Source: Deferrisomatales bacterium (GTDB lineage: Bacteria; Desulfobacterota; Deferrisomatia; Deferrisomatales; JACRMM01). Taken from it: 64,000 bases of DNA. A program made the translations under genes and the position numbers. Below are positions 1 through 64,000 of the stretch, one piece after another. The notes beneath the pieces are model-generated. The model did no database searches. It was given only the letters and a program-made list of their open reading frames with translations, and had not been told where the DNA came from. The stretch is taken from the NCBI GenBank assembly GCA_033551855.1, contig JAWSUI010000002.1, positions 134,594-198,593 of the forward strand. Reading direction: 5' to 3'. Each line of letters begins with the position of its first letter. The first letter of the stretch is position 1.

Positions 1-990
1 GAGGAGGAAGCCGAAGAAGACCGGCAGGGCGCACGCCCCGAAGGCGGCCGCCGCCCGCCACCCCTCCAGGGCGTAACCCGCCCCGGTCTGCTGGCGCTGG
101 CCCGTGTGGTGGTAGCGGGCCCGGCGTCGGGACAGGCGCTCCAGGACGATGAGGGCGAGCACGAAGGCCAGCATGAGGGCCGCGAGTTGTGCGGCCGCCA
201 CGCGCTCCCCCAGACCGAACCAGGTGCGGAAGATCCCGGTGGTGAAGGTATTGACGCCGAAGTACTGGACCGTGCCGAAGTCGGCGAGGGCCTCCATGAG
301 GGCCAGGGAGACCCCCGCGGCGACGGCGGGACGGGCCAGCGGCAGGGCCACTGCGAAGAACGACCGCCAGGGCCCGCACCCAAGGGTGCGGCTGGCCTCG
401 AGAGCGGCCACCGACTGCTCCCGGAACGCCGCCCGCGACAGGAGGTACACGTAGGGGTAGAGCACCAGGGAGAGCATGACGACGGCGCCCCCCAGAGACC
501 GCACCGGAGGGAACCAGTAATCCCCGTACCCCCACCCGAACCACCCCCGCAGCGCCGACTGCACCGGCCCGGAAAAGTCCAGGAGCCCCGTGTAGGTGTA
601 GGCGATGATGTAGGCCGGCATGGCCATGGGGAGCAGGAGCGCCCACTGGAAGAGCCGATGGCCGGGAAACCGGCACAGGGTCGCGAGCCAGGCGGTGCTC
701 ACCCCCAGGAGGAGGGTGCCGCCCCCCACCCCCCCCATCAGGAGCAGTGAGCTTGCCACGTACTCCGGGAGCACGGTGGCGGCCAGGTGCCGCCACACCT
801 CCCCTGCGGGCCGGAAGACAGACCCCACCACCACCAGGACCGGGACGGAGAGGACCAGGGCCACCGCCCCGACCCCGAGCCCCCAGCCGCTCCAGGGGAC
901 AAGCCTCCGAAAGCCCCACCCGCCCTCCCCCACGGGGCCACGGCGGCCCTTCGCCTCCGCTTCGCCCGCCCCGGAGGGGGTCGGGGTCAC
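1..990 (-). CDS. fbpB: Fe3+ ABC transporter permease (FbpB/FutB-like), runs off the window edge
   Basis: Manual minus-strand translation gives VWRHLAATVLPEY...AWLATLCRFPGHRLFQWALLLPMAMPAYIIAYTY; GTG start overlaps the binding-protein stop (GTGA). Not in the ORF track because it has no stop in the window. Confidence 0.88.
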   Translation of the reverse strand, partial: MTPTPSGAGEAEAKGRRGPVGEGGWGFRRLVPWSGWGLGVGAVALVLSVPVLVVVGSVFRPAGEVWRHLAATVLPEYVASSLLLMGGVGGGTLLLGVSTAWLATLCRFPGHRLFQWALLLPMAMPAYIIAYTYTGLLDFSGPVQSALRGWFGWGYGDYWFPPVRSLGGAVVMLSLVLYPYVYLLSRAAFREQSVAALEASRTLGCGPWRSFFAVALPLARPAVAAGVSLALMEALADFGTVQYFGVNTFTTGIFRTWFGLGERVAAAQLAALMLAFVLALIVLERLSRRRARYHHTGQRQQTGAGYALEGWRAAAAFGACALPVFFGFLL

Positions 991-2018
991 CGCCACCCGG
1001 CCCGGTCCATCACCCGCACGGCCTCGGCGTTGTGCTCCCCGAGGACGGCCAGGTTCACGTCATCGGCCACAAACGTCCCCCAGGCGGCGAGGGTCTCGCT
1101 CACGGGGACGCCCTGGCGCACCGGGTACTCGAAGTTCACCTCGGAGTACCAGCGCTGTGCCTCCTCCCCCGCCAAGAACTCCAGGAGGCGCAGGGCGTTC
1201 TCCGGGTTCTTGGCGTGGCGGGTCACCCCGGCGCCGCTCACATTGACGTGTACGCCGCGGCCGTCCTGGTCGGGCCAGAGAACCCCGACCTTCGCCGCCG
1301 CCTCGCGGTCCTCGGCCTGGGAGGCGTTGAGCATCCCCCCCACGTAGTACGTGTTGGCCAAGGCCAGGTCGCACTGCCCGGCGGCCACCGCCTTGATCTG
1401 GTCCCGGTCTCCCCCCTGGGGCGGCCGGGCGAAATTCGCCACCAGCCCCCGCGCCCAGGCCTCGGCTTCCGCCCGCCCCCGAGCGGCGATCATGGCCGCC
1501 ACCATGGACTGGTTGTAGACGTTCCCCGAGGAGCGCACGCAGATCTTGCCCCTCCACCGGGGGTCGGTCAGGTCCCGGTACGAGGAGAGGGCGGAGGGGT
1601 CCACCCGGTCTCTCGCGTACAGGATGGGGCGCGCCCGCAGAGAGAGGCCGAACCAGTGGCCCTCGGGGTCCCGGTAGCTCGGGGGGACCGTCGCCTCCAG
1701 GGCCTCGGAGCGCATCGGCCGGAAGAGGCCGGCTTCCCGGGCCCGGTTCAAGTTGCCCGCGTCCACCGTGAGAAGGACATCGGCCGGTGAGTGGACGCCC
1801 TCGCTCCTGAGCCGCTCGATGAGGGCATCGGCGGAGCCGGCCACGAGATGGACCTTGATCCCCGTGTGGGCGGTGAACCTGTCGAGGATGGGCTTGATCA
1901 GCACCTCTTGGCGGGCCGAGTAGAGGTTGACCTGGCCGGCCGCGGCGCCGGAAGCAGAGAGGGGGGCGGCGGCGAGGGAGAGGGTTAGGAGAACGAGAGT
2001 CGTGAAAGCTCGGGGCAT
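987..2018 (-). CDS. fbpA: Fe3+ ABC transporter periplasmic binding protein (FutA/FbpA)
   Basis: Signal peptide MPRAFTTLVLL..., VNLYSAR, SPADVLLTVDAGNL, GGDRDQIKAVAAG, ANTYY iron-binding Tyr pair; AGGAG RBS before ATG at 2018. Confidence 0.92.
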   Translation of the reverse strand: MPRAFTTLVLLTLSLAAAPLSASGAAAGQVNLYSARQEVLIKPILDRFTAHTGIKVHLVAGSADALIERLRSEGVHSPADVLLTVDAGNLNRAREAGLFRPMRSEALEATVPPSYRDPEGHWFGLSLRARPILYARDRVDPSALSSYRDLTDPRWRGKICVRSSGNVYNQSMVAAMIAARGRAEAEAWARGLVANFARPPQGGDRDQIKAVAAGQCDLALANTYYVGGMLNASQAEDREAAAKVGVLWPDQDGRGVHVNVSGAGVTRHAKNPENALRLLEFLAGEEAQRWYSEVNFEYPVRQGVPVSETLAAWGTFVADDVNLAVLGEHNAEAVRVMDRAGWR

Positions 2019-2046
2019 GGGGGATCTCCTTCGGGGTGCATGGAAT

Positions 2047-2061
2047 TGATAATCAGTATCT
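2047..2061. promoter_or_regulatory. Putative Fur box
   Basis: TGATAATCAGTATCT matches the 7-1-7 TGATAATnATTATCA consensus at 13/15; AT-rich patch ~30 bp upstream of fbpA, with a minus-strand TTGACA at 2082-2087. Confidence 0.75.
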
Positions 2062-2143
2062 CTAACAGCCCCTCGCCGGGGTGTCAAGACCCACCCCACC
2101 GCTTTGCCGCCTTGGCCTTCCGGGGCCCCGGTATGCCCATCGG

Positions 2144-2752
2144 TCAGGACGGCATGGGGAAGGGACCGCTGAACGGCTTCTCGCCGCAAGAGTCTCCGGG
2201 CCGCGTGTCGTCGGTTCCGGCAGCCGGCAGCCGATAGACGAAGATCCGGCTCGCCGCCTCGTCGTCCGCCCGGTGCACCCGTAGAGGTTTCCACCCCGGT
2301 ACCGGGAAGAAGTGGCTCACCACCAGGGCTCCGGCAGGCAGTTCCGCGGCAAGCTTGGGACGGAGGCGGGCCATGCCTCCGGGGTAGAGGTAACAGACGA
2401 CCAGGACGGCCGTCCCGAGGGGGGCGCGGTGGAAGTCGGCCCGGAGGAGTCGGAGATTCGGGGTGCGGGCGAAGAGCGCCCGCAATCGGGAGACCGCCCA
2501 GGGCAGGGGAGAGAGCTCGTAGGCCCTCACCGGACAACTCGGGTACCGGTGTGCCAACGCGAAGGCGAGGCCCCCCCACCCCGAACCGAGCTCGAAGACC
2601 GTCCCCTCGAGATCGGCGGGGAGGGACGCGAGCAGCGCCGCCCGCACCCGGGGGCTCGTGGGCACGGGAGAGATCCCCGTGCGGAGGGTGTAGGCCAGGG
2701 TCACGGTCAGTCCCACGGCCACGAACGCAGCGACGGTCACCGCGGTGGTCAT
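2144..2752 (-). CDS. Class I SAM-dependent methyltransferase with N-terminal TM segment
   Basis: GISPVPTS, ELGSGWG motif I, YELSP, ADF, VCYLYP, VVSH. Confidence 0.8.
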   Translation of the reverse strand: MTTAVTVAAFVAVGLTVTLAYTLRTGISPVPTSPRVRAALLASLPADLEGTVFELGSGWGGLAFALAHRYPSCPVRAYELSPLPWAVSRLRALFARTPNLRLLRADFHRAPLGTAVLVVCYLYPGGMARLRPKLAAELPAGALVVSHFFPVPGWKPLRVHRADDEAASRIFVYRLPAAGTDDTRPGDSCGEKPFSGPFPMPS

Positions 2753-2802
2753 GGGGCATCTCCGTCAGAGGAAATCCGGGGTGACGCGTGCGGCCCCCAG
2801 GG

Positions 2803-2832
2803 ACGCTAGCCGGGGCGCGGGCGTGGTGTCAA
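2803..2832 (-). promoter_or_regulatory. Putative sigma70 promoter for the methyltransferase
   Basis: Minus strand TTGACA (2832-2827) - 18 bp - TAGCGT (2808-2803). Confidence 0.5.
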
Positions 2833-2845
2833 GTGAGCCGGATCT

Positions 2846-3051
2846 CCTCGATCCACCGGCTGGATGCGGACAGGGCCGGAAAGCCCCTCCGCCGAGCCCC
2901 GAAATCCGCGACTGTTCGCGGAGAGGGCCCCCGGAGGACAGATGGGCCCGGTCTCACCCGTCTCCCACAGCTCTCGGCTTCGGTCGATGCGGCACGGGAC
3001 TCAGCTCCGGGGCTCCCCGGCCCTTCGGAGAAACGTGGTGGTGGATTCTGG
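2846..3051 (+). mobile_element. MITE-like repeat, copy A
   Basis: Ends CCTCGATCCACC / GGTGGATTCTGG are inverted repeats; ATCT flanks both sides (4-bp TSD); interior aligns with the copies at 18259 and 37154. Confidence 0.72.
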
Positions 3052-3131
3052 ATCTGGAGTGAGCCAGTTCTGGAGAGTCCCCGGCCTGGACCCGCCGACG
3101 CCCCGCCCGTGCCCCCTCCGCGACCCAGGGA

Positions 3132-3342
3132 TCGGGGGCCGCCAAACGCAACGTCCTAAGCGGATTCCGGGAGCCCTGGAGCGCAGCCCCGTCCCCCACC
3201 GACCGGCCCGCCGGGTCCGCTGCAAACCGATGCGACCCGGCGCACCGGCACCTGCGGGGACACCTCTTCGAACGGCCGCGGGTTGCGGGGCGGAGCGGAG
3301 GGGCTCCCCGGTTCCGAGGACGCGGCAGGCGGGAGATTCGGT
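3132..3342 (-). mobile_element. MITE-like repeat, copy B (degenerate ends)
   Basis: Reverse complement contains GGGAGCCCCTCCGCTCCGCCCCGCAACCCGCGGCCGTTCGAAGA and CGGGGCTGCGCTCCAGGGCTCCCGG, closely matching copy E; boundaries approximate. Confidence 0.68.
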
Positions 3343-4908
<1,566 letters not shown>

Positions 4909-4915
4909 GACCGCC

Positions 4916-6466
4916 ATGTCCGACATCCACGATCAGAAGATCCTGATCCTCGACTTCGGTTCACAGTACACCCAGCTCATCGCGCGCCGGGTGCGTGAAA
5001 GCCGGGTCTACTGCGAGATTCACCCGTGTACGGTGACCTTGCAGCAGATTCGTGCCTTCAATGCGCGGGGGATCATCCTCTCCGGAGGGCCTTCGAGCGT
5101 GTACGATGCCCAGGCGCCCCTGGTGGACCCGGGGCTCTTCCGGCTCGGGGTCCCGGTCCTCGGGGTCTGCTACGGCATGCAGCTCATGACCCACCTGCTG
5201 GGTGGAAAGGTGGCTCGGGGTCTCCGACGGGAGTATGGCCTCGCCCACCTCGTCGTAGACGTGCCGGTGGGCGTCCTCGAGGGATTCGGCGGGGGACCGG
5301 TGCCGGTCTGGATGAGTCACGGCGACCGGATCGAGGAGCTGCCCCCCGGGTTTCGGCCCCTCGCCCACAGCGACAATTCCCCCGTGGCCGCGATGGCCCA
5401 CGGCGAGAAGCCCTTCTACGGCGTGCAGTTCCACCCCGAAGTGGTGCACACCCCCCGTGGCACCGAGATGCTGGAGAACTTCCTCTTCGACGTCTGCCGG
5501 CTCGAGCCCACGTGGACCATGGGATCCTTTATCGAGGCGTCGGTGGCGGACATCCGGGCCAGGGTCGGGGACGGCCATGTGATCTGCGCCCTGTCGGGAG
5601 GGGTGGACTCCTCGGTGGTGGCGCTCCTGCTTCACCGGGCTTTGGGCGATCAGCTCACCTGCGTCTTCGTGGACAACGGGGTCCTCCGGAAAGGCGAGGC
5701 CGAGAAGGTGGTGCGCACCTTCCGGGACCACTTCCACCTGAACCTGCGCCACGTGGACGCGGCGGACCTGTTCCTGGAGAAGCTGAGGGGGGTCACCGAT
5801 CCCGAGCAGAAGCGCAAAATCATCGGGAACGAGTTCATCTACCTCTTCGAGCGCGAGGCCAGGGGTCTGGGGCGTGTCGAGTGGCTGGCCCAGGGGACCC
5901 TCTATCCCGACGTTATCGAGAGCGTCTCGTTCAAGGGCCCCTCGGCGACGATCAAGAGTCACCACAATGTGGGAGGGCTCCCCGAGCGGATGCACCTCAA
6001 GCTCATCGAGCCCCTCCGGGAGCTCTTCAAGGACGAGGCCCGGGAGGTGGGGCGGGAGTTGGGCCTGCCCGAGGAGATCATCGGCCGGCACCCCTTTCCC
6101 GGCCCAGGGCTCGCGATCCGGATCCTCGGCGAGGTCACGGCCGAACGCCTGGCGGTGCTCCGGGAGGCCGATGCCATCGTGCGGGAGGAGATCGCCCGAG
6201 ACGGCCTCCAGAAGAGCGTGTGGCAGAGCTTCTGCGTCCTTCTGCCGGTGAAGACCGTGGGAGTCATGGGGGACGAGCGCACCTACGAGGATGTGATCGC
6301 GGTGCGGTCGGTGAACTCCCTGGACGGGATGACGGCCGACTGGTCGCGGCTGCCCTACGAGGTCCTGGCGCGCATCTCCAACCGCATCATCAACGAGGTG
6401 CGGGGGGTCAACCGCGTCGTGTACGATATCTCCTCGAAGCCGCCGGCCACGATCGAGTGGGAGTGA
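4916..6466 (+). CDS. guaA: GMP synthase (glutamine-hydrolysing)
   Basis: LDFGSQY, GVCYGMQ, QFHPEV, SGGVDS, C-terminal KPPATIEWE. Confidence 0.98.
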
Positions 6467-6476
6467 GGAGCCCAAG

Positions 6477-7118
6477 ATGCCCCGGGGCATCCCCCTTGTC
6501 CTGTCCGCCCCCTCCGGGGCGGGCAAGTCGACACTGGTGCGCGCCCTGCGCTCCCGGCTGCCGGGACTGGAGTTCAGCGTCTCCCACACCACCCGTCGTC
6601 CTCGGGCCGGAGAGGTGGACGGGGTGGACTACCATTTCGTCGCCCTCCAGGTCTTCGAGAAGATGATCGGGCAGAGAGCCTTCGCGGAGTGGGCGGAGGT
6701 TCACGGGAATCTCTACGGCACGAGCCTCGAGGCCCTGGAGACTCGCCTGGAGCGGGGGGCCGACGTGCTGCTGGACATCGATGTACAGGGGGCACTGCAG
6801 CTCGCCGAGGGGGTTGCCGGGGCGGTGCTGGTCTTCGTGCTGCCACCCTCCTGGGACGAGCTGCGGCGGCGCTTGGTGATGCGCGGGCTGGACCCCGCCG
6901 ACGTGATCGAGCGCCGCCTGGCCAACGCCCGGGGTGAGCTCGGGCAGGCGCTCCGGTACCACTACCTGGTGGTGAACGACCGCGTGGAACGCGCGGCGGA
7001 CGAGCTGTGCCGGATCGTGGAAGCCGAGCGGTGCCGCGCAGGTCGGAGGCGGGACCTCGTGGAGGCGCTCCTGCGAGAGGAGAGCCGGGCCACCCCAGGC
7101 GCGGAAGACACTTTGTGA
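6477..7118 (+). CDS. gmk: Guanylate kinase
   Basis: [35 protein letters not shown]. Confidence 0.96.
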
Positions 7119-7164
7119 CGGCGATCGGCATCCGACGACAGAACCTGGAGAAGGGAGCAACGGG

Positions 7165-7374
7165 ATGGCACGCGTGACCGTGGAAGACTGCCTGGAAGTG
7201 ATCCCCAACCGCTTTGCCTTGGCCATGGTGGCTGCCCAACGGGCCAAGCAACTGCTGCGGGGCGCCCCGGCGCTGGTGCAGAGCAAGAACAAGTTCATCG
7301 TGACCGCTTTGCGCGAGGTGGAGGAGGGCAAGGTTACCCTCAAGGAGCGGGTGATCGGCAGGGACGTCGACTAG
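7165..7374 (+). CDS. rpoZ: RNA polymerase omega subunit
   Basis: [10 protein letters not shown]...[16 protein letters not shown]...ALRE; gmk-rpoZ-rel synteny. Confidence 0.96.
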
Positions 7375-7395
7375 ACGCCCGGTTTCACCCCAGGA

Positions 7396-9525
7396 ATGCA
7401 CCGCCTCCACGACGTCGTCGAGAAGGTCCAATCCTACCAGGGGGACGTCAGCCTCGACCTCCTGCGCAAGGCCTATGTCTTCTCGGCGAAGGTTCACCGG
7501 GACCAGACCCGGCTGTCGGGGGAGCCCTACCTCACCCACCCGCTGGCCGTGGCCTCGATCCTGGCCGACCTGCGGATGGACGAGGTCACGGTAGCCAGCG
7601 GGCTCCTCCACGACGTCATCGAGGTCGGAGCAACCTCTGCGGAGCTGGTCCGGGAGCACTTCGGCGAGGACATCGCCTCCATCGTCGAGTCCCTGAGCCA
7701 CCTCTCCCGCGTCACCTACTCCTCCCAGAAACAGGAACAGGCCGAGCACTTCCGCCGCCTCATCCTGGGGATGGCCAAAGACGTGCGGGTGGTCATGGTG
7801 AAGCTGGCCGACCGCCTGCACAACATGCGTACCCTGGGTCCGGCGCCTCGCCCCCGTCAGCTCCAACTCGCCCAGGAAACCCTCGACGTCTATGCACCCC
7901 TGGCCAACCGCCTAGGCATCCACCGCCTCAAGAGCGAGCTCCAGGACCTGGGGCTGCGCTACGTGATGCCCGACGTCTACGCCGACCTGGTGCGCAAGGT
8001 GGAGCGCCGGCTGGCGGAGCGGGAGAGCTACGTCGCCGAGATAGTCCAGGTGCTGGAGGGGCTGCTCGCGGAGAACGGGCTGCACGGCCAGGTGAGCGGG
8101 CGACCCAAGCACTTCTTCTCCATCTGGAAGAAGATGCAGGAGCAGGGGATCGGCTTCGAGCAGGTCTACGACCTGATGGCATTCCGGATCATCCTCGGGG
8201 AGGTGCGCGACTGTTACGGGGCCCTGGGGGCCATCCACGGCCGCTGGACCCCGATCCCGGGCCGCTTCAAGGACTACATCGCCCTTCCCAAACCGAACCT
8301 CTACCAGTCGCTTCACACCACGGTGATGGGGCCCCAGGGTCAGCCTATGGAGGTGCAGATCCGCACAGAGGAGATGCACCGGATCGCCGAGGAGGGCATC
8401 GCGGCCCACTGGCGTTACAAGGAAAAGAGGGCGGCGGCGGGGCCGGAGGATCGTGTCTTCCAATGGCTGCGGCAGGTGGTGGAATCCCACCAGGATCTCG
8501 GAGATGCCGAGGAGTTCCTGGACAGCTTCAAGGTCGACCTCTACCCCGACGTGATCTTCGTGTTCACCCCGGCGGGAGACCTGATGGAGCTCCCCCGGGG
8601 GGCTACCCCGGTGGACTTTGCCTACTCGGTGCACACCCGGGTGGGGGAGCAGTGCGTGGGCGCCAAGGTCAACGACCGCATGGTGCCCCTCAGCCACCGC
8701 CTCAAGAACGGCGACCGCGTCGAGATCACCACCTCGAAGAGCCACACGCCGAGCACCGACTGGCTGGAGTTCGTCCAGACGTCCAGGGCCCGCAACAAGA
8801 TACGGGCCTGGATCAAGACCCAGCAGCGACAGCGTTCGGTGGAGCTGGGGCGAGACCTCTGCGACCGGGAGTTTCGCAAGGCCGGGCACAGCCTGGCCAA
8901 GGCGCTCAAGGCGGGCGAGCTCGAGGCGCTGGCTCCCAAGTTCGGCCTGAACAAGGAGGAGGAGCTCCTCGAGGCCGTGGGGTATGGGAAGATTTCGGCC
9001 CGTCAGGTGTTGGGCAAGCTGTACCCGGACCTGGAGGAGCGTGAGGCCGAGGAGGTCAAGAGGCCCAAGAGACCCCCCAAGGCCCCCAAGGGAATCGTAA
9101 TCCAGGGGATCGGCGACGCCATGGTGCGGTTTGCCCGGTGCTGCAACCCGCTTCCGGGGGAAGCGGTGGTGGGCTTCGTCACCCGGGGGCACGGGATGAC
9201 GGTCCACACCGCCGACTGCCTCAACGTCCGGAGGCTCGACCCCGAGAGACGCATCGAGGTGGACTGGGGCCGCGGGGAGGCCGGTGCCCACCCGGTGAAG
9301 ATCCGGGTCGCGTGCGACGACCGCAAGGGGATCCTGGCCGCCATCACCCAGGCCTTGGCCGGCTTCGACGTCAACGTGGCCCGTGCGGACGTGCGCACCT
9401 GGGCCGCCGGCCAGGCCGAGTGCAACTTCGAGATCCTCGTGGAAGACATGGACCGACTCCAGAAGATCCTGGGGGCCATCCAGGGGATCAAAGGGGTCAG
9501 CCGGGTGACGCGGGTCAAGACGTGA
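7396..9525 (+). CDS. spoT: Long RelA/SpoT homolog, (p)ppGpp synthetase/hydrolase
   Basis: HD domain (RLSGEPYLTHP, LLHD, KLADRLHNMRTL), synthetase RFKDYI/YQSLHT/EVQIRT, TGS, zinc finger and ACT domains. Confidence 0.95.
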   Translation: MHRLHDVVEKVQSYQGDVSLDLLRKAYVFSAKVHRDQTRLSGEPYLTHPLAVASILADLRMDEVTVASGLLHDVIEVGATSAELVREHFGEDIASIVESLSHLSRVTYSSQKQEQAEHFRRLILGMAKDVRVVMVKLADRLHNMRTLGPAPRPRQLQLAQETLDVYAPLANRLGIHRLKSELQDLGLRYVMPDVYADLVRKVERRLAERESYVAEIVQVLEGLLAENGLHGQVSGRPKHFFSIWKKMQEQGIGFEQVYDLMAFRIILGEVRDCYGALGAIHGRWTPIPGRFKDYIALPKPNLYQSLHTTVMGPQGQPMEVQIRTEEMHRIAEEGIAAHWRYKEKRAAAGPEDRVFQWLRQVVESHQDLGDAEEFLDSFKVDLYPDVIFVFTPAGDLMELPRGATPVDFAYSVHTRVGEQCVGAKVNDRMVPLSHRLKNGDRVEITTSKSHTPSTDWLEFVQTSRARNKIRAWIKTQQRQRSVELGRDLCDREFRKAGHSLAKALKAGELEALAPKFGLNKEEELLEAVGYGKISARQVLGKLYPDLEEREAEEVKRPKRPPKAPKGIVIQGIGDAMVRFARCCNPLPGEAVVGFVTRGHGMTVHTADCLNVRRLDPERRIEVDWGRGEAGAHPVKIRVACDDRKGILAAITQALAGFDVNVARADVRTWAAGQAECNFEILVEDMDRLQKILGAIQGIKGVSRVTRVKT

Positions 9526-9559
9526 ACCGTGCCGGGCCAAGGCGCCCGAGGGAGGTCTC

Positions 9560-9976
9560 GTGAAGACGCAGATCGTTACCGAGCGTGCCCCCGCTGCCAT
9601 CGGACCGTACAGCCAGGCCGTGGCCGCCGGGTCCTACGTCTTCTGCTCCGGCCAGATCCCACTGGACCCGGCCACGGGGCAAGTGGTCGGGAAGGGGGTG
9701 GAAGAGCAGACCCGCCAGGTGCTGGACAACCTTCGGGCCGTGCTCGAGGCCGCGGGGAGCGGGCTCGAGCACGTGGTGAAGACGACCGTCTTCCTGGCCG
9801 ACATGGGGGACTTCCCGGCGATGAATGCGGTGTACGAGGGGTACTTCGGGGATAAACCCCCCGCCCGCTCCACGATCCAGGCGGCGGCGCTGCCCCGGGG
9901 AGCGGCGGTGGAGATCGAGGCCGTAGCCCTTCGGGGGCCGGGGCCCGGGCTGGACGTCCACGGGCTGGCCCCGTGA
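9560..9976 (+). CDS. ridA: RidA family imine/enamine deaminase
   Basis: APAAIGPYSQAV, SGQIPLDP, PARS, LPRGAAVEIE. Confidence 0.93.
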   Translation: MKTQIVTERAPAAIGPYSQAVAAGSYVFCSGQIPLDPATGQVVGKGVEEQTRQVLDNLRAVLEAAGSGLEHVVKTTVFLADMGDFPAMNAVYEGYFGDKPPARSTIQAAALPRGAAVEIEAVALRGPGPGLDVHGLAP

Positions 9977-9992
9977 GCCACCGGTCCCGGTC

Positions 9993-10439
9993 ATGACCCC
10001 GAGCCTCCTGCTGCTGCTGCTGATGTTCGGTGTGGGGGCCCTGTCCGCGCTCCAGCCCTCGGTCAACGCGCGCCTGGCGGACCGGGTGGCGGGGGTGCTG
10101 CCCGCGGCCACCGTCTCCTTCGCGGTGGGCACAGTGGCCCTGTTGGCCGTGGCCCTGGCGACGGGGCGTGGCGGAGGACTCCGGGGGGTTGGATCCGCCC
10201 CGTGGTGGGAGCTCTCCGGGGGCTTGATCGGCGCCGTCTACGTGGCGTCCACGATCCTGGTCTTTCCGCGGATCGGCACCGCGGCGGGCATGGCCGCGGT
10301 CATCTCCGCGCAACTCGCCACCGGCCTCCTGCTGGACCGTGCCGGGGCGTTTGGTTTCCGGCAGATCGACCTGGACTGGAGACGGGTCGTCGGGGTGTTG
10401 CTTCTCCTCGCAGGGGCCGCGCTGATCTATCGCAGGTGA
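9993..10439 (+). CDS. DMT family transporter (YdcZ/DUF606-like)
   Basis: Five hydrophobic segments, ALQPSVNARL, PWWELSGGLIG, LLLDRAGAFG. Confidence 0.8.
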   Translation: MTPSLLLLLLMFGVGALSALQPSVNARLADRVAGVLPAATVSFAVGTVALLAVALATGRGGGLRGVGSAPWWELSGGLIGAVYVASTILVFPRIGTAAGMAAVISAQLATGLLLDRAGAFGFRQIDLDWRRVVGVLLLLAGAALIYRR

Positions 10440-10646
10440 GGGAGCAAGGGCGACCCGCGCGGCGGGGGGCCGCTCCGGCCGGCCGGGGATGCCGTTTCGA
10501 CGACGCCCGGGGTTCTCGCGGGCGCCGCCCCTGCGCCGGGCCGGCGAGTTGCCGGATGCCTCTGGGAGACCCCGGGCCCGATCGGGGCCTCCGGGGTTTC
10601 TCCATCGGCGGAGGCGGGTCCGCCGCGAAAGGATGGTCGGGGGCCC

Positions 10647-11930
10647 ATGGCGAGTCGCGTCAACCGAAGGCAGATCGTCTCCTGGTCCCTCTACGACTGG
10701 GCCAACTCCGCCTTCGCCACGACGGTCATGGCCGGGTTCTTTCCCCTCTTCTTCAAGGAGTACTGGAACGCCGGCGTCGACCCCACGGTGAGCACCCTGC
10801 GGCTGGGAATCGCCAACTCGGCGGGAAGCCTCGTGGTGTTGGCGCTGGCCCCGGTCCTGGGCGCGGTCGCAGACTGGGGGGGCTCCCGGAAGCGCTTCCT
10901 GCTCTTCTTCGCCGCCCTGGGGGTCTGCGCCACGGCGGGACTGTATGCGGTGGGCGAAGGGGGCTGGGCGGCGGCGGCGGCCCTCTACGCGACGGGCCTG
11001 GTGGGCTTCGCCGCCGGCAACATCTTCTACGACGCCCTCCTCGTGGGCGTTGCCGGGGAGGACCGGGTGGACCTGGTCTCCGCCCTCGGGTACGCACTGG
11101 GGTACCTCGGGGGCGGGCTCCTCTTCGCGGCCAACGTGGCGATGGCCCTCTATCCCTCCTGGTTCGGCCTGGAGGACTCCGCGGCGGGGGTGCGGGCCTC
11201 GTTTCTCACGGTGGCGCTGTGGTGGGCCGTCTTCGGGGTCCCCTTGTTCCTGTTCGTGCCGGAGGGGGGGCCCCGAAGGCGCCTCTCGCCGGTTGGGGCC
11301 GTGGTCGGGGGGTTCCGGCGGTTGGCGACGACCTTCCGCGAGGTGCGCCGCCTGAAGGTGGTGATTCTGTTTCTGGTGGGGTACTGGCTCTACATCGACG
11401 GGGTCGACACGATCATCCGGATGGCGGTCGACTACGGCCTGGCCCTGGGGCTCTCGTCCCAGGCGCTGATCACCGCGCTCCTGGTGACCCAGTTCGTCGG
11501 GTTCCCGGCGGCCATCGCCTTCGGCTGGCTCGGCCAGCGGCTGGGCCCCAAGACCGGCATCTACCTGGCTCTGGCGGTCTACGTGGGGGTCACGGTCTGG
11601 GCCTACTTCATGGACAGCGAGGCGGAGTTCTTCGGCATGGCGGTGACCATCGGGCTGGTGCAGGGGGGGGTGCAGTCCCTGAGCCGGTCCTTCTACACCC
11701 GCATCATCCCGCCCTCGAAGGCCGGGGAGTTCTTCGGTTTCTACAACATGATGGGAAAGTTCGCCGCCGTGGTCGGGCCCGTGGCGATGGGGTGGGTGGC
11801 GGTGGCCACGGGGGAGCCGCGCAACGCCATCTTTGCCATCACGGTGCTGCTCGTCGCCGGGGCGGGGTGTCTGTACCTGGTGGACGAGGACAAGGGGCGC
11901 CGGGAGGCCCGGGTCCTGGAGGGGCTGTGA
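10647..11930 (+). CDS. MFS transporter (UMF1/Atg22-like)
   Basis: WSLYDWANSAF, LGYALGYLGG, QSLSRSFY, EFFGFY. Confidence 0.9.
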   Translation: MASRVNRRQIVSWSLYDWANSAFATTVMAGFFPLFFKEYWNAGVDPTVSTLRLGIANSAGSLVVLALAPVLGAVADWGGSRKRFLLFFAALGVCATAGLYAVGEGGWAAAAALYATGLVGFAAGNIFYDALLVGVAGEDRVDLVSALGYALGYLGGGLLFAANVAMALYPSWFGLEDSAAGVRASFLTVALWWAVFGVPLFLFVPEGGPRRRLSPVGAVVGGFRRLATTFREVRRLKVVILFLVGYWLYIDGVDTIIRMAVDYGLALGLSSQALITALLVTQFVGFPAAIAFGWLGQRLGPKTGIYLALAVYVGVTVWAYFMDSEAEFFGMAVTIGLVQGGVQSLSRSFYTRIIPPSKAGEFFGFYNMMGKFAAVVGPVAMGWVAVATGEPRNAIFAITVLLVAGAGCLYLVDEDKGRREARVLEGL

Positions 11931-11934
11931 GGCC

Positions 11935-12849
11935 GTGACCGGGCTCCGCCGCGCCTTCGTGGTGAACCCCGCCTCGGCCGGTTGCCCCCGGGACCTGGGG
12001 GGCCGAATCCTGCGGCGGTTCCCGGGCGCCCGGGTCCGGCAGACCCGGGGGCCCGGCGACGGGGGCTCCCAGGCTGCCCTGGCCGTGGAAGAGGGGGCCC
12101 GCGTCCTGGTGGCCTGCGGCGGCGACGGCACCGTGCGCGAGGTGGCGACGGCGGCGGCCGCCGCCGGCGCCACCCTCGGCCTGGTGCCCGTGGGCATGGT
12201 GAACCTCCTGGCCTCCGAGCTGGGGTTGCCGCGGGGGGTGGAGGGTGCCCTGCAGGTGGTCGAGGAAGGCCGCACGGTCGACGTCTACCCGGGCCGGTGT
12301 GAGCCGCAGGGGGGGACGGAGACCCTCTTCTTTCTCTGCGTGACGGCGGGCCCGGACGCCGACGCCGTCCACGCCGTGGGCCGCGACAAACGCTTCCTGG
12401 GCCGGTACGCCTACGGCCTGCGCTTTGCCCTGCGGCTGCTGCGCCCCCTGACGGACGAGGTCGCGTGGGACGAAGGGGGGGCGGCCGGCCGGCGGGGCCG
12501 GTGCGCCCAGTTCCTCTGTCTCAAGCTGCCCCACTACGCCGGCCGGTATCGCGTCTCGGAGGCCGTCTCCCCCTACCGCCCGGGCCTCGAGGCCGTGGCC
12601 GTCGCCGGGGGGCGGGGGAGGGTCCTCCGGTTCTTCGCCGCCGCCCTGGGCGGCCGGGTTCGACCGCTGCGCGGGGTCTCGCGGTTTCCCGTCACAGACG
12701 TCGTGCTGCACCTGCCGGGGCACGGCCGGTTCCAGGTGGACGGAGACCCCTTCACCGCCCCGGCGGTGCGCCTCACCGCGGGTCGCGACCCCCTCCGGGT
12801 GCTGGCGCCGGCGGGGGCATGTTGCGGTCCGGAGCGGACGGCCCCATGA
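11935..12849 (+). CDS. Diacylglycerol/lipid kinase family protein
   Basis: VNPASAG, ACGGDGTV, GMVNLLASELG, QVDGD; GTG start at 11935. Confidence 0.85.
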   Translation: MTGLRRAFVVNPASAGCPRDLGGRILRRFPGARVRQTRGPGDGGSQAALAVEEGARVLVACGGDGTVREVATAAAAAGATLGLVPVGMVNLLASELGLPRGVEGALQVVEEGRTVDVYPGRCEPQGGTETLFFLCVTAGPDADAVHAVGRDKRFLGRYAYGLRFALRLLRPLTDEVAWDEGGAAGRRGRCAQFLCLKLPHYAGRYRVSEAVSPYRPGLEAVAVAGGRGRVLRFFAAALGGRVRPLRGVSRFPVTDVVLHLPGHGRFQVDGDPFTAPAVRLTAGRDPLRVLAPAGACCGPERTAP

Positions 12850-13499
12850 GGGGGCGGCCGATCCTCCTCGCCGGTCTGCTGGCGCTCGGCGTGGCGCTGG
12901 GCTACGCCGGAGTCCTGGACCATCCGCGGGTCCGGGAGCTCCTGGGGGCCGCGGCGGGGCAGTGGTGGACGCCGCCGGCCCTCGTGGCGGCCATGACCGG
13001 CGCCTACGCCTTCGCCCTGCCCGGGTCCGCCCTGATCCTGCCGACGGCGCTCCTCTACCCTCCCCCGTTGACCGCCGGCATAGCCGCGGTGGGGGGAGGT
13101 CTGGGGGCCCTCTGGGCCTACCACGTGGCCGGCCGCCTGGGAGCCTCCTGGGTCCGCGAGGTCTCGGCCAGCCCTGCCTTTGGGCTCCTGCGCCGCAACA
13201 GCGGTTTCCCCGTCCTGTGCGCGCTGCGGGTCCTGCCGGCGTTCCCTCACTCCTTCATCAACTACGGGGCCGGGCTGCTCCGGGTGCCCCGGCCGGCCCT
13301 GTTCCTCTCGGCCGTGGCCGGCCTCGGGGTCAAGGGGTACCTCTATGCCGCCGCTGTCCAGCAATTGGCCGAGGCCGGGGACCCCGTCGAGCTGGCGAAC
13401 CTCCGGACCCTCTGGCCGCTGCTGGCCCTGGCTCTGCTCCTGGGAGCCGGGTGGGGTCTGCGTCGGTGGTGGGAAGGCAACGGGGGGCGCAGCGGGTAG
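12846..13499 (+). CDS. DedA/VTT (SNARE-associated) membrane protein
   Basis: FALPGSAL, LRVLPAFPHSFINYGAG; ATGA overlap with the lipid kinase. Confidence 0.8.
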   Translation: MRGRPILLAGLLALGVALGYAGVLDHPRVRELLGAAAGQWWTPPALVAAMTGAYAFALPGSALILPTALLYPPPLTAGIAAVGGGLGALWAYHVAGRLGASWVREVSASPAFGLLRRNSGFPVLCALRVLPAFPHSFINYGAGLLRVPRPALFLSAVAGLGVKGYLYAAAVQQLAEAGDPVELANLRTLWPLLALALLLGAGWGLRRWWEGNGGRSG

Positions 13500-13516
13500 G
13501 GGCGGGTCCCCGGCCC

Positions 13517-16500
13517 TCAGGATGTCCCTGGGTCCTCCGCCTCCCTGCCCGAAGATCCCCACCAGTTCCGCAGCCGCCGCAGGCGGCGGGGTCCGCGTCG
13601 AAAGATTTCCTCCAGGGAGAGATGGGGGTCTCGGGCCGGATCCTCCAGGTAGTCCCGGATCGCGTCGAGACGGCGTCGGAGGTCCCCCTCCAGGGCGAGG
13701 CGCAGCCCAGCCCTTCCCGCCAGGATGCGCTGCTTGAGGTTCGGTGGGGGGCGCTCTCCTTGGTGCTTCCTCAGCTTGTACTCGATCCGTGCGGCGATCA
13801 GACCCAAGAGGGTCTCCTGGTGCTCGGGGCCGAGCCACAGCACCTCCGGGACCAGGTCCCCGAAGTGGGTCACCCCCAGGACATCCTTCCCCTGCGCCCA
13901 GTAGCCGGCAAGGAACTCCGGATCGAGGTCCCGGTAGTTCTGCAGGGGCAGATACATGCGCCGCAGGTGCTGGAGGACCTTTTCGGCCTTGCGCCTGTGG
14001 CCGCCGATGATGACGGGGCTCCCCACCTCTCCGCGCTTGACCCCCTTGGTCCAGGGGGCGCCCGTGATCCCGAAGTCGTTGCACACCGGAATGAGCAGGA
14101 GGGCGGAGAGGGTGCTGATGGCCAGCGCGTAGCCCGCCGAGGGGCCTCCCACCGCGTAGGAGGCGGACAGCAGTTGGTGGTGGACGGTGTACTTGTCGAG
14201 GAACTCTCCCAGAAGCCGGGCGACGTTGATCTTGGGTGAGAGGCCCTGGAGGTAGTTCTCCACCAGTGTAAGTGCCTCCCGGGCGGACTGTTGGGTCATC
14301 TGGACGGCCATGTCCATCTCCGCCGCGGTGGGCGCGGTCGAGGAGACCGCACCGGTCACCAGCACCTTCTCGGCCGAGAGGTTGTAGACGAGGCTCGTCG
14401 CGATGGGCAGGAGCACGCCCGCCACGTCGCTTGCCCCCACACCGACGATGAACCCAACCTGGGGCTCTTGGCTGAGCTCCGCCTCCAGGAACTCGTCGAG
14501 TTGCACCTTCCCCTTCTTCGTCGGGCTCTGACTCATCTCCTCCCGGGCCGCCTCGAGGTGGGAAGCTGCCAGGGGGTAGTCGTCGCTGCCCCGCACCCCG
14601 TCCGCCAGCGCCAGGACCTCTTCGCAGTGCCGCAGGAACTCCAGGGGCTCGCTCTCCAGCCGTGCCTTGGCCGTTCGAGGAGCCCCGAGGGCCTCCAGGA
14701 TCCCGAGGAGGATCCGCAGGTTGAACTTCACGAAGTTCTCTCGGGCTTCGGGGGGCGCTGCGGTGAGCTCCCGAAGCCTGCGAATGACCGCCCACTCCGT
14801 GGCCCTCAGGGCCAGGGCCTTGTCGGTGAAGGCGGCGTAATCGGCCGGCGTGTTGCACACCGCTCGGGCCGCCTCCTCGATCCGTGCGGGGTCGAGCTTC
14901 TCTGCCAGTGGGATGCCGGCCAGCTTCTTCGCCACGATCTCGGCGACGTCGTCCCGCCGCAAGTGTCCGCTGATCTCCAGGGCCTTGAGGCGCTTGGAGC
15001 GCACGAGGGCCGGGTCCAGGATGTCGAGGCGGTTGGTGGTGAGCACGGTGAAGACCCGGTTGAGGGGCACCTCCCCGTCCACGAGGTTGAGGAACTTGTT
15101 GGTCACTTTGTCCTGGGGTGCCCCTCCCGAGGGGCTCCGGCGGGGGACGAGGGCGTCCCCTTCGTCGATGAAGACCACGGCCGGCGCGATCATCTTGGCA
15201 ATGTCGTACACGTGCTCCAGGTTCTCCACCGTGCCGTCGATGGGGTTCATCGGATCCTGCAGGTCCGTGGGACGCACGGCCAGGTCGTGCACGTCGGGAT
15301 TCTCGCTCAGCCACGCCCGGGCCAGGAAGGTCTTGCCGCTGCCAGGAGGGCCCGCCAGCACGAGCCCCTTCTCGTCGCTCACCCCGTAGTAGAGGCAGTT
15401 CATGGCCAGCTCGGAGAACTGGTTCTTGATCCCGCCCACGTACTGCTCCCAGCGCACCGAGCGATCCATCCGGTCCACGACCCGCTTGTAGAGATCCCCG
15501 TGGGCGTTGCGGGCCACCTGCTCGAAGGCGCTGCGCACCAGGAGGGCGTCGTCCAGGTGATCCGGCCGGAACCCCCCCCGCATCTCGACGATGGACCGGA
15601 CCAGCTTGCGCACATAGGAGGGAGTGATCTTGAGCGCCTTCTCCCGGAAGATCGGGTAGAGCCGGTCAACCGCCGCTTCCAGATCCGCCGGGGGCAGGTA
15701 CGAGATCCCCGGGGGCAGGGGACCCACGGGCGGGAAGCCCACCCGGATGTCCGCCCGCAGGAGCTCGATCCGCACGACCTCCCGCAGATTGTCGCGGCTC
15801 TTCCAGAACTCGGAGACATCGACGATGCGGCCCTTCTCGACGAAGCGGCGGTAGATGGCCGCATCGAACCTCTCGGGCTGGTCCGTCGTGGCGACGAGGA
15901 CACAGTCGCGCTGACCGTCGATGATCTCGTCCAGCAGGATGTTGGCGGTGTCCACCAGGGTCTGTTGCTGGCTCGAGACCGAGGTGGACCGGCTTTCCGC
16001 CCGGCCGAAGGCGCTGTGGGCCTCCTCCACGTGTCGGACGGTGGTGCGTCGAGGGTCCCCGAGGGCCTTGCGCAGGTAGTTGCCGGGTTCCCCGGCCAGG
16101 GCGGTCTGGTAGTCGTTGGGGGTGACCACGGCGTAGTCCACGGCGAGGCCCCGCTCCTGGAGCTCGGCCAGGTGCCCGGCAACGCGCTTCTGGAAGAGCC
16201 GCCGTACCAGCCAGCGGCGCGAAAGGAACTGGTAGAGCTTGAGGCGCCGCCGGCGGTAGATGTCCTGTGCCAGGGTCGGATCCACCGACTCGATGGTGCG
16301 CCAAAAAGGCTCTTCGGCCAGCACCTCCTCGCGCTTCTTGCCCAGGTCGACCTCGGGAAGGACTTCGTGGCGGAACATCACGGCCTCGAGGGCCTCGGCC
16401 GTCGTCGCGGTCTTGCCGGCGCCGCTGGGACCGATCACCAGCAGTAGCGGGGCCTTGGGCACCTCGGGATCGGCCAGGTACTCCTTGCGGACGTGGACCC

Positions 16501-16918
16501 GGTAGATCTTTTCGAGGAGCTCCCGGAACTCCGAGGGGACGTGAACGTCGGCGAGCTCCCGGTTCAGGAGCGCCAGCAGGTAGGTGTAGTCCTTGGCCGT
16601 CAGCTCCCTCTCCAGCATGCGGTTCCACGCCGCCCGGGGGGAGGTCTCTCCGGAGAATTCGAACCGGCGCTGCCAGTCGGTGAGGATCTGGGGGTCCCGC
16701 AGGATCGCAAACCCCTGTTCCCGAGGGCGCCAGAGCAGCGAGAGCAGCCCTTCCACCAGGCCGTGCAGGAGGCCCGACGGCGGGGTGAACTGGTTCAGGC
16801 GTGCCCGCAGGAATGCCTTGGTCTCGTAGGACCAAGAGGCCACGAGCGCCTCGATCTCCCGGATGCGCCGCTCCGGGAGGCGGACGTACCGGACCTCTCT
16901 GGTGACCCGTTTGGCCAT
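13517..16918 (-). CDS. Tandem AAA+ ATPase (D1+D2) fused to a Lon-type (S16) protease domain
   Basis: D1 GPSGAGKT...VRHVEE...ATTDQPERFDAAIYRRF; D2 GPPGSGKT...VVFIDEGD...TTNRLDILDPALVRSKRL; Lon-C PQVGFIVG...VTG...GPSAG...GITG...IIGGHRRK...LPLQNYRDL. Confidence 0.85.
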   Translation of the reverse strand: MAKRVTREVRYVRLPERRIREIEALVASWSYETKAFLRARLNQFTPPSGLLHGLVEGLLSLLWRPREQGFAILRDPQILTDWQRRFEFSGETSPRAAWNRMLERELTAKDYTYLLALLNRELADVHVPSEFRELLEKIYRVHVRKEYLADPEVPKAPLLLVIGPSGAGKTATTAEALEAVMFRHEVLPEVDLGKKREEVLAEEPFWRTIESVDPTLAQDIYRRRRLKLYQFLSRRWLVRRLFQKRVAGHLAELQERGLAVDYAVVTPNDYQTALAGEPGNYLRKALGDPRRTTVRHVEEAHSAFGRAESRSTSVSSQQQTLVDTANILLDEIIDGQRDCVLVATTDQPERFDAAIYRRFVEKGRIVDVSEFWKSRDNLREVVRIELLRADIRVGFPPVGPLPPGISYLPPADLEAAVDRLYPIFREKALKITPSYVRKLVRSIVEMRGGFRPDHLDDALLVRSAFEQVARNAHGDLYKRVVDRMDRSVRWEQYVGGIKNQFSELAMNCLYYGVSDEKGLVLAGPPGSGKTFLARAWLSENPDVHDLAVRPTDLQDPMNPIDGTVENLEHVYDIAKMIAPAVVFIDEGDALVPRRSPSGGAPQDKVTNKFLNLVDGEVPLNRVFTVLTTNRLDILDPALVRSKRLKALEISGHLRRDDVAEIVAKKLAGIPLAEKLDPARIEEAARAVCNTPADYAAFTDKALALRATEWAVIRRLRELTAAPPEARENFVKFNLRILLGILEALGAPRTAKARLESEPLEFLRHCEEVLALADGVRGSDDYPLAASHLEAAREEMSQSPTKKGKVQLDEFLEAELSQEPQVGFIVGVGASDVAGVLLPIATSLVYNLSAEKVLVTGAVSSTAPTAAEMDMAVQMTQQSAREALTLVENYLQGLSPKINVARLLGEFLDKYTVHHQLLSASYAVGGPSAGYALAISTLSALLLIPVCNDFGITGAPWTKGVKRGEVGSPVIIGGHRRKAEKVLQHLRRMYLPLQNYRDLDPEFLAGYWAQGKDVLGVTHFGDLVPEVLWLGPEHQETLLGLIAARIEYKLRKHQGERPPPNLKQRILAGRAGLRLALEGDLRRRLDAIRDYLEDPARDPHLSLEEIFRRGPRRLRRLRNWWGSSGREAEDPGTS

Positions 16919-16924
16919 GTCGGT

Positions 16925-17872
16925 TCAGCGGGCTGCGGGGGGGGCCGGCGCCGGCTGTGGCGGTGGGGCGGGCAGGGTCAAGGCGGGGGCGCCCCCGGTG
17001 TTTTGGATCACCACCGTGTTCTGGCCCGTCTGGTTCTTCTCATAGGCCGTGGCCCACTTCTGCTGGTTGAGGAACTCGAGCAGGGCCGTGTCGGTGGCGC
17101 CATCGGGGCGCCCGACCTCCCGTTGGAGGTCCCGGATGCTCTCGACGTACGCGCCGTAGAGCTTCCGGATTCGGCTGGCCTCCTGGTCGGCGGCGTAGTT
17201 CTCCGCCTCGGCGATGAGCTCGCGCCGCTTCTTTTCCTCACTGGCTTCCACGAGGTTGTCGCCGAAGCGGGTCTCCCGGAGAACGAAGCTGACCACCTCT
17301 ACGCCGTACTTCTGTTCCAGGGTGGGCCCACCGACGTTGATGGGTCGGTCCTTGAGGGCCCGGTAGATCTCCTCCTTGATCTCTTCCCTCGCGCTCACGA
17401 GGCGGTTGATCTCCTGGGCCTGGAGAATGTCTTTCGCCAGCCCGTCGTAGTCGGCCTGGAGGAGCTCGAGCGGACGCAGGTTCTCGATCGCCCACAGGCG
17501 CAGGTCGCGGATGCGGAAGGTGAGGACACCGGAGGTCCAGAGGGCGACGTTCTCCCGGGAGATGATCCGCACCGGCTCCTCGACCCCCCCCAGCGCCAGG
17601 CGCTGGTTCATCAAGGGCACTTCTTGCTCGATCCGGGTGAAGAACGGGAGCCTCGTGTGCCAGCCGACCTCGGTGATCACCTCACGGGTGCCCCCCAGCC
17701 GCTCGAGCACCACGGCGTAGTTGAGGCGAACCTTGAAGATCGTGCGGGTCGCGTACACCACGGCGACGGCGCCGTAGAGGAGCCCCGCCAGGACCGCCAG
17801 GCCCACCAGGCGGCGCACGAGGGCCGTCACGGCGGCCCTCCTCAGCAAAGGGGGAGTCTCCGGGTGTTCCAT
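16925..17872 (-). CDS. SPFH (band 7/prohibitin/HflK-like) membrane protein
   Basis: N-terminal TM, then YAVVLERLGG..GWHTRLPFFTRI, IISRENVAL, REEIKEEI, YGVEVVSFVLRE and a coiled-coil; ATG at 17872. Confidence 0.85.
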   Translation of the reverse strand: MEHPETPPLLRRAAVTALVRRLVGLAVLAGLLYGAVAVVYATRTIFKVRLNYAVVLERLGGTREVITEVGWHTRLPFFTRIEQEVPLMNQRLALGGVEEPVRIISRENVALWTSGVLTFRIRDLRLWAIENLRPLELLQADYDGLAKDILQAQEINRLVSAREEIKEEIYRALKDRPINVGGPTLEQKYGVEVVSFVLRETRFGDNLVEASEEKKRRELIAEAENYAADQEASRIRKLYGAYVESIRDLQREVGRPDGATDTALLEFLNQQKWATAYEKNQTGQNTVVIQNTGGAPALTLPAPPPQPAPAPPAAR

Positions 17873-18052
17873 GTCGTCCCCTGGGCGGCCGGCGGGCCCG
17901 CGACGGAAAGGTGGAAGCGCTCCTTGGACAGGGTAGACGGGCCTGGCATCAGCGCAAGGCACCGGCTGTCGCCTGGTGACCCAGGCAGCCCCCCGGCGCC
18001 GCCAGGAGGAAGGCCCGGCGCACTGCCCTGTCGGGCCGATGGACCCGAACGA

Positions 18053-18254
18053 CCCGCGTCCATCGTCAGATTCCGGGCGGGGCCGGAGCGTGACGCACTC
18101 GGGTGCCGCCTCGACCGCGGCATCGAACCCCGGGCAGAATCGCGGGGCTCGGCGCACCCGTTCCCGGGGGGGGCAGCCCGTCCCCAGCATCGGATTCGGC
18201 AGGAATGCGAAGAGACTCCCCGACCCCGAGCACGCGTCGGGCGAGGGATCCAGG
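18053..18254 (-). mobile_element. MITE-like repeat, copy C (diverged, head-to-head with copy D)
   Basis: Reverse complement starts CCTGGATCC; GGGGTCGGGGAGTCTCTTCG matches copy D at 15/20; CGGTCGAGGCGGCAC matches copy A; far end CCCGCGTCCATC. Confidence 0.6.
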
Positions 18255-18258
18255 AAGG

Positions 18259-18466
18259 CCTGGATCCACCGGCTGGTCGGCGAGCGGAGTCCGGGAGCCC
18301 CTGCGTTTCACCCCGCAATCCGCGACACTTCGACGAAGTGTCCCAGCAGTCCCCGGTGCGCCCGGCCTCACCCGCTTGCGCCGGCCTCGTCGGGTTGGTG
18401 GATGCGGTGCGGTGCTGCACTCCTGGGCTCCCGGACTCCGCCCCACAATGGGGTGGTGGATTCCGG
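18259..18466 (+). mobile_element. MITE-like repeat, copy D
   Basis: CCTGGATCCACC / GGTGGATTCCGG terminal IR; GAAGG on both flanks; perfect 17-bp subterminal IR at 18284-18300 and 18425-18441. Confidence 0.8.
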
Positions 18467-18480
18467 GAAGGGTTGGTCCC

Positions 18481-18509
18481 TTGCGCCCCGGGCCGTTCCT
18501 CAGTAGAAA
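18481..18509 (+). promoter_or_regulatory. Possible sigma70 promoter for the patatin gene
   Basis: TTGCGC - 17 bp - TAGAAA; weak match to consensus. Confidence 0.35.
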
Positions 18510-18605
18510 GGACGTCCATCCGGGCTTCCGTGGCACCTGCACCGGGACGAGGGGGGCGGGGGCCGCCCCGTGCTCCGGAGACGGTGTCGGAGCAGGAGGT
18601 GCCGC

Positions 18606-19640
18606 TTGAAGGTCCAGTTTCGGAATCTGGTGTTCGAGGGGGGTGGGGTCAGGGGCATTGCCTACGTGGGGGCCATGAAGTTGCTGGAGCAACGGGGAGC
18701 CCTCGACCACGTCCGCAGGGTCGGCGGCGCCAGCGCCGGGGCGATCAACGCGCTGATCCACGCCCTGGGATTTCCGATCGCCGAGCAGCAGCAGCTTCTA
18801 TCCTCGACGGATTTCCGGCGGTTCCTCGACGACTCCTTCGGGGTGATCCGCGACGTGCGCCGCCTCGCGAGGGAATTCGGCTGGCACAAGGGCGACTTCG
18901 TCTCCACTTGGGTGGGCGACCTCATCGAGAGCAAGCTCGGGCGGCGCGACGCTACCTTTCGGGACCTCCAGGCTGCCGGCCGTCCTGACCTCTACGTGGT
19001 CGGGACCAACCTGAGCACCGGGTGGGCAGAGGTCTTCTCCGCCGAGCGCCACGGCGACATGCCCCTGGCCAGGGCGCTGCGCATCAGCATGTCGATTCCC
19101 CTCTTCTTCGCGGCGGTGCGTCATGGGGCCCGGGGGGACGTCTACGTGGACGGGGGCGTGGTGCTGAATTACCCGGTCAAGCTCTTCGACCGGGAACGGT
19201 ACGTGGACCTCGCGGGGGAGCCCTACGGGGCGGCAAGCACGGCATACTACAGCCGCGAGAACGCCCGCTTCGCCCTGGAAAGGCCGGGGCGGAGCCCCTA
19301 CGTGTACAATCGGCAGACCCTCGGCCTGCGGCTGGACACCCGGGAGGAGATCGCGCTCTACCGGTACGACGAGCCCCCCAGGGGCCGCCCCATCTCCCGG
19401 TTCACGGAGTACGCCCGGGCGCTCACCTCCGCCCTGCTGCGGGTGCAGGAAAACCAGCACCTCCACGAGGACGACTGGCACCGTACCCTGTACATCGACA
19501 CCCTGGACGTCCGGACCACGGACTTTGCGCTGAGCGAAGAGAAGAAGGCGGCGCTCCTGGAGTCGGGCATCGCGTGTGCCGAGGCCTACTTCCGCTGGTT
19601 CGAGGACCCGGCGCAGGTCCCCGCGAACCGCGTAGGGTGA
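18606..19640 (+). CDS. Patatin-like phospholipase
   Basis: NLVFEGGGVRGIAY oxyanion motif, GASAG nucleophile, DGG; GGAGG RBS before TTG at 18606. Confidence 0.92.
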   Translation: MKVQFRNLVFEGGGVRGIAYVGAMKLLEQRGALDHVRRVGGASAGAINALIHALGFPIAEQQQLLSSTDFRRFLDDSFGVIRDVRRLAREFGWHKGDFVSTWVGDLIESKLGRRDATFRDLQAAGRPDLYVVGTNLSTGWAEVFSAERHGDMPLARALRISMSIPLFFAAVRHGARGDVYVDGGVVLNYPVKLFDRERYVDLAGEPYGAASTAYYSRENARFALERPGRSPYVYNRQTLGLRLDTREEIALYRYDEPPRGRPISRFTEYARALTSALLRVQENQHLHEDDWHRTLYIDTLDVRTTDFALSEEKKAALLESGIACAEAYFRWFEDPAQVPANRVG

Positions 19641-19718
19641 GGACCGGCGGGTGAAGCGGCAGGGTCGGGACGTGGCCAGGGGATCCGGGATGAAGAACGG
19701 GGAAGCGGCAGGGCCCCG

Positions 19719-21509
19719 GTGAACCCCCGCATCGCCTCCATGGAGAACCTCATCGCCCGGGATCCGGGCGGGAGGAACGTCTTCGGGCTGGTCGCCGCGG
19801 ACCAGCTCCGGCTCGCCGCCCAGGCGCTGCGGTTCGCCCGGCGCGTGGCCGTGGTCACCGGGTACTTCATCCCGGAGGCCGGGGCGGGGGAGACGGATGG
19901 CCCCCCCGGGGCGGTGGCCCTCGGCGAGGCGCTGGGGGCCCTGGGCATCCCCGTGGACTACCTGACCGACGGCCCCAACGCGCCGCTTCTGCGCTCCCTG
20001 GGCGCCGAGCCCATCGTCCTCGAGGGCGCCCCTGAAGACGTCGCCGCGGGCTGCCGACGCTACCTGGAGGAGAGCCGCCCCACCCACCTGGTCTCGGTGG
20101 AGCGGGCGGGGCGCGCGGCGGACGGGACGTACCGCAACATGCGCGGTACCGACATCACGACCGTCACCGCACCCCTGGACGAGCTCTTCCTGGAGGCGTC
20201 GCAGCGGGGCCTGACCACCATCGGGGTCGGGGACGGCGGCAACGAGATCGGAATGGGCCGGGTGTTCGCCGCAACGAGAACCGGCGTGCCCCATGGCCGG
20301 GCGCTCGCCACCACCGTGGCGACCGACTTTTGCGTGGCCGCCGGCGTCTCCAACTGGGGAGCCTTGGGGCTCGTGGGCGCCCTCTCCGTCCTGGAGGGGC
20401 GGGACCTGCTGCCTTCCGGGGCTCGCCTCGTGGAGGGGCTCCACCGCTTGGTGGAGGTGGGCGGTGCCGTGGACGGCGTGACCCGCCGGCGGGAGCCGAC
20501 GGTGGACGGCCTGCCCGTGGCCGAGTCTCTCCGGGTCCTCGCGGAGTTGCGCGGACACGTGGCCCCGCCGCCCTTCCTCTCAGGAAGGCCCCTGGCCGTA
20601 GGCGTCCTGGGGTGGGGGGAGACCGGGCGCGCCGCCGCTGCGCTGTTGCGACGCCGGGGGCACCGTGTGCGGGTCTCGGACCACGCGGCGGTGTGTCCCC
20701 CTTCCGAGGAGGACGAAATCCTCGAGGGCTTCGAAGCAGGTGGGCATACCGTCGGCTTCCTCGCCCCCTGCGACGCGGTGGTTGCGAGCCCGGGTGTGCC
20801 GGTTGACGCCCCGATCCGGGCGGCCCTCCACGAGCGGGGCATCCCCGTCGTGAGCGCCCTGGAGATGGCCTACGCGTTCTGTCCCCATCCCCTCGTAGGC
20901 GTGACCGGGACCGTGGGGAAGCGCACCACGGTGGAGCTCATCGGGCGCATGTTTCGCCAGGCCGGACGCCCCGTGGCTGTCGGCGGCAACCGCGGCGCAC
21001 CGCTGGCGGCCCTCCTGCTCGGGCAGGACGGCCGGCCCCCGGAGCCGGACACGACTCTGGTCCTGGCGGTATCGAGCTTCCAGTTGGAGGGCGTGGTGCA
21101 CTTCCGTCCCCCCATCGCGGCGATGCTCAACATCGACGCGGCACACCTCGACCGGCACCGCACCGTGGCCGAGTACGTGCGGGTCAAGAGCCGCATCTTC
21201 ATGAACCACCGCCCCGAGGACGTGCTCATCCTCAACGGCGAGGATTCGAGGCTCCGGCCCCTTGCATCGAAACACCCGGGGCGCACCTTCTTCGTGGGGC
21301 GCCGCCGGACCGGGGATCTCGGCGCGTGGCTGGAGCGGGGGGGGGTCCGTGCGAACACCGAGGGGGCCGTGGAGCGGCTGGGCCGGGCCGAGCACCCCTA
21401 CCCGGAGGTGCTGCTCACCGCCGTGCTGGCCGCTCTGCTGAGCGGGATTCCCCCCGACGCCGCCGGGGCTGCGCTGCGCCGGGTTCGCACCGGGGGAGGG
21501 AGCACCTGA
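19719..21509 (+). CDS. DUF4392 (glutamate cyclase-like) domain fused to truncated MurD-like domains 1-2
   Basis: N-half ETDGPPGA, VERAGRAADGTYRNMRG, GDGGNEIGMG, VSNWG; C-half GVLGWGETG, SPGVP, GVTGTVGKRTT, GGNRG, SSFQLE, HLDRH, YVRVKSRIF. Confidence 0.82.
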   Translation: MNPRIASMENLIARDPGGRNVFGLVAADQLRLAAQALRFARRVAVVTGYFIPEAGAGETDGPPGAVALGEALGALGIPVDYLTDGPNAPLLRSLGAEPIVLEGAPEDVAAGCRRYLEESRPTHLVSVERAGRAADGTYRNMRGTDITTVTAPLDELFLEASQRGLTTIGVGDGGNEIGMGRVFAATRTGVPHGRALATTVATDFCVAAGVSNWGALGLVGALSVLEGRDLLPSGARLVEGLHRLVEVGGAVDGVTRRREPTVDGLPVAESLRVLAELRGHVAPPPFLSGRPLAVGVLGWGETGRAAAALLRRRGHRVRVSDHAAVCPPSEEDEILEGFEAGGHTVGFLAPCDAVVASPGVPVDAPIRAALHERGIPVVSALEMAYAFCPHPLVGVTGTVGKRTTVELIGRMFRQAGRPVAVGGNRGAPLAALLLGQDGRPPEPDTTLVLAVSSFQLEGVVHFRPPIAAMLNIDAAHLDRHRTVAEYVRVKSRIFMNHRPEDVLILNGEDSRLRPLASKHPGRTFFVGRRRTGDLGAWLERGGVRANTEGAVERLGRAEHPYPEVLLTAVLAALLSGIPPDAAGAALRRVRTGGGST

Positions 21510-22303
21510 TGCTCGAAACCAATCGTCTCCCCACCGGACGGGACGTGCGCGACGCCTGCCGCCGGGGCGAGCTCACGGGGCCCACCGCCGGCTTGGCCCC
21601 TGGGTACGGCCAGGCCAACCTGGTCGTCGTGCCCCAGGAGGCGGCCGAGGACTTCGCGGCCTTCTGTGAGCGAAACCCCAGGCCCTGCCCCCTCTTGGAG
21701 CGGACCGGACCCGGCGGCTGGGAGCCCCGGCGCCTCGCGCCGGGGGCCGACCTGCGCACCGACCTCCCCCGCTACCGGGTGCTGCGGGAGGGGCGGTGCA
21801 CCGCTCGGCCCACGGACATCCTTTCCCTGTGGCGTGAGGACTTCGTGGCCTTCCTGCTCGGATGCTCCTTCACCTTCGAGGCCGCGCTCCTCGACGCCGG
21901 GGTCCCGGTTCGACACCTCGAGGAGGGGCGCAACGTGCCCATGTTCCGCACATCCTTGGCCTGCGTCCCCGCAGGGCCCTTCAGGGGCCCCTTGGTGGTC
22001 TCCATGCGCCCCATGCCCCCGGAGCAGGCGGCCCGCGCGGCCGAGATCACGGCGCGCCACCCCCACTTCCACGGCGCTCCGGTCCACGTGGGCGACCCCG
22101 GGGCCATCGGCGTCGCCGACCTCGCCAGACCAGACTATGGCGACGCCGTCACCGTGCGACCCGGGGAGGTTCCCGTGTTCTGGGCCTGCGGCGTCACCCC
22201 TCTGGAGGCCCTCCTTGGTGCGGGGCTCGAGGTCGCCGCGACCCACGAGCCCGGCCACATGTTCGTGACGGACCTCTCCGACCGGGATCTGCTGGGGCTG
22301 TAG
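21509..22303 (+). CDS. DUF1445 putative hydro-lyase / D-glutamate cyclase family protein
   Basis: QANLVV, NPRPCPLL, DLRTDLPRYRV, LGCSFTFE, VVSMRP, PVFWACGVTP, PGHMFVTD; TGATG overlap with the upstream gene. Confidence 0.9.
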   Translation: MLETNRLPTGRDVRDACRRGELTGPTAGLAPGYGQANLVVVPQEAAEDFAAFCERNPRPCPLLERTGPGGWEPRRLAPGADLRTDLPRYRVLREGRCTARPTDILSLWREDFVAFLLGCSFTFEAALLDAGVPVRHLEEGRNVPMFRTSLACVPAGPFRGPLVVSMRPMPPEQAARAAEITARHPHFHGAPVHVGDPGAIGVADLARPDYGDAVTVRPGEVPVFWACGVTPLEALLGAGLEVAATHEPGHMFVTDLSDRDLLGL

Positions 22304-22346
22304 GGCGGGGCCTGCCCCGCCGGCCCCTGCTGGAGGGGAGTTGCGT

Positions 22347-23066
22347 CTATGTCCCGCAGCAGGCCCGGAGACCGGAGGCCTCGACGGCGGGGCCGTCGGC
22401 CAGGCGGCCGTCGCGCACCGTGAACACCAGGTCGGCCCGGGCAGCGATCTCCGGGTTGTGGGTGACGATGACCACGGTCTTCCCGCGCCGGTGCAGGGTC
22501 CGGATCGTCCCCAGGACCCCCGCCTCCGACTCCGAGTCGAGGTTCCCGGTGGGCTCGTCCATGAGGAGGATCTCCGGGTCGTTGGCCAGGGCCCGGGCGA
22601 TGGCCACCCGTTGCTGCTGCCCCCCGGAGAGCTCCGAGGGCGGGGCTTCGGCCTTTTCCCCCAGCCCCACGAGGTCCAGGAGCTCTCGGGCGCGCCCTGC
22701 CCGCTCCCGCTTCGGGCTACTGCCGAACATCATGGCCACCGCCACGTTCTCGGCGGCGGTCAGCCCGTCGAGCAGGTTGAAGAACTGGAAGACGAACCCG
22801 ATCCGCCGGGCCCGCAGGTCGGCCAGGGCGTGGGGGGAGAGGCCGGTCAGCTCCTCCCCCGCCACCCAGATCTGCCCCGCGGTGGGGCGGTCCAGGCCTC
22901 CCAGCAGGTGCATGAGGGTGCTCTTGCCGTGCCCCGAGGGGCCCACGATGCAGGCAAAGGCGCCTCGGGGGATCTCGAGGCTCACGCCCCGCAGGGCCTC
23001 GGTGGGCACGCGCCCCTTCTGGTACGTCTTTCGCACGCCTTCGGCGCGGATGGCGGCGTCACTCAT
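22347..23066 (-). CDS. ABC transporter ATP-binding protein (LolD/MacB type)
   Basis: GPSGHGKST, GFVFQFFNL, LSGGQQQRV, DEPTGNLD. Confidence 0.93.
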   Translation of the reverse strand: MSDAAIRAEGVRKTYQKGRVPTEALRGVSLEIPRGAFACIVGPSGHGKSTLMHLLGGLDRPTAGQIWVAGEELTGLSPHALADLRARRIGFVFQFFNLLDGLTAAENVAVAMMFGSSPKRERAGRARELLDLVGLGEKAEAPPSELSGGQQQRVAIARALANDPEILLMDEPTGNLDSESEAGVLGTIRTLHRRGKTVVIVTHNPEIAARADLVFTVRDGRLADGPAVEASGLRACCGT

Positions 23067-24216
23067 AACGGATGGCCTCCACGGGCGCGAGCCCGGCCGC
23101 CTTCCAGGCCGGGTAGGTCCCGGCCACGAGGGCGACGGCGAGAGAAAAGAGGACCGACCCGGCCGCCGTGGTCGGGTCGAGGCCGCCTGCGCTTCCCTTG
23201 ACGAAGGCGGTGAACGCGTTCTGCCCCACGTGCGGGGCCAGGAAGATCGACGCCAAGGCCCCGGCGGCGACGCCGATCAAGCCCCCGAGCACGCCGTAGC
23301 ACCCCGACTCCACGAGGAAGAGGCGGAAGATGGTTCCCCGGCGGGCGCCCAGGGCCTGGAGGATGCCGATCTCCCGGCGGCGCTCGTAGGTGGCCGTGAG
23401 CATCGTGTTGACGATGCCGAAGGCCGCCGCCAGCACCGCCACGGCGGCGATGAGCTGCACCGTGAAGCTCACCGTGCCGACCACCGAGAGCACCGACTGG
23501 AGCATCTGCTCGTCGGAGACCACCCCAAGGGCGGTCGCCTCCCGGATGGCGAGGATGTGCTCCCCGGTCCGGCTCACGTCGTCCACCTGGACGGCCACGA
23601 AAGACACCCGGTCCCCCACGCCGAAGAGCTCCTGGGCGAGCTCCAGGGGGAGGAAGAGGCCCGTGTCGTCCCGGGACCGTGTCTCCGCCAGGATTCCCAG
23701 CACCGGCAGGGCCTGTCCCCGGATGGTCACGGTGTCGCCCAGCCCGAGCCCGCCGTCCTTGGCCGCGGCCGATCCGGCCAGTAGGCCCGGTTGATCCGGG
23801 AGGCGGGGCAGGCGCCCCTGGGCGAGACGCCAGCCCTTGAGCTCGGAGAGGAGCTCCAGGTCGGTCCCCGCGACGGGGACGGGGCGGTTTCGGATCGCCG
23901 ACTTTTCCGTGAGGAGCGGTACCGCCGTCAGGCCCGGCAGGGCGGCGATGGTGCGCACCTCGTCCATCGTGATGGTCACCGGGAGTTGGTCGCCTGTGAG
24001 GATGGAGACCTGCTCGTAGGCGCAGGATCCTTTGGGGGCCACCACGAGGTCGGCGCCCAGGGCGTGGGCTTCCCGGCGGATCTCCCGCTGGAGGCTCGCA
24101 CCGAGGGAGAGGAAGGTGACGAGCGAGGCGATGCCCACCGTGATCCCCAGGAGGGTGAGCACGAGGCGTCCTCGCCGCCGGGTCATGTTGCGAAGGACGA
24201 GCCGGCTGGCGTTCAT
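23059..24216 (-). CDS. ABC transporter permease (MacB/FtsX type)
   Basis: RLVLTLLGITVGIA, periplasmic domain, ERRREIGILQALGA, YPAWKAAGLAPVEAIRYE; ATG at 24216. Confidence 0.9.
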   Translation of the reverse strand: MNASRLVLRNMTRRRGRLVLTLLGITVGIASLVTFLSLGASLQREIRREAHALGADLVVAPKGSCAYEQVSILTGDQLPVTITMDEVRTIAALPGLTAVPLLTEKSAIRNRPVPVAGTDLELLSELKGWRLAQGRLPRLPDQPGLLAGSAAAKDGGLGLGDTVTIRGQALPVLGILAETRSRDDTGLFLPLELAQELFGVGDRVSFVAVQVDDVSRTGEHILAIREATALGVVSDEQMLQSVLSVVGTVSFTVQLIAAVAVLAAAFGIVNTMLTATYERRREIGILQALGARRGTIFRLFLVESGCYGVLGGLIGVAAGALASIFLAPHVGQNAFTAFVKGSAGGLDPTTAAGSVLFSLAVALVAGTYPAWKAAGLAPVEAIRYE

Positions 24217-24230
24217 GTGCGCCCTCCGGC

Positions 24231-24617
24231 CTAAATCTTGTGGTTTCGAAGGGTCTTCACCGCCGTGGCCGTGAGGAGCCGCCCGCCGTGGGTGAAGGTG
24301 CCCGTAACTTCGACCTCGTCGCCGTGGGCCGGCCGGGGCCCCTCGTACCGCACGGGGAGGAAGAACTTGTTGCAGTTGGGCGAAGTGCACAGGAGCTCGC
24401 TCTTGTCCATCACCCCGAAGACCGTCGGATCCGTGGGTGAGACCGCCGCCATGATGCCGATGACGGTCAAGGTCCCCTGGAAGGCCGTGGGGTCGGAACG
24501 GACGTCGTTCACCTGGAGGGGCGGGGGAGCGCTCGTGCGACTCACGGCGGCCACGGCGACGGCCGCGAGGGCGGCCAGGCCGATGCCGGCCAGGGCGAGG
24601 GCGTGCTTCTTCTTCAT
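24231..24617 (-). CDS. Secreted/anchored hypothetical protein, OB-fold-like, with CxxxxC
   Basis: MKKKHALAL signal/anchor, GTLTVIG, LLCTSPNC, GDEVEVTGTF; GAGG RBS. Confidence 0.7.
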   Translation of the reverse strand: MKKKHALALAGIGLAALAAVAVAAVSRTSAPPPLQVNDVRSDPTAFQGTLTVIGIMAAVSPTDPTVFGVMDKSELLCTSPNCNKFFLPVRYEGPRPAHGDEVEVTGTFTHGGRLLTATAVKTLRNHKI

Positions 24618-24749
24618 GGCGTCTTCCTCTGTACGGATTGGAGTGGCGCTCGGCGCCCGCGGTGCCTCCGTCGTGGGGCGGGCACACGTCCGGGCGGCGC
24701 GGGTGCGGTCAGGGCGTGGTGGTCGGGACAGCGGCTGGGGAGCGGGTGT

Positions 24750-25046
24750 TCAGGAGTGGAGGGGAGGTCGTTCGATGGCAGAGTAGACCCCTTGGGGGGA
24801 GAGGGGGCACACGGCCGAAGCCGGGGCCGCAGCCTCCGGGACGGCCGGGGCCGACGGACAACGCTCCACCCATAGGGTGAAGACGCAGCAGGAGGCGCAG
24901 CCAGACCCGGGGCTTTCGTCCCCTGCCGGGCACGCCTCGCCGCAGCAGCTCCCCGAGACCGCGCCCGGGTCGGGGGGCGCGGACCACGCCGGGGCGGCGA
25001 GGGCGAGCAGAAGGACCGCCACGAGGCGGATCGCGAGGGTTCCCAT
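24750..25046 (-). CDS. Small Cys-rich exported protein ending ERPP (candidate leader/arrest peptide)
   Basis: Signal peptide, SCCGEAC...CASCC, C-terminal AIERPPLHS. Confidence 0.55.
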   Translation of the reverse strand: MGTLAIRLVAVLLLALAAPAWSAPPDPGAVSGSCCGEACPAGDESPGSGCASCCVFTLWVERCPSAPAVPEAAAPASAVCPLSPQGVYSAIERPPLHS

Positions 25047-25869
25047 GGCCCGATGATACGGAGCCACCCCCACCCCGGTCAACGAGAATCATCTCAATCG
25101 GGCATCGCGGGGGGGGAGGTGGGCCCCTCGAGACGGGGCCCCCACCGGACCGGTCCGCCTCCGGCACGGTGGGGGCGGGGGACTCCGTGACCGAGGCGCG
25201 ACGTTCTCCCGGGCCCGTCGGCACTCCCTGTTGGCGTCCCGGTCGCGTCCCTTGACTTGCGCCTGCTGCCGCGGTAAGGACCGCCCCACGCTTCCCCCGA
25301 CGCCGGACGGGCTGCGGAGGGAGGGGGCCGGAAGCTGAGAGGAACGACCGGAGGCGGCTGGGGGGCCAGGCCGGGTGACCGAGTTGCGCAGCCGGCACGC
25401 GCAGTGGCCCGTGGAGGGGATACGGCGGACCGGGCCCTGCGTCTTGGCGCCTGCAGCGGGGGAGTGAACGACCGGACGCGCATTCGTCGTGCGGCCCCGG
25501 CCGACGTGCCGGCACTGCGTCCGCCGGTCGGCGCGTACTGGACTTCGAGGGCCTTTCGGGCTTCGAGGACCAGCGCGTCGCGGCACCGCTCTGCCGCCTG
25601 CTCGCCGATCCGGCCCTCGGGGGCGACTGGACTGTGCGACGCGGCATGACCACATCATGCGACGACTATCTTGCCACCCGCCGAATCCGAATTCTTTCCG
25701 GTCGGCTGCACGAACGTTTCGCTCCAGCTCTCCCGCGGCAACGACGCCGGGCGAACCTTCTGCCGCCGTTGTGAGTACTCGAACAGGCCCGGGTACGACC
25801 TGCTCGAGAGGACGCTTCGCCCGCCGCCGGGGGTGCTGACCGCGAACGCGGGGGCGTCGGGAGGACCGC

Positions 25870-26773
25870 ATGGGATTGGATGAACACACGCTCCGGAAGA
25901 TCGTGGAGAGCATCCACGACGGCCTCTATCTCGTGGACCGAGACAGAACGGTGACGTACTGGAACCGGGCGGCCGAGAGGATGTCCGGGTTCGCGGCGAG
26001 CGACGTCATCGGCAAGTCCTGCGCCGCCGAGATCCTTACCCACGTCGACGAGGGGGGGGAACAACCTGTGCACGGGCATGTGTCCTCTCGGCGCAACGAT
26101 TGCCGACGGGGTGCCTCGGGAAGCCGAGGTGTACATGCACCACAAACTGGGGCACAGGATCCCAGTCTCCGTCCGGGTCAGCCCGTTGACCGACGGGGAC
26201 GGAACCATCGTCGGCGGCATCGAGTTGTTCACGGACATCAGCCATCAGGCCGCCAACCGCCTGCGGGTGCAGGAGCTGGAGGAGTTGGCTCTTCTCGATC
26301 GTCTCACGAGGCTCGCCAACAGGACGTATCTCGAGCGGGAGATCGCGAGCCGACTGGAGGAGCAGAAGCGCTACGCCGTACCCTTCGGTATCCTGCTGGT
26401 GGACATAGACCATTTCAAGAGGGTCAACGACACGTATGGTCACGACGTGGGGGACGACGTCCTTCGGTTCGTGGCGAACACGTTCCTCTCGAACAACCGG
26501 GCGTTCGACGTCTTCGGGCGCTGGGGAGGAGAGGAGTTCGTCGGGGTCATACGGAACACGGACGACGACGGCCTGCGGGCCATCGGCGACCGATTGCGCA
26601 CTCTGGTCCGGAGCTCCTACATGGCCCGCGAAGGCGGGAGGCTGCAGGTCACGGTTTCCGTCGGCGCCACCCTTGCGCGGCCGACCGACAGCATCGGGAG
26701 CCTCCTGAAGCGCGCCGACGTCCTCCTGTACGAGAGCAAGGGAGCGGGACGGGATCGCCTTACGCTGGGGTGA
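25870..26773 (+). pseudogene. PAS-GGDEF diguanylate cyclase with a +1 frameshift in a G8 tract (or a sequencing error)
   Basis: PAS starts in one frame (DGLYLVDRDRTVTYWNRAAE); after G8 at 26052-26059 it continues in another frame (NNLCTGMCPL...LLVDIDHFKRVNDTYGH...GRWGGEEF). Confidence 0.8.
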
Positions 26774-26861
26774 GGGCCCGCTCCTCGCGGAAAGGTCGCC
26801 GCCCCTTCCAGGGCCCTCCGCGCGACGGGTGGCACGAGGCCCCTCTCCCCGAAGGGCGGGC

Positions 26862-28556
26862 TCAGGCGGCCGTGGGCTTCGCCTCCTTCCCCACCTTCCG
26901 GCGCTCCTCGTCGCGGATCTCGCGGCGCAGGAGCTTTCCGACCTTGCTCTTGGGGAGCATGTCGCGGAACTCGATGTACTGGGGCACCTTGTAGGAGGCG
27001 AGGCGCTCCTGGCACCAGCGGCGCAGATCGGTGCCCGAGACGCCCTTGGCGTCGGTCTTGAGGACCACGATGGCCTTGAGGCGCTCACCCACCGCCGGGT
27101 CCTCCACCCCCACCACGCACGCGCCCATCACGGCCGGGTTGTCCAGGAGCACGGCCTCCACCTCGGAGGCCGAGATCCGGTAGCCCTTGTGCTTGATGAC
27201 GTCGGCGGTGCGCTCCATGAACTGGATCTCCCCCCGCTCGTTGGCCACGACGAAGTCGCCCATGCGGTAGAAGACCTCCCGGCCGATCTTGATGAAGGAC
27301 CGGGCGGTCTCGGCGGGCTTGTTCCAGTAACTCTTGATGGTGAAGTCGGCGGTGACCAGGAGCTCGCCGGTCTTGCCCGGCGGCACGTCCTCGAGGGTCA
27401 CGGGGTCCACGATCTTGCAGCGATAGGAGGGGAGCGGGTGGCCGATCACGGTGGGCTGGGGCTCGTTCTCGAGCAGGCTGTATGCCACGTGCCCCACCTC
27501 GGTGGAGCCGTACACCTGGTAGATGGGAACCCCGGTGTGCTCCTTCCACCGGTTGAAGACCTCTCCGGGGAGCACGTCGCCGCCGCAGTAGCAGTACCGC
27601 AGGCTGTCGAGCCGGTACTCGGTCAGGCGGTCATTCTCGAGGATCATCCTGTAGAGGGCGGGGACGCCCAGGAACCAGCGCACCCGGTGCCGCTCCACCT
27701 CCTGCATCAGGGCGTCCACGTGGGGGATCGGCATGAGGACCACCGTGTTGCCGAAGTTGAGGCCTACCGCGATCATGAAGCCCTTGGCCATGATGTGGTA
27801 GAGCGGGTTGACCATCAGGACCGTGTCCGTGCCCTCCTTGGTGTGTTGCTCCACCACCCGGTCCATCACGTCGCGGACGTAGGCCACCTCGGTCATGTGG
27901 TTGCCCGGTACGCCCTTGGGGAACCCGGTCGTCCCGCCCGTGTACAGGATCGAGGCCAGGTCCTTCCACGGGTCGATGTCGGGCTCCGGCAGGGGTTCCG
28001 CCCGCTGGCGGAGGAGGTCGGAGAACGCGTGCACGTGCTCTCCCTTGGCCACCTTGCCCCGGGGGATCACGTGGAGCAGGTGGCCCAGCGCCACCTTCCA
28101 GCGGGGCAGGAGCTCGGTCAAAGTGGTCACGATGACGCGCTTGAGGCCGCTGCGTGACTGCACCTCGTGGACGTACCCGTAGTTCGTGTCCTGGCAGATC
28201 ACCGTCTCGACTCCCGCGTCCTCGGCCAGGTACTCGAGCTCGTGGGCGGTGTAGATGGGGGAGACGGGGACCACGACGGCGCCAAGCCGCTGGACCGCGA
28301 AGTTCGCGATCACCCACTGGGGGCAGTTCGACAGGTAGAGCATGACTCGGTCCTGGCGCTTCACCCCGAGCCGTGCCAGGGCCGCGGCGAACCGCTCCAC
28401 GTCGGAGCGTAGGCGGCGGTAGGTGAAACGGGCCCCGAGGTACACCAGGGCCGCCCGCTCCGGGTGGCGCTCGGCCATCTCGAAGAAGCGGGTGAAGGTG
28501 AACTCCCGGCGCGCGGGGTCGATCGTCAGGCCTTCGAGGGTGTACGGTCGGTCCAT
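26862..28556 (-). CDS. AMP-dependent acyl-CoA synthetase
   Basis: YTGGTTGFPKG, YGSTE, YRMGD, PKSKVGK. Confidence 0.93.
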   Translation of the reverse strand: MDRPYTLEGLTIDPARREFTFTRFFEMAERHPERAALVYLGARFTYRRLRSDVERFAAALARLGVKRQDRVMLYLSNCPQWVIANFAVQRLGAVVVPVSPIYTAHELEYLAEDAGVETVICQDTNYGYVHEVQSRSGLKRVIVTTLTELLPRWKVALGHLLHVIPRGKVAKGEHVHAFSDLLRQRAEPLPEPDIDPWKDLASILYTGGTTGFPKGVPGNHMTEVAYVRDVMDRVVEQHTKEGTDTVLMVNPLYHIMAKGFMIAVGLNFGNTVVLMPIPHVDALMQEVERHRVRWFLGVPALYRMILENDRLTEYRLDSLRYCYCGGDVLPGEVFNRWKEHTGVPIYQVYGSTEVGHVAYSLLENEPQPTVIGHPLPSYRCKIVDPVTLEDVPPGKTGELLVTADFTIKSYWNKPAETARSFIKIGREVFYRMGDFVVANERGEIQFMERTADVIKHKGYRISASEVEAVLLDNPAVMGACVVGVEDPAVGERLKAIVVLKTDAKGVSGTDLRRWCQERLASYKVPQYIEFRDMLPKSKVGKLLRREIRDEERRKVGKEAKPTAA

Positions 28557-28566
28557 GGCCTATCCA

Positions 28567-28657
28567 GGTGACGGGTGAAGGGTCACGGGTGACGGGTCAA
28601 GCGCGCTTCGGCGCGCGTTCCCTTCTTGTCCTCTGCCCATGCTCTGTGTCCTCTGCA
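28567..28657. repeat. Intercistronic heptamer array with a GCGCGC-TTCG-GCGCGC hairpin
   Basis: GGTGACG GGTGAAG GGTCACG GGTGACG GGTCAAG (28567-28601), hairpin at 28601-28616, then a pyrimidine-rich CCTCTG-type repeat. Confidence 0.65.
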
Positions 28658-29404
28658 CTAGCACCCGAAGTAGGCCGCGCGGACGTCGGGGTTGCCGAGG
28701 AGGTCCTCGCGGGTGCCCGTGAGCACCGTGGAGCCGTTCTCCAAGATCACGGCATGGTCCACGTAAGGCATTACGGGGCGGGCATACTGTTCGGTGACGA
28801 TCACGGAGATCCCGCGCTGCTGGCGGATCACCGGGATGGATTCCACCAGCGACTGCTGGATGCTCGGGGCCAGGCCCAGGAGCGGTTCGTCCAGGAGGAG
28901 CAGCTTGGGCTGGGCCATGAGGGCGCGTCCGATGGCGACCATCTGTTGCTCCCCGCCGCTCAGGAATCCGGCGGGTCGCTTCATGTGCTTCACGAGCCCG
29001 GGAAAGAGCTCCACCACGTAGTCCAGGGTCTCCCGGGCCTGGTCCTTGGTGGCCAGGTACGCGCCGATCTTCAGGTTCTCGAGCACGCTCGACTCCGGGA
29101 AGAGGCGGCGGCGCTCCGGGCAGAGGATGATCCCCCGGCGCGCCCGCTCGTGGGCCTTGAGCTCCCCCAGGACCTCGCCCTCGTAGCGCACCTCGCCGAA
29201 GATCGAGATCCGCTCGCCGCCGCGCATCTTCTCCTTGTGCTGCACGTCGAGCAGGATGCCCGAGAGGGCGGACATCAAGGTGGACTTGCCGGCGCTGTTG
29301 GCGCCGAAGACCCCCAGGACCTGGCCGTCCTCGCAGCGGAGGTCCACGTTGTTCAACGCGAGCATGTTCTCGTAGAAGACCATGAGGCCGGAGGCTTCTA
29401 GCAT
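28658..29404 (-). CDS. livF: HAAT/Liv-type ABC ATP-binding protein
   Basis: GANSAGKST, PERRRLF, LSGGEQQM, DEPLLGLAP. Confidence 0.88.
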   Translation of the reverse strand: MLEASGLMVFYENMLALNNVDLRCEDGQVLGVFGANSAGKSTLMSALSGILLDVQHKEKMRGGERISIFGEVRYEGEVLGELKAHERARRGIILCPERRRLFPESSVLENLKIGAYLATKDQARETLDYVVELFPGLVKHMKRPAGFLSGGEQQMVAIGRALMAQPKLLLLDEPLLGLAPSIQQSLVESIPVIRQQRGISVIVTEQYARPVMPYVDHAVILENGSTVLTGTREDLLGNPDVRAAYFGC

Positions 29405-30171
29405 ACCGGCACCTCCTCGGAGCCCAGGTACGCCTCGCGCACCTTGGGGTGCTCCATGACTTCGGCCGGGCTTCCCTCGGTGATCTTCTCGCCGGAGGAC
29501 AGGGCCAGCACCCGGTTGGCCACCCGGAAGAGCTCCCGGAGACGGTGCTCCACCATGAGGATGGTGATCCCCTGTTCGTGGAGCTTCTCGATGAGGGGCA
29601 CGAGGCTCGAGATCTCGCTCGCCGAGAGCCCCGAGAAGACCTCGTCGCAGATGATCACCTCGGGGGCCAGCGCGATGCAGCGGGCGAGCTCCAGTCGCTT
29701 GAGGTAGCCGGTGGGGAGCGTTCCGGCCATCTTGTACGGGACTCGGGATTCCCTCTCGAACCCGAGCTCTTCCAGAATGTCCACGGCTACGGTGTCCCGG
29801 TCGCCGTGGCTGCCGCCGCCCCTCCAGCCGCCCAGCCGCTTTGCCCGGGGGGAGGAGAGCGGGATGATCAGGTTTTTGTACGCCGGCATGCTGAAATACG
29901 GCCGCATGATCTGGAACGTGCGGGTCACCCCCAGGTCCGCCACCCGGTGGGGCGCCATCCCGGTGATGTCGCGGTCATGGAACCGCACTCGGCCCCGGGT
30001 GGGCCGGAGGAACCCGGTGATGCAGTTGATGAGCGTGGTCTTTCCCGAGCCGTTGGGGCCGATGATGCCCAGAACGTCCCCGGGCTCCACCCGGAAGGTC
30101 ACGCCGTCGAGGGCCTTCACCCCCCCGAAGTGCTTCGAGAGGTCACTCACGTCCAAAATGGGCTCGGCCAC
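29398..30171 (-). CDS. livG: HAAT/Liv-type ABC ATP-binding protein
   Basis: HFGGVKAL, GPNGSGKTT, RTFQ, HPKVREAYLG; GTG start at 30171. Confidence 0.88.
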   Translation of the reverse strand: MAEPILDVSDLSKHFGGVKALDGVTFRVEPGDVLGIIGPNGSGKTTLINCITGFLRPTRGRVRFHDRDITGMAPHRVADLGVTRTFQIMRPYFSMPAYKNLIIPLSSPRAKRLGGWRGGGSHGDRDTVAVDILEELGFERESRVPYKMAGTLPTGYLKRLELARCIALAPEVIICDEVFSGLSASEISSLVPLIEKLHEQGITILMVEHRLRELFRVANRVLALSSGEKITEGSPAEVMEHPKVREAYLGSEEVPVC

Positions 30172-30173
30172 CC

Positions 30174-31181
30174 TCACACCTCCACCCAGCGCTCGAACTG
30201 TTGGTACTTGCGGCTCGCGTACAGCATGATCCCCTCGCTGCGAAAGACCACGAAACCGGTGAGAACCACGGCATAGATGACGATACGCAGGCTCCCGAAG
30301 TCGCGCAGGACCTCCGAGAGAGGCACGAGGAGGAGGCTCCCCAGAATCGGGCCCACCAGGGTGCCGCCTCCGCCGATCACCGTGGCCGCGATCGGCAGGA
30401 TCGACAGATCCAGCGCGAAGGACGATATGCCCACGTTGCGGTACAGGTGGATGTAGTACGCCCCGGCGAAGCACCCCAGGAGGGACGCCAGGAACACCGC
30501 CTTGGCCTTGGTCCAGGGCACGCTGATGCCCGACGCTCGCACCGCCTGGTCGTTGTCCTTTACCGCCCGGATGGGCAGGCCGATGTCCTCCGCGACGAAG
30601 CGCCGCAGGGCGAAGACCGCGACCAGCAGGGCGACGACCAGGCCGTACTTCTCGGTCCAGGGGGAGGCGAACCCGTCGATGCCCCGGAACCCCTCGGTGC
30701 CGCCCAGGATGTGGGCGGCCTCGATCACCCGTGTCATGAGGAGCGGGTACATCAGGGTCACGATGGCGAAGTAGATGCCCCGGAGCGGCAGGCACGGGGC
30801 TAGGGCCAAGGTGCACAGCAGCGCCCCCACGACCGACGCCAACGGAATGGAGGCGACGGGCGGCAGGCCCAGCTGGGTGTTGAGAAGGGCGGCGGTGTAC
30901 CCCCCCACCCCGTAGAAGAAAGCGCCTCCGAGGCAAACGAGCCCCACGTAGTTGGCGAGGAAGTCGAAGGAGATGGCCAGCAGGGCCAGGACGCACACGG
31001 AGAGGAGCACCCGACCCCAGTAGGGCCAAGGGAGCAGGATCAGTGGGAGCAGGAGGAAGCCGCCGACCAGGAGGGCCCGCGGCGCCACCAGGTACGTGAT
31101 CTCCCTCCAGGAGCTCAGGGCGTAAAGGGTCTCGCTGCGGACCTTGATGCCCCGGTCGACCCGTTCCAGACGGCGCGCCAT
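30174..31181 (-). CDS. livM: HAAT/Liv-type ABC permease
   Basis: LRGIYFAIVTL, AVKDNDQAVRASGI, IGGGGTLVGPILG. Confidence 0.87.
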   Translation of the reverse strand: MARRLERVDRGIKVRSETLYALSSWREITYLVAPRALLVGGFLLLPLILLPWPYWGRVLLSVCVLALLAISFDFLANYVGLVCLGGAFFYGVGGYTAALLNTQLGLPPVASIPLASVVGALLCTLALAPCLPLRGIYFAIVTLMYPLLMTRVIEAAHILGGTEGFRGIDGFASPWTEKYGLVVALLVAVFALRRFVAEDIGLPIRAVKDNDQAVRASGISVPWTKAKAVFLASLLGCFAGAYYIHLYRNVGISSFALDLSILPIAATVIGGGGTLVGPILGSLLLVPLSEVLRDFGSLRIVIYAVVLTGFVVFRSEGIMLYASRKYQQFERWVEV

Positions 31182-32047
31182 CACACCCTCTCTTCCAGTT
31201 GCTTCTGCTTGCCGAAGAAGCCTGAAGGACGAAAAATCAGCGTCACGATGATTGCGAGGAGCATGACCACCATCTGGTAGTGGGCCTTGCCGTAGGCCAC
31301 GGTCAGGTACTGGGAGTACCCCAGGACGAAAGAAGCCAGCACGGTGCCCCCCCAGCTCCCGAGGCCTCCGACGACGCACACCGCGATGGCGTAGATGAGC
31401 ACCTTGTACCCCTCCTCCACGACGACGCTGCCCAGGGGGAGGAGGATCACCGCGGCCAGCCCGGCGAGGGCGCTCCCCAGGGCCACTGCGACCGTGGCGA
31501 CCCGATCCGAGTCGATCCCGAGCATCATGGCGGCGTGCTCGTCTTGGGCCATCCCCTTGAGAGCCAGCCCGATGCGGGTGTAGCGGGTGAAGAGCCACAG
31601 GGCCCCCAGGACGCCGAACCCCAGGATCACCACCGCCAGGCGCTGGTGGTCGACCGGGACGTCCCCGATGAAGATCACCCCGTCCGAGATCGGGGGCAAG
31701 CTGTAGGTGGTGCCGCGAAAGCCGGCCCAGCGGAGCCCCTCGAGGATGGCGAGCCCGATGGCGTAGGTCGCGATGACTTCGGAGATCTCGAGACCCCGCA
31801 CCCGTTTGATCACCACCTGATAGATGAGCACCCCCAGCAGGCCGGCCCCGGCCAGGGCGCCGGCCACCGCCAGGGGGTAGGGGAGGCCGACCTGATTGAG
31901 CAGAATCCACGCCCCGAAACCCGTGAGCACGTAGATTGCCCCGTGGGCGAAGTTCGGCAGCCGGCTCACCCCGTACACCAGGGAGAAGCCGAAGGCCATG
32001 AGGATCAGGCTGACGCTTTGGATGAAGCCGTAGATCAGGATGTCCAT
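31181..32047 (-). CDS. livH: HAAT/Liv-type ABC permease
   Basis: GFSLVYGVSRLPNFAHG, TRIGLAL, VVGGLGS, RPSGFFG. Confidence 0.9.
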   Translation of the reverse strand: MDILIYGFIQSVSLILMAFGFSLVYGVSRLPNFAHGAIYVLTGFGAWILLNQVGLPYPLAVAGALAGAGLLGVLIYQVVIKRVRGLEISEVIATYAIGLAILEGLRWAGFRGTTYSLPPISDGVIFIGDVPVDHQRLAVVILGFGVLGALWLFTRYTRIGLALKGMAQDEHAAMMLGIDSDRVATVAVALGSALAGLAAVILLPLGSVVVEEGYKVLIYAIAVCVVGGLGSWGGTVLASFVLGYSQYLTVAYGKAHYQMVVMLLAIIVTLIFRPSGFFGKQKQLEERV

Positions 32048-32411
32048 GGTCGCTCCCGGGTCAGGGGCGAGGAGCCCGGGGCTTGGGGCCTCGGGATCGG
32101 GGGTAGCGGGCCGGGGGCCTCTCCTGCGGCGGCGCAGGATCCCATGCCTGCGCGGCCCGTCCGCGACGTTCTACGCGCGGGAGGGGAAGGGGGTCCCTGG
32201 TCCGCAAGGGCACCCCCGGTCCGCCCCAGGCCTTGATGCCAAGTCTTGCTCGCAGCGTGGGCGCGCGCCTCGGCGGGAAACGCGCAGAGACCGGGCCCAG
32301 CCTGAGAAAGGGGGGGAGGTGCCCACCCATCGGGCTGGGGGGCAGGAGCATGTCCGGCCCCCCAATCCCCAGAGCTCCAGCGGGCAACCCACCACGGGAA
32401 CGGAGAGGTTC

Positions 32412-33677
32412 CTATTTCATCCACGGCGGCAGCTGGAGCTGCCCCACCGCGCCGGCTTCGGGCCAGAACACCACCCGCTTGCCGGCCTGCCACTGGAACA
32501 CCGACCCGACCGCGCCTTCGTTGGGGTCCGTCGAAGGTACGACCTGGTGGGACTTGGGGTCGAAGCGGATGCGGCCGTACACGCCCATCAGGTCGATCTC
32601 CTCCAGGGCCTTCACCACGGCGTCGGCGTCGAGGGTGCCCGCCCGCTCGATGGCGTCCTTGAGGGCGTAGACGGCCATGTAGCTCGAGCTCCCCCCGTAG
32701 CCCTCGGGCTCCAGGCCCCAGCGCTTCTCGTAGGCCTCGACGAACTTCATCGTCCAGGGCGTGATCTCCGCGGGGGCGTTGCCGCCGTTGACCACGTTCA
32801 CCACCGAGTACTCGCAGTCGCCGCCCGAGGCCGCCCAGAACCCCGGCTGCTCGCCCGCCGACATGAAGCCCACGGGAAGGCTTTGGAGGCGGAAGCTCTT
32901 CCACTGCTTGAGGAGGATGGCGCTCTCGGGCATGTCCATCCAGATGAAGAGCACCTGCGCGTTCTCCCGGCGAGACTTCAGGAGGCCGGGGGCGAAGTCG
33001 GTGTTGCCCGTCGGGTAGATGTCGTGGCCCACCACCTGGAAGCCCTGCTCTTTCAGGAGCTTCTCGATGAAGGCGCCCGCGTTGCGGGCGTGGGCGACGT
33101 CCTGGACCATGATGGCCACCCGCTCGAGCTTGTGCTCGGTGCGAAGCTTGTCGAACACCTGGAGCATGTCCTGCCCGAGGGTGATGATCTCGCTCGAGAT
33201 GCGAAACGCGTACTTGTACTTCTCGTACTCCTTCTCGACGGTGCGGTGGTAGGCGGGGGAGAGCACCCCTGTGGAGACGATCGAGACCGTCTTGTGCTGG
33301 CTCAGGAGGTCCATGACAGCCAAGGCCGCCTCGGAGCGAACCGGGCCGCCGACGATGAAGTCCACCTGCCGGTGCAGGATGAGCCGCTCCACCGCCTTGA
33401 TGGCGTCGTCCACGGGAACGCCCGGCTCCAGGTCGCGGGTGTCGATCACCTCTACCTCGAAGGGCCGCATTTCGTTGCCGACCTTGACGCCGCCGCCGGC
33501 ATTGATCTCCTCCACGGCGAGCTTGATCCCTCGTTCGGCCACCCAGCCGTACAGGAACGCGGTGGCCAGGGGGGCACCGAGCTTGATCGGGGCGGCAAGG
33601 GCGGGTTGGGCCGCCAGCGACAGTGCGGCCGCGGCCGCCAGGGCCAGGGCCAGGGACGTGATGCGGAGCTTCTTCAT
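32412..33677 (-). CDS. HAAT/Liv-type ABC substrate-binding protein
   Basis: Signal peptide MKKLRITS..., LAVEEINAGGG, DAIERAGTLD; ATG at 33677. Confidence 0.9.
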   Translation of the reverse strand: MKKLRITSLALALAAAAALSLAAQPALAAPIKLGAPLATAFLYGWVAERGIKLAVEEINAGGGVKVGNEMRPFEVEVIDTRDLEPGVPVDDAIKAVERLILHRQVDFIVGGPVRSEAALAVMDLLSQHKTVSIVSTGVLSPAYHRTVEKEYEKYKYAFRISSEIITLGQDMLQVFDKLRTEHKLERVAIMVQDVAHARNAGAFIEKLLKEQGFQVVGHDIYPTGNTDFAPGLLKSRRENAQVLFIWMDMPESAILLKQWKSFRLQSLPVGFMSAGEQPGFWAASGGDCEYSVVNVVNGGNAPAEITPWTMKFVEAYEKRWGLEPEGYGGSSSYMAVYALKDAIERAGTLDADAVVKALEEIDLMGVYGRIRFDPKSHQVVPSTDPNEGAVGSVFQWQAGKRVVFWPEAGAVGQLQLPPWMK

Positions 33678-33722
33678 CGTCTCTCTCCTCTGCAGGGGGT
33701 GCCGGGAGGCAAAACAGCGGTT

Positions 33723-33738
33723 TGCAAGTATAGGGCCA
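33723..33738 (-). promoter_or_regulatory. Sigma54 -24/-12 promoter of the ABC/acyl-CoA ligase operon
   Basis: Minus strand TGGCCCTATACTTGCA (GG-N10-GC), 45 bp upstream of the binding-protein start and next to a sigma54 activator gene. Confidence 0.72.
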
Positions 33739-33846
33739 GCGGGAAGAGATGCAAGAACATGGCGGGGGGGCGGCGAGAAAGCCGCGCCCCGACTCGGTTG
33801 CACCCCGTGCCGGTCCTGGAGACCGTTTTGTTCTTCGGCCAGGGCC

Positions 33847-33873
33847 GTGTAAAAAAACGAACGGGGGTGTAAA
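33847..33873. promoter_or_regulatory. Putative enhancer for the sigma54 activator
   Basis: GTGTAAA repeated with 20-bp spacing, ~110-135 bp upstream of the sigma54 promoter. Confidence 0.4.
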
Positions 33874-33882
33874 GGCTCGGCG

Positions 33883-35229
33883 TCAGGAGGGGCGCAGCCG
33901 GATGCCGTATTCCCGGATGCGCTTGTCCAGGGTGGGGCGGGAGATGTCCAGGATTCGGGCGGCGCGCTTCTTCTCGTGCCCGGTGAAGCGCAGCACGTTC
34001 TCGATGTGCTCGCGCTCCACCTCCTGGAGGGACTTGACCATCAGGGGCAGCCGGTTGGCGTCCAGGGAGTCGTCGAGTTGGAGGGTCTCCGGCAGCAGGA
34101 CGCTGCCGGGAGAGAGGAGAAGCGCCCGGCGCAGGGCGTTCTCGAGCTCTCGCACGTTGCCGGGCCAGGCGTGCTCGGCGAGCCGGCGCATGGCCTCGTC
34201 GGGTACGACCTCCGGGGCCTTGCCGACCTCTCGGCCGATCTTCTCCAAGAAGAAGCGCACCAGCAGGGGCAGGTCCTCGGGACGCTCCCTCAGGGGAGGA
34301 AGGTCGATGGTCACCACCCGGAGGCGGTAGTAGAGGTCCTGTCGGAACCGGCCCTCGGCCACGAGGCTCGCCAGGTCCTGATTCGTGGCGGCCACCACGC
34401 GCACGTCGGCCCGGATCGTTTCCAACCCTCCGACCCTCTCGAACTCCCGCTCCTGGAGGAACCGCAGCAGCTTCACCTGGATGTCGGGGGAGATCTCGGA
34501 GATCTCGTCCAGGAAGAGCGTGCCGCCCTGGGCCATCTCGAACCTCCCCGGCTTGGTCGCGTACGCGCCGGTGAAGGCTCCCCGCTCGTGCCCGAAGAGC
34601 TCGCTCTCCAGCACCGACGGGGCCAGGGCGGAGCACGCCACGGCCACGAAGGGCCGGGTGGCGAAGGGACTGTTGTAGTGGATGGCCCGGGCGACGAGCT
34701 CCTTGCCGGTCCCGCTCTCCCCGTGGAGGAGCACCGTGGTCTTCGAGTCGGCGACGGCGCCGATCGCCTTGTAGACCCGCTTCATGGCACGGCTGCGGCC
34801 TACGATCATGTGGTCCCGGACCTGGGCGTCGGGCGCCTCCCAGAACGTGAACCCTCCCTGGGAGAGCTCGGCCGTTTCCAGCGACTTGCGGATGACCCCG
34901 TCGAGCTCCTCCAGGTCCAGCGGCTTCCCCAGGTGGTCCACGGCTCCCTGGCGGATGGCCTCGATGGCCGTCTGCATGTCGTCATAGGCGGTCACGACGA
35001 CGACGGGCAGGGCGGGCCGCTCCCGCTTGAGGCGCTTGAGGACCTCGAAGCCGTCCATCCGCGGGAGCCGCAGGTCCAGGAGCACAAGGTCCGTCTCCGG
35101 CCGGCGGGCCTTCCGGAACCCTTCCTGCCCGTCCACCGCCGTCTCCACCGCAAAGCCCTCTTCGCCGAGGTGGAGCTCCAGGGTGCGCCGGATGGCCTGG
35201 TCGTCGTCGATCACGAGCACGGTCTTCAT
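33883..35229 (-). CDS. Sigma54-dependent response regulator (NtrC/AtoC type)
   Basis: REC VLVIDDD/LLDLRLP, GESGTGKE, GAFTGA, LFLDEI, WPGNVREL, Fis-type HTH; ATG at 35229. Confidence 0.95.
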   Translation of the reverse strand: MKTVLVIDDDQAIRRTLELHLGEEGFAVETAVDGQEGFRKARRPETDLVLLDLRLPRMDGFEVLKRLKRERPALPVVVVTAYDDMQTAIEAIRQGAVDHLGKPLDLEELDGVIRKSLETAELSQGGFTFWEAPDAQVRDHMIVGRSRAMKRVYKAIGAVADSKTTVLLHGESGTGKELVARAIHYNSPFATRPFVAVACSALAPSVLESELFGHERGAFTGAYATKPGRFEMAQGGTLFLDEISEISPDIQVKLLRFLQEREFERVGGLETIRADVRVVAATNQDLASLVAEGRFRQDLYYRLRVVTIDLPPLRERPEDLPLLVRFFLEKIGREVGKAPEVVPDEAMRRLAEHAWPGNVRELENALRRALLLSPGSVLLPETLQLDDSLDANRLPLMVKSLQEVEREHIENVLRFTGHEKKRAARILDISRPTLDKRIREYGIRLRPS

Positions 35230-37028
35230 GCGCTGCTGCCCTCTCCGCCGCCGTCGATCGGAAGGTGCACGGTGAACGTCGCCCCGGCACCGGGCTCGCT
35301 CTCCACCGTCACGTGGCCCCCGTGGTGGCGTACGATGCTCTCCACGATGGACAGACCCAGGCCCCCTCCCCCGGCCTTGGTGGAGAAGAAGGGATCGAAG
35401 AGCTTGTTCCGCTCGGCCGGTGCGATCCCGACCCCCGTGTCGGCGACCGAGAGGGCGACGGTGGCGTCGACCCGCCGAGCCCCCACCGTGAGCACCCGTC
35501 GCCCGAGGCCCCTCTCCATCGCCTCGACCGCGTTGAGAACCAGGTTCAGGAGAGCCTGCTGGATCTGCTCCGGGTCGCAGACGACCGAAGGGCCGCCGCC
35601 TTCGAGCCTCCGGTCGATGCGGACCCCGTTGGCGTCGAGGCGTGCCTGCACCAGGGAGAGGACCCGCTCCATAAGGGCCGCCGGGTCGACTGCCTCGAGA
35701 CGGAGCGAGCGGGGGCGAGCGATCCCCATCAGGTCGTTGAGCAGCCGGTTGAGGCGGAGGATCTCGGCTTCGACGATCCCGAAATGCTCCTGGAGCTGGG
35801 GGTTCGTCGGTACCTTCCTGCGGATCATCTGCACGTTCATGCGGATGGACGACAGGGGATTTCGAATCTCGTGGGTCAGCCCCAGGGCGAGATTTCCCAC
35901 GGCACCGAGCTTGCGGGCCGAGAGGAGCTCGTCGAAGGTGTCTTCCAGACGGGTTCGGGCCTCGCTGAGATCCCGGGTGCGGGCAGCCACCTCCTGGACG
36001 AGGGCGCGGTTCCACCTCAGCAAGAGGCCGCTCAGGAGCGCGGTGCTGACGAGCACCGCGGCGAGCGCGCCCCCTGCCAGGATCTCCTGGCGCCGCAGCA
36101 ACGAGGAAAGCATCTCCTCGACCTCACGCTCGGGGGTGCAGACCCCGAGGGTCCACAGGCGCCCCTCGACTCGGACCGGGGCGTGTCCCACGAGCTTGCG
36201 CACCGCTGCGGCGGGCTCGGCCGGGTCCGTGAAGTCATACCACCCCGTGTCGGGCCGCCCGTCTCGCGTTCCCTCCAAGAGCGCGTGAAGCCGGGGCCAG
36301 CGGGGGAGGAAGGCCTCGTCGAAGGTCTGGCCCGAGACCGCGCCCCGGGGGTCGACCAGCACGACCTCCTCGTGGCTGTCGACGAGCCACGCATACCCGT
36401 GCTCGCCGATGCGCAGAGAGAGCACGTGCTGCCGTGCCAGCTCCTCGAAGCTCAGGGTGAACGCGGCCGCTCCCAGAAGGGACCCGTCGTTGCCGTAGAC
36501 GCCCTGGGCGACGACCAGGGTCTTCTCTCCCCCGGAGTGTCCGCCGGGGCCCGTCAGGAAGGGCGAAACGTACAGGCGGCCGGGGTCGCCGCGCCGTGCC
36601 CAGGCCTCGTACTCTCCCCACCAGGGTCCGGGGGTCGGCGGGTGTGGGTCACCCGGCACGGTTGCCACCGCCGACCCCTGGCGGTCCAGCACCGCGAGCC
36701 CCACGATCGGGGTCCCCTGGAGGTTGCTGTAGATCCGGACCAGGCTGCCCGCCGCGCCCCCTGCGGCGGCGCGGTCCACCCCCGTCCCGTCGAAGAGCCC
36801 CGTCACGAGCCCCAGATGGCTGCGGAAGGTGCCGAAGACCTCCTCGACGGTGCGGGCGGCCTGCTGGGCGAGGAGGAGTTGCTGGCGGTTGTACTGTTCG
36901 AAGAAACGCTCCCGCGCCTCCCGGCGCAGGGTGAGGGTGGACCAGAGGAGCCAGCCCGTCAGGGCGAGGGCCACGACGAGCACGGCGGCGAAGAGGCCGC
37001 CGAAGCGGGGGGGGCGGGTACGTCTCAA
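35226..37028 (-). CDS. Cache-domain sensor histidine kinase
   Basis: Two TM segments around a periplasmic domain, THEIRNPL H-box, NLVLNAVEA, DTGVG, FDPFFSTK, GLGL. Confidence 0.92.
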   Translation of the reverse strand: MRRTRPPRFGGLFAAVLVVALALTGWLLWSTLTLRREARERFFEQYNRQQLLLAQQAARTVEEVFGTFRSHLGLVTGLFDGTGVDRAAAGGAAGSLVRIYSNLQGTPIVGLAVLDRQGSAVATVPGDPHPPTPGPWWGEYEAWARRGDPGRLYVSPFLTGPGGHSGGEKTLVVAQGVYGNDGSLLGAAAFTLSFEELARQHVLSLRIGEHGYAWLVDSHEEVVLVDPRGAVSGQTFDEAFLPRWPRLHALLEGTRDGRPDTGWYDFTDPAEPAAAVRKLVGHAPVRVEGRLWTLGVCTPEREVEEMLSSLLRRQEILAGGALAAVLVSTALLSGLLLRWNRALVQEVAARTRDLSEARTRLEDTFDELLSARKLGAVGNLALGLTHEIRNPLSSIRMNVQMIRRKVPTNPQLQEHFGIVEAEILRLNRLLNDLMGIARPRSLRLEAVDPAALMERVLSLVQARLDANGVRIDRRLEGGGPSVVCDPEQIQQALLNLVLNAVEAMERGLGRRVLTVGARRVDATVALSVADTGVGIAPAERNKLFDPFFSTKAGGGGLGLSIVESIVRHHGGHVTVESEPGAGATFTVHLPIDGGGEGSSA

Positions 37029-37109
37029 GGCATCCCCGTGGGTGGTGCGAGACCCGGCGCCGCCCCGGGCCGGAACAGGGCGCGGGGGCCCGTATGGAGG
37101 GCGGGCACG

Positions 37110-37139
37110 AACCTAGCAAGCGCGGGCCGCCGGGGTCAA
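37110..37139 (-). promoter_or_regulatory. Putative sigma70 promoter of the two-component operon
   Basis: Minus strand TTGACC - 18 bp - TAGGTT with an extended TGn. Confidence 0.45.
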
Positions 37140-37153
37140 GGAGGTCGGGGCTC

Positions 37154-37362
37154 CCTGGATCCACAGGCTGGTCGGCAGGCGAAGTCCGGGAGCCCCTGCG
37201 TTTCGCCCCGCAACCCGCGGCAATTCGAAGAAGCGCCCCAGCAGACCCCGGCGCGTCGGGGTTCACCCGCTTACGCCCGCCTCGTCGAGTCGGTGGATGC
37301 GGTGCGGGGCTGCTCTCCGGGGCTCCCGGCCCCCGCCCCCGGGGCGTGATGGTGGATCTCGG
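37154..37362 (+). mobile_element. MITE-like repeat, copy E
   Basis: CCTGGATCCACA / GGTGGATCTCGG ends; colinear with copy D over ~205 bp; internal CCGGGAGCCCC/GGGGCTCCCGG IR. Confidence 0.78.
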
Positions 37363-37473
37363 AGCCCTCCGGACCCGCCTCCCTTTGGCGGACGGCGGGA
37401 GAGAGGGCGCCGGCCCCGCAGGATCCTGGTATCCTCTCCCCCGGGCACCCTCACCGAAACCCAGGGAGTTCCG

Positions 37474-38877
37474 ATGGAGCCGGTCGCGTCCCGCGGGGCA
37501 ACGCTCCTCGCCGTCGGCGCCGTTCACTTCCTCATCCCCTTCATGATGTCCGCGGTGGGGATTGCCTTGCCCTCCATCGGGCGAGAGCTGGGGGCGAGCG
37601 CGCGAGGGCTCGGTCTCGTGGAGACGGCCTATGTGACCTCGGCCGCGGTGTTCCTCCTCCCCATGGGCAGGCTCGGGGACATCCGCGGCCGCAGGAGGGT
37701 TTTCCAGTGGGGGCTGGGCGTCTTCACCTTGGTGGGGGGCCTCCTGTCCCTGAGCCGGAGCATCGAGGCCCTGATCCTGCTGCGGTTTCTCCAGGGCATG
37801 GGCGGGGCCATGGTGAACGCGACGGGGCTTGCCATGGTCGTCTCGGTCTTTCCTCCGGAGGAGCGGGGCAAGGCCCTGGGGCTCACCGTGGCGAGCGTCT
37901 ATCTAGGGATCTCCTGTGGCCCCTTCCTTGGGGGAGCCCTGGTGGCCGCGGCGGGGTGGAGGTCTCTGTTCGTCCTCTCCTGCGCCCTGGGCGCCGCCGC
38001 CCTGCTGCTGGTGAGCCGCCGTCTGCAGGGCGAGTGGGCCCAGGCCCGGGGGGAGCCCTTCGACTGGCTCGGCAGCCTGGTCTATGGGATTTCGATTCTC
38101 CTGCTGGTAGGGGGGGCCTCCAGCCTCGCGCGGTGGCCCTGGGCCTGGGGCGTGGCGGCCGCCGGGGTCGCCGGCCTGGTGTTCTTCGCGGTCCTCGAGT
38201 CCCGGACCGCGCATCCGATCCTCGACGTCCGATTCCTGCGGGGCAACCGCCTCTTTCTCTTTAGCAGCCTGGGGGCCCTCCTCAACTACGCCAGCACCTT
38301 CGGGGTCACCTTCTTCCTGAGCTTGTATCTCCAGTACGTGCGCGGCATGAGCCCGTGGGAGGCCGGGACGGTCCTCTTCCTCCAACCCCTGGTCCAGGCC
38401 CTCCTCTCGCCGGCCTGCGGCCGACTCGCGGATCGCTATCCCCCCGAGAGGGTCGCCACGGCCGGGATGGCCCTGTGCGCCGTGGGGGTCGGCGCGGCGG
38501 CCACCGTCACGGCCGATACCCCACTCCCGACGCTGCTGTTCCTGCTGGCCGTCCTGGGCACGGGCTTCGCTCTGTTCTCCTCCCCGAACACCAGCGCCAT
38601 CATGGGCAGCGTGCCTTCCCGGTTCTACGGCCTTGCGTCGGGTGTGACGGCCACCATGCGAACCCTCGGGATGATGGTCAGCATGACCATCGTCACTCTA
38701 GCCTTTTCCGTCTTCATGGGGGGCAGCCCGGTGACGCCGGAAACCCGGGAGGCGTTCCTCGCGAGCATGCGGGCGGCTCTGTTCACGTTCTCCCTCCTCT
38801 GCGTGGCGGGCGTGGCAGCCTCGGCGCTTCGCCTGCGGGGGGCGGCACGCCCGGGTGCCGGCGAGGCGGATTCCTGA
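37474..38877 (+). CDS. MFS transporter (DHA2-like)
   Basis: VGIALPSIG, GRLGDIRGRRR motif A, RFLQGMGGAM, ERGKALG, FSSPNT. Confidence 0.9.
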   Translation: MEPVASRGATLLAVGAVHFLIPFMMSAVGIALPSIGRELGASARGLGLVETAYVTSAAVFLLPMGRLGDIRGRRRVFQWGLGVFTLVGGLLSLSRSIEALILLRFLQGMGGAMVNATGLAMVVSVFPPEERGKALGLTVASVYLGISCGPFLGGALVAAAGWRSLFVLSCALGAAALLLVSRRLQGEWAQARGEPFDWLGSLVYGISILLLVGGASSLARWPWAWGVAAAGVAGLVFFAVLESRTAHPILDVRFLRGNRLFLFSSLGALLNYASTFGVTFFLSLYLQYVRGMSPWEAGTVLFLQPLVQALLSPACGRLADRYPPERVATAGMALCAVGVGAAATVTADTPLPTLLFLLAVLGTGFALFSSPNTSAIMGSVPSRFYGLASGVTATMRTLGMMVSMTIVTLAFSVFMGGSPVTPETREAFLASMRAALFTFSLLCVAGVAASALRLRGAARPGAGEADS

Positions 38878-38928
38878 GCCCGTCGATGACGCCGACGGCA
38901 CTGGGTCCGGGGGGAAGGGAAAATCCCT

Positions 38929-39426
38929 TCAGGCCGAGGCGGCTACGCGCGCTTCGTGCTCCAGGAGGGCGGCCTTGACGTCCCGGGCGAGGCCGGTTTC
39001 CCAGTCGCCGCTGAACCCTCCCAAGCCGGACTTGGCCACCACGCGGTGGCACGGGATCACCAGGGGCAGATCGTTGCGGGCACAGGCCCCCCCGACCGCC
39101 CGGGGGCTGGTGCCGAGCCCCCGCGCGAGGTCCCCGTACGTCCGGGTCTCCGCGAAGGGGATGCCCTCCAGGGCGTCCCAGAGCCTGCGCTGGAAGGCCG
39201 TGGCGCGGGCCGGCCGCCTCACGGGAAGGGTGAACGCCCGCCGCTCTCCCCGGAAGTACTCGCCCACCTCTCGGACCGCGTCGGCCAGGAGGCTCCCCGG
39301 GGGAGCGGGACGGACCTCGGCGTCCCGCTCCCCGCGGGCGAACCAGATCCGGACCACGGCGCCCCCCTCGGTTTCGATGCCCAGGGGCCCCACCGGAGTC
39401 TGGATGATGGCTCGGTCCGTTCCCAT
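38929..39426 (-). CDS. ogt: Methylated-DNA-protein-cysteine methyltransferase
   Basis: TAFQRRLW, RAVGGAC, active site PCHRV. Confidence 0.92.
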   Translation of the reverse strand: MGTDRAIIQTPVGPLGIETEGGAVVRIWFARGERDAEVRPAPPGSLLADAVREVGEYFRGERRAFTLPVRRPARATAFQRRLWDALEGIPFAETRTYGDLARGLGTSPRAVGGACARNDLPLVIPCHRVVAKSGLGGFSGDWETGLARDVKAALLEHEARVAASA

Positions 39427-39529
39427 GTCCCACGTCTCCTCTCGGGCTTGCCTCGCCGGCGGGCTTGCCCCGTCTCGTTTGTCCGTTACACTTGGGTTCC
39501 CGTGCCTTCCCCCCGCCCAGGAGGACTCG

Positions 39530-39856
39530 ATGAAAGGCGAAGCACCCAAGGGTCAAGCGATCCCCCTCGCGGAGCACGTCCCCTACGCCGACGGCTCGGT
39601 GGTGAGCAAGACGCTTCTCGACAAGAAGGCCGGCACCCTCACGCTCTTCTCGTTCGACGCGGGGCAGGGCCTGAGCGAGCACACGGCGCCCTTCGACGCC
39701 TGCGTGGAGATCCTGGACGGAGAGGCGCTCATCACGATCGGCGGGCAGGAGGTGCGGGCGCGCGCCGGAGACCTGGTGATCATGCCGGCGGGCGTGCCCC
39801 ACTCCCTGCGGGCGGAGAAGCGGTTCAAGATGCTCCTGATCATGATCCGGGCGTGA
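39530..39856 (+). CDS. Cupin domain protein
   Basis: VVSKTL, FDAGQGLSEHTAPFDA, MPAGVPHSL; GGAGG RBS. Confidence 0.88.
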   Translation: MKGEAPKGQAIPLAEHVPYADGSVVSKTLLDKKAGTLTLFSFDAGQGLSEHTAPFDACVEILDGEALITIGGQEVRARAGDLVIMPAGVPHSLRAEKRFKMLLIMIRA

Positions 39857-39863
39857 GTGCGCC

Positions 39864-40838
39864 GTGAACCGCCGGGAGGTTCTGCTCGCCTACCGCCGGA
39901 TGCGGCTCGCGCGGGCGTTCGAGACGAAGGTCGCCGAGCTCTACCAGAAGGGGCGGATGGGGGGGTTCTGTCACCTCTACACCGGGGAGGAGGCCGTCGC
40001 CGTCGGCGCTCTGTGGCCCCTTCGGCCCGACGACCACGTCCTCGGAAGCTATCGGGACCACGTCTACCTTCTCGTGCGGGGTACCGACCCGGGCCGAGTC
40101 ATGGCGGAACTGTACGGCCACTCCGATGGGTGCTGCAAGGGGTTGGGGGGGTCGATGCACCTCTACGACAGGGAGCGGAACTTCCACGGAGGATATGCCA
40201 TCGTCGCCGGGGAGTGCCCCGTGGCCGTGGGGTTGGGCCTCGGGGTGCAGTATCGGCAGGGCGACCAGGTCGTGGTGTGCTTCTTCGGGGACGGTGCGAC
40301 CAACCAGGGGGTCTACCACGAGGCGCTGAACCTGGCAGGGCTGTGGAAGCTCCCGATCGTCTTCGTGTGCGAGAACAACGAGTACGCGATCGGTACGAGC
40401 GTACGGCGCTCGAGCGCCGTACGGGACCTCGCGAGGAAGGCCTCCGTCTACGGCATGCCGGCCGAGCGAGTGGACGGCATGGACTTCTTCAAGATGGTGG
40501 CCGTTACCGAGAGGGCCGTCGCCCGAGCCCGAAAGGGCGAGGGCCCCACCTTCATCGAGGCTCGGTGCTACCGCTACCGCGGCCACTCCATGAGCGACCC
40601 TGCCACCTACCGCTCGAAGGAGGAGGTGGAGCTCTGGCGCAGCCGCGACGTGCTGGACAAGCTCAGGGCGCAGATCCGCAACGACTTCGAGGTTCCCGAC
40701 GAGGAGTTCGAGCGCATCGACGCGGAGGTGCGCCGCGAGGTCGAGGCTGCGGTGGCCTTCGCGGAGGCCGGCCGAGAGCTCACTCTGGAAGAGGCCAGGA
40801 AGCTTGTGTACGTGGAGGGGCCGGTTTCGACAGGATGA
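39864..40838 (+). CDS. pdhA: Pyruvate dehydrogenase E1 alpha
   Basis: GFCHLYTGEEA, GGSMH, FFGDGATNQG, ENN, YRYRGHSMSDP. Confidence 0.93.
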   Translation: MNRREVLLAYRRMRLARAFETKVAELYQKGRMGGFCHLYTGEEAVAVGALWPLRPDDHVLGSYRDHVYLLVRGTDPGRVMAELYGHSDGCCKGLGGSMHLYDRERNFHGGYAIVAGECPVAVGLGLGVQYRQGDQVVVCFFGDGATNQGVYHEALNLAGLWKLPIVFVCENNEYAIGTSVRRSSAVRDLARKASVYGMPAERVDGMDFFKMVAVTERAVARARKGEGPTFIEARCYRYRGHSMSDPATYRSKEEVELWRSRDVLDKLRAQIRNDFEVPDEEFERIDAEVRREVEAAVAFAEAGRELTLEEARKLVYVEGPVSTG

Positions 40839-41036
40839 CTGGATGTTCAGGATTTGTATCGGAAGTGCGTCAACTGGCTCGGTGAGCGTGCCAGTGTAAT
40901 GCATATCAAATGCTTCTAGATTGGCTTGCTGTGTTGGCGTGTTTCTTCGTGCTCAGATTGCATTCTAGTTATCGCAAGACCTGTAGTCTCGAGGTCAATG
41001 CAGAAATCCATCCTGTCAATCCTGTTATCCTGCCGA
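40827..41036. repeat. Low-GC insert bounded by 27-bp imperfect inverted repeats made of CAGGAT units
   Basis: TCGACAGGATGACTGGATGTTCAGGAT (40827-40853) matches the reverse complement of 41010-41036 at 21/27; interior visibly AT-richer than the flanks. Confidence 0.75.
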
Positions 41037-41076
41037 GAGGTTTCTTCCTGTCTCACCCTTCTTCCTCCCCGGAGCC

Positions 41077-42060
41077 GTGACCATGCCCGTCCTCACCTAC
41101 CGCGAAGCGCTGAACCAGGCACTCCGGGAGGAGATGGCCCGGGACGCCGACGTGCTCGTCTTCGGCGAAGACGTGGCCGAATACGGGGGCTCCTTCAAGG
41201 TCACCCAGGGGCTCCTCGAGGAGTTTGGACCGCGTCGCGTGCTCGACACGCCGATCTCCGAAGCGGCGATCGTGGGGACCGCCGTGGGGCTGGCCCTCGC
41301 CGGCCTGCGGCCCGTGGCCGAGCTGATGACCGTGAACTTCGCCTTGGTGGCCTTCGATCAGATCGTCAACCACCTGGCCAAGATGTACTTCATGTTCGGC
41401 GGTCAGTCCCCGATGCCCGTGACCGTACGGGCCCCCGGGGGGGGAGGCCACCAACTCGGCGCCCAGCACAGCCACAGCCTCGAGGCGGTCTTCACCCACT
41501 TCCCCGGCCTCAAGGTCGTCTGCCCCTCCACGCCGCGAACCGCCAAGGGGCTGCTCCTGGCCTCGATTCGGGACGACGACCCCGTAATGTTCCTGGAGCA
41601 CGAGGGACTCTACAACGACAAGGGGGAGGTGCCCGACGGGCTTCAGCCCCTGCCCCTGGGCCGAGCGGAGGTGGTGCGGGAGGGGGAGGACGTGACCCTG
41701 CTCGGGTACGGCCGGATGGCCCGCTTGGCGGACGAAGCAGCCCGCAGGCTGGCGGACGAGGAGATCTCGGCCGAGGTGATCGATCTGCTGAGCCTCCGGC
41801 CCCTGGACTGGGAGACGGTCGCGGGGTCGGTGGCGAAGACCCGGCGGGCGGTGGTGGTGGAGGAGTGCTGGCCCCGCTGCGGGATCGGGGCGGACCTGGT
41901 GGCCGGCCTCTGCGACAGGGTCTTCTGGGAGCTCGAAGCGCCCATCGCCCGTGTCTCCGGAGAGGACATCCCGGCCCCCTACGCCCGGGAGCTGGAGCAG
42001 GCCAGCATCCCCGACGCGGCCAAGATCGCCGCCGCCGCCCGGGGCGTAGTGGACGCGTGA
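41077..42060 (+). CDS. pdhB: Pyruvate dehydrogenase E1 beta
   Basis: GEDVAEYGG, DTPISE, QHSHS, FLEHE; start may be ATG at 41083. Confidence 0.93.
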   Translation: MTMPVLTYREALNQALREEMARDADVLVFGEDVAEYGGSFKVTQGLLEEFGPRRVLDTPISEAAIVGTAVGLALAGLRPVAELMTVNFALVAFDQIVNHLAKMYFMFGGQSPMPVTVRAPGGGGHQLGAQHSHSLEAVFTHFPGLKVVCPSTPRTAKGLLLASIRDDDPVMFLEHEGLYNDKGEVPDGLQPLPLGRAEVVREGEDVTLLGYGRMARLADEAARRLADEEISAEVIDLLSLRPLDWETVAGSVAKTRRAVVVEECWPRCGIGADLVAGLCDRVFWELEAPIARVSGEDIPAPYARELEQASIPDAAKIAAAARGVVDA

Positions 42061-42105
42061 AGGGCGAGGCGCAACCTGCAACACCCAACCCGCCGGAGAC
42101 TTCCC

Positions 42106-43545
42106 ATGCCGTACGACGTCACCATGCCCAAGCTCACCGACTCCATGGAGGAGGGGCGCATCGTGGAGTGGAAGGTCGCCCCCGGTGACAGGGTGCGGGA
42201 GGGGGACGTGCTCGCCGAGATCGAGACCGACAAGGCGGTCATGGAGTTGGAGAGCTTCTGGAGCGGCACGGTGGCGGAGCTCCTGCGCCCCGACGGCGAG
42301 GTCGTGGCGGTGGGAGAGGTGATCGCCCGCATCGCGGAGGCCGGCGGAGAGCCGCGGGCCCCGGCCCCCGAGGAGGGACCGCCGCCGACCGGCGCCGCCG
42401 AAGCGGTCGGCTCCGGAGCGAAGGCGCCGGGAACGAAGGCGGCACCCGAGGAGGACCGCAGCGAGAAGGAGCCCCCCGTCCCTGCCGAAGAGGACCACCC
42501 GGTGCCCCCGGAGCGGCCGGCGAGACGAGCCGGGGAGGAAGCCGCGCCGCCCGGTGGGGAGATCCCCCTGCCCGGGGCGCACCCGCTCTCCGAGCGGGGC
42601 GGCGCTGAGTCACCTCGGCCGGCTGCGCCGCCGCGCCCGGCTCCGACTCCCGTGCCCGGGCCGGGGGTGGCGAAGGCCGGGGTGCGCGCGAGCCCTCGGG
42701 CGCGGAAGCTCGCCCGGGAGAAGGGGGTGGACCTCTCCCGGGTGACGGGCACGGGGCCCGAGGGCCGGGTCATGACCGCCGACGTGGAGGCCGCGGCAGC
42801 GGGCCGCGGGCCGCCCCTCGGGCCGGCCGCCGAGGGGAAGGGGGAGGGCTCGGCGGAAGGCTCCCCCCTGCGGTTCGCCGAAGGCGAGGCCGAGGTGCGG
42901 GATGTGGGGTTCTTCCAGAAGGCCGCCATCCGCCGCGTCACCGAGAGCGCCCGCACGGTCCCTTGCTTCTTCGTCTCGGCCGGGGTGCGGGCGGATCCCC
43001 TGTTGGCGAGCAAGGAGGCCGCCGGCGAGGGGGTGACCCTGACCCACCTGCTGCTGCGCGCTTCGGCTCTGACCCTGGGGGAGATCCCCGAGGCCAACCG
43101 GAGCTATGACCGGGGCCGGTGGGTCCAGTGGAACGTCGTCAATCTGGGACTGGCGGTCCAGACGGAAGCGGGGCTCGTCGTGGCCGTGCTGCGCGGCGCC
43201 CAGGGCAGAGGGCTCCCGTGGATCGCGGAAAGGACGGGGGATCTGGTGGCGCGTGCCCGCGCCGGGCGCCTGCGGCCCGAGGAGCGAGCCAACGCCACTT
43301 TCACGGTGTCGAACCTCGGTGCGTTCGGGGTGGAGCGGTTCACGGCGATCCCGAACCCCCCCTCCGCCTTGACCCTCGCGGTGGGTGCGGTCGCTGACGC
43401 GCCGCTGGTGCAGGGGGGCCGCGTGGAGGTCGGCCGGCGGATGCACCTGACCCTTTCCTGCGACCACCGGGTGGTGGACGGGGTGCTCGCGGCCCGGTTC
43501 CTCGGAGCCCTGAGGGGACGACTGGAAGAGCCGGAGGAGCTCTGA
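42106..43545 (+). CDS. pdhC: Dihydrolipoamide acyltransferase E2
   Basis: Lipoyl ETDKA, ASPRARKLA/GTGPEGR binding domain, DHRVVDG. Confidence 0.92.
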   Translation: MPYDVTMPKLTDSMEEGRIVEWKVAPGDRVREGDVLAEIETDKAVMELESFWSGTVAELLRPDGEVVAVGEVIARIAEAGGEPRAPAPEEGPPPTGAAEAVGSGAKAPGTKAAPEEDRSEKEPPVPAEEDHPVPPERPARRAGEEAAPPGGEIPLPGAHPLSERGGAESPRPAAPPRPAPTPVPGPGVAKAGVRASPRARKLAREKGVDLSRVTGTGPEGRVMTADVEAAAAGRGPPLGPAAEGKGEGSAEGSPLRFAEGEAEVRDVGFFQKAAIRRVTESARTVPCFFVSAGVRADPLLASKEAAGEGVTLTHLLLRASALTLGEIPEANRSYDRGRWVQWNVVNLGLAVQTEAGLVVAVLRGAQGRGLPWIAERTGDLVARARAGRLRPEERANATFTVSNLGAFGVERFTAIPNPPSALTLAVGAVADAPLVQGGRVEVGRRMHLTLSCDHRVVDGVLAARFLGALRGRLEEPEEL

Positions 43546-43562
43546 ACAGAGGAGCTCTGAAC
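43534..43562 (+). repeat. Tandem duplication of the pdhC 3' end
   Basis: GAGGAGCTCTGAAC at 43534-43547 and 43549-43562. Confidence 0.8.
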
Positions 43563-43653
43563 GCTGGACCGCACCACGGGGACGGCCGTATCCTCTTGGG
43601 CGGCCTCTCTTCCCCGAGGCCGCTCGGTCGGGCCGGAGGCCGGAAGGTTCCCC

Positions 43654-45405
43654 ATGTCTGCAGGAGGCCGTGAGTCAGCCCGCGGCCCGCACCTATGGCC
43701 GTCTGCACTGCAACTCGCGGTCGGGTGCGGCCTTGCGGCCGCTGGGGCCGAGTTCCTGGTCATGCGGTTCAACCCGTACCTTCCCCTGGGACAGGGCGGG
43801 GCGATCGCGGCGTTCAACGCCCTCCTCCTGGCCGCGATCCTGGTTCCGGGCCTCTACCTGCTGCTCTTCCGGCCGCTGGAGCGCACCGTCACGCGGTGCC
43901 GAGCCGCGGAGGCGGCACTGCAGTCGGCGGAGGGGGAGGCCGATTTGCGTTGGGCCCCGCTCTTCCAGGCGAGCCCCTACTTCCTGTCGCCCCTCTGGCT
44001 CACCGGGGTCACGGCCGTCTCGGTGTTCGCGGCAGAGCTCGCGGTGATGCGCGCCGTCCCGTTCCTTGCCGAGGCCCACCCCTGGCCGGACGCGGTCCTG
44101 GACGCCCTGTTCCTCGTCCTTCTGCTGACCCCCGTCCTCTACCTGGCCCTGTTCCGCCCCCTGAGCCGGACCCTGGACGAGTGCCAACGGATCGAGCGCG
44201 CCCTCCGCAGGGCGGGGGACCGCATGGAGAGCCGGGTGCGCGAGGGCGGCGCCGAGCTGGCGAGGACCAATGAAGCACTTCGCGCGCAGATCGAGGAGCG
44301 CGCCCGGGTCGAGCAGGAGCTGCGCCGCAGCGAGGAGCGCTACCACCTCCTGGTGGAGTCCATGAACGAGGGGTTCTGTGTGGCGGACGGGGACGGGGCA
44401 TTCACGTACGTGAACAAGAGATTCTCGGAGATGGTGGGCCGTCCTTCGCAGGAGCTCCTCCAACTGAGGGCGGAGGACCTCGTGGCGGACGCGAGCCGAC
44501 CCGTCCTGCGGGAGCAGCTGGAGCGGCGGCGTCGGGGAGAGAAGGGCGTCTACCAGGTGTTTTTGCGCGCCGGGGACGACAGATGTCTGCCGGTCCTGGT
44601 CTCCTCGACCCCCCTCCTCGGGGAGGACCGGAGCTTCCAGGGGAGCTTCGCCGTGATCACGGACATCAGCGACCTGAAGAACACCGAGGAGGAGTTGTTG
44701 TACTGGAGGTCCTACTTGCAGGCGCTCTCCTCCCAGCTCCTGACCGCCCAGGAACGGGAGCGGGAGCGCGTGGCCCGGGAGCTCCACGACGGGATCGGTC
44801 AGACCCTGGCGGCGGTCAAGTTCCAGATCGAGACCGCGTGCGCCGACGGGGCCGTCCGGCGCGAGCTCCTGGACGGCGTGGTGGCGCGCCTCCAGGGGGC
44901 GGTGGAGGAGGTTCGCCGCATCGGGATGGCCCTGCGGCCGTCGCTCCTGGACGATCTGGGTCTGTTGGCGACGATCGGCTGGTTCAGCCGGGAGTTCCGA
45001 GAGACGTATCCCGGGGTGTCTCTGGAGAGCCGGGTGAACCTCCAGGAGGCGGACGTGCCGGAGCCCCTGAAGATCGTCGTCTTCCGCGTTCTCCAAGAGG
45101 CCTTGAACAACGTGGCCAAACACAGCGGTGCCGGGTCCGTCCGGGTGCGGTTCGAGAAGGCGGAGGGGGAGCTGCGCCTGGAGGTGGAGGACGACGGGGT
45201 CGGATTCGACGTGAAAGGAGCCGTCTCCCTGCGGAGCACCCGGAGGAGCCTCGGGTTGGACAGTATGCGGGAACGCACCCAACTGGCGGGAGGCCGGTTC
45301 TGGGTCGACTCGGCGCCCGGCGGGGGCACGAGGGTGCAGGCTTCCTGGCCGGTAACCGCGGCGGCACGGGGCGTCCACGGTGTCTCCGAAGCGGGGGGTG
45401 GCTGA
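43654..45405 (+). CDS. Membrane PAS sensor histidine kinase (HisKA_3/NarX type)
   Basis: QERERERVARELHDGIGQ, QEALNNVAKH, DDGVGF, LGLDSMRER. Confidence 0.9.
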   Translation: MSAGGRESARGPHLWPSALQLAVGCGLAAAGAEFLVMRFNPYLPLGQGGAIAAFNALLLAAILVPGLYLLLFRPLERTVTRCRAAEAALQSAEGEADLRWAPLFQASPYFLSPLWLTGVTAVSVFAAELAVMRAVPFLAEAHPWPDAVLDALFLVLLLTPVLYLALFRPLSRTLDECQRIERALRRAGDRMESRVREGGAELARTNEALRAQIEERARVEQELRRSEERYHLLVESMNEGFCVADGDGAFTYVNKRFSEMVGRPSQELLQLRAEDLVADASRPVLREQLERRRRGEKGVYQVFLRAGDDRCLPVLVSSTPLLGEDRSFQGSFAVITDISDLKNTEEELLYWRSYLQALSSQLLTAQERERERVARELHDGIGQTLAAVKFQIETACADGAVRRELLDGVVARLQGAVEEVRRIGMALRPSLLDDLGLLATIGWFSREFRETYPGVSLESRVNLQEADVPEPLKIVVFRVLQEALNNVAKHSGAGSVRVRFEKAEGELRLEVEDDGVGFDVKGAVSLRSTRRSLGLDSMRERTQLAGGRFWVDSAPGGGTRVQASWPVTAAARGVHGVSEAGGG

Positions 45406-45466
45406 ACCGGCGGCACCGGCCCCGCGGCTCGGGGATTCGCCGGCTTCGGACCCGCGGAATCCCACG

Positions 45467-45504
45467 TCCCGGACTCTGCTTGCCGAGCCGGCGGGAAATC
45501 CTGG
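45467..45504 (-). mobile_element. Partial MITE-like repeat, copy F (left end only)
   Basis: 29/38 ungapped identity to the reverse complement of the left end of copy D. Confidence 0.5.
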
Positions 45505-45517
45505 TCCGGTCGGGAAA

Positions 45518-45546
45518 TTGACACGCCCTGGGGCGTCTGCTACATT
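45518..45546 (+). promoter_or_regulatory. Sigma70 promoter of the hpf-PTS operon
   Basis: TTGACA - 17 bp - TACATT with an extended TGn. Confidence 0.75.
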
Positions 45547-45585
45547 CCAGCGCTCGTTTCCCTCGCGGGCAGGCAGGAGGTCTGC

Positions 45586-46119
45586 ATGAATCTCAGCATT
45601 ACGTTTCGCCACGTCGATCCCAGCGATGCGCTGAAGGCCTACGCCACCGAGAAGGTGGAGCGGCTGACCAAGTATTTCGACGGCATGGTCGAGGGGCACG
45701 TGATCCTGGGTCAGGAGAAGATCCGGCACTTGGCCGAGGTGACCCTGCGGGCCAACGGGATGCGGGTGATCGCGAAGGAGGAGACGGCCGATTTCTACAC
45801 CGCCATCGACAACGTGGTGGGAAAACTGGAGCGCCAGCTCAAGCGGTACAAAGAGAAGCTCAAGAGGCATCAGCCCCTGAGCAACCGCGAGCGGCGCAGC
45901 GTCCGTGAGCAGGTCTTCGCCTACGAGAGCTTCGAGGAGGAGTCACCGCGGGTTATTCAGACCGAGCACTACACCACCCACCCGATGAGCGTCGACGTGG
46001 CCGTGATGGAGATGGACTTGAGTGCGGCGCCCTTCCTCGTCTTCACCGACGAGGACGGAAAGGTCAAGGTGGTGTACCGGCGCGAAGACGGAAACTACGG
46101 GTTGATCGAGCCAGAATAA
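45586..46119 (+). CDS. hpf: Ribosome hibernation promoting factor (long HPF)
   Basis: ITFRHVD, YTAIDNVVGKLERQL, C-terminal PMSVDVA...VVYRREDGNYGLIEP. Confidence 0.94.
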   Translation: MNLSITFRHVDPSDALKAYATEKVERLTKYFDGMVEGHVILGQEKIRHLAEVTLRANGMRVIAKEETADFYTAIDNVVGKLERQLKRYKEKLKRHQPLSNRERRSVREQVFAYESFEEESPRVIQTEHYTTHPMSVDVAVMEMDLSAAPFLVFTDEDGKVKVVYRREDGNYGLIEPE

Positions 46120-46169
46120 GGTCTGGCGGGCTACGTTCTCGGCCGGGCTCCGGCAGAGAGGCGGTCGGC

Positions 46170-46631
46170 ATGAAGCTGCTGGATTTTCTCGACCGGGGGA
46201 GGATCGTCCCCCGCCTGGAGGCGCGGGACAAGCAAGGGGTTCTCTCGGAGTTGAGCGAAGTCCTCGTGTCGGAGGGGATTGTGGGGAGCGCGGGCGAGGC
46301 CGTACACGTGCTCCTCGAGCGGGAGAGGCTGGGGAGCACCGGAATCGGCGAGGGGATCGCGATCCCCCACGGCAAACTCCGGGAGCTCAAGGACGTGGTC
46401 GCGGTGTTCGGCCGCAGCGCCGGCGGGGTGGACTTCGACAGCATGGACGGCGCGCCGGTCCAACTCTTCTTCCTCCTCATGGCGCCCGAGAACTCGGCGA
46501 GCACCCACCTCAAGGCCCTGGCCCGCATCTCCCGCCTGCTCAAGGATCGGGGGTTTCGCGAGGAGCTCCTCCAGGCGGATACCCGGGAGGCCCTGTTCCA
46601 GATCATCTCCCGCGAGGACGAGAAGTACTGA
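46170..46631 (+). CDS. ptsN: PTS EIIA (Ntr/Fru type)
   Basis: RERLGSTGIGEGIAIPHG, HLKALARISRLL. Confidence 0.92.
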   Translation: MKLLDFLDRGRIVPRLEARDKQGVLSELSEVLVSEGIVGSAGEAVHVLLERERLGSTGIGEGIAIPHGKLRELKDVVAVFGRSAGGVDFDSMDGAPVQLFFLLMAPENSASTHLKALARISRLLKDRGFREELLQADTREALFQIISREDEKY

Positions 46632-46644
46632 CGGGGTCCAGCGG

Positions 46645-47583
46645 ATGCCCGAGATCACGGTAGGACAGCTGCTCGAGGACCGGGAACACCGGCTCGACCT
46701 GGAGCTCCTGGCCGGGGCGCAGGGCCTTTCCAACGTCATTCGGGTCCCCCGCATCCAGAAGCCCGGCTTGGCCCTGGCCGGGTACACCGGACAGGTGCGT
46801 CAGTACCGCATCCAGGTCCTCGGCTCGACGGAGATGGGCTACCTGGGGACCCTGGCCCCCGAGCGGCGCGACGCAAACGTGCGAGGGGTCTTTGCCCTGG
46901 GTGCCGCGTGTTTCGTTGTCACGAAGAGCCTGCCGGTACCTCCCCTGTTTCTCGAAGAGGCCGAGCGAACCCGTACGCCCCTCCTGCGCTCCCTCCTGCG
47001 GAGCTCGGTCTTCATCCAGCGTGTCTCCGGGTTCCTGGGGGACCGCCTGGCTCCGACGACGCGCCTCCACGGCGTATTGGTCGATGTCATGGAGGTCGGC
47101 ATCCTGATGGTGGGCCGTAGCGGGATCGGCAAAAGCGAGTGTGCCATGGACCTTGTCCGGCGGGGGCACCGGCTGGTGGCGGACGACGTGGTCCAGGTGC
47201 GCCTGATCCCGCCCTTTCGCGTCGTGGGCCGGGGCGAGGGGCTCATCCGGTACCACGTGGAGATCCGGGGACTCGGGATCCTCAATATCCAGGACCTGTT
47301 CGGGATCACGGCGATCCGGCCCGAGAAGGACGTGGAGCTGGTCATCGAGTTGGTGCCGTGGGATGACGGCGAGCCCCACGACCGCCTCGGCTTCGACGAG
47401 AGCACCTATTCGATTCTGGGGGTCGACGTGCCCCACCTGAGGATCCCCGTGGCTCCGGGCCGAAACATCTCGTCGGTCGTGGAAGTGGCCGCCCGGAACC
47501 ACATGCTCAAGCGCATGGGGCGCCACTCCGGGATCCGATTCCGGGAGCGCCTCGACGCGGCACTGCGGGGGGAGGAGGGGTGA
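46645..47583 (+). CDS. hprK: HPr kinase/phosphorylase
   Basis: KPGLALAG, LHGVLVDV, GRSGIGKSE, GHRLVADD, EIRGLGI; ATG at 46645. Confidence 0.95.
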   Translation: MPEITVGQLLEDREHRLDLELLAGAQGLSNVIRVPRIQKPGLALAGYTGQVRQYRIQVLGSTEMGYLGTLAPERRDANVRGVFALGAACFVVTKSLPVPPLFLEEAERTRTPLLRSLLRSSVFIQRVSGFLGDRLAPTTRLHGVLVDVMEVGILMVGRSGIGKSECAMDLVRRGHRLVADDVVQVRLIPPFRVVGRGEGLIRYHVEIRGLGILNIQDLFGITAIRPEKDVELVIELVPWDDGEPHDRLGFDESTYSILGVDVPHLRIPVAPGRNISSVVEVAARNHMLKRMGRHSGIRFRERLDAALRGEEG

Positions 47584-48443
47584 CCCGCGTCCGGCTCGTG
47601 GTGGTGACGGGGCTCTCGGGGTCGGGAAAGAGCTCCGCCCTTAAGGCTCTGGAGGATCTCGGGTTCTTCTGCGTGGACAACCTGCCGGTGGATCTGCTCC
47701 CGAAGTTCCTGGAGCTGAGCGTCCTTGCAGGGGGCGACCTCCGCCGGGTGGCGGTGGGCATGGACCTGCGGGAGCGCCACTTCCTCCAGAGGTACCGGTC
47801 TGCGTTCCAGGAGGTGGCACGGCTGGGAGTGCGGGCCGAGGTGCTGTACCTGGAGGCGTCCGATGACGTGCTGGTGCGGCGCTTCAGCGAGACCCGCCGC
47901 CGGCACCCGTTGGCCGACGAGCGCTCGGTCACCCAGGGCATCCGGGAGGAACGGCGGCTCTTCGAGGGGCTCAAGGGAACGTCGGAGCGGGTCATCGACA
48001 CGTCGGAGATGAGCGTCCATGACCTCAAGAAGGCGGTCTGGCAGCATTTCCGCCAGTCCGGCGAGGAGGAGACCCTCCAGGTGAACCTCCTCAGCTTCGG
48101 GTACCGGTACGGCATTCCCTTCGAGGCGGATGTCTTGATGGACGTGCGGTTCCTTCCCAACCCCTATTTCGTGCCGGCCCTCCAGAGCAGGGTCGGGACG
48201 GAGGCCGGCGTGCAGGACTACGTGCTGGCCGCCGAAGAGGCCCAAGAGTTCCTGGCCCGCTTTCTCGCCCTCCTGGTCTTCCTGCTGCCCCAGTACGAGC
48301 GGGAGGGGAAGACGTCAGTGACCGTCGCCATCGGGTGCACGGGTGGAAAGCACCGCTCCGTGAGTCTGGTGGAGGAGTTGGCGCGGCGATTGGGTTCCGG
48401 GGGCCGGCGGCTCCGGGTCCTGCACCGCGACATCGAAAGGTAG
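47580..48443 (+). CDS. rapZ: RNase adapter RapZ (YvcJ family)
   Basis: GLSGSGKS, CVDNLP, ETRRRHP, DVRFLPNP, GCTGGKHRSV. Confidence 0.95.
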   Translation: MTRVRLVVVTGLSGSGKSSALKALEDLGFFCVDNLPVDLLPKFLELSVLAGGDLRRVAVGMDLRERHFLQRYRSAFQEVARLGVRAEVLYLEASDDVLVRRFSETRRRHPLADERSVTQGIREERRLFEGLKGTSERVIDTSEMSVHDLKKAVWQHFRQSGEEETLQVNLLSFGYRYGIPFEADVLMDVRFLPNPYFVPALQSRVGTEAGVQDYVLAAEEAQEFLARFLALLVFLLPQYEREGKTSVTVAIGCTGGKHRSVSLVEELARRLGSGGRRLRVLHRDIER

Positions 48444-48475
48444 TACCGGCGACAGCAAGGGGATCGGGAGCGCGG

Positions 48476-48892
48476 ATGATCGGGATCTTGATCGCGGCAC
48501 ACCAGGAGCTTGGCCTGGCGCTCTGTCGGGCGGCCGAGGGGATCGTGGGGGAGATGGAAGGGGTGGAGGCGATCTCCCTGCGGTACGACGAAGCGCCGCC
48601 GGAGGGACGCCGCCGCATCGAGGAGGCCCTTCGCCGCCTCGATGCAGGGGAGGGAGTGCTGATCCTGACGGACATGTTCGGGGGGACTCCGACGAATATG
48701 TGCCTGCCCTTTCTCGAGGCGGGGCGCGTGGAGGTCTTGACCGGCGTGAACCTGCCCATTGTGGTCAAAGCCCAGAGTGCCCGCGCTGATCTGGGGCTCG
48801 GGGAGCTCGCCGCGTTCTTGCGCGACTACGGAGCGCGAAACATCTCATTGGCGAGCGATCTCTGGAACGCCAGGCCCCGCCGGTCCGGCTGA
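48476..48892 (+). CDS. PTS mannose-family EIIA
   Basis: MIGILIAAH, LTDMFGGTPTN, TGVNLP. Confidence 0.9.
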   Translation: MIGILIAAHQELGLALCRAAEGIVGEMEGVEAISLRYDEAPPEGRRRIEEALRRLDAGEGVLILTDMFGGTPTNMCLPFLEAGRVEVLTGVNLPIVVKAQSARADLGLGELAAFLRDYGARNISLASDLWNARPRRSG

Positions 48893-48895
48893 GAG

Positions 48896-49381
48896 ATGGG
48901 AGTGCTGCTCGCCCGCGTCGACAACCGGCTCGTTCACGGGCAGATCCTCGCGTCCTGGGTCCCCCGGCTCGGCATCGACACGATCTTGGTCGTAGACCGG
49001 GAGCTGGTGGCCGATGCCTTCCAGAAGGCCCTGCTCGAAGGCCTGGGCGGCCCCGGCCTCTCCATACGGCTCGTGACCCCGGAGGGCGCCTCCGGCCTGC
49101 TCACCGGCGAGCTCCGGGGCTCGCGGATCCTGTTGCTCTTTGCGGGGATCCACCAGGCCGTGGAGGCCCTGGAGGCGGGGGTTTCCTTCTCGCTCCTGAA
49201 CCTGGGAAACGTCCACCCCCGTCGGGACAGCCGGGGGTTGACGGCCAGCGTGTACCTCAGCGGAGGGGACGAGGAGGAGCTCTGTCTGCTCCTCTCCCGG
49301 GGCGTGGACGTGGAGGCCCGGGCGTTGCCTGCGGACCGCAGCCCGGATGTGCGCGCGGCCCTGCGGTGCCGCGTGCGGTGA
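48896..49381 (+). CDS. PTS mannose-family EIIB
   Basis: RVDNRLVHGQ, LNLGN. Confidence 0.9.
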   Translation: MGVLLARVDNRLVHGQILASWVPRLGIDTILVVDRELVADAFQKALLEGLGGPGLSIRLVTPEGASGLLTGELRGSRILLLFAGIHQAVEALEAGVSFSLLNLGNVHPRRDSRGLTASVYLSGGDEEELCLLLSRGVDVEARALPADRSPDVRAALRCRVR

Positions 49382-49391
49382 CGGCACCGTG

Positions 49392-50117
49392 ATGGACCCG
49401 GCGACGATGGCCGCGTTCGGGCTCCTGGGAGGCCTGCTCTCCCTCGACCGCACGGCGGTGCTCCAGACGATGGCTTCCCGGCCCCTGGTCGGGGCGACCT
49501 TGGCGGGTTGGCTGGTGGGAGATCCGGCCCTCGGTCTCCTGGCCGGCCTCCTGCTGGAGCTGCTCTGGCTCATGGATCTGCCGGTCGGCGCGTCGGTGCC
49601 CCCGGACGAGAGCCTCTCGGGGGTGCTGGCCGGGGTGTTTGCGGCGGCAGCTCCGGACGCGTGGGCCCCCGAAGCGCGGGCGGCCTGCGGTGTGCTGCTG
49701 GCCGTCCCCGCGGGTTGGGCGGGGCGGTGGGCAGACTTGGGGATCCGCCGCTGGAATGCGGGGCTCCTGTCTTGCGTCCTGGAGGAGTTGGGGAGGGGCC
49801 TGAACCCTCCCCTGGCCCGGGCGCACTGGAAGGGCGCCCTTCGATTCTTCGCGGCCGGAGCCTGCCTGACGGCCGCCGGGGCGGCCGGCGGAGTATGGGT
49901 GTTGGGGTCCTGGGCCCCGGGATTGCCACCCCAGGCCGAGGCCTCGCTGGAGCTGGTGGCGCTTCTCCTTCCCGTGTTGGGGGGTGGCGCCGTCCTGGCC
50001 GGGATGGGGCTGCGGCGGCACGCGCCCCCCTTCGCCGCCGGTCTCGTGGGGGCCCTCGGCCTCGAACGTGCGGGAGGAGTGGGGACAGCCATCGGGGGAC
50101 GCCCTTGGCGGCCCTGA
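49392..50117 (+). CDS. PTS mannose-family EIIC
   Basis: SRPLVGA, LELLWL, PVGASVPPD. Confidence 0.85.
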   Translation: MDPATMAAFGLLGGLLSLDRTAVLQTMASRPLVGATLAGWLVGDPALGLLAGLLLELLWLMDLPVGASVPPDESLSGVLAGVFAAAAPDAWAPEARAACGVLLAVPAGWAGRWADLGIRRWNAGLLSCVLEELGRGLNPPLARAHWKGALRFFAAGACLTAAGAAGGVWVLGSWAPGLPPQAEASLELVALLLPVLGGGAVLAGMGLRRHAPPFAAGLVGALGLERAGGVGTAIGGRPWRP

Positions 50118-50854
50118 GAACTTCCGACCTCGTGCGGGTTTTCTGCAGGAGCCTCGTGCTGCAGGCGTCCTGGAGCTTCCAGGGGATGCAGGCCCTCGGC
50201 TTTGCCTATGCGATGGAGCCCGCCTTGCGGCGGCTGTATGGGGGAGGGGAGGCCTATCGCCGGGGGGTTTCGCGCCACCTGAAGTTCTTCAATACCCACC
50301 CCTTCCTGGCGGCGGCGGTGCTGGGGGGAGCCGTTCGGGTGGAGGCCGAAGGGGGCGACGGCGCCGATGAGGGGGTTCGGCGTCTGAAGAACGGGTTGAT
50401 GGGACCCTTGGGGGCCGTGGGGGACTGCTTCTATTGGGGGGCGCTCAAGCCCCTGTTGGTCCTGGCGGCGCTCCACCTCGCGTGTCGCGGGGTGCTTTGG
50501 GCTCCGGCCGCCTTCGTGGCGACCTTCGGCGCCTGTAATCTGGCCGGGCGGGGGTACGCCTTCGTGCAGGGATATCGGAGGGGCTCAGGAGTCGCCGACT
50601 TCCTGAGTTGCTGGGGCCTGCTCCGGTGGGCCCGACGTTGTCAGTTTCTGGCCGCCCTGCTCCTGGGGGCGCTCTTGGCGGCCGCCTACGGGCCCGATTT
50701 CCTGGACGGCTGGGCGGTTCCAGTCGTTGCCGGTGCCGGTGCCGCTCTGACCCTGGCGCTGGGTACGGGGTGGGTCCTGGCTCGGGGGGTGCGGCTCTCT
50801 TGGCTCCTGTGGGCGGCGGCCATCCTTTGCTGGGGGGTCGTGGCGTGGACGTGA
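50105..50854 (+). CDS. PTS mannose-family EIID
   Basis: LQASWSFQGMQALGF, FFNTHP, MGPLGAVGD; TTG start at 50105. Confidence 0.88.
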   Translation: MAALRTSDLVRVFCRSLVLQASWSFQGMQALGFAYAMEPALRRLYGGGEAYRRGVSRHLKFFNTHPFLAAAVLGGAVRVEAEGGDGADEGVRRLKNGLMGPLGAVGDCFYWGALKPLLVLAALHLACRGVLWAPAAFVATFGACNLAGRGYAFVQGYRRGSGVADFLSCWGLLRWARRCQFLAALLLGALLAAAYGPDFLDGWAVPVVAGAGAALTLALGTGWVLARGVRLSWLLWAAAILCWGVVAWT

Positions 50855-51135
50855 TGGCCCGAAGGGTCGAAGAGCGTACGTTCGAGATCGTCAACGCCCT
50901 GGGCCTCCACGCCAGGGCTGCGGCGTTGCTCGTACAAACGGCCCAGAGATACCGGAGCGAGATCGAGGTCCGGAAAGAGGACATCGCGGTCAACGGCAAG
51001 AGCATCATGGGCGTGCTCATGCTCGCGGCGGGAAAGGGTTCCCGGGTGACCGTGAGGGCGGTTGGGGAGGACTCGGAGGATGCCCTCGAGGGGTTGGGTG
51101 ACCTAATTCGCAATGGGTTTTGGGAGAAGGAGTGA
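50854..51135 (+). CDS. ptsH: Phosphocarrier HPr
   Basis: GLHAR (His15), KSIMG (Ser46). Confidence 0.94.
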   Translation: MARRVEERTFEIVNALGLHARAAALLVQTAQRYRSEIEVRKEDIAVNGKSIMGVLMLAAGKGSRVTVRAVGEDSEDALEGLGDLIRNGFWEKE

Positions 51136-52985
51136 CTGTGCAAGTCCTTCGGGAACACTACGCCCTGCGGGGTATACCGGTCAGTCCCGGGATCGTCGTC
51201 GGAAAGGTGTACCTCCTGGATCGCCGCAAGGTCCGGCCCCCGGAGCGGATCATCGATCCCGAGGAGGTGGATACCGAGCTGCTGCGGTTCCGTCGAGCCC
51301 TGGCGCAGACCCGGGAGCAACTGGAAGGGCTCAGGACGCATTACGGCGAGAGCAACCTGGGCGAGCACGGCTACTTGGTGGACGTGCACCTGATGATGCT
51401 CGACGACCGGATGATCGTCCAGGAGACCGAGCGCCGGGTGCGGGAGGAGCTGCACAGCGCGGACTGGGCCCTGTGGACGGTGCTGGGGAAGATCAAGGTC
51501 TCCTTCGACGCCATGGAGGACGAGTACTTTCGGGATCGCCGCACCGACGTGGAGCACCTGGGGGACCGCATCCTGCGCAATCTCACCGGGAGGCGGCACG
51601 AGAGCATCGGCGACATCCGGGGCGATGTGGTGGTGGTGGCCCACGACCTCTCTCCCATGGACACCGCCCAGATGGACGTGGGGCGGGTCAAGGGGTTCGT
51701 GACGGACCTAGGCGGGCGCACCTCCCACACGGCCATTCTCGCCCGCAGCCTCAACATTCCGGCGGTGGTCGGACTGGAGGTCGTGAGCGACCGCGCCAAC
51801 GGTGGGGACACGGTGGTGATCGACGGCCTCTCCGGCGTGGTGATCCTCAACCCCACCATAGAGGAGCTGCGGGGGTTTCGTCGGCGAAAGACGCGCTATC
51901 GGGCGTTTCGCAAGGAACTGGAGTCCTTCGCCGTTCTGCCTGCGGTTACCCGCGACGGCCACAAGGTACGGGTCCGGGCCAACATCGAGCTCCGAGAGGA
52001 GACCTCGAGCCTCAAGCGGTACGGGGCCGAGGGGATCGGGCTGTACCGCACCGAGTTCCTCTACATGAACCGGGACCACCCACCGACCGAGGAGGAGCAC
52101 ACCCTCGCCTATCGGCGAATGGCGGCGGCGGCCCACCCCTTTCCCATCATCATCCGGACCCTCGACATCGGGGGCGACAAGCTGGTGCACTCCGTATCGA
52201 CCCAGGACGAGGTCAATCCCTCCTTGGGCCTCCGGTCGATCCGCCTGTGCCTGCGGGAGCCCGATCTGTTCAAGACCCAGCTCCGGGGCATCCTGCGGGC
52301 CAGCTCCGCGGGCAATGTGCGGCTCATGTTCCCCATGGTCTCCGGCTTGGGTGAACTCAGGGAGACCCTCGCCGTGCTGGAGGAAGCGCGCGAGGAGCTC
52401 CGGCTCCAGGGCGTGCCCTTCAACGAGAAGCTGCCGGTGGGCGTGATGATCGAGGTGCCCTCGGCGGCCGTCACGGCCGATCTCCTGGCCCCGCACGTCG
52501 ACTTCTTCTCCATCGGGACCAACGACCTGATCCAGTACTCTTTGGCGATCGACCGGGTCAACGAGCACGTGGCGTACCTGTACGAGCCGCTCCACCCGGC
52601 GGTGCTGCGCCTCATCGGGGGCGTCGCCGCCGCCGGCCACGCCCACGGCATCCCGGTGGCGGTGTGTGGAGAAATGGCCGGGGATGAGCTCCACACCTTG
52701 GTGCTTCTCGGCCTGGGGGTGGACGAGCTCTCGATGCACGCTCTCTCGATCCCGCGGATCAAGAGGCTGATCCACCACGCTGCCCTCTCCGAGGCCCGAG
52801 AGCTGGTGAAGCGGATTCTCCGTCTGGGCACCGCCCAGGAAGTGCATCAGGAGGTAGAGAAGTACATGCGGGAATTCCACCCGGCCGTCCTCGATCCCGT
52901 CGAGTTCGGGCTCGGTGAGACGATCGCCCGGGAAGCCTCCCGGGAAGCATCCCTCCCGGGAAGCATCTCCCGGGAAGCATCTTGA
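51132..52985 (+). CDS. ptsI: PTS enzyme I
   Basis: GGRTSHTAI, GIGLYRTEF, GVMIEVP, SIGTNDLIQY, CGEMAG; start is GTG at 51132 or 51138. Confidence 0.95.
   Translation: MTVQVLREHYALRGIPVSPGIVVGKVYLLDRRKVRPPERIIDPEEVDTELLRFRRALAQTREQLEGLRTHYGESNLGEHGYLVDVHLMMLDDRMIVQETERRVREELHSADWALWTVLGKIKVSFDAMEDEYFRDRRTDVEHLGDRILRNLTGRRHESIGDIRGDVVVVAHDLSPMDTAQMDVGRVKGFVTDLGGRTSHTAILARSLNIPAVVGLEVVSDRANGGDTVVIDGLSGVVILNPTIEELRGFRRRKTRYRAFRKELESFAVLPAVTRDGHKVRVRANIELREETSSLKRYGAEGIGLYRTEFLYMNRDHPPTEEEHTLAYRRMAAAAHPFPIIIRTLDIGGDKLVHSVSTQDEVNPSLGLRSIRLCLREPDLFKTQLRGILRASSAGNVRLMFPMVSGLGELRETLAVLEEAREELRLQGVPFNEKLPVGVMIEVPSAAVTADLLAPHVDFFSIGTNDLIQYSLAIDRVNEHVAYLYEPLHPAVLRLIGGVAAAGHAHGIPVAVCGEMAGDELHTLVLLGLGVDELSMHALSIPRIKRLIHHAALSEARELVKRILRLGTAQEVHQEVEKYMREFHPAVLDPVEFGLGETIAREASREASLPGSISREAS
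52927..52978 (+). repeat. Four copies of CCCGGGAAGC at the ptsI 3' end
   Basis: Copies start at 52927, 52939, 52955 and 52969. Confidence 0.85.
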
Positions 52986-53010
52986 GCCGCGGCGTGATGC
53001 GGCGTAGACT
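52982..53010 (+). promoter_or_regulatory. Putative sigma70 promoter of metK-ahcY
   Basis: TTGAGC - 17 bp - TAGACT. Confidence 0.55.
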
Positions 53011-53097
53011 ACAGAGCCCCGCGCTCCCCGGGCCCACGCCCGGGCGTGGGGACCGCAGGCCCCGGAGGCGGGGCACCCCTCGACAGGAGAACCCCAC

Positions 53098-54261
53098 ATG
53101 AGCATGACGGACTTCCTCTTCACGTCCGAGAGCGTGACGGAGGGGCACCCGGACAAGGTGGCCGACCAGATCTCCGACGCGGTGCTCGACACCCTCATCG
53201 CCCAGGACCCCGGTTCCCGTGTGGCGTGCGAGACCCTGGTGACGACGGGGATGGCGATCATCGCGGGGGAGATCACCACGAAGGGCTATGCCCACATGCC
53301 CGACGTGGTGCGGCAGACCATCCGGGACATCGGCTACACGGACCCTTCGATGGGGTTCGACTGGGAGACCTGCGCGGTGCTCACTTCCATCGACCGGCAG
53401 AGCCCGGACATCGCGATGGGGGTGGACGAGGGCGAGGGGCACGAGCAGGGCGCCGGAGACCAGGGGCTCATGTTCGGGTTCGCCAGCAACGAGACCCCCG
53501 AACTCATGCCGATGCCCATCGTGTACGCCCACAAGCTCACCCACCGCTTGGCCCAGGTGCGCAAGGAGCGCCTCGTGGACTGCTTCCGGCCCGACGGGAA
53601 GAGCCAGGTCACCATCCGGTACGTGGACGGAAAGCCGGTGAGCGTCGATGCCGTGGTGGTGAGCACCCAGCACAAGCCGGACGTAACCCAGGCCGTCGTG
53701 CGGGAAGCCGTCCTCGAGACGGTCATCAAACCGGTGATCCCCGAGGAGCTGCTCACGGAGCACACCCGGTTCTACATCAACCCTACGGGCCGGTTCGTGG
53801 TGGGCGGGCCCATGGGGGACTGCGGCCTCACCGGCCGAAAGATCATCGTCGACACGTACGGCGGGCAGGGGAGCCACGGGGGCGGGGCGTTCTCCGGCAA
53901 GGACCCGTCCAAGGTGGACCGTTCGGCCTCGTACCTGGGGCGCTACATCGCCAAGAACATCGTCGCGGGGGGCCTGGCGGACAAGTGTGAGGTGCAGCTC
54001 GCGTACGCCATCGGCGTGGCGGACCCGGTCTCGATCATGATCGACACCTCCGGCACCTGGAAGGTCGAGCCGGACCGGATCTCGGTGCTCGTGCGGGAGA
54101 TCTTTCCGCTGAAGCCCAGGGAGATCATCCGGCACCTGGATCTGCTTCGGCCCATCTACCGGAAGACGGCCGCCTACGGTCACTTCGGCCGGAACGACCC
54201 GGACTTCACCTGGGAGCGCACCGACAAAGCCGAGGAGCTGCGCAGGGCCGCCGGGTTGTAG
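53098..54261 (+). CDS. metK: S-adenosylmethionine synthetase
   Basis: [28 protein letters not shown]. Confidence 0.98.
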
Positions 54262-54294
54262 TCGGCCGTCACCGAGGGGCCCGGAGGGGGCCCG

Positions 54295-55860
54295 ATGTCA
54301 CTTCGGATCGCATCGCGCGCGTTGGGAGCCGCGAGAGGGGACGACGCATTCATGGCGCCTGGCGTACCCGTTCAAGCCGTCCGGGAAGCGGACTACAAAG
54401 TGGCCGACCTGAGTGAGGCCACCGTGCGCTTCGGGCGCAAGGAGATCGAGCTGGCCGAGCACGAGATGCCGGGGCTGATGGCCCTGCGTGCGGAGTACGC
54501 CGGCGAGAGGCCCCTGGCGGGGGCACGCATCATGGGCTCCCTGCACATGACCATCCAGACCGCCGTGCTCATCGAGACCCTGGTGGAGCTCGGTGCCGAC
54601 GTGCGCTGGGTGAGCTGCAACATCTTTTCCACCCAGGACCACGCCGCTGCGGCCGCGGTGGCCGGCCCCGGCGGCAGTGCGTCCGAGCCGAGGGGAGTGC
54701 CGGTCTTCGCCTGGAAGGGAGAGACCCTGCCCGAGTACTGGTGGTGCACCCTCCAGGCCCTGGTGTGGCCCGACGGCCGGGGGCCGAACCTCCTTCTGGA
54801 CGACGGGGGCGATGCCACCCTGCTGGTGCACCTGGGGGCGGAGTACGAGGAGAGCGGGAGCATCCCGGACCCCGCCACGGCCGAGAGCGAGGAGCTTTCG
54901 GTGATGCTGTCCCTCCTCCACCGGGTGCGGCGGGAGAAGGGCGATGATTTCTGGTGGCCCATGGCCGCCGGGATTCGCGGTGTCTCAGAGGAGACCACCA
55001 CCGGGGTGCACCGGCTCTACGAGCGGATGACCAACCAGACGCTGCGCTTTCCCGCGATCAACGTCAACGACTCGGTGACCAAGAGCAAGTTCGACAACAT
55101 CTACGGCTGCCGCCATTCCCTGGTGGACGGGCTCATGCGCGCCACGGACCTCATGCTTGCGGGCAAGCGGGCGCTGGTGTGCGGGTACGGCGACGTGGGC
55201 AAGGGCAGCGTGGAGAGCCTGCGGGGACAGCAGGCCCGGGTCGCGGTGAGCGAGATCGACCCGATCTGCGCCCTGCAGGCGTGCATGCACGGGCTCGACG
55301 TGATCACCGTCGAGGACGCGCTCCCCGATTTCGACATCTACGTGACCGCCACGGGCAACAAGGGGATCATCCGCGCCGAGCACATGGCGCGCATGAAGCA
55401 CAATGCGGTCGTGTGCAACATCGGGCACTTCGACAACGAGATCGACATGGCGGGCCTCGAGGCCCTGCGCCGCCGCGGGGAAGTGGAGAAGATCGAAGTC
55501 AAGCCCCAGGTCCACGAGTGGCGGTTCCGGGACACGACCCACGGTCCCCGGGGTCGGGGGCACGCGATCCTGGTGCTCGCCGAGGGGCGCCTGGTGAACC
55601 TGGGTTGCGCCACGGGTCATCCCAGCTTCGTGATGTCGGCGTCCTTCACCAACCAGGTGATGGCCCAGGTCGAGCTGCACCGCCACGCGGAACGCTACGG
55701 GAAGGGTGTGGTCGTGCTGCCCAAGGCCCTGGACGAGAAGGTGGCGCGGCTCCACCTGGCCCAGTTCGGGGCCAGGCTCACCCGCTTGACCCCGGAGCAG
55801 GCGGCGTACCTCGGCGTCCCCGAAGACGGCCCCTACAAGGCCGACCACTACCGGTACTGA
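54295..55860 (+). CDS. ahcY: Adenosylhomocysteinase
   Basis: [46 protein letters not shown]; start may be ATG at 54352. Confidence 0.97.
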
Positions 55861-55971
55861 CCGGACCCCATCCCTGAGCGACTCCCCCGTGCCTCGGGTG
55901 CCGTCTCGCGGTGGCCCGGGGCACGCTCACGTTATCCCTCGGCGAAGGCGCGCCGACCTGAGGAGCTCCTC

Positions 55972-57231
<1,260 letters not shown>

Positions 57232-57255
57232 CTCCGGTACCGCAGCCGGCGGGAT

Positions 57256-57933
57256 TCACCCCAGCCAGAAGGGCAGCAGGAAGAGGACCGCGTTCCCGCA
57301 GGCGTGCACGAGCACCGGGGCCCAGAGACTGCCGGAGAGCTCGTAGGCGGCGACGAACACCAGACCCCCGACCGCTTGTACCCAGGGAATGCCCGGAGAG
57401 AGCAGGTGGGCTGCGGCGAAAGCGCCGGTGGCGACGGCGCCGGCCCCAAAGGGGGAGAGACGTCGGCGAAGGCCGCCGTACAGGATGCCCCGGAAGACCA
57501 GCTCCTCGAAGAGGGGGGCGACTCCGGCGCCGACGACCAGGAGGGCCGCGAGCTCCCCCGGCGGGGGGCGGGGGCCCGCCAGGGCCGCCAGGGGGCTCAG
57601 GCCCAGGAAGAGGCGCCCCGCGGCTTCGACCCCCCCCACGCAGGCACCCAGCCCCGCCGAGAACAGGGCTCCCACCCACAGCCCCCTCCCGACCCGGGTT
57701 CCCGTGAGCCCCAGCTCCTCCAGACGCCACCCGCGGGCGCGCCAGTAGACGAGGCACAGGACCGCCTCGGCCGCTCGAAGCGCCCCGGTCAGCCAGATCG
57801 CCTCGGCTTGGCCCAGGCGGGGCTTGGCGGAGAACAGCCCCGCTTCCAGGGCGGCCAGCGCGGCGAGGACGGCGAAGGCTTCTGCGGGGCCGGGCCCTCG
57901 CCGCTCCCACGGCCTGGTCAGCGGCCTCGCCAC
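57256..57933 (-). CDS. CPBP (CAAX type II/Abi) intramembrane metalloprotease
   Basis: APLFEELVFRG, FAAAH, SLWAPVLVHACGN; GGAGG before GTG at 57933. Confidence 0.85.
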   Translation of the reverse strand: MARPLTRPWERRGPGPAEAFAVLAALAALEAGLFSAKPRLGQAEAIWLTGALRAAEAVLCLVYWRARGWRLEELGLTGTRVGRGLWVGALFSAGLGACVGGVEAAGRLFLGLSPLAALAGPRPPPGELAALLVVGAGVAPLFEELVFRGILYGGLRRRLSPFGAGAVATGAFAAAHLLSPGIPWVQAVGGLVFVAAYELSGSLWAPVLVHACGNAVLFLLPFWLG

Positions 57934-59300
57934 CCGAGCCTCCACAGGGACGCGTACGCGCGTTCCTTGACGTACCACTCTTCGGGGCTCCGGACCACCT
58001 CCAGCAGCAGCTCTCGCGCCCGAGGTCCCCCCACCGCGCCCAGGGCCTCGGCCGCCCCCGTGCGCACGTTGAGGAGCGGATCGGACAGGGCGTCTACGAG
58101 CAGGTCGGCCTCCAGCCGAGCGGCGCCCGCCGCCCGGGCCCCATACAGGCGCACGGCGGCGGTGCTCGAGCCGAGGGCCGCCATCACCTCTGCGCGGTCG
58201 GGGCTCTCGATGATGAGCCTCGACCGGGCGGCGTGGAGGGCGGGGTCGATCCGCCCCGCAGCTCCCAGGGAGGCGGCCAGGAGCACCGCGGCCCCGAGGG
58301 ATCCGAAGAGCCGCCAGCGATCCCCCACGAGGGCACCCGCGGCCAGGGCCAGCGACGAGAATCCCCAACACAGGGCCAGCGGGCATCCGAGAAACAGAGC
58401 CCAGTACGTCGCCAGGCGCAGGGGCCGCCCTCGGTCCGAGGCGGCAGAGAGTCGGTTCCAGGCCTCGCCCTGGGCGTCGGGATCCTCGGGCCACGCCACG
58501 CGGGTCCGGCCGTGAAGGAGCTCGACGGCGCCGGTGCCCCGGTCCGGAAAGGCCCGCACGTCCGCCGCTTCCCCCTCGTCGACGCACAGCAGACCCAGCC
58601 GCAGGCCCTGGCGGCAGAAGCGGTCTCGGTTTTCCTCCGAGATCTGGCCGGATACGGCGACGGCGGGCTGCGAGAGTCCCGCGAGGGGCTTGAGAACGTG
58701 GGCAGGGTACAGGGTCCACCGGTAGTAGAACGTGTTCACCGCCTGCCCTGCCGGGCTCCCCAGGAGCACACCGTCCCGCAAGCGGGTGAACGGCCCTTCG
58801 GCGGCCGTTGCCCAGGGGATCAGGGCGGTGAGGAGAGGGGCCAGGACCAGGGCGCGGAGCAACGCGGAACGGGCGTCCATCTGGCCTCCTGCCCCCTGGC
58901 TCCAGACCGCTCCCGCAGCGGAGGCCGCCAGGGCGGCGGCCAGTCCCGGGTCCCCGCCCGCCAGGGCCCAGAGGGGAACCGCCAGGGTCGCCCAGGGGAG
59001 GAGGCGCCCCGGCCGGCCCGGCAGCCCTCCGGTGCACCGGGCCCAGAGGCCCAGCAGGGTTCCCGCCCCAAGCCCCAGGCTCAGGCCGAAGAAGAGACCT
59101 CCGGCGGCGGAAGGGGCCCAGGAGGCGAGTGTCTCCCAGTGGCCGTTTCCGGGAAGGGGCAGGAAGCCGGCGTCCTGGAGTGCGCGGTTCTTTCCCAACA
59201 GCTGAAGCGTCGCTTCCCGGGTGCGCAGGGCACCAAGGACGGCTCCGCAGGCCGCTCCCCACAGGGCGGGGGCGAAGAGGGGAAAGGGGCGGCGGCTCAC
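57918..59300 (-). CDS. Multi-TM membrane protein with C-terminal HEAT repeats
   Basis: Several hydrophobic segments; DALSDPLLNVRTGAAEALG, WYVKERAYASL. Confidence 0.7.
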   Translation of the reverse strand: MSRRPFPLFAPALWGAACGAVLGALRTREATLQLLGKNRALQDAGFLPLPGNGHWETLASWAPSAAGGLFFGLSLGLGAGTLLGLWARCTGGLPGRPGRLLPWATLAVPLWALAGGDPGLAAALAASAAGAVWSQGAGGQMDARSALLRALVLAPLLTALIPWATAAEGPFTRLRDGVLLGSPAGQAVNTFYYRWTLYPAHVLKPLAGLSQPAVAVSGQISEENRDRFCRQGLRLGLLCVDEGEAADVRAFPDRGTGAVELLHGRTRVAWPEDPDAQGEAWNRLSAASDRGRPLRLATYWALFLGCPLALCWGFSSLALAAGALVGDRWRLFGSLGAAVLLAASLGAAGRIDPALHAARSRLIIESPDRAEVMAALGSSTAAVRLYGARAAGAARLEADLLVDALSDPLLNVRTGAAEALGAVGGPRARELLLEVVRSPEEWYVKERAYASLWRLGWRGR

Positions 59301-59414
59301 GGGGCCCCGGGCAGCCAGACCGGATGTTGCGGAGAACGGCAGCGACCAGGTGCCACGTGCAAGCCCTCGTGCGGGCCTCGGCCGCGGCCGAGCGGAATGG
59401 GGAGGTGGCGAAGT

Positions 59415-62084
59415 CTACACGAGCTCGTGCTCGATCCGGTAGACCCCTTCCCCCAGGTCCTGCACCGCCGTGAAGCCGAGCTTCCGGGCAAGACCGAGCA
59501 TGCCCTCGTTCTCCGGAAGGACCATGCCGGTGATTCGCTTCAGGCCTCGTTCCCGGGCGATGTCCATGCCCACGCTGACGAGTTTTCGCCCCAGGCCCTG
59601 GCGCTGGTAGTAGTCGCCCACGACCACGGCGAGCTCGGCCTCTCCCCAGGCGGAGGAGACGTGGAGGTGGCACATGGCGAGGAGGCGTTCCTTGCCCGGG
59701 GGCTCCTCCATGGCCACCAGGGCGATCTCCCGATCGTAGTCCACCTGACAGAAGCGGGCGAGCTGCTCGTGGCCCAAGGACTTGATGAGGTGGAAGAAGC
59801 GGAAGTAGATCGTCTCGGCCGAGAGCCCGTCGAAGAGCTTCTGGACCATCGGCTCGTCCTCGGGGCGGATGGGCCGCACGAGCACGGGGGTGCCCGACGC
59901 CATCACCCAGTGGCGCTCGTACTGGGTGGGGTAGGGGCGGATGACGAGGTGGTCGGGGCTCTGGACATCGGTCGGCTCGAGCAGCACCCGGCCGTCGACC
60001 GCAAGGACATCCTGGCCGGAGAGGACCAGGGGGTTCACGTCGAGCTCCGCGATCTCCGGGAAGTCCGAGACCAGGTACGCGAGCCGGACGATCACCTCTT
60101 CGAGGAGCCCGAGGTTGGCGGGCGGCCGGTTCCGGTAGCCCTTGAGGAGGTGGAAGACCCGGGTGGACTCGATGAGCCGGCGCGCCAGGAGAAGGTTCAT
60201 GGGGGGAAGGCCGATGGCCTTGTCCCGCAGGATCTCGGTCAGGATACCCCCCATGCCGAAGAGGATGGTGGGACCGAAGTCCCGGTCCTGCTTGCTTCCC
60301 ACGATCACCTCGTAGTCCACCCGCTCCACCATGGGCTGGAGGGTGACCCCGAGGATCCGGGCGTCGGCCTTGTACTCCCGTGCGTTGTCGAGCACCTTGC
60401 GGTAGGCGGTGCGCACGTCCTCCGCGCCCTGGAGGTTGAGCTGGATGCCCTGGGCATCGGACTTGTGGGTGATGTCCCGGGAGTGGATCTTCAGGACCAC
60501 CGGGTAGCCGATCTCCCCGGCCCGTTCCACGGCCTGCTCCTCCGAGGTGGCAACCTCCGTGCGGTTCACCGGGATCCCGTAGGCGGCCAGGAGGGCCTTC
60601 GCCTCGGGCTCGGTGAGCAGGGGCTGGCGGCGGTCCAGAGAGGCCTCGACGATGGCCTGGGCCCGCTTGCGGTCGAACAGGAGGTTGGGGGGGAGGTTGG
60701 GCGGGGTCTCCTGGAGCAGCTCCAGGTTCTTGGAGTACCGGTACATGTACATCAACGTGTTGACGGCCCGCTCGGGGGTCTCGAACACCGGCACGCCGGC
60801 TTCGTTGAGGACGCGGATTCCTTCGGCGACTTCGAGTCCCCCCATCCACACCGCGCAGGCCGGGGTTGTGGACCCCTGGACCACCGGGACGAGCTCCCGG
60901 GCCACGGCGGCCGGGTCGGTCATCGCCTGGGGGGCCAGCACGACGACCAGACCGTCCACCTCGGGGGCCCCCAGCAGAATATGAGCGGCATCCCGGTAGC
61001 GTTCTGCCGGGGCGTCGCCCAGGATGTCCACCGGGTTCCCCCGGCTCCAGGCAGGGGGGAGGACCCCGTCGAGGGCGGAGACGGTCTGCGGGTCGAGCTC
61101 CGCCGGAGTCCGGTGCCACTCGTGGAGGGCATCGGCGGTCATCACCCCGGGCCCCCCCGCGTTGGTGAGGATCGCGAGCCGCGGCCCCCGGCCTCGGCCT
61201 TGTTTCGCCAGGGCCTCGGCGCAGTCGAAGAGCTCCCCCAGGGTCTTCACCCGGATCACGCCCGCCCGGGCGAACGCCGCGTCGTAGACCTCGTCGTCCC
61301 CCACGAGGGAGCCCGTGTGGCTCGCCGCCGCCCTAGCCCCGGCAGCGCTCCGGCCTGCTTTTACCACGATGATGGGCTTGACGCGGCTCACCGCCCGGGC
61401 GGCGCTCATGAACTTGCGAATGTTCGTGAGGGCTTCCACGTAGAGCAGGATCGAGTCCACGTCGGGCTGGTTCCCCAGGTAGTCGATCAGGTCGCCGAAG
61501 TCCACGTCGGCCATCGCGCCGATGGAGACGAAGTGGCTGAATCCGATCTTTTTGGCCATGGCCCGGTCCAGGACCACGGTGCAGACGGCGCCACTCTGGC
61601 TCAAGAGGGCGACACGGCCCGGGTAGCACATGTGGGCTGCGAAGGAGGCGTTGAGCCGCACCCCGGGCACGATGATCCCCAGACAGTTGGGGCCCAGGAG
61701 CCGGATTCCGGTGCGGCGGGCGGTCTCCACGATCGCATCCTCGATGCGGGCCCCTTCTTCCCCGATCTCCCGGCCGCCGGCAGAGACCACGATGGCGGCT
61801 CCGACGTCGGCGGCTCCGGCCTCCGTGAGGACGTCGGGGACACCTCCGATGGGAACGGCGACGACGGCGAGGTCCACTCCCCCCGGGATCGCGGACAGGG
61901 ACGGGCTGCAGGGAAGGCCGAGGATCTCCGGGTAGCGTGGGTTTACCGGGTGGATCGGGCCGGAGAACCCGCCTTCGGCCAGGTTGTGGAGGATCGCGTG
62001 CCCGACGGTGCCCTCCCGTGGGGTGGCGCCCACCACGGCGACGGACCTGGGGGCGAAGAGGCGTTCCAGATTGCGGGTGCTCAT
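59415..62084 (-). CDS. pat: Acyl-CoA synthetase (NDP-forming)-like/GNAT protein lysine acetyltransferase (Pat/PatZ)
   Basis: FAPRSVAVVGA, GPNCLG, SQSGA, ATP-grasp HKSD, C-terminal GNAT (RPIRPEDE, QRQGLG, ENEGM); ATG at 62084. Confidence 0.92.
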   Translation of the reverse strand: MSTRNLERLFAPRSVAVVGATPREGTVGHAILHNLAEGGFSGPIHPVNPRYPEILGLPCSPSLSAIPGGVDLAVVAVPIGGVPDVLTEAGAADVGAAIVVSAGGREIGEEGARIEDAIVETARRTGIRLLGPNCLGIIVPGVRLNASFAAHMCYPGRVALLSQSGAVCTVVLDRAMAKKIGFSHFVSIGAMADVDFGDLIDYLGNQPDVDSILLYVEALTNIRKFMSAARAVSRVKPIIVVKAGRSAAGARAAASHTGSLVGDDEVYDAAFARAGVIRVKTLGELFDCAEALAKQGRGRGPRLAILTNAGGPGVMTADALHEWHRTPAELDPQTVSALDGVLPPAWSRGNPVDILGDAPAERYRDAAHILLGAPEVDGLVVVLAPQAMTDPAAVARELVPVVQGSTTPACAVWMGGLEVAEGIRVLNEAGVPVFETPERAVNTLMYMYRYSKNLELLQETPPNLPPNLLFDRKRAQAIVEASLDRRQPLLTEPEAKALLAAYGIPVNRTEVATSEEQAVERAGEIGYPVVLKIHSRDITHKSDAQGIQLNLQGAEDVRTAYRKVLDNAREYKADARILGVTLQPMVERVDYEVIVGSKQDRDFGPTILFGMGGILTEILRDKAIGLPPMNLLLARRLIESTRVFHLLKGYRNRPPANLGLLEEVIVRLAYLVSDFPEIAELDVNPLVLSGQDVLAVDGRVLLEPTDVQSPDHLVIRPYPTQYERHWVMASGTPVLVRPIRPEDEPMVQKLFDGLSAETIYFRFFHLIKSLGHEQLARFCQVDYDREIALVAMEEPPGKERLLAMCHLHVSSAWGEAELAVVVGDYYQRQGLGRKLVSVGMDIARERGLKRITGMVLPENEGMLGLARKLGFTAVQDLGEGVYRIEHELV

Positions 62085-62304
62085 GTGCGGCCTCTCTTTC
62101 GGCGTTTGAGTTCCCCGCCAGAAGGGTACCCGGAGTCCGGGGGGAGACAAGCGCGCGGGTCCCGCGGCGGTCGTCCCGGACCGCGGTTTGCCAAGGAGGC
62201 AGGGAATCCAGGGGTCCCGTGGCCCTTTACGGGCAGCCGCTTCCGCAGTAGGTTGGGTGGCGGGGCGCAGACGGGTCGGGGGGTGAGGGAAGAGGGGATC
62301 GACG

Positions 62305-63777
62305 ATGAAGGTCTGGATGGTGGGGACGGAGATGGCGCCTTACGCGAAGGTGGGCGGTTTGGGGGACGTGCTCGGGGCGCTTCCCCAGGCCCTTGCCAGG
62401 ATCGGATGCGAGGTGACGGTGATCCTCCCCCACCTGGCCTCCATCGACGCGGCCCGCTGGGGGCTGTCCCCGACGGGGGTGTCCGTGCGGGCCCTCATCG
62501 ACGGGCAGTGGCAGACGGCGGAGGTCCTCGAGGCGAACGCGCCGGGGACGGGGCGCGTTCGCGTGCTCTTCCTCCATCACCCGGCGTACTTCCATCGGGA
62601 GGGGCTCTACGGCACGCCGGCCGGGGATTTCCCGGACAACGCCCAGCGCTTTGCTTTCCTGTGCTACGCCGCGCTGGAAGCGGGGGCCCGGTGCGCCCCC
62701 CAGCCGGACGTCGTCCACAGCCACGACTGGCAGGCGGGGCTCGTCCCCTTTTTCCTGAAGGCCCCGGAACACTACGGGTCGGATCCCCGTTTCGCCGGAG
62801 CGGTGCGGGTCCACACGATCCACAACCTCTCCTATCAGGGGCTGTTCCCCGCGGAGGTGCTGCCGCGCCTGGGGATCTCCTGGGCCTACTTCCACCACCT
62901 GGGGCTCGAGTTCTACGGGCTCGTGAACTTCCTCAAGGCGGGTCTGGTGTATGCCGACGTCCTGACGACGGTTTCCCCGACCTACGCCCGCGAGATCCAG
63001 ACCTTCGACTTCGCCTGGGGTCTTCACGGGGTGCTCGTGGAGCGGGCGGCGGACCTCCACGGGATCCTCAACGGGATCGACGACCGGTCCTGGGACCCGG
63101 GGAACGATGGGGCCCTCGTCCAGCAGTACTCCCGGGGCGACCTGGCCGCGCGAAAACACAACACACGGGCCCTTCGCGCGGAGCTCGGCCTGCCCCGCGA
63201 CGGCCGGCCCCTCGCGGGGGTGGTCAACCGGCTCGTGCAGCAGAAGGGGATCGACCTGCTCCTGGGGCTGGAGCCGCGCCTCGAGGGGTTGGGTCTCCAG
63301 TGGGCCATCCTGGGGTCCGGCGAGACCGGGTACGAGGCGGCCGTGGTCGATCTCGTGCGGCGGCACCCCGGGACGGTGGCCGCCCGGATCGGGTTCGACG
63401 ACGGGGTGGCCCGGCGCATCTACGCGGGGAGCGACCTGTTCTGCATGCCGAGCCTGTTCGAGCCCTGCGGCCTCGGACAGATGATCGCCCTGCGCTACGG
63501 GAGCATTCCGGTGGTGCGGCGGACCGGGGGCCTGGCGGACACCGTGCGCGATGTGGCGACCCCCGAGGGGGTGGGCTTCGTCTTCGAGGAGCCGAGCCCG
63601 GCAGCACTGGAGGGCGCCCTGGAGAGGGCGCGGGCCCTTCTCGCGAACCCCAGCCGCACCGCGGCGGTGCGGCGGCGGGGCATGGCGATGGACTATTCCT
63701 GGAACGCCTCGGCCGGGCGCTACCTGGAGGTGTACCGGCAGGCTGCAGGCCGTCGGCCGCATCGACCTCTGCAGTGA
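62305..63777 (+). CDS. glgA: Glycogen synthase
   Basis: KVGGLGDV, HSHDWQ, TIHNLSYQG, RLVQQKG, PSLFEPCGL. Confidence 0.96.
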   Translation: MKVWMVGTEMAPYAKVGGLGDVLGALPQALARIGCEVTVILPHLASIDAARWGLSPTGVSVRALIDGQWQTAEVLEANAPGTGRVRVLFLHHPAYFHREGLYGTPAGDFPDNAQRFAFLCYAALEAGARCAPQPDVVHSHDWQAGLVPFFLKAPEHYGSDPRFAGAVRVHTIHNLSYQGLFPAEVLPRLGISWAYFHHLGLEFYGLVNFLKAGLVYADVLTTVSPTYAREIQTFDFAWGLHGVLVERAADLHGILNGIDDRSWDPGNDGALVQQYSRGDLAARKHNTRALRAELGLPRDGRPLAGVVNRLVQQKGIDLLLGLEPRLEGLGLQWAILGSGETGYEAAVVDLVRRHPGTVAARIGFDDGVARRIYAGSDLFCMPSLFEPCGLGQMIALRYGSIPVVRRTGGLADTVRDVATPEGVGFVFEEPSPAALEGALERARALLANPSRTAAVRRRGMAMDYSWNASAGRYLEVYRQAAGRRPHRPLQ

Positions 63778-63950
63778 CGAGAGTCGCGGCGGCCGCCGTG
63801 GGTCTGGCCCTGGCGGGTATCCTTCTCTCCCTGGCGGGTCAGCGCTTCGGCTATCCGCTCCTGGAGCGGTGGGTAGGGCCGGGAGCGACCGTGGCGGGGG
63901 CCGTCCTGTGGTTGGGCTTCCGGCTGGGGCGAGGGAAGAAAACCCGCTGA
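63774..63950 (+). CDS. Small two-TM membrane protein (58 aa)
   Basis: GTGA overlap with the glgA stop; two hydrophobic segments and a basic tail. Confidence 0.5.
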   Translation: MTRVAAAAVGLALAGILLSLAGQRFGYPLLERWVGPGATVAGAVLWLGFRLGRGKKTR

Positions 63951-64000
63951 GAGGGCGCGCCTTGGGGCGGCAGGGGGGCGGAGGGCTCGGGGGAGGGCCC

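Follow-up and report, generated by a model that had tools for sequence, protein, structure and literature searches.

Two adjacent genes within a 64,000-nucleotide stretch of DNA from a Deferrisomatales bacterium (hereafter, the window) encode a predicted ATP-dependent protease of apparently new architecture, in which two classical AAA modules and a Lon peptidase are fused in a single chain, and an SPFH protein that is inherited together with it in some sediment bacteria. We consider it reasonably probable that the pair makes up an ATP-dependent protease of undescribed design that is associated with the membrane, docks on the SPFH protein and acts on membrane clients; its most likely role would be in membrane protein quality control, as a machine of a new kind. 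The textbook set of bacterial ATP-dependent proteases comprises ClpXP/ClpAP/ClpCP, HslUV, Lon, FtsH and the proteasome; a Lon peptidase on a Cdc48-style double motor would add an architecture and would show recombination of motors and peptidases between clades. The obligate SPFH partner, in turn, offers a two-component, clonable test of how SPFH cages control AAA proteases across the membrane, here for a protease with no transmembrane (TM) segment of its own.

The protease gene (13517..16918; 1133 aa) and the SPFH/Band-7 gene (16925..17872; 315 aa) lie on the minus strand, as do all features given below, co-oriented and separated by 6 bp. This arrangement had been described in an earlier sequence-only reading, as had two P-loops (GPSGAGKT, nt 16409-16432; GPPGSGKT, nt 15329-15352) and an intact Lon-type dyad, with the GPSAG Ser927 codon at nt 14138-14140 and Lys977 exactly 50 residues on; all were confirmed. 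The domains anticipated by that reading were likewise all matched in a Pfam search: AAA in two stretches of the protease (E 4.8e-27), Lon_C at aa 808-998 (E 8.2e-6; 26 bits against a cut-off of 21.1) and Band_7 at aa 47-232 of the SPFH protein (E 9.9e-14), the last matched by 40/40 members of the SPFH family. In an alignment of the window protein with 119 homologs, both Walker A lysines, E299, R357/R358, D585/E586, N629, R640/R643, S927, T952 and K977 are invariant (120/120), and the motifs are thus not the product of chance. Both of the second regions of homology quoted in the earlier reading are present, but they are of different types: DxAxxRRF in the first module (D1) and the FtsH/Cdc48 type in the second (D2).

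The protease opens with a family-specific helical domain (aa 1-121; 16556..16918) that found no match in Pfam or NCBIfam and is neither CDC48_N nor a Lon N-domain. Module D1 (aa 122-480; 15479..16555) carries Walker A K169, the pore loop ALAGE and a sensor-1 Asp, and is atypical in three respects: its variant Walker B, H-I/V-E-E-A (HIEEA; E298/E299), lacks the usual Asp, which is replaced by EE (L/V in some divergent members); its arginine finger, YRRF (R357/R358), is spastin-like, with a match to spastin that is weak and non-significant (E 0.19-0.39); and it contains a basic helical insertion of 74 aa (16145..16366) between Walker A and pore loop 1. Within this insertion, the helix at aa 222-239 has a mean net charge of +7.6 across 120 sequences and a low hydrophobic moment (0.18); the insertion is a candidate membrane or partner contact. 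No clear amphipathicity is seen in this helix, which 2/7 divergent members show weakly or not at all and which could instead bind nucleic acid.

Module D2 (aa 485-800; 14519..15466) is canonical in its Walker A (K529), Walker B (D585/E586), sensor-1 (N629) and arginine residues (R640/R643), with a non-aromatic pore loop bearing a 2-residue insertion relative to VAT and a helical insertion of ~80 aa in the lid (aa 701-780). It is followed by the Lon (S16) peptidase domain (aa 815-1030; 13829..14476; S927, T952 and K977, the last at nt 13988-13990), where conservation along the chain is highest (mean identity 0.795), and then by a C-terminal hairpin of helices with a further short helix (aa 1031-1107; 13598..13828), a family-specific region. 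The S927/K977 dyad is invariant in 120/120 close sequences and in 7/7 divergent full-length ones, and none of the 10 rows in the alignment of divergent sequences has lost either residue; some of these divergent homologs are labelled as DPANN archaea (Woesearchaeota, Nanoarchaeota). The identification of the C-terminal domain as Lon is upheld by its predicted fold, which matches the peptidase domain of E. coli Lon (1rr9: Z 17.1, rmsd 2.8, 179 aligned) and MtaLonA (4ypm: Z 16.8). The stacking of D2 on the peptidase is predicted to be Lon-like, since full-length Lon chains align across both (7sxo: Z 17.6, 441 aligned, rmsd 6.2); the top Foldseek matches of the protease are p97/Cdc48, over 660-740 columns and spanning both rings. 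No TM segment was found in the protease, the only hydrophobic windows (aa 821-839 and 928-946) lying inside the Lon core.

That this architecture went unrecognised in the sequence-only reading proved justified: no curated NCBIfam family was matched, and no description of an AAA-AAA-Lon arrangement was found among the papers searched. The protease is not LonA, LonB, LonC, Cdc48, FtsH or BrxL. With Lon (MEROPS S16) it shares the peptidase fold, the stacking of AAA and peptidase, and a Lys partner to the LonA-type G-P-S-A-G serine motif, but the motor consists of two classical-clade modules rather than one of Lon type, and there is neither a Lon N-domain nor a TM insertion. The spacing from Ser to Lys is 50 here and 43 in E. 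coli Lon. LonB carries a membrane anchor between Walker A and B, the place occupied here by the D1 insertion. LonA is excluded by score (TIGR00763, 37.7 against 608), by the two classical AAA modules and by the lack of LON_substr_bdg or Lon_lid matches; LonB by score (TIGR00764, 31.7 against 516.6) and by an insertion that is basic rather than transmembrane. In LonC the AAA-like domain is degenerate and has no residues for ATP hydrolysis, as one study describes it (PMC3391209), whereas the Walker A/B, sensor-1 and arginine fingers of D2 are invariant. Cdc48/p97/VAT, which work with erlins in ERAD and with the 20S proteasome in archaea, share the tandem classical AAA modules and provide the best sequence and fold matches, yet lack a peptidase of their own and the EE Walker B, spastin-like finger and 74-aa insertion of D1, and differ in having CDC48_N and an aromatic pore residue in D2. 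A 'Cdc48-like' double ring, as had been suggested, thus holds for the p97-like tandem layout and probably not for descent. TIGR01243 scored 84.6 against 802.65; CDC48_N and CDC48_2 were not matched in Pfam, although genuine Cdc48 proteins from that set do match them; the model shows a helical N-domain; and in a quick tree (78 rows, 181 columns) D1 and D2 form separate long-branch clades (4.75 and 2.59) of unresolved base, outside the Cdc48 D1 and D2 groups. BrxL also joins an AAA+ module to a Lon-like C-terminal domain, but is described in PMC10164562 as DNA-binding and without a protease motif, whilst the dyad here is intact; the match to its C-domain reached only 11% identity (Z 14.9).

The SPFH partner was expected to be TM-anchored, and an N-terminal TM was found by Kyte-Doolittle hydropathy in 119/119 homologs. 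A basic N-terminal helix (aa 8-22) and the TM (~aa 23-42; together 17747..17851, a candidate cytosolic docking arm) precede SPFH1+2 (aa 43-206), a coiled coil (aa 207-253; conservation 0.83), a conserved C-terminal segment (aa 262-296; 0.71) and a Pro/Ala tail. In the arm, R12 is invariant and A13, R20 and R21 are at least 90% conserved across 40 paired sequences. The AF2 model (pLDDT 74.5) matches HflK/C, stomatin, prohibitin and QmcA in Foldseek, and the nearest proteins by sequence are QmcA and stomatin (E 3e-4 to 2e-3). It is not HflK or HflC, being a single gene with 0 NCBIfam family matches. The TM is flanked by more K+R on its N-side (5.8) than its C-side (3.2) in 119/119 sequences, and the N-terminus is more basic than the C-side in 119/120; the direction is the same in 4/4 HflK/C controls. 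Because the C-side flank is itself net basic (+2 to +3), the topology only leans towards N-in/C-out, in which case the cage may face the periplasm.

Linkage of the two genes is strict, as the proposal of a dedicated SPFH partner had predicted. Among 201 Desulfobacterales genomes, the protease occurs in 42 and the SPFH gene in 40, every one of which (40/40) also has the protease; the genes are adjacent in 38/40, the exceptions being contig ends. In the phylum sample of the window, the same 5/301 genomes are positive for both. The SPFH gene lies upstream in all 47 of the 47 loci with upstream DNA, and of 26 measured gaps 16 are overlaps and 25 are <=20 bp. SPFH orthologs are 60-80% identical, with pairwise identities that rise and fall with those of the protease (rho 0.75; the kin are not independent). 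No SPFH-protease fusion was found among proteins of 553-2000 aa, which is weak evidence, and no gene for a substrate accompanies the pair.

The sequence-only reading proposed an analogue of FtsH-HflKC built from different parts, which is partly supported. FtsH-HflK/C and m-AAA-prohibitin likewise couple a classical-clade AAA motor and protease in one chain to a single-TM SPFH protein, and the architecture, dyad, tandem layout and SPFH linkage fit; a cage around a soluble protease and descent from Cdc48 probably do not. FtsH has one AAA module, an M41 zinc protease and N-terminal TM helices, against two modules, a Lon Ser-Lys peptidase and no TM here (NCBIfam scores 53-56 against cut-offs of 600-1008; no Peptidase_M41 match in Pfam), and HflK/C is a paralog pair rather than one SPFH gene in a constant two-gene unit. 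A cage that probably faces outward, as in HflK/C, would be unable to surround a soluble protease in the cytosol, and contact would be made through the cytosolic N-terminal arm. Precedents are FtsH-HflK/C, m-AAA-prohibitin, and erlin with p97 in ERAD, in which the cage lies opposite the motor (PMC12624060). The protease would most likely assemble as a hexamer in which D1, D2 and the Lon chamber stack as three rings, with its Ser-Lys active site inside, and would dock at the inner membrane from the cytosolic side by way of the N-domain, the basic D1 insertion and the conserved basic arms of the SPFH protein. The SPFH oligomer may form a cage or ring corralling membrane clients, probably on the outer face as for HflK/C, prohibitin and erlin. 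D2 would be the main ATPase, with D1 binding ATP and probably handling substrate entry and regulation, and misassembled or regulated membrane proteins would be pulled in for cleavage in the Lon chamber. The genome of the window also has 3 FtsH-like AAA genes and 2 full Lon genes, with a pair resembling HflK/HflC elsewhere, and the SPFH-protease pair would be an accessory system beside the FtsH, HflK/C and LonA that the genome retains. More tentatively, it is possible that the protease is a further class of energy-dependent protease in prokaryotes, which would do in one chain what Cdc48 and the proteasome do together and would work as in ERAD: an outward SPFH cage would mark a patch from which the docked motor extracts and destroys membrane proteins, and, with the archaeal AAA/Lon_C clusters of ~910 aa, the family would belong, as one branch, to a superfamily that crosses domains and exchanges its membrane partners.

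Alternatively, the SPFH protein may be substrate rather than scaffold, the enzyme disassembling or clipping its own cage to open or turn over a microdomain. Stomatin/QmcA genes with NfeD (STOPP) similarly place SPFH in an operon with a Ser-Lys protease, which cleaves its stomatin partner, although NfeD is a membrane, ClpP-like protein and the partner here is soluble AAA-AAA-Lon. The sequence proximity of the SPFH protein to QmcA and stomatin and its well-conserved coiled coil and C-terminal segment are consistent with this reading, and strict 1:1 linkage fits a dedicated substrate no less than it does a scaffold. Spastin/Vps4-type arginine fingers are typical of polymer-disassembling AAAs, and the weak D1 match is to this type. 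We nevertheless think it unlikely: should the SPFH domain face outward, only the short arm could be reached from the cytosol, and a whole double-ring protease is costly for one substrate.

An aromatic residue in D1 pore loop 1 is present in 0/120 sequences of the alignment, and any F/W/Y at residues 555-563 of D2 in only 3/120; without aromatic pore loops, strong unfoldase activity in the bacterial clade is uncertain. Yeast Cdc48 also has a non-aromatic D1 loop, but its D2 aromatic residue is essential, as PMC5511170 reports, which makes processive extraction by the bacterial form doubtful. The AAA rings might accordingly be ATP-gated rather than force-generating, assembling and gating a Lon chamber that degrades only unfolded or SPFH-delivered chains, much as LonC is described, in PMC3391209, as degrading unfolded substrates only, without ATP-powered unfolding. 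The variant D1 motifs point the same way. This too seems improbable, given that every D2 hydrolysis residue is invariant, unlike LonC, and that 10/12 divergent sequences have W-Y-G or Y-Y-G in D1 pore loop 1 (W-Y-S in 1, L-A-G in 1), which suggests a threading motor as the ancestral form. The aromatic D1 loops of divergent, partly DPANN-labelled members and the non-aromatic ones of Desulfobacterota provide a natural test of which ring pulls substrate.

Flanking genes bear on a last alternative, a role in defence, which the sequence-only reading had also raised (cf. BrxL) and which gains little support. At 20 Desulfobacterales loci the pair occupies a recurring housekeeping site (alpha/beta hydrolase at 11, RNA methyltransferase at 9, CinA at 8). 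PADLOC matched 17 of the 149 flanking ORFs scanned (from 195), 9 as RNA methyltransferase cross-hits and 1 as ordinary LonA, with only 2 resembling possible real defence genes; no BREX genes were found in the flanks. Also improbable is a stress- or infection-triggered conflict module, in which the SPFH protein would sense membrane perturbation (e.g. phage entry) and switch on the protease: patchy distribution (42/201 and 5/301 genomes), archaeal-labelled relatives and one caspase fusion favour it, but against it stand these flanks, a conservation of 60-85% that is high for a conflict effector, relatives found in no viral contigs, plasmids or phages, the non-catalytic Lon-like domain of BrxL and the lack of a PADLOC BrxL match for the protease, and a caspase fusion not found in 301 genomes (a search without positive control). 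That fusion, P0149, joins an EACC1-type caspase (172.6 bits against a cut-off of 140) to a version of the Lon-plus-hairpin region of this family, at 41% identity and without the Lys; EACC1-caspase systems are described in PMC7159879 as predicted conflict systems with variable C-terminal domains.

The two genes encode a probable SPFH-associated AAA+ protease, a known type of machine, in an architecture that is apparently undescribed. As the sequence-only reading had it, two co-oriented ORFs lie 6 bp apart, one encoding a protease of 1133 aa (13517-16918, minus strand) with two AAA modules, D1 and D2, ahead of a Lon peptidase, and the other a single-TM SPFH protein of 315 aa (16925-17872, minus strand). 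The domains proposed there were recovered by Pfam search, with AAA in two stretches, Lon_C at residues 808-998 (26 bits; cut-off 21.1) and Band_7 in the SPFH protein, and both Walker A motifs (16409-16432 and 15329-15352) and the catalytic dyad (Ser927, codon 14138-14140; Lys977, 50 residues further) lie where they had been placed. Misannotation or chimerism is ruled out by the presence of one uninterrupted ORF in >100 genomes. At 0.67-0.71, the unit matches the window in GC content, and a scan for promoters and terminators gave no signal exceeding shuffles.

The predicted linkage to SPFH genes was borne out by a neighbourhood survey of 201 genomes from the order of genome G301 (labelled Desulfobacterales), kin whose counts are not independent: the protease occurs in 42 and an SPFH ortholog in 40, all 40 falling among the 42, with the genes adjacent on one contig in 38. 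In the two genomes of this sample where the genes are split, and in the two without an SPFH match, the protease gene opens its contig. Across 301 genomes sampled from the window's phylum, both genes are found in the same five. Within a set of 55 loci, which includes at least three duplicates and the window itself, the SPFH gene is upstream and on the same strand in all 47 with upstream DNA, the remaining eight ending at a contig edge. The genes overlap in 16 of 26 measured cases and are at most 20 bp apart in 25 of them, spacing which suggests that they are translationally coupled. One broken copy (L015:5504-7615), whose SPFH protein breaks off near residue 166 and whose protease alignment skips from residue 602 to 980, is a deletion, a pseudogene or an assembly error.

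A homolog search with the protease returned 684 proteins at E ≤0.001 among 7999 candidates; the best 120 of the 684, which were examined, are all full length (1112-1154 aa), 62-85% identical to the window protease (its own cluster excepted) and, where a source is named, mostly from Desulfobacterales, Deltaproteobacteria or Deferrisomatales; one carries the name of Desulfatitalea tepidiphila. Representatives at 50% identity added six full-length divergent proteins (35-40% identical), a seventh of 1068 aa (34%) and fragments, with Woesearchaeota and Nanoarchaeota labels on cluster members of two of the divergent proteins. A metagenome scan with the divergent alignment recovered at least five loci of the family, whose identity to the window protease is 54-64%, and among 29 other long AAA representatives none had Lon_C in its top five Pfam families or matched the family Lon profile. 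Across the 120 aligned close sequences, K169, E298, E299, R357 and R358 are invariant in D1, K529, D585, E586, N629, R640 and R643 in D2, and G924-G929, T952, G972, G973 and K977 in the Lon domain, and the Ser-Lys spacing is 50 in 120/120; K169, E299, K529, E586, N629, R640, R643, S927, T952 and K977 are also kept in an 11-row alignment with the seven divergent proteins. Mean identity is higher in the Lon domain than in any other region (0.795, against 0.668 for the whole protease), a pattern of sequence conservation which argues for an active peptidase.

An AF2 model of the protease (mean pLDDT 79.5, pTM 0.58, 11 sequences in the alignment) has a helical N-domain (residues 1-121), a helical insertion in D1 (185-258) and a lid insertion in D2 (701-780), then the Lon domain and, at the C-terminus, a hairpin; neither N-domain nor hairpin has a Pfam or NCBIfam match. 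The Lon assignment holds at the level of fold, as residues 821-1030 of the model align to E. coli Lon (VIA-align: Z 17.1, rmsd 2.8, 179 aligned, 26% identity), with the BrxL C-domain (Z 14.9, 11% identity) and RadA (Z 14.2) ranked lower, and D2 together with the peptidase aligns to whole Lon proteins. A phmmer search of the PDB with the Lon region alone returned 0 matches, and the relation to Lon emerged from the fold search. The protease has no TM segment, its sole hydrophobic windows sitting within the Lon core, so a LonB-type TM anchor is rejected. The impression that no characterised family was in hand proved sound: scores fall far below the cut-offs of the curated CDC48 (84.6 against 802.65), FtsH (53 against 600), Lon (37.7 against 608) and LonB (31.7 against 516.6) models. 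Searches of the main texts of CC-licensed PMC and bioRxiv papers turned up nothing that describes a fusion of tandem classical AAA modules to Lon, or an operon of such a gene with SPFH; band-7 operons with other AAA+ ATPases have been described in a paper whose accessible text does not contain 'Lon' (PMC11237479). The pair may be likened in working mode to FtsH-HflK/C and to erlin-p97 plus the proteasome, whereas family membership differs in both cases. Archaeal proteins of ~910-920 aa that combine AAA with Lon_C (feature score 0.97) occur in clusters 4 and 5 of the ESM Atlas, from Thermoproteota and Bathyarchaeota; they are leads rather than evidence. Two further proteins, P0192 and P0213 (1184-1195 aa; relatives labelled Thermoleophilaceae), carry three FtsH-type AAA modules and then Peptidase_M41, and are another multi-motor protease architecture.

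Orthologs of the SPFH partner number >100, at 70-90% identity, and an N-terminal TM segment is present in 119/119 homologs. Its fold resembles HflK/C, stomatin, prohibitin and QmcA, none clearly best, with QmcA and stomatin nearest by sequence; a weak search found no longer fusion. Lys and Arg are more numerous in the flank before the TM segment than in that after it in 119 of 120 sequences (mean 5.8 against 3.2 in a separate count), and four HflK/C controls are biased in the same direction. We lean towards an N-in/C-out topology, which stays a lean rather than a result because the C-side flank of the family is also net basic. Should it hold, the cage would be periplasmic, with only a short conserved RRA arm, whose R12 is invariant (40/40), within reach of a cytosolic protease. 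HflK/C, prohibitin and erlin cages lie opposite their motors, and erlins act with p97 in ERAD, according to the accessible part of PMC12624060. The most basic helix of the protease sits in the D1 insertion (net +7.6, hydrophobic moment 0.18), and this helix is basic in five of seven divergent members. We consider it somewhat probable that the protease forms a hexamer of D1-D2-Lon subunits, would be held at the cytosolic face of the membrane by its own basic surfaces and by putative binding to its dedicated SPFH protein, and would degrade membrane or membrane-proximal clients. That the SPFH protein is itself the substrate, as the stomatin-cleaving Ser-Lys protease of Pyrococcus offers a precedent for (PMC3795559, in the text available), is unlikely, and heads the alternatives.

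Of the two motors that such a membrane-held protease would use, D2 is a canonical classical-clade ATPase, nearest VAT/p97, and D1 is divergent: its Walker B reads H-I/V-E-E-A, Asp occupies sensor-1, and the resemblance of its arginine finger (DxAxxRRF) to spastin is weak. The earlier description as Cdc48-like survives as a statement of layout, given the tandem modules and a Foldseek ranking headed by p97/Cdc48 (660-740 columns across both AAA modules, at a high rmsd of 11-14 Å). Descent from Cdc48 is unproven: a quick tree built from 78 domains, its base unresolved, places the family's D1 and D2 in separate, well-supported, long-branched clades that lie inside neither Cdc48 nor FtsH. Members of the bacterial clade have ALAGE as their D1 pore loop, aromatic in 0/120, and 10 of 12 divergent sequences have W-Y-G or Y-Y-G there; in D2, just 3/120 close sequences carry an aromatic residue in pore loop 1 (DPxNPIDG). 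Yeast Cdc48 has a D1 without an aromatic pore residue, yet requires the aromatic of D2 (PMC5511170, from the portion accessible), so that the mostly non-aromatic loops of the bacterial enzyme, taken as sequence, put strong unfoldase activity in doubt. An ATP-gated protease for unfolded clients, modelled on LonC (PMC3391209, as far as its available text goes), ranks next and is likewise improbable.

The pair is flanked in the window by housekeeping genes, and neighbours recur in 20 Desulfobacterales loci (alpha/beta hydrolase in 11, RNA methyltransferase in nine, CinA in eight, amidohydrolase in five), which marks a stable chromosomal site and fits a unit that is inherited and lost, not one carried on a mobile island. 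PADLOC, applied to 149 of 195 flanking ORFs, some probably on the wrong strand so that genes may be missed, gave 17 matches, most of them cross-hits and two possibly real; with these and the housekeeping flanks, a defence-island location is rejected. Relatives sought in viral contigs, in plasmids (Lon region) and in phages (SPFH) were not found. A conflict module is the most doubtful of the alternatives still standing, the whole of its support being a patchy distribution and a single protein that joins an EACC1-type caspase to a copy of the family Lon domain (for EACC1 systems, the accessible part of PMC7159879). In that protein, P0149 (595 aa, on a 3.5-kb contig), the caspase (NF047832, over cut-off) is combined with a 41%-identical Lon domain that has lost the catalytic Lys, and with the C-terminal hairpin; this single sequence could be a decoy or a homotypic adaptor. 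A search without a positive control found the caspase-Lon fusion in 0 of 301 Desulfobacterales genomes. Phage defence by analogy with BrxL, raised in the sequence-only reading, finds little backing, and an identity as BrxL itself is rejected, the Lon-like domain of BrxL being described without a protease motif in the available text of PMC10164562.

Elsewhere in the window's genome are an HflK/C-like pair, three genes resembling FtsH and two full Lon genes, which makes the two-gene unit accessory and disposes of a substitute for missing FtsH or Lon. Additional to those Lon genes and the family protease are three partial Lon_C matches in long ORFs of 983, 880 and 626 aa (C7:24885-25190, C17:58961-59275 and C13:55418-55738, respectively). 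Adjoining the SPFH gene is a divergent patatin-like phospholipase (18570-19640) with a weak PADLOC effector match (E 1e-9), outside the recurring neighbour families of the 20 Desulfobacterales loci; an unusual 596-aa fusion, which joins a D-glutamate cyclase-like domain with a MurD-like Mur ligase, and after it a D-glutamate cyclase gene lie at 19719-22303. Among other loci, a Desulfuromonas-labelled contig carries a divergent hflK/hflC-like pair directly upstream of the SPFH-protease unit (L014:2737-4691; one of 37 loci). Two of 37 loci have near the pair a zinc-ribbon protein and a possible second SPFH-type gene (L005:2268-3392 and L006:2139-3269), which we take to be such from the look of its N-terminal sequence, and in one genome an ordinary LonA gene (L147:553-2970) lies ~3 kb upstream of the pair.
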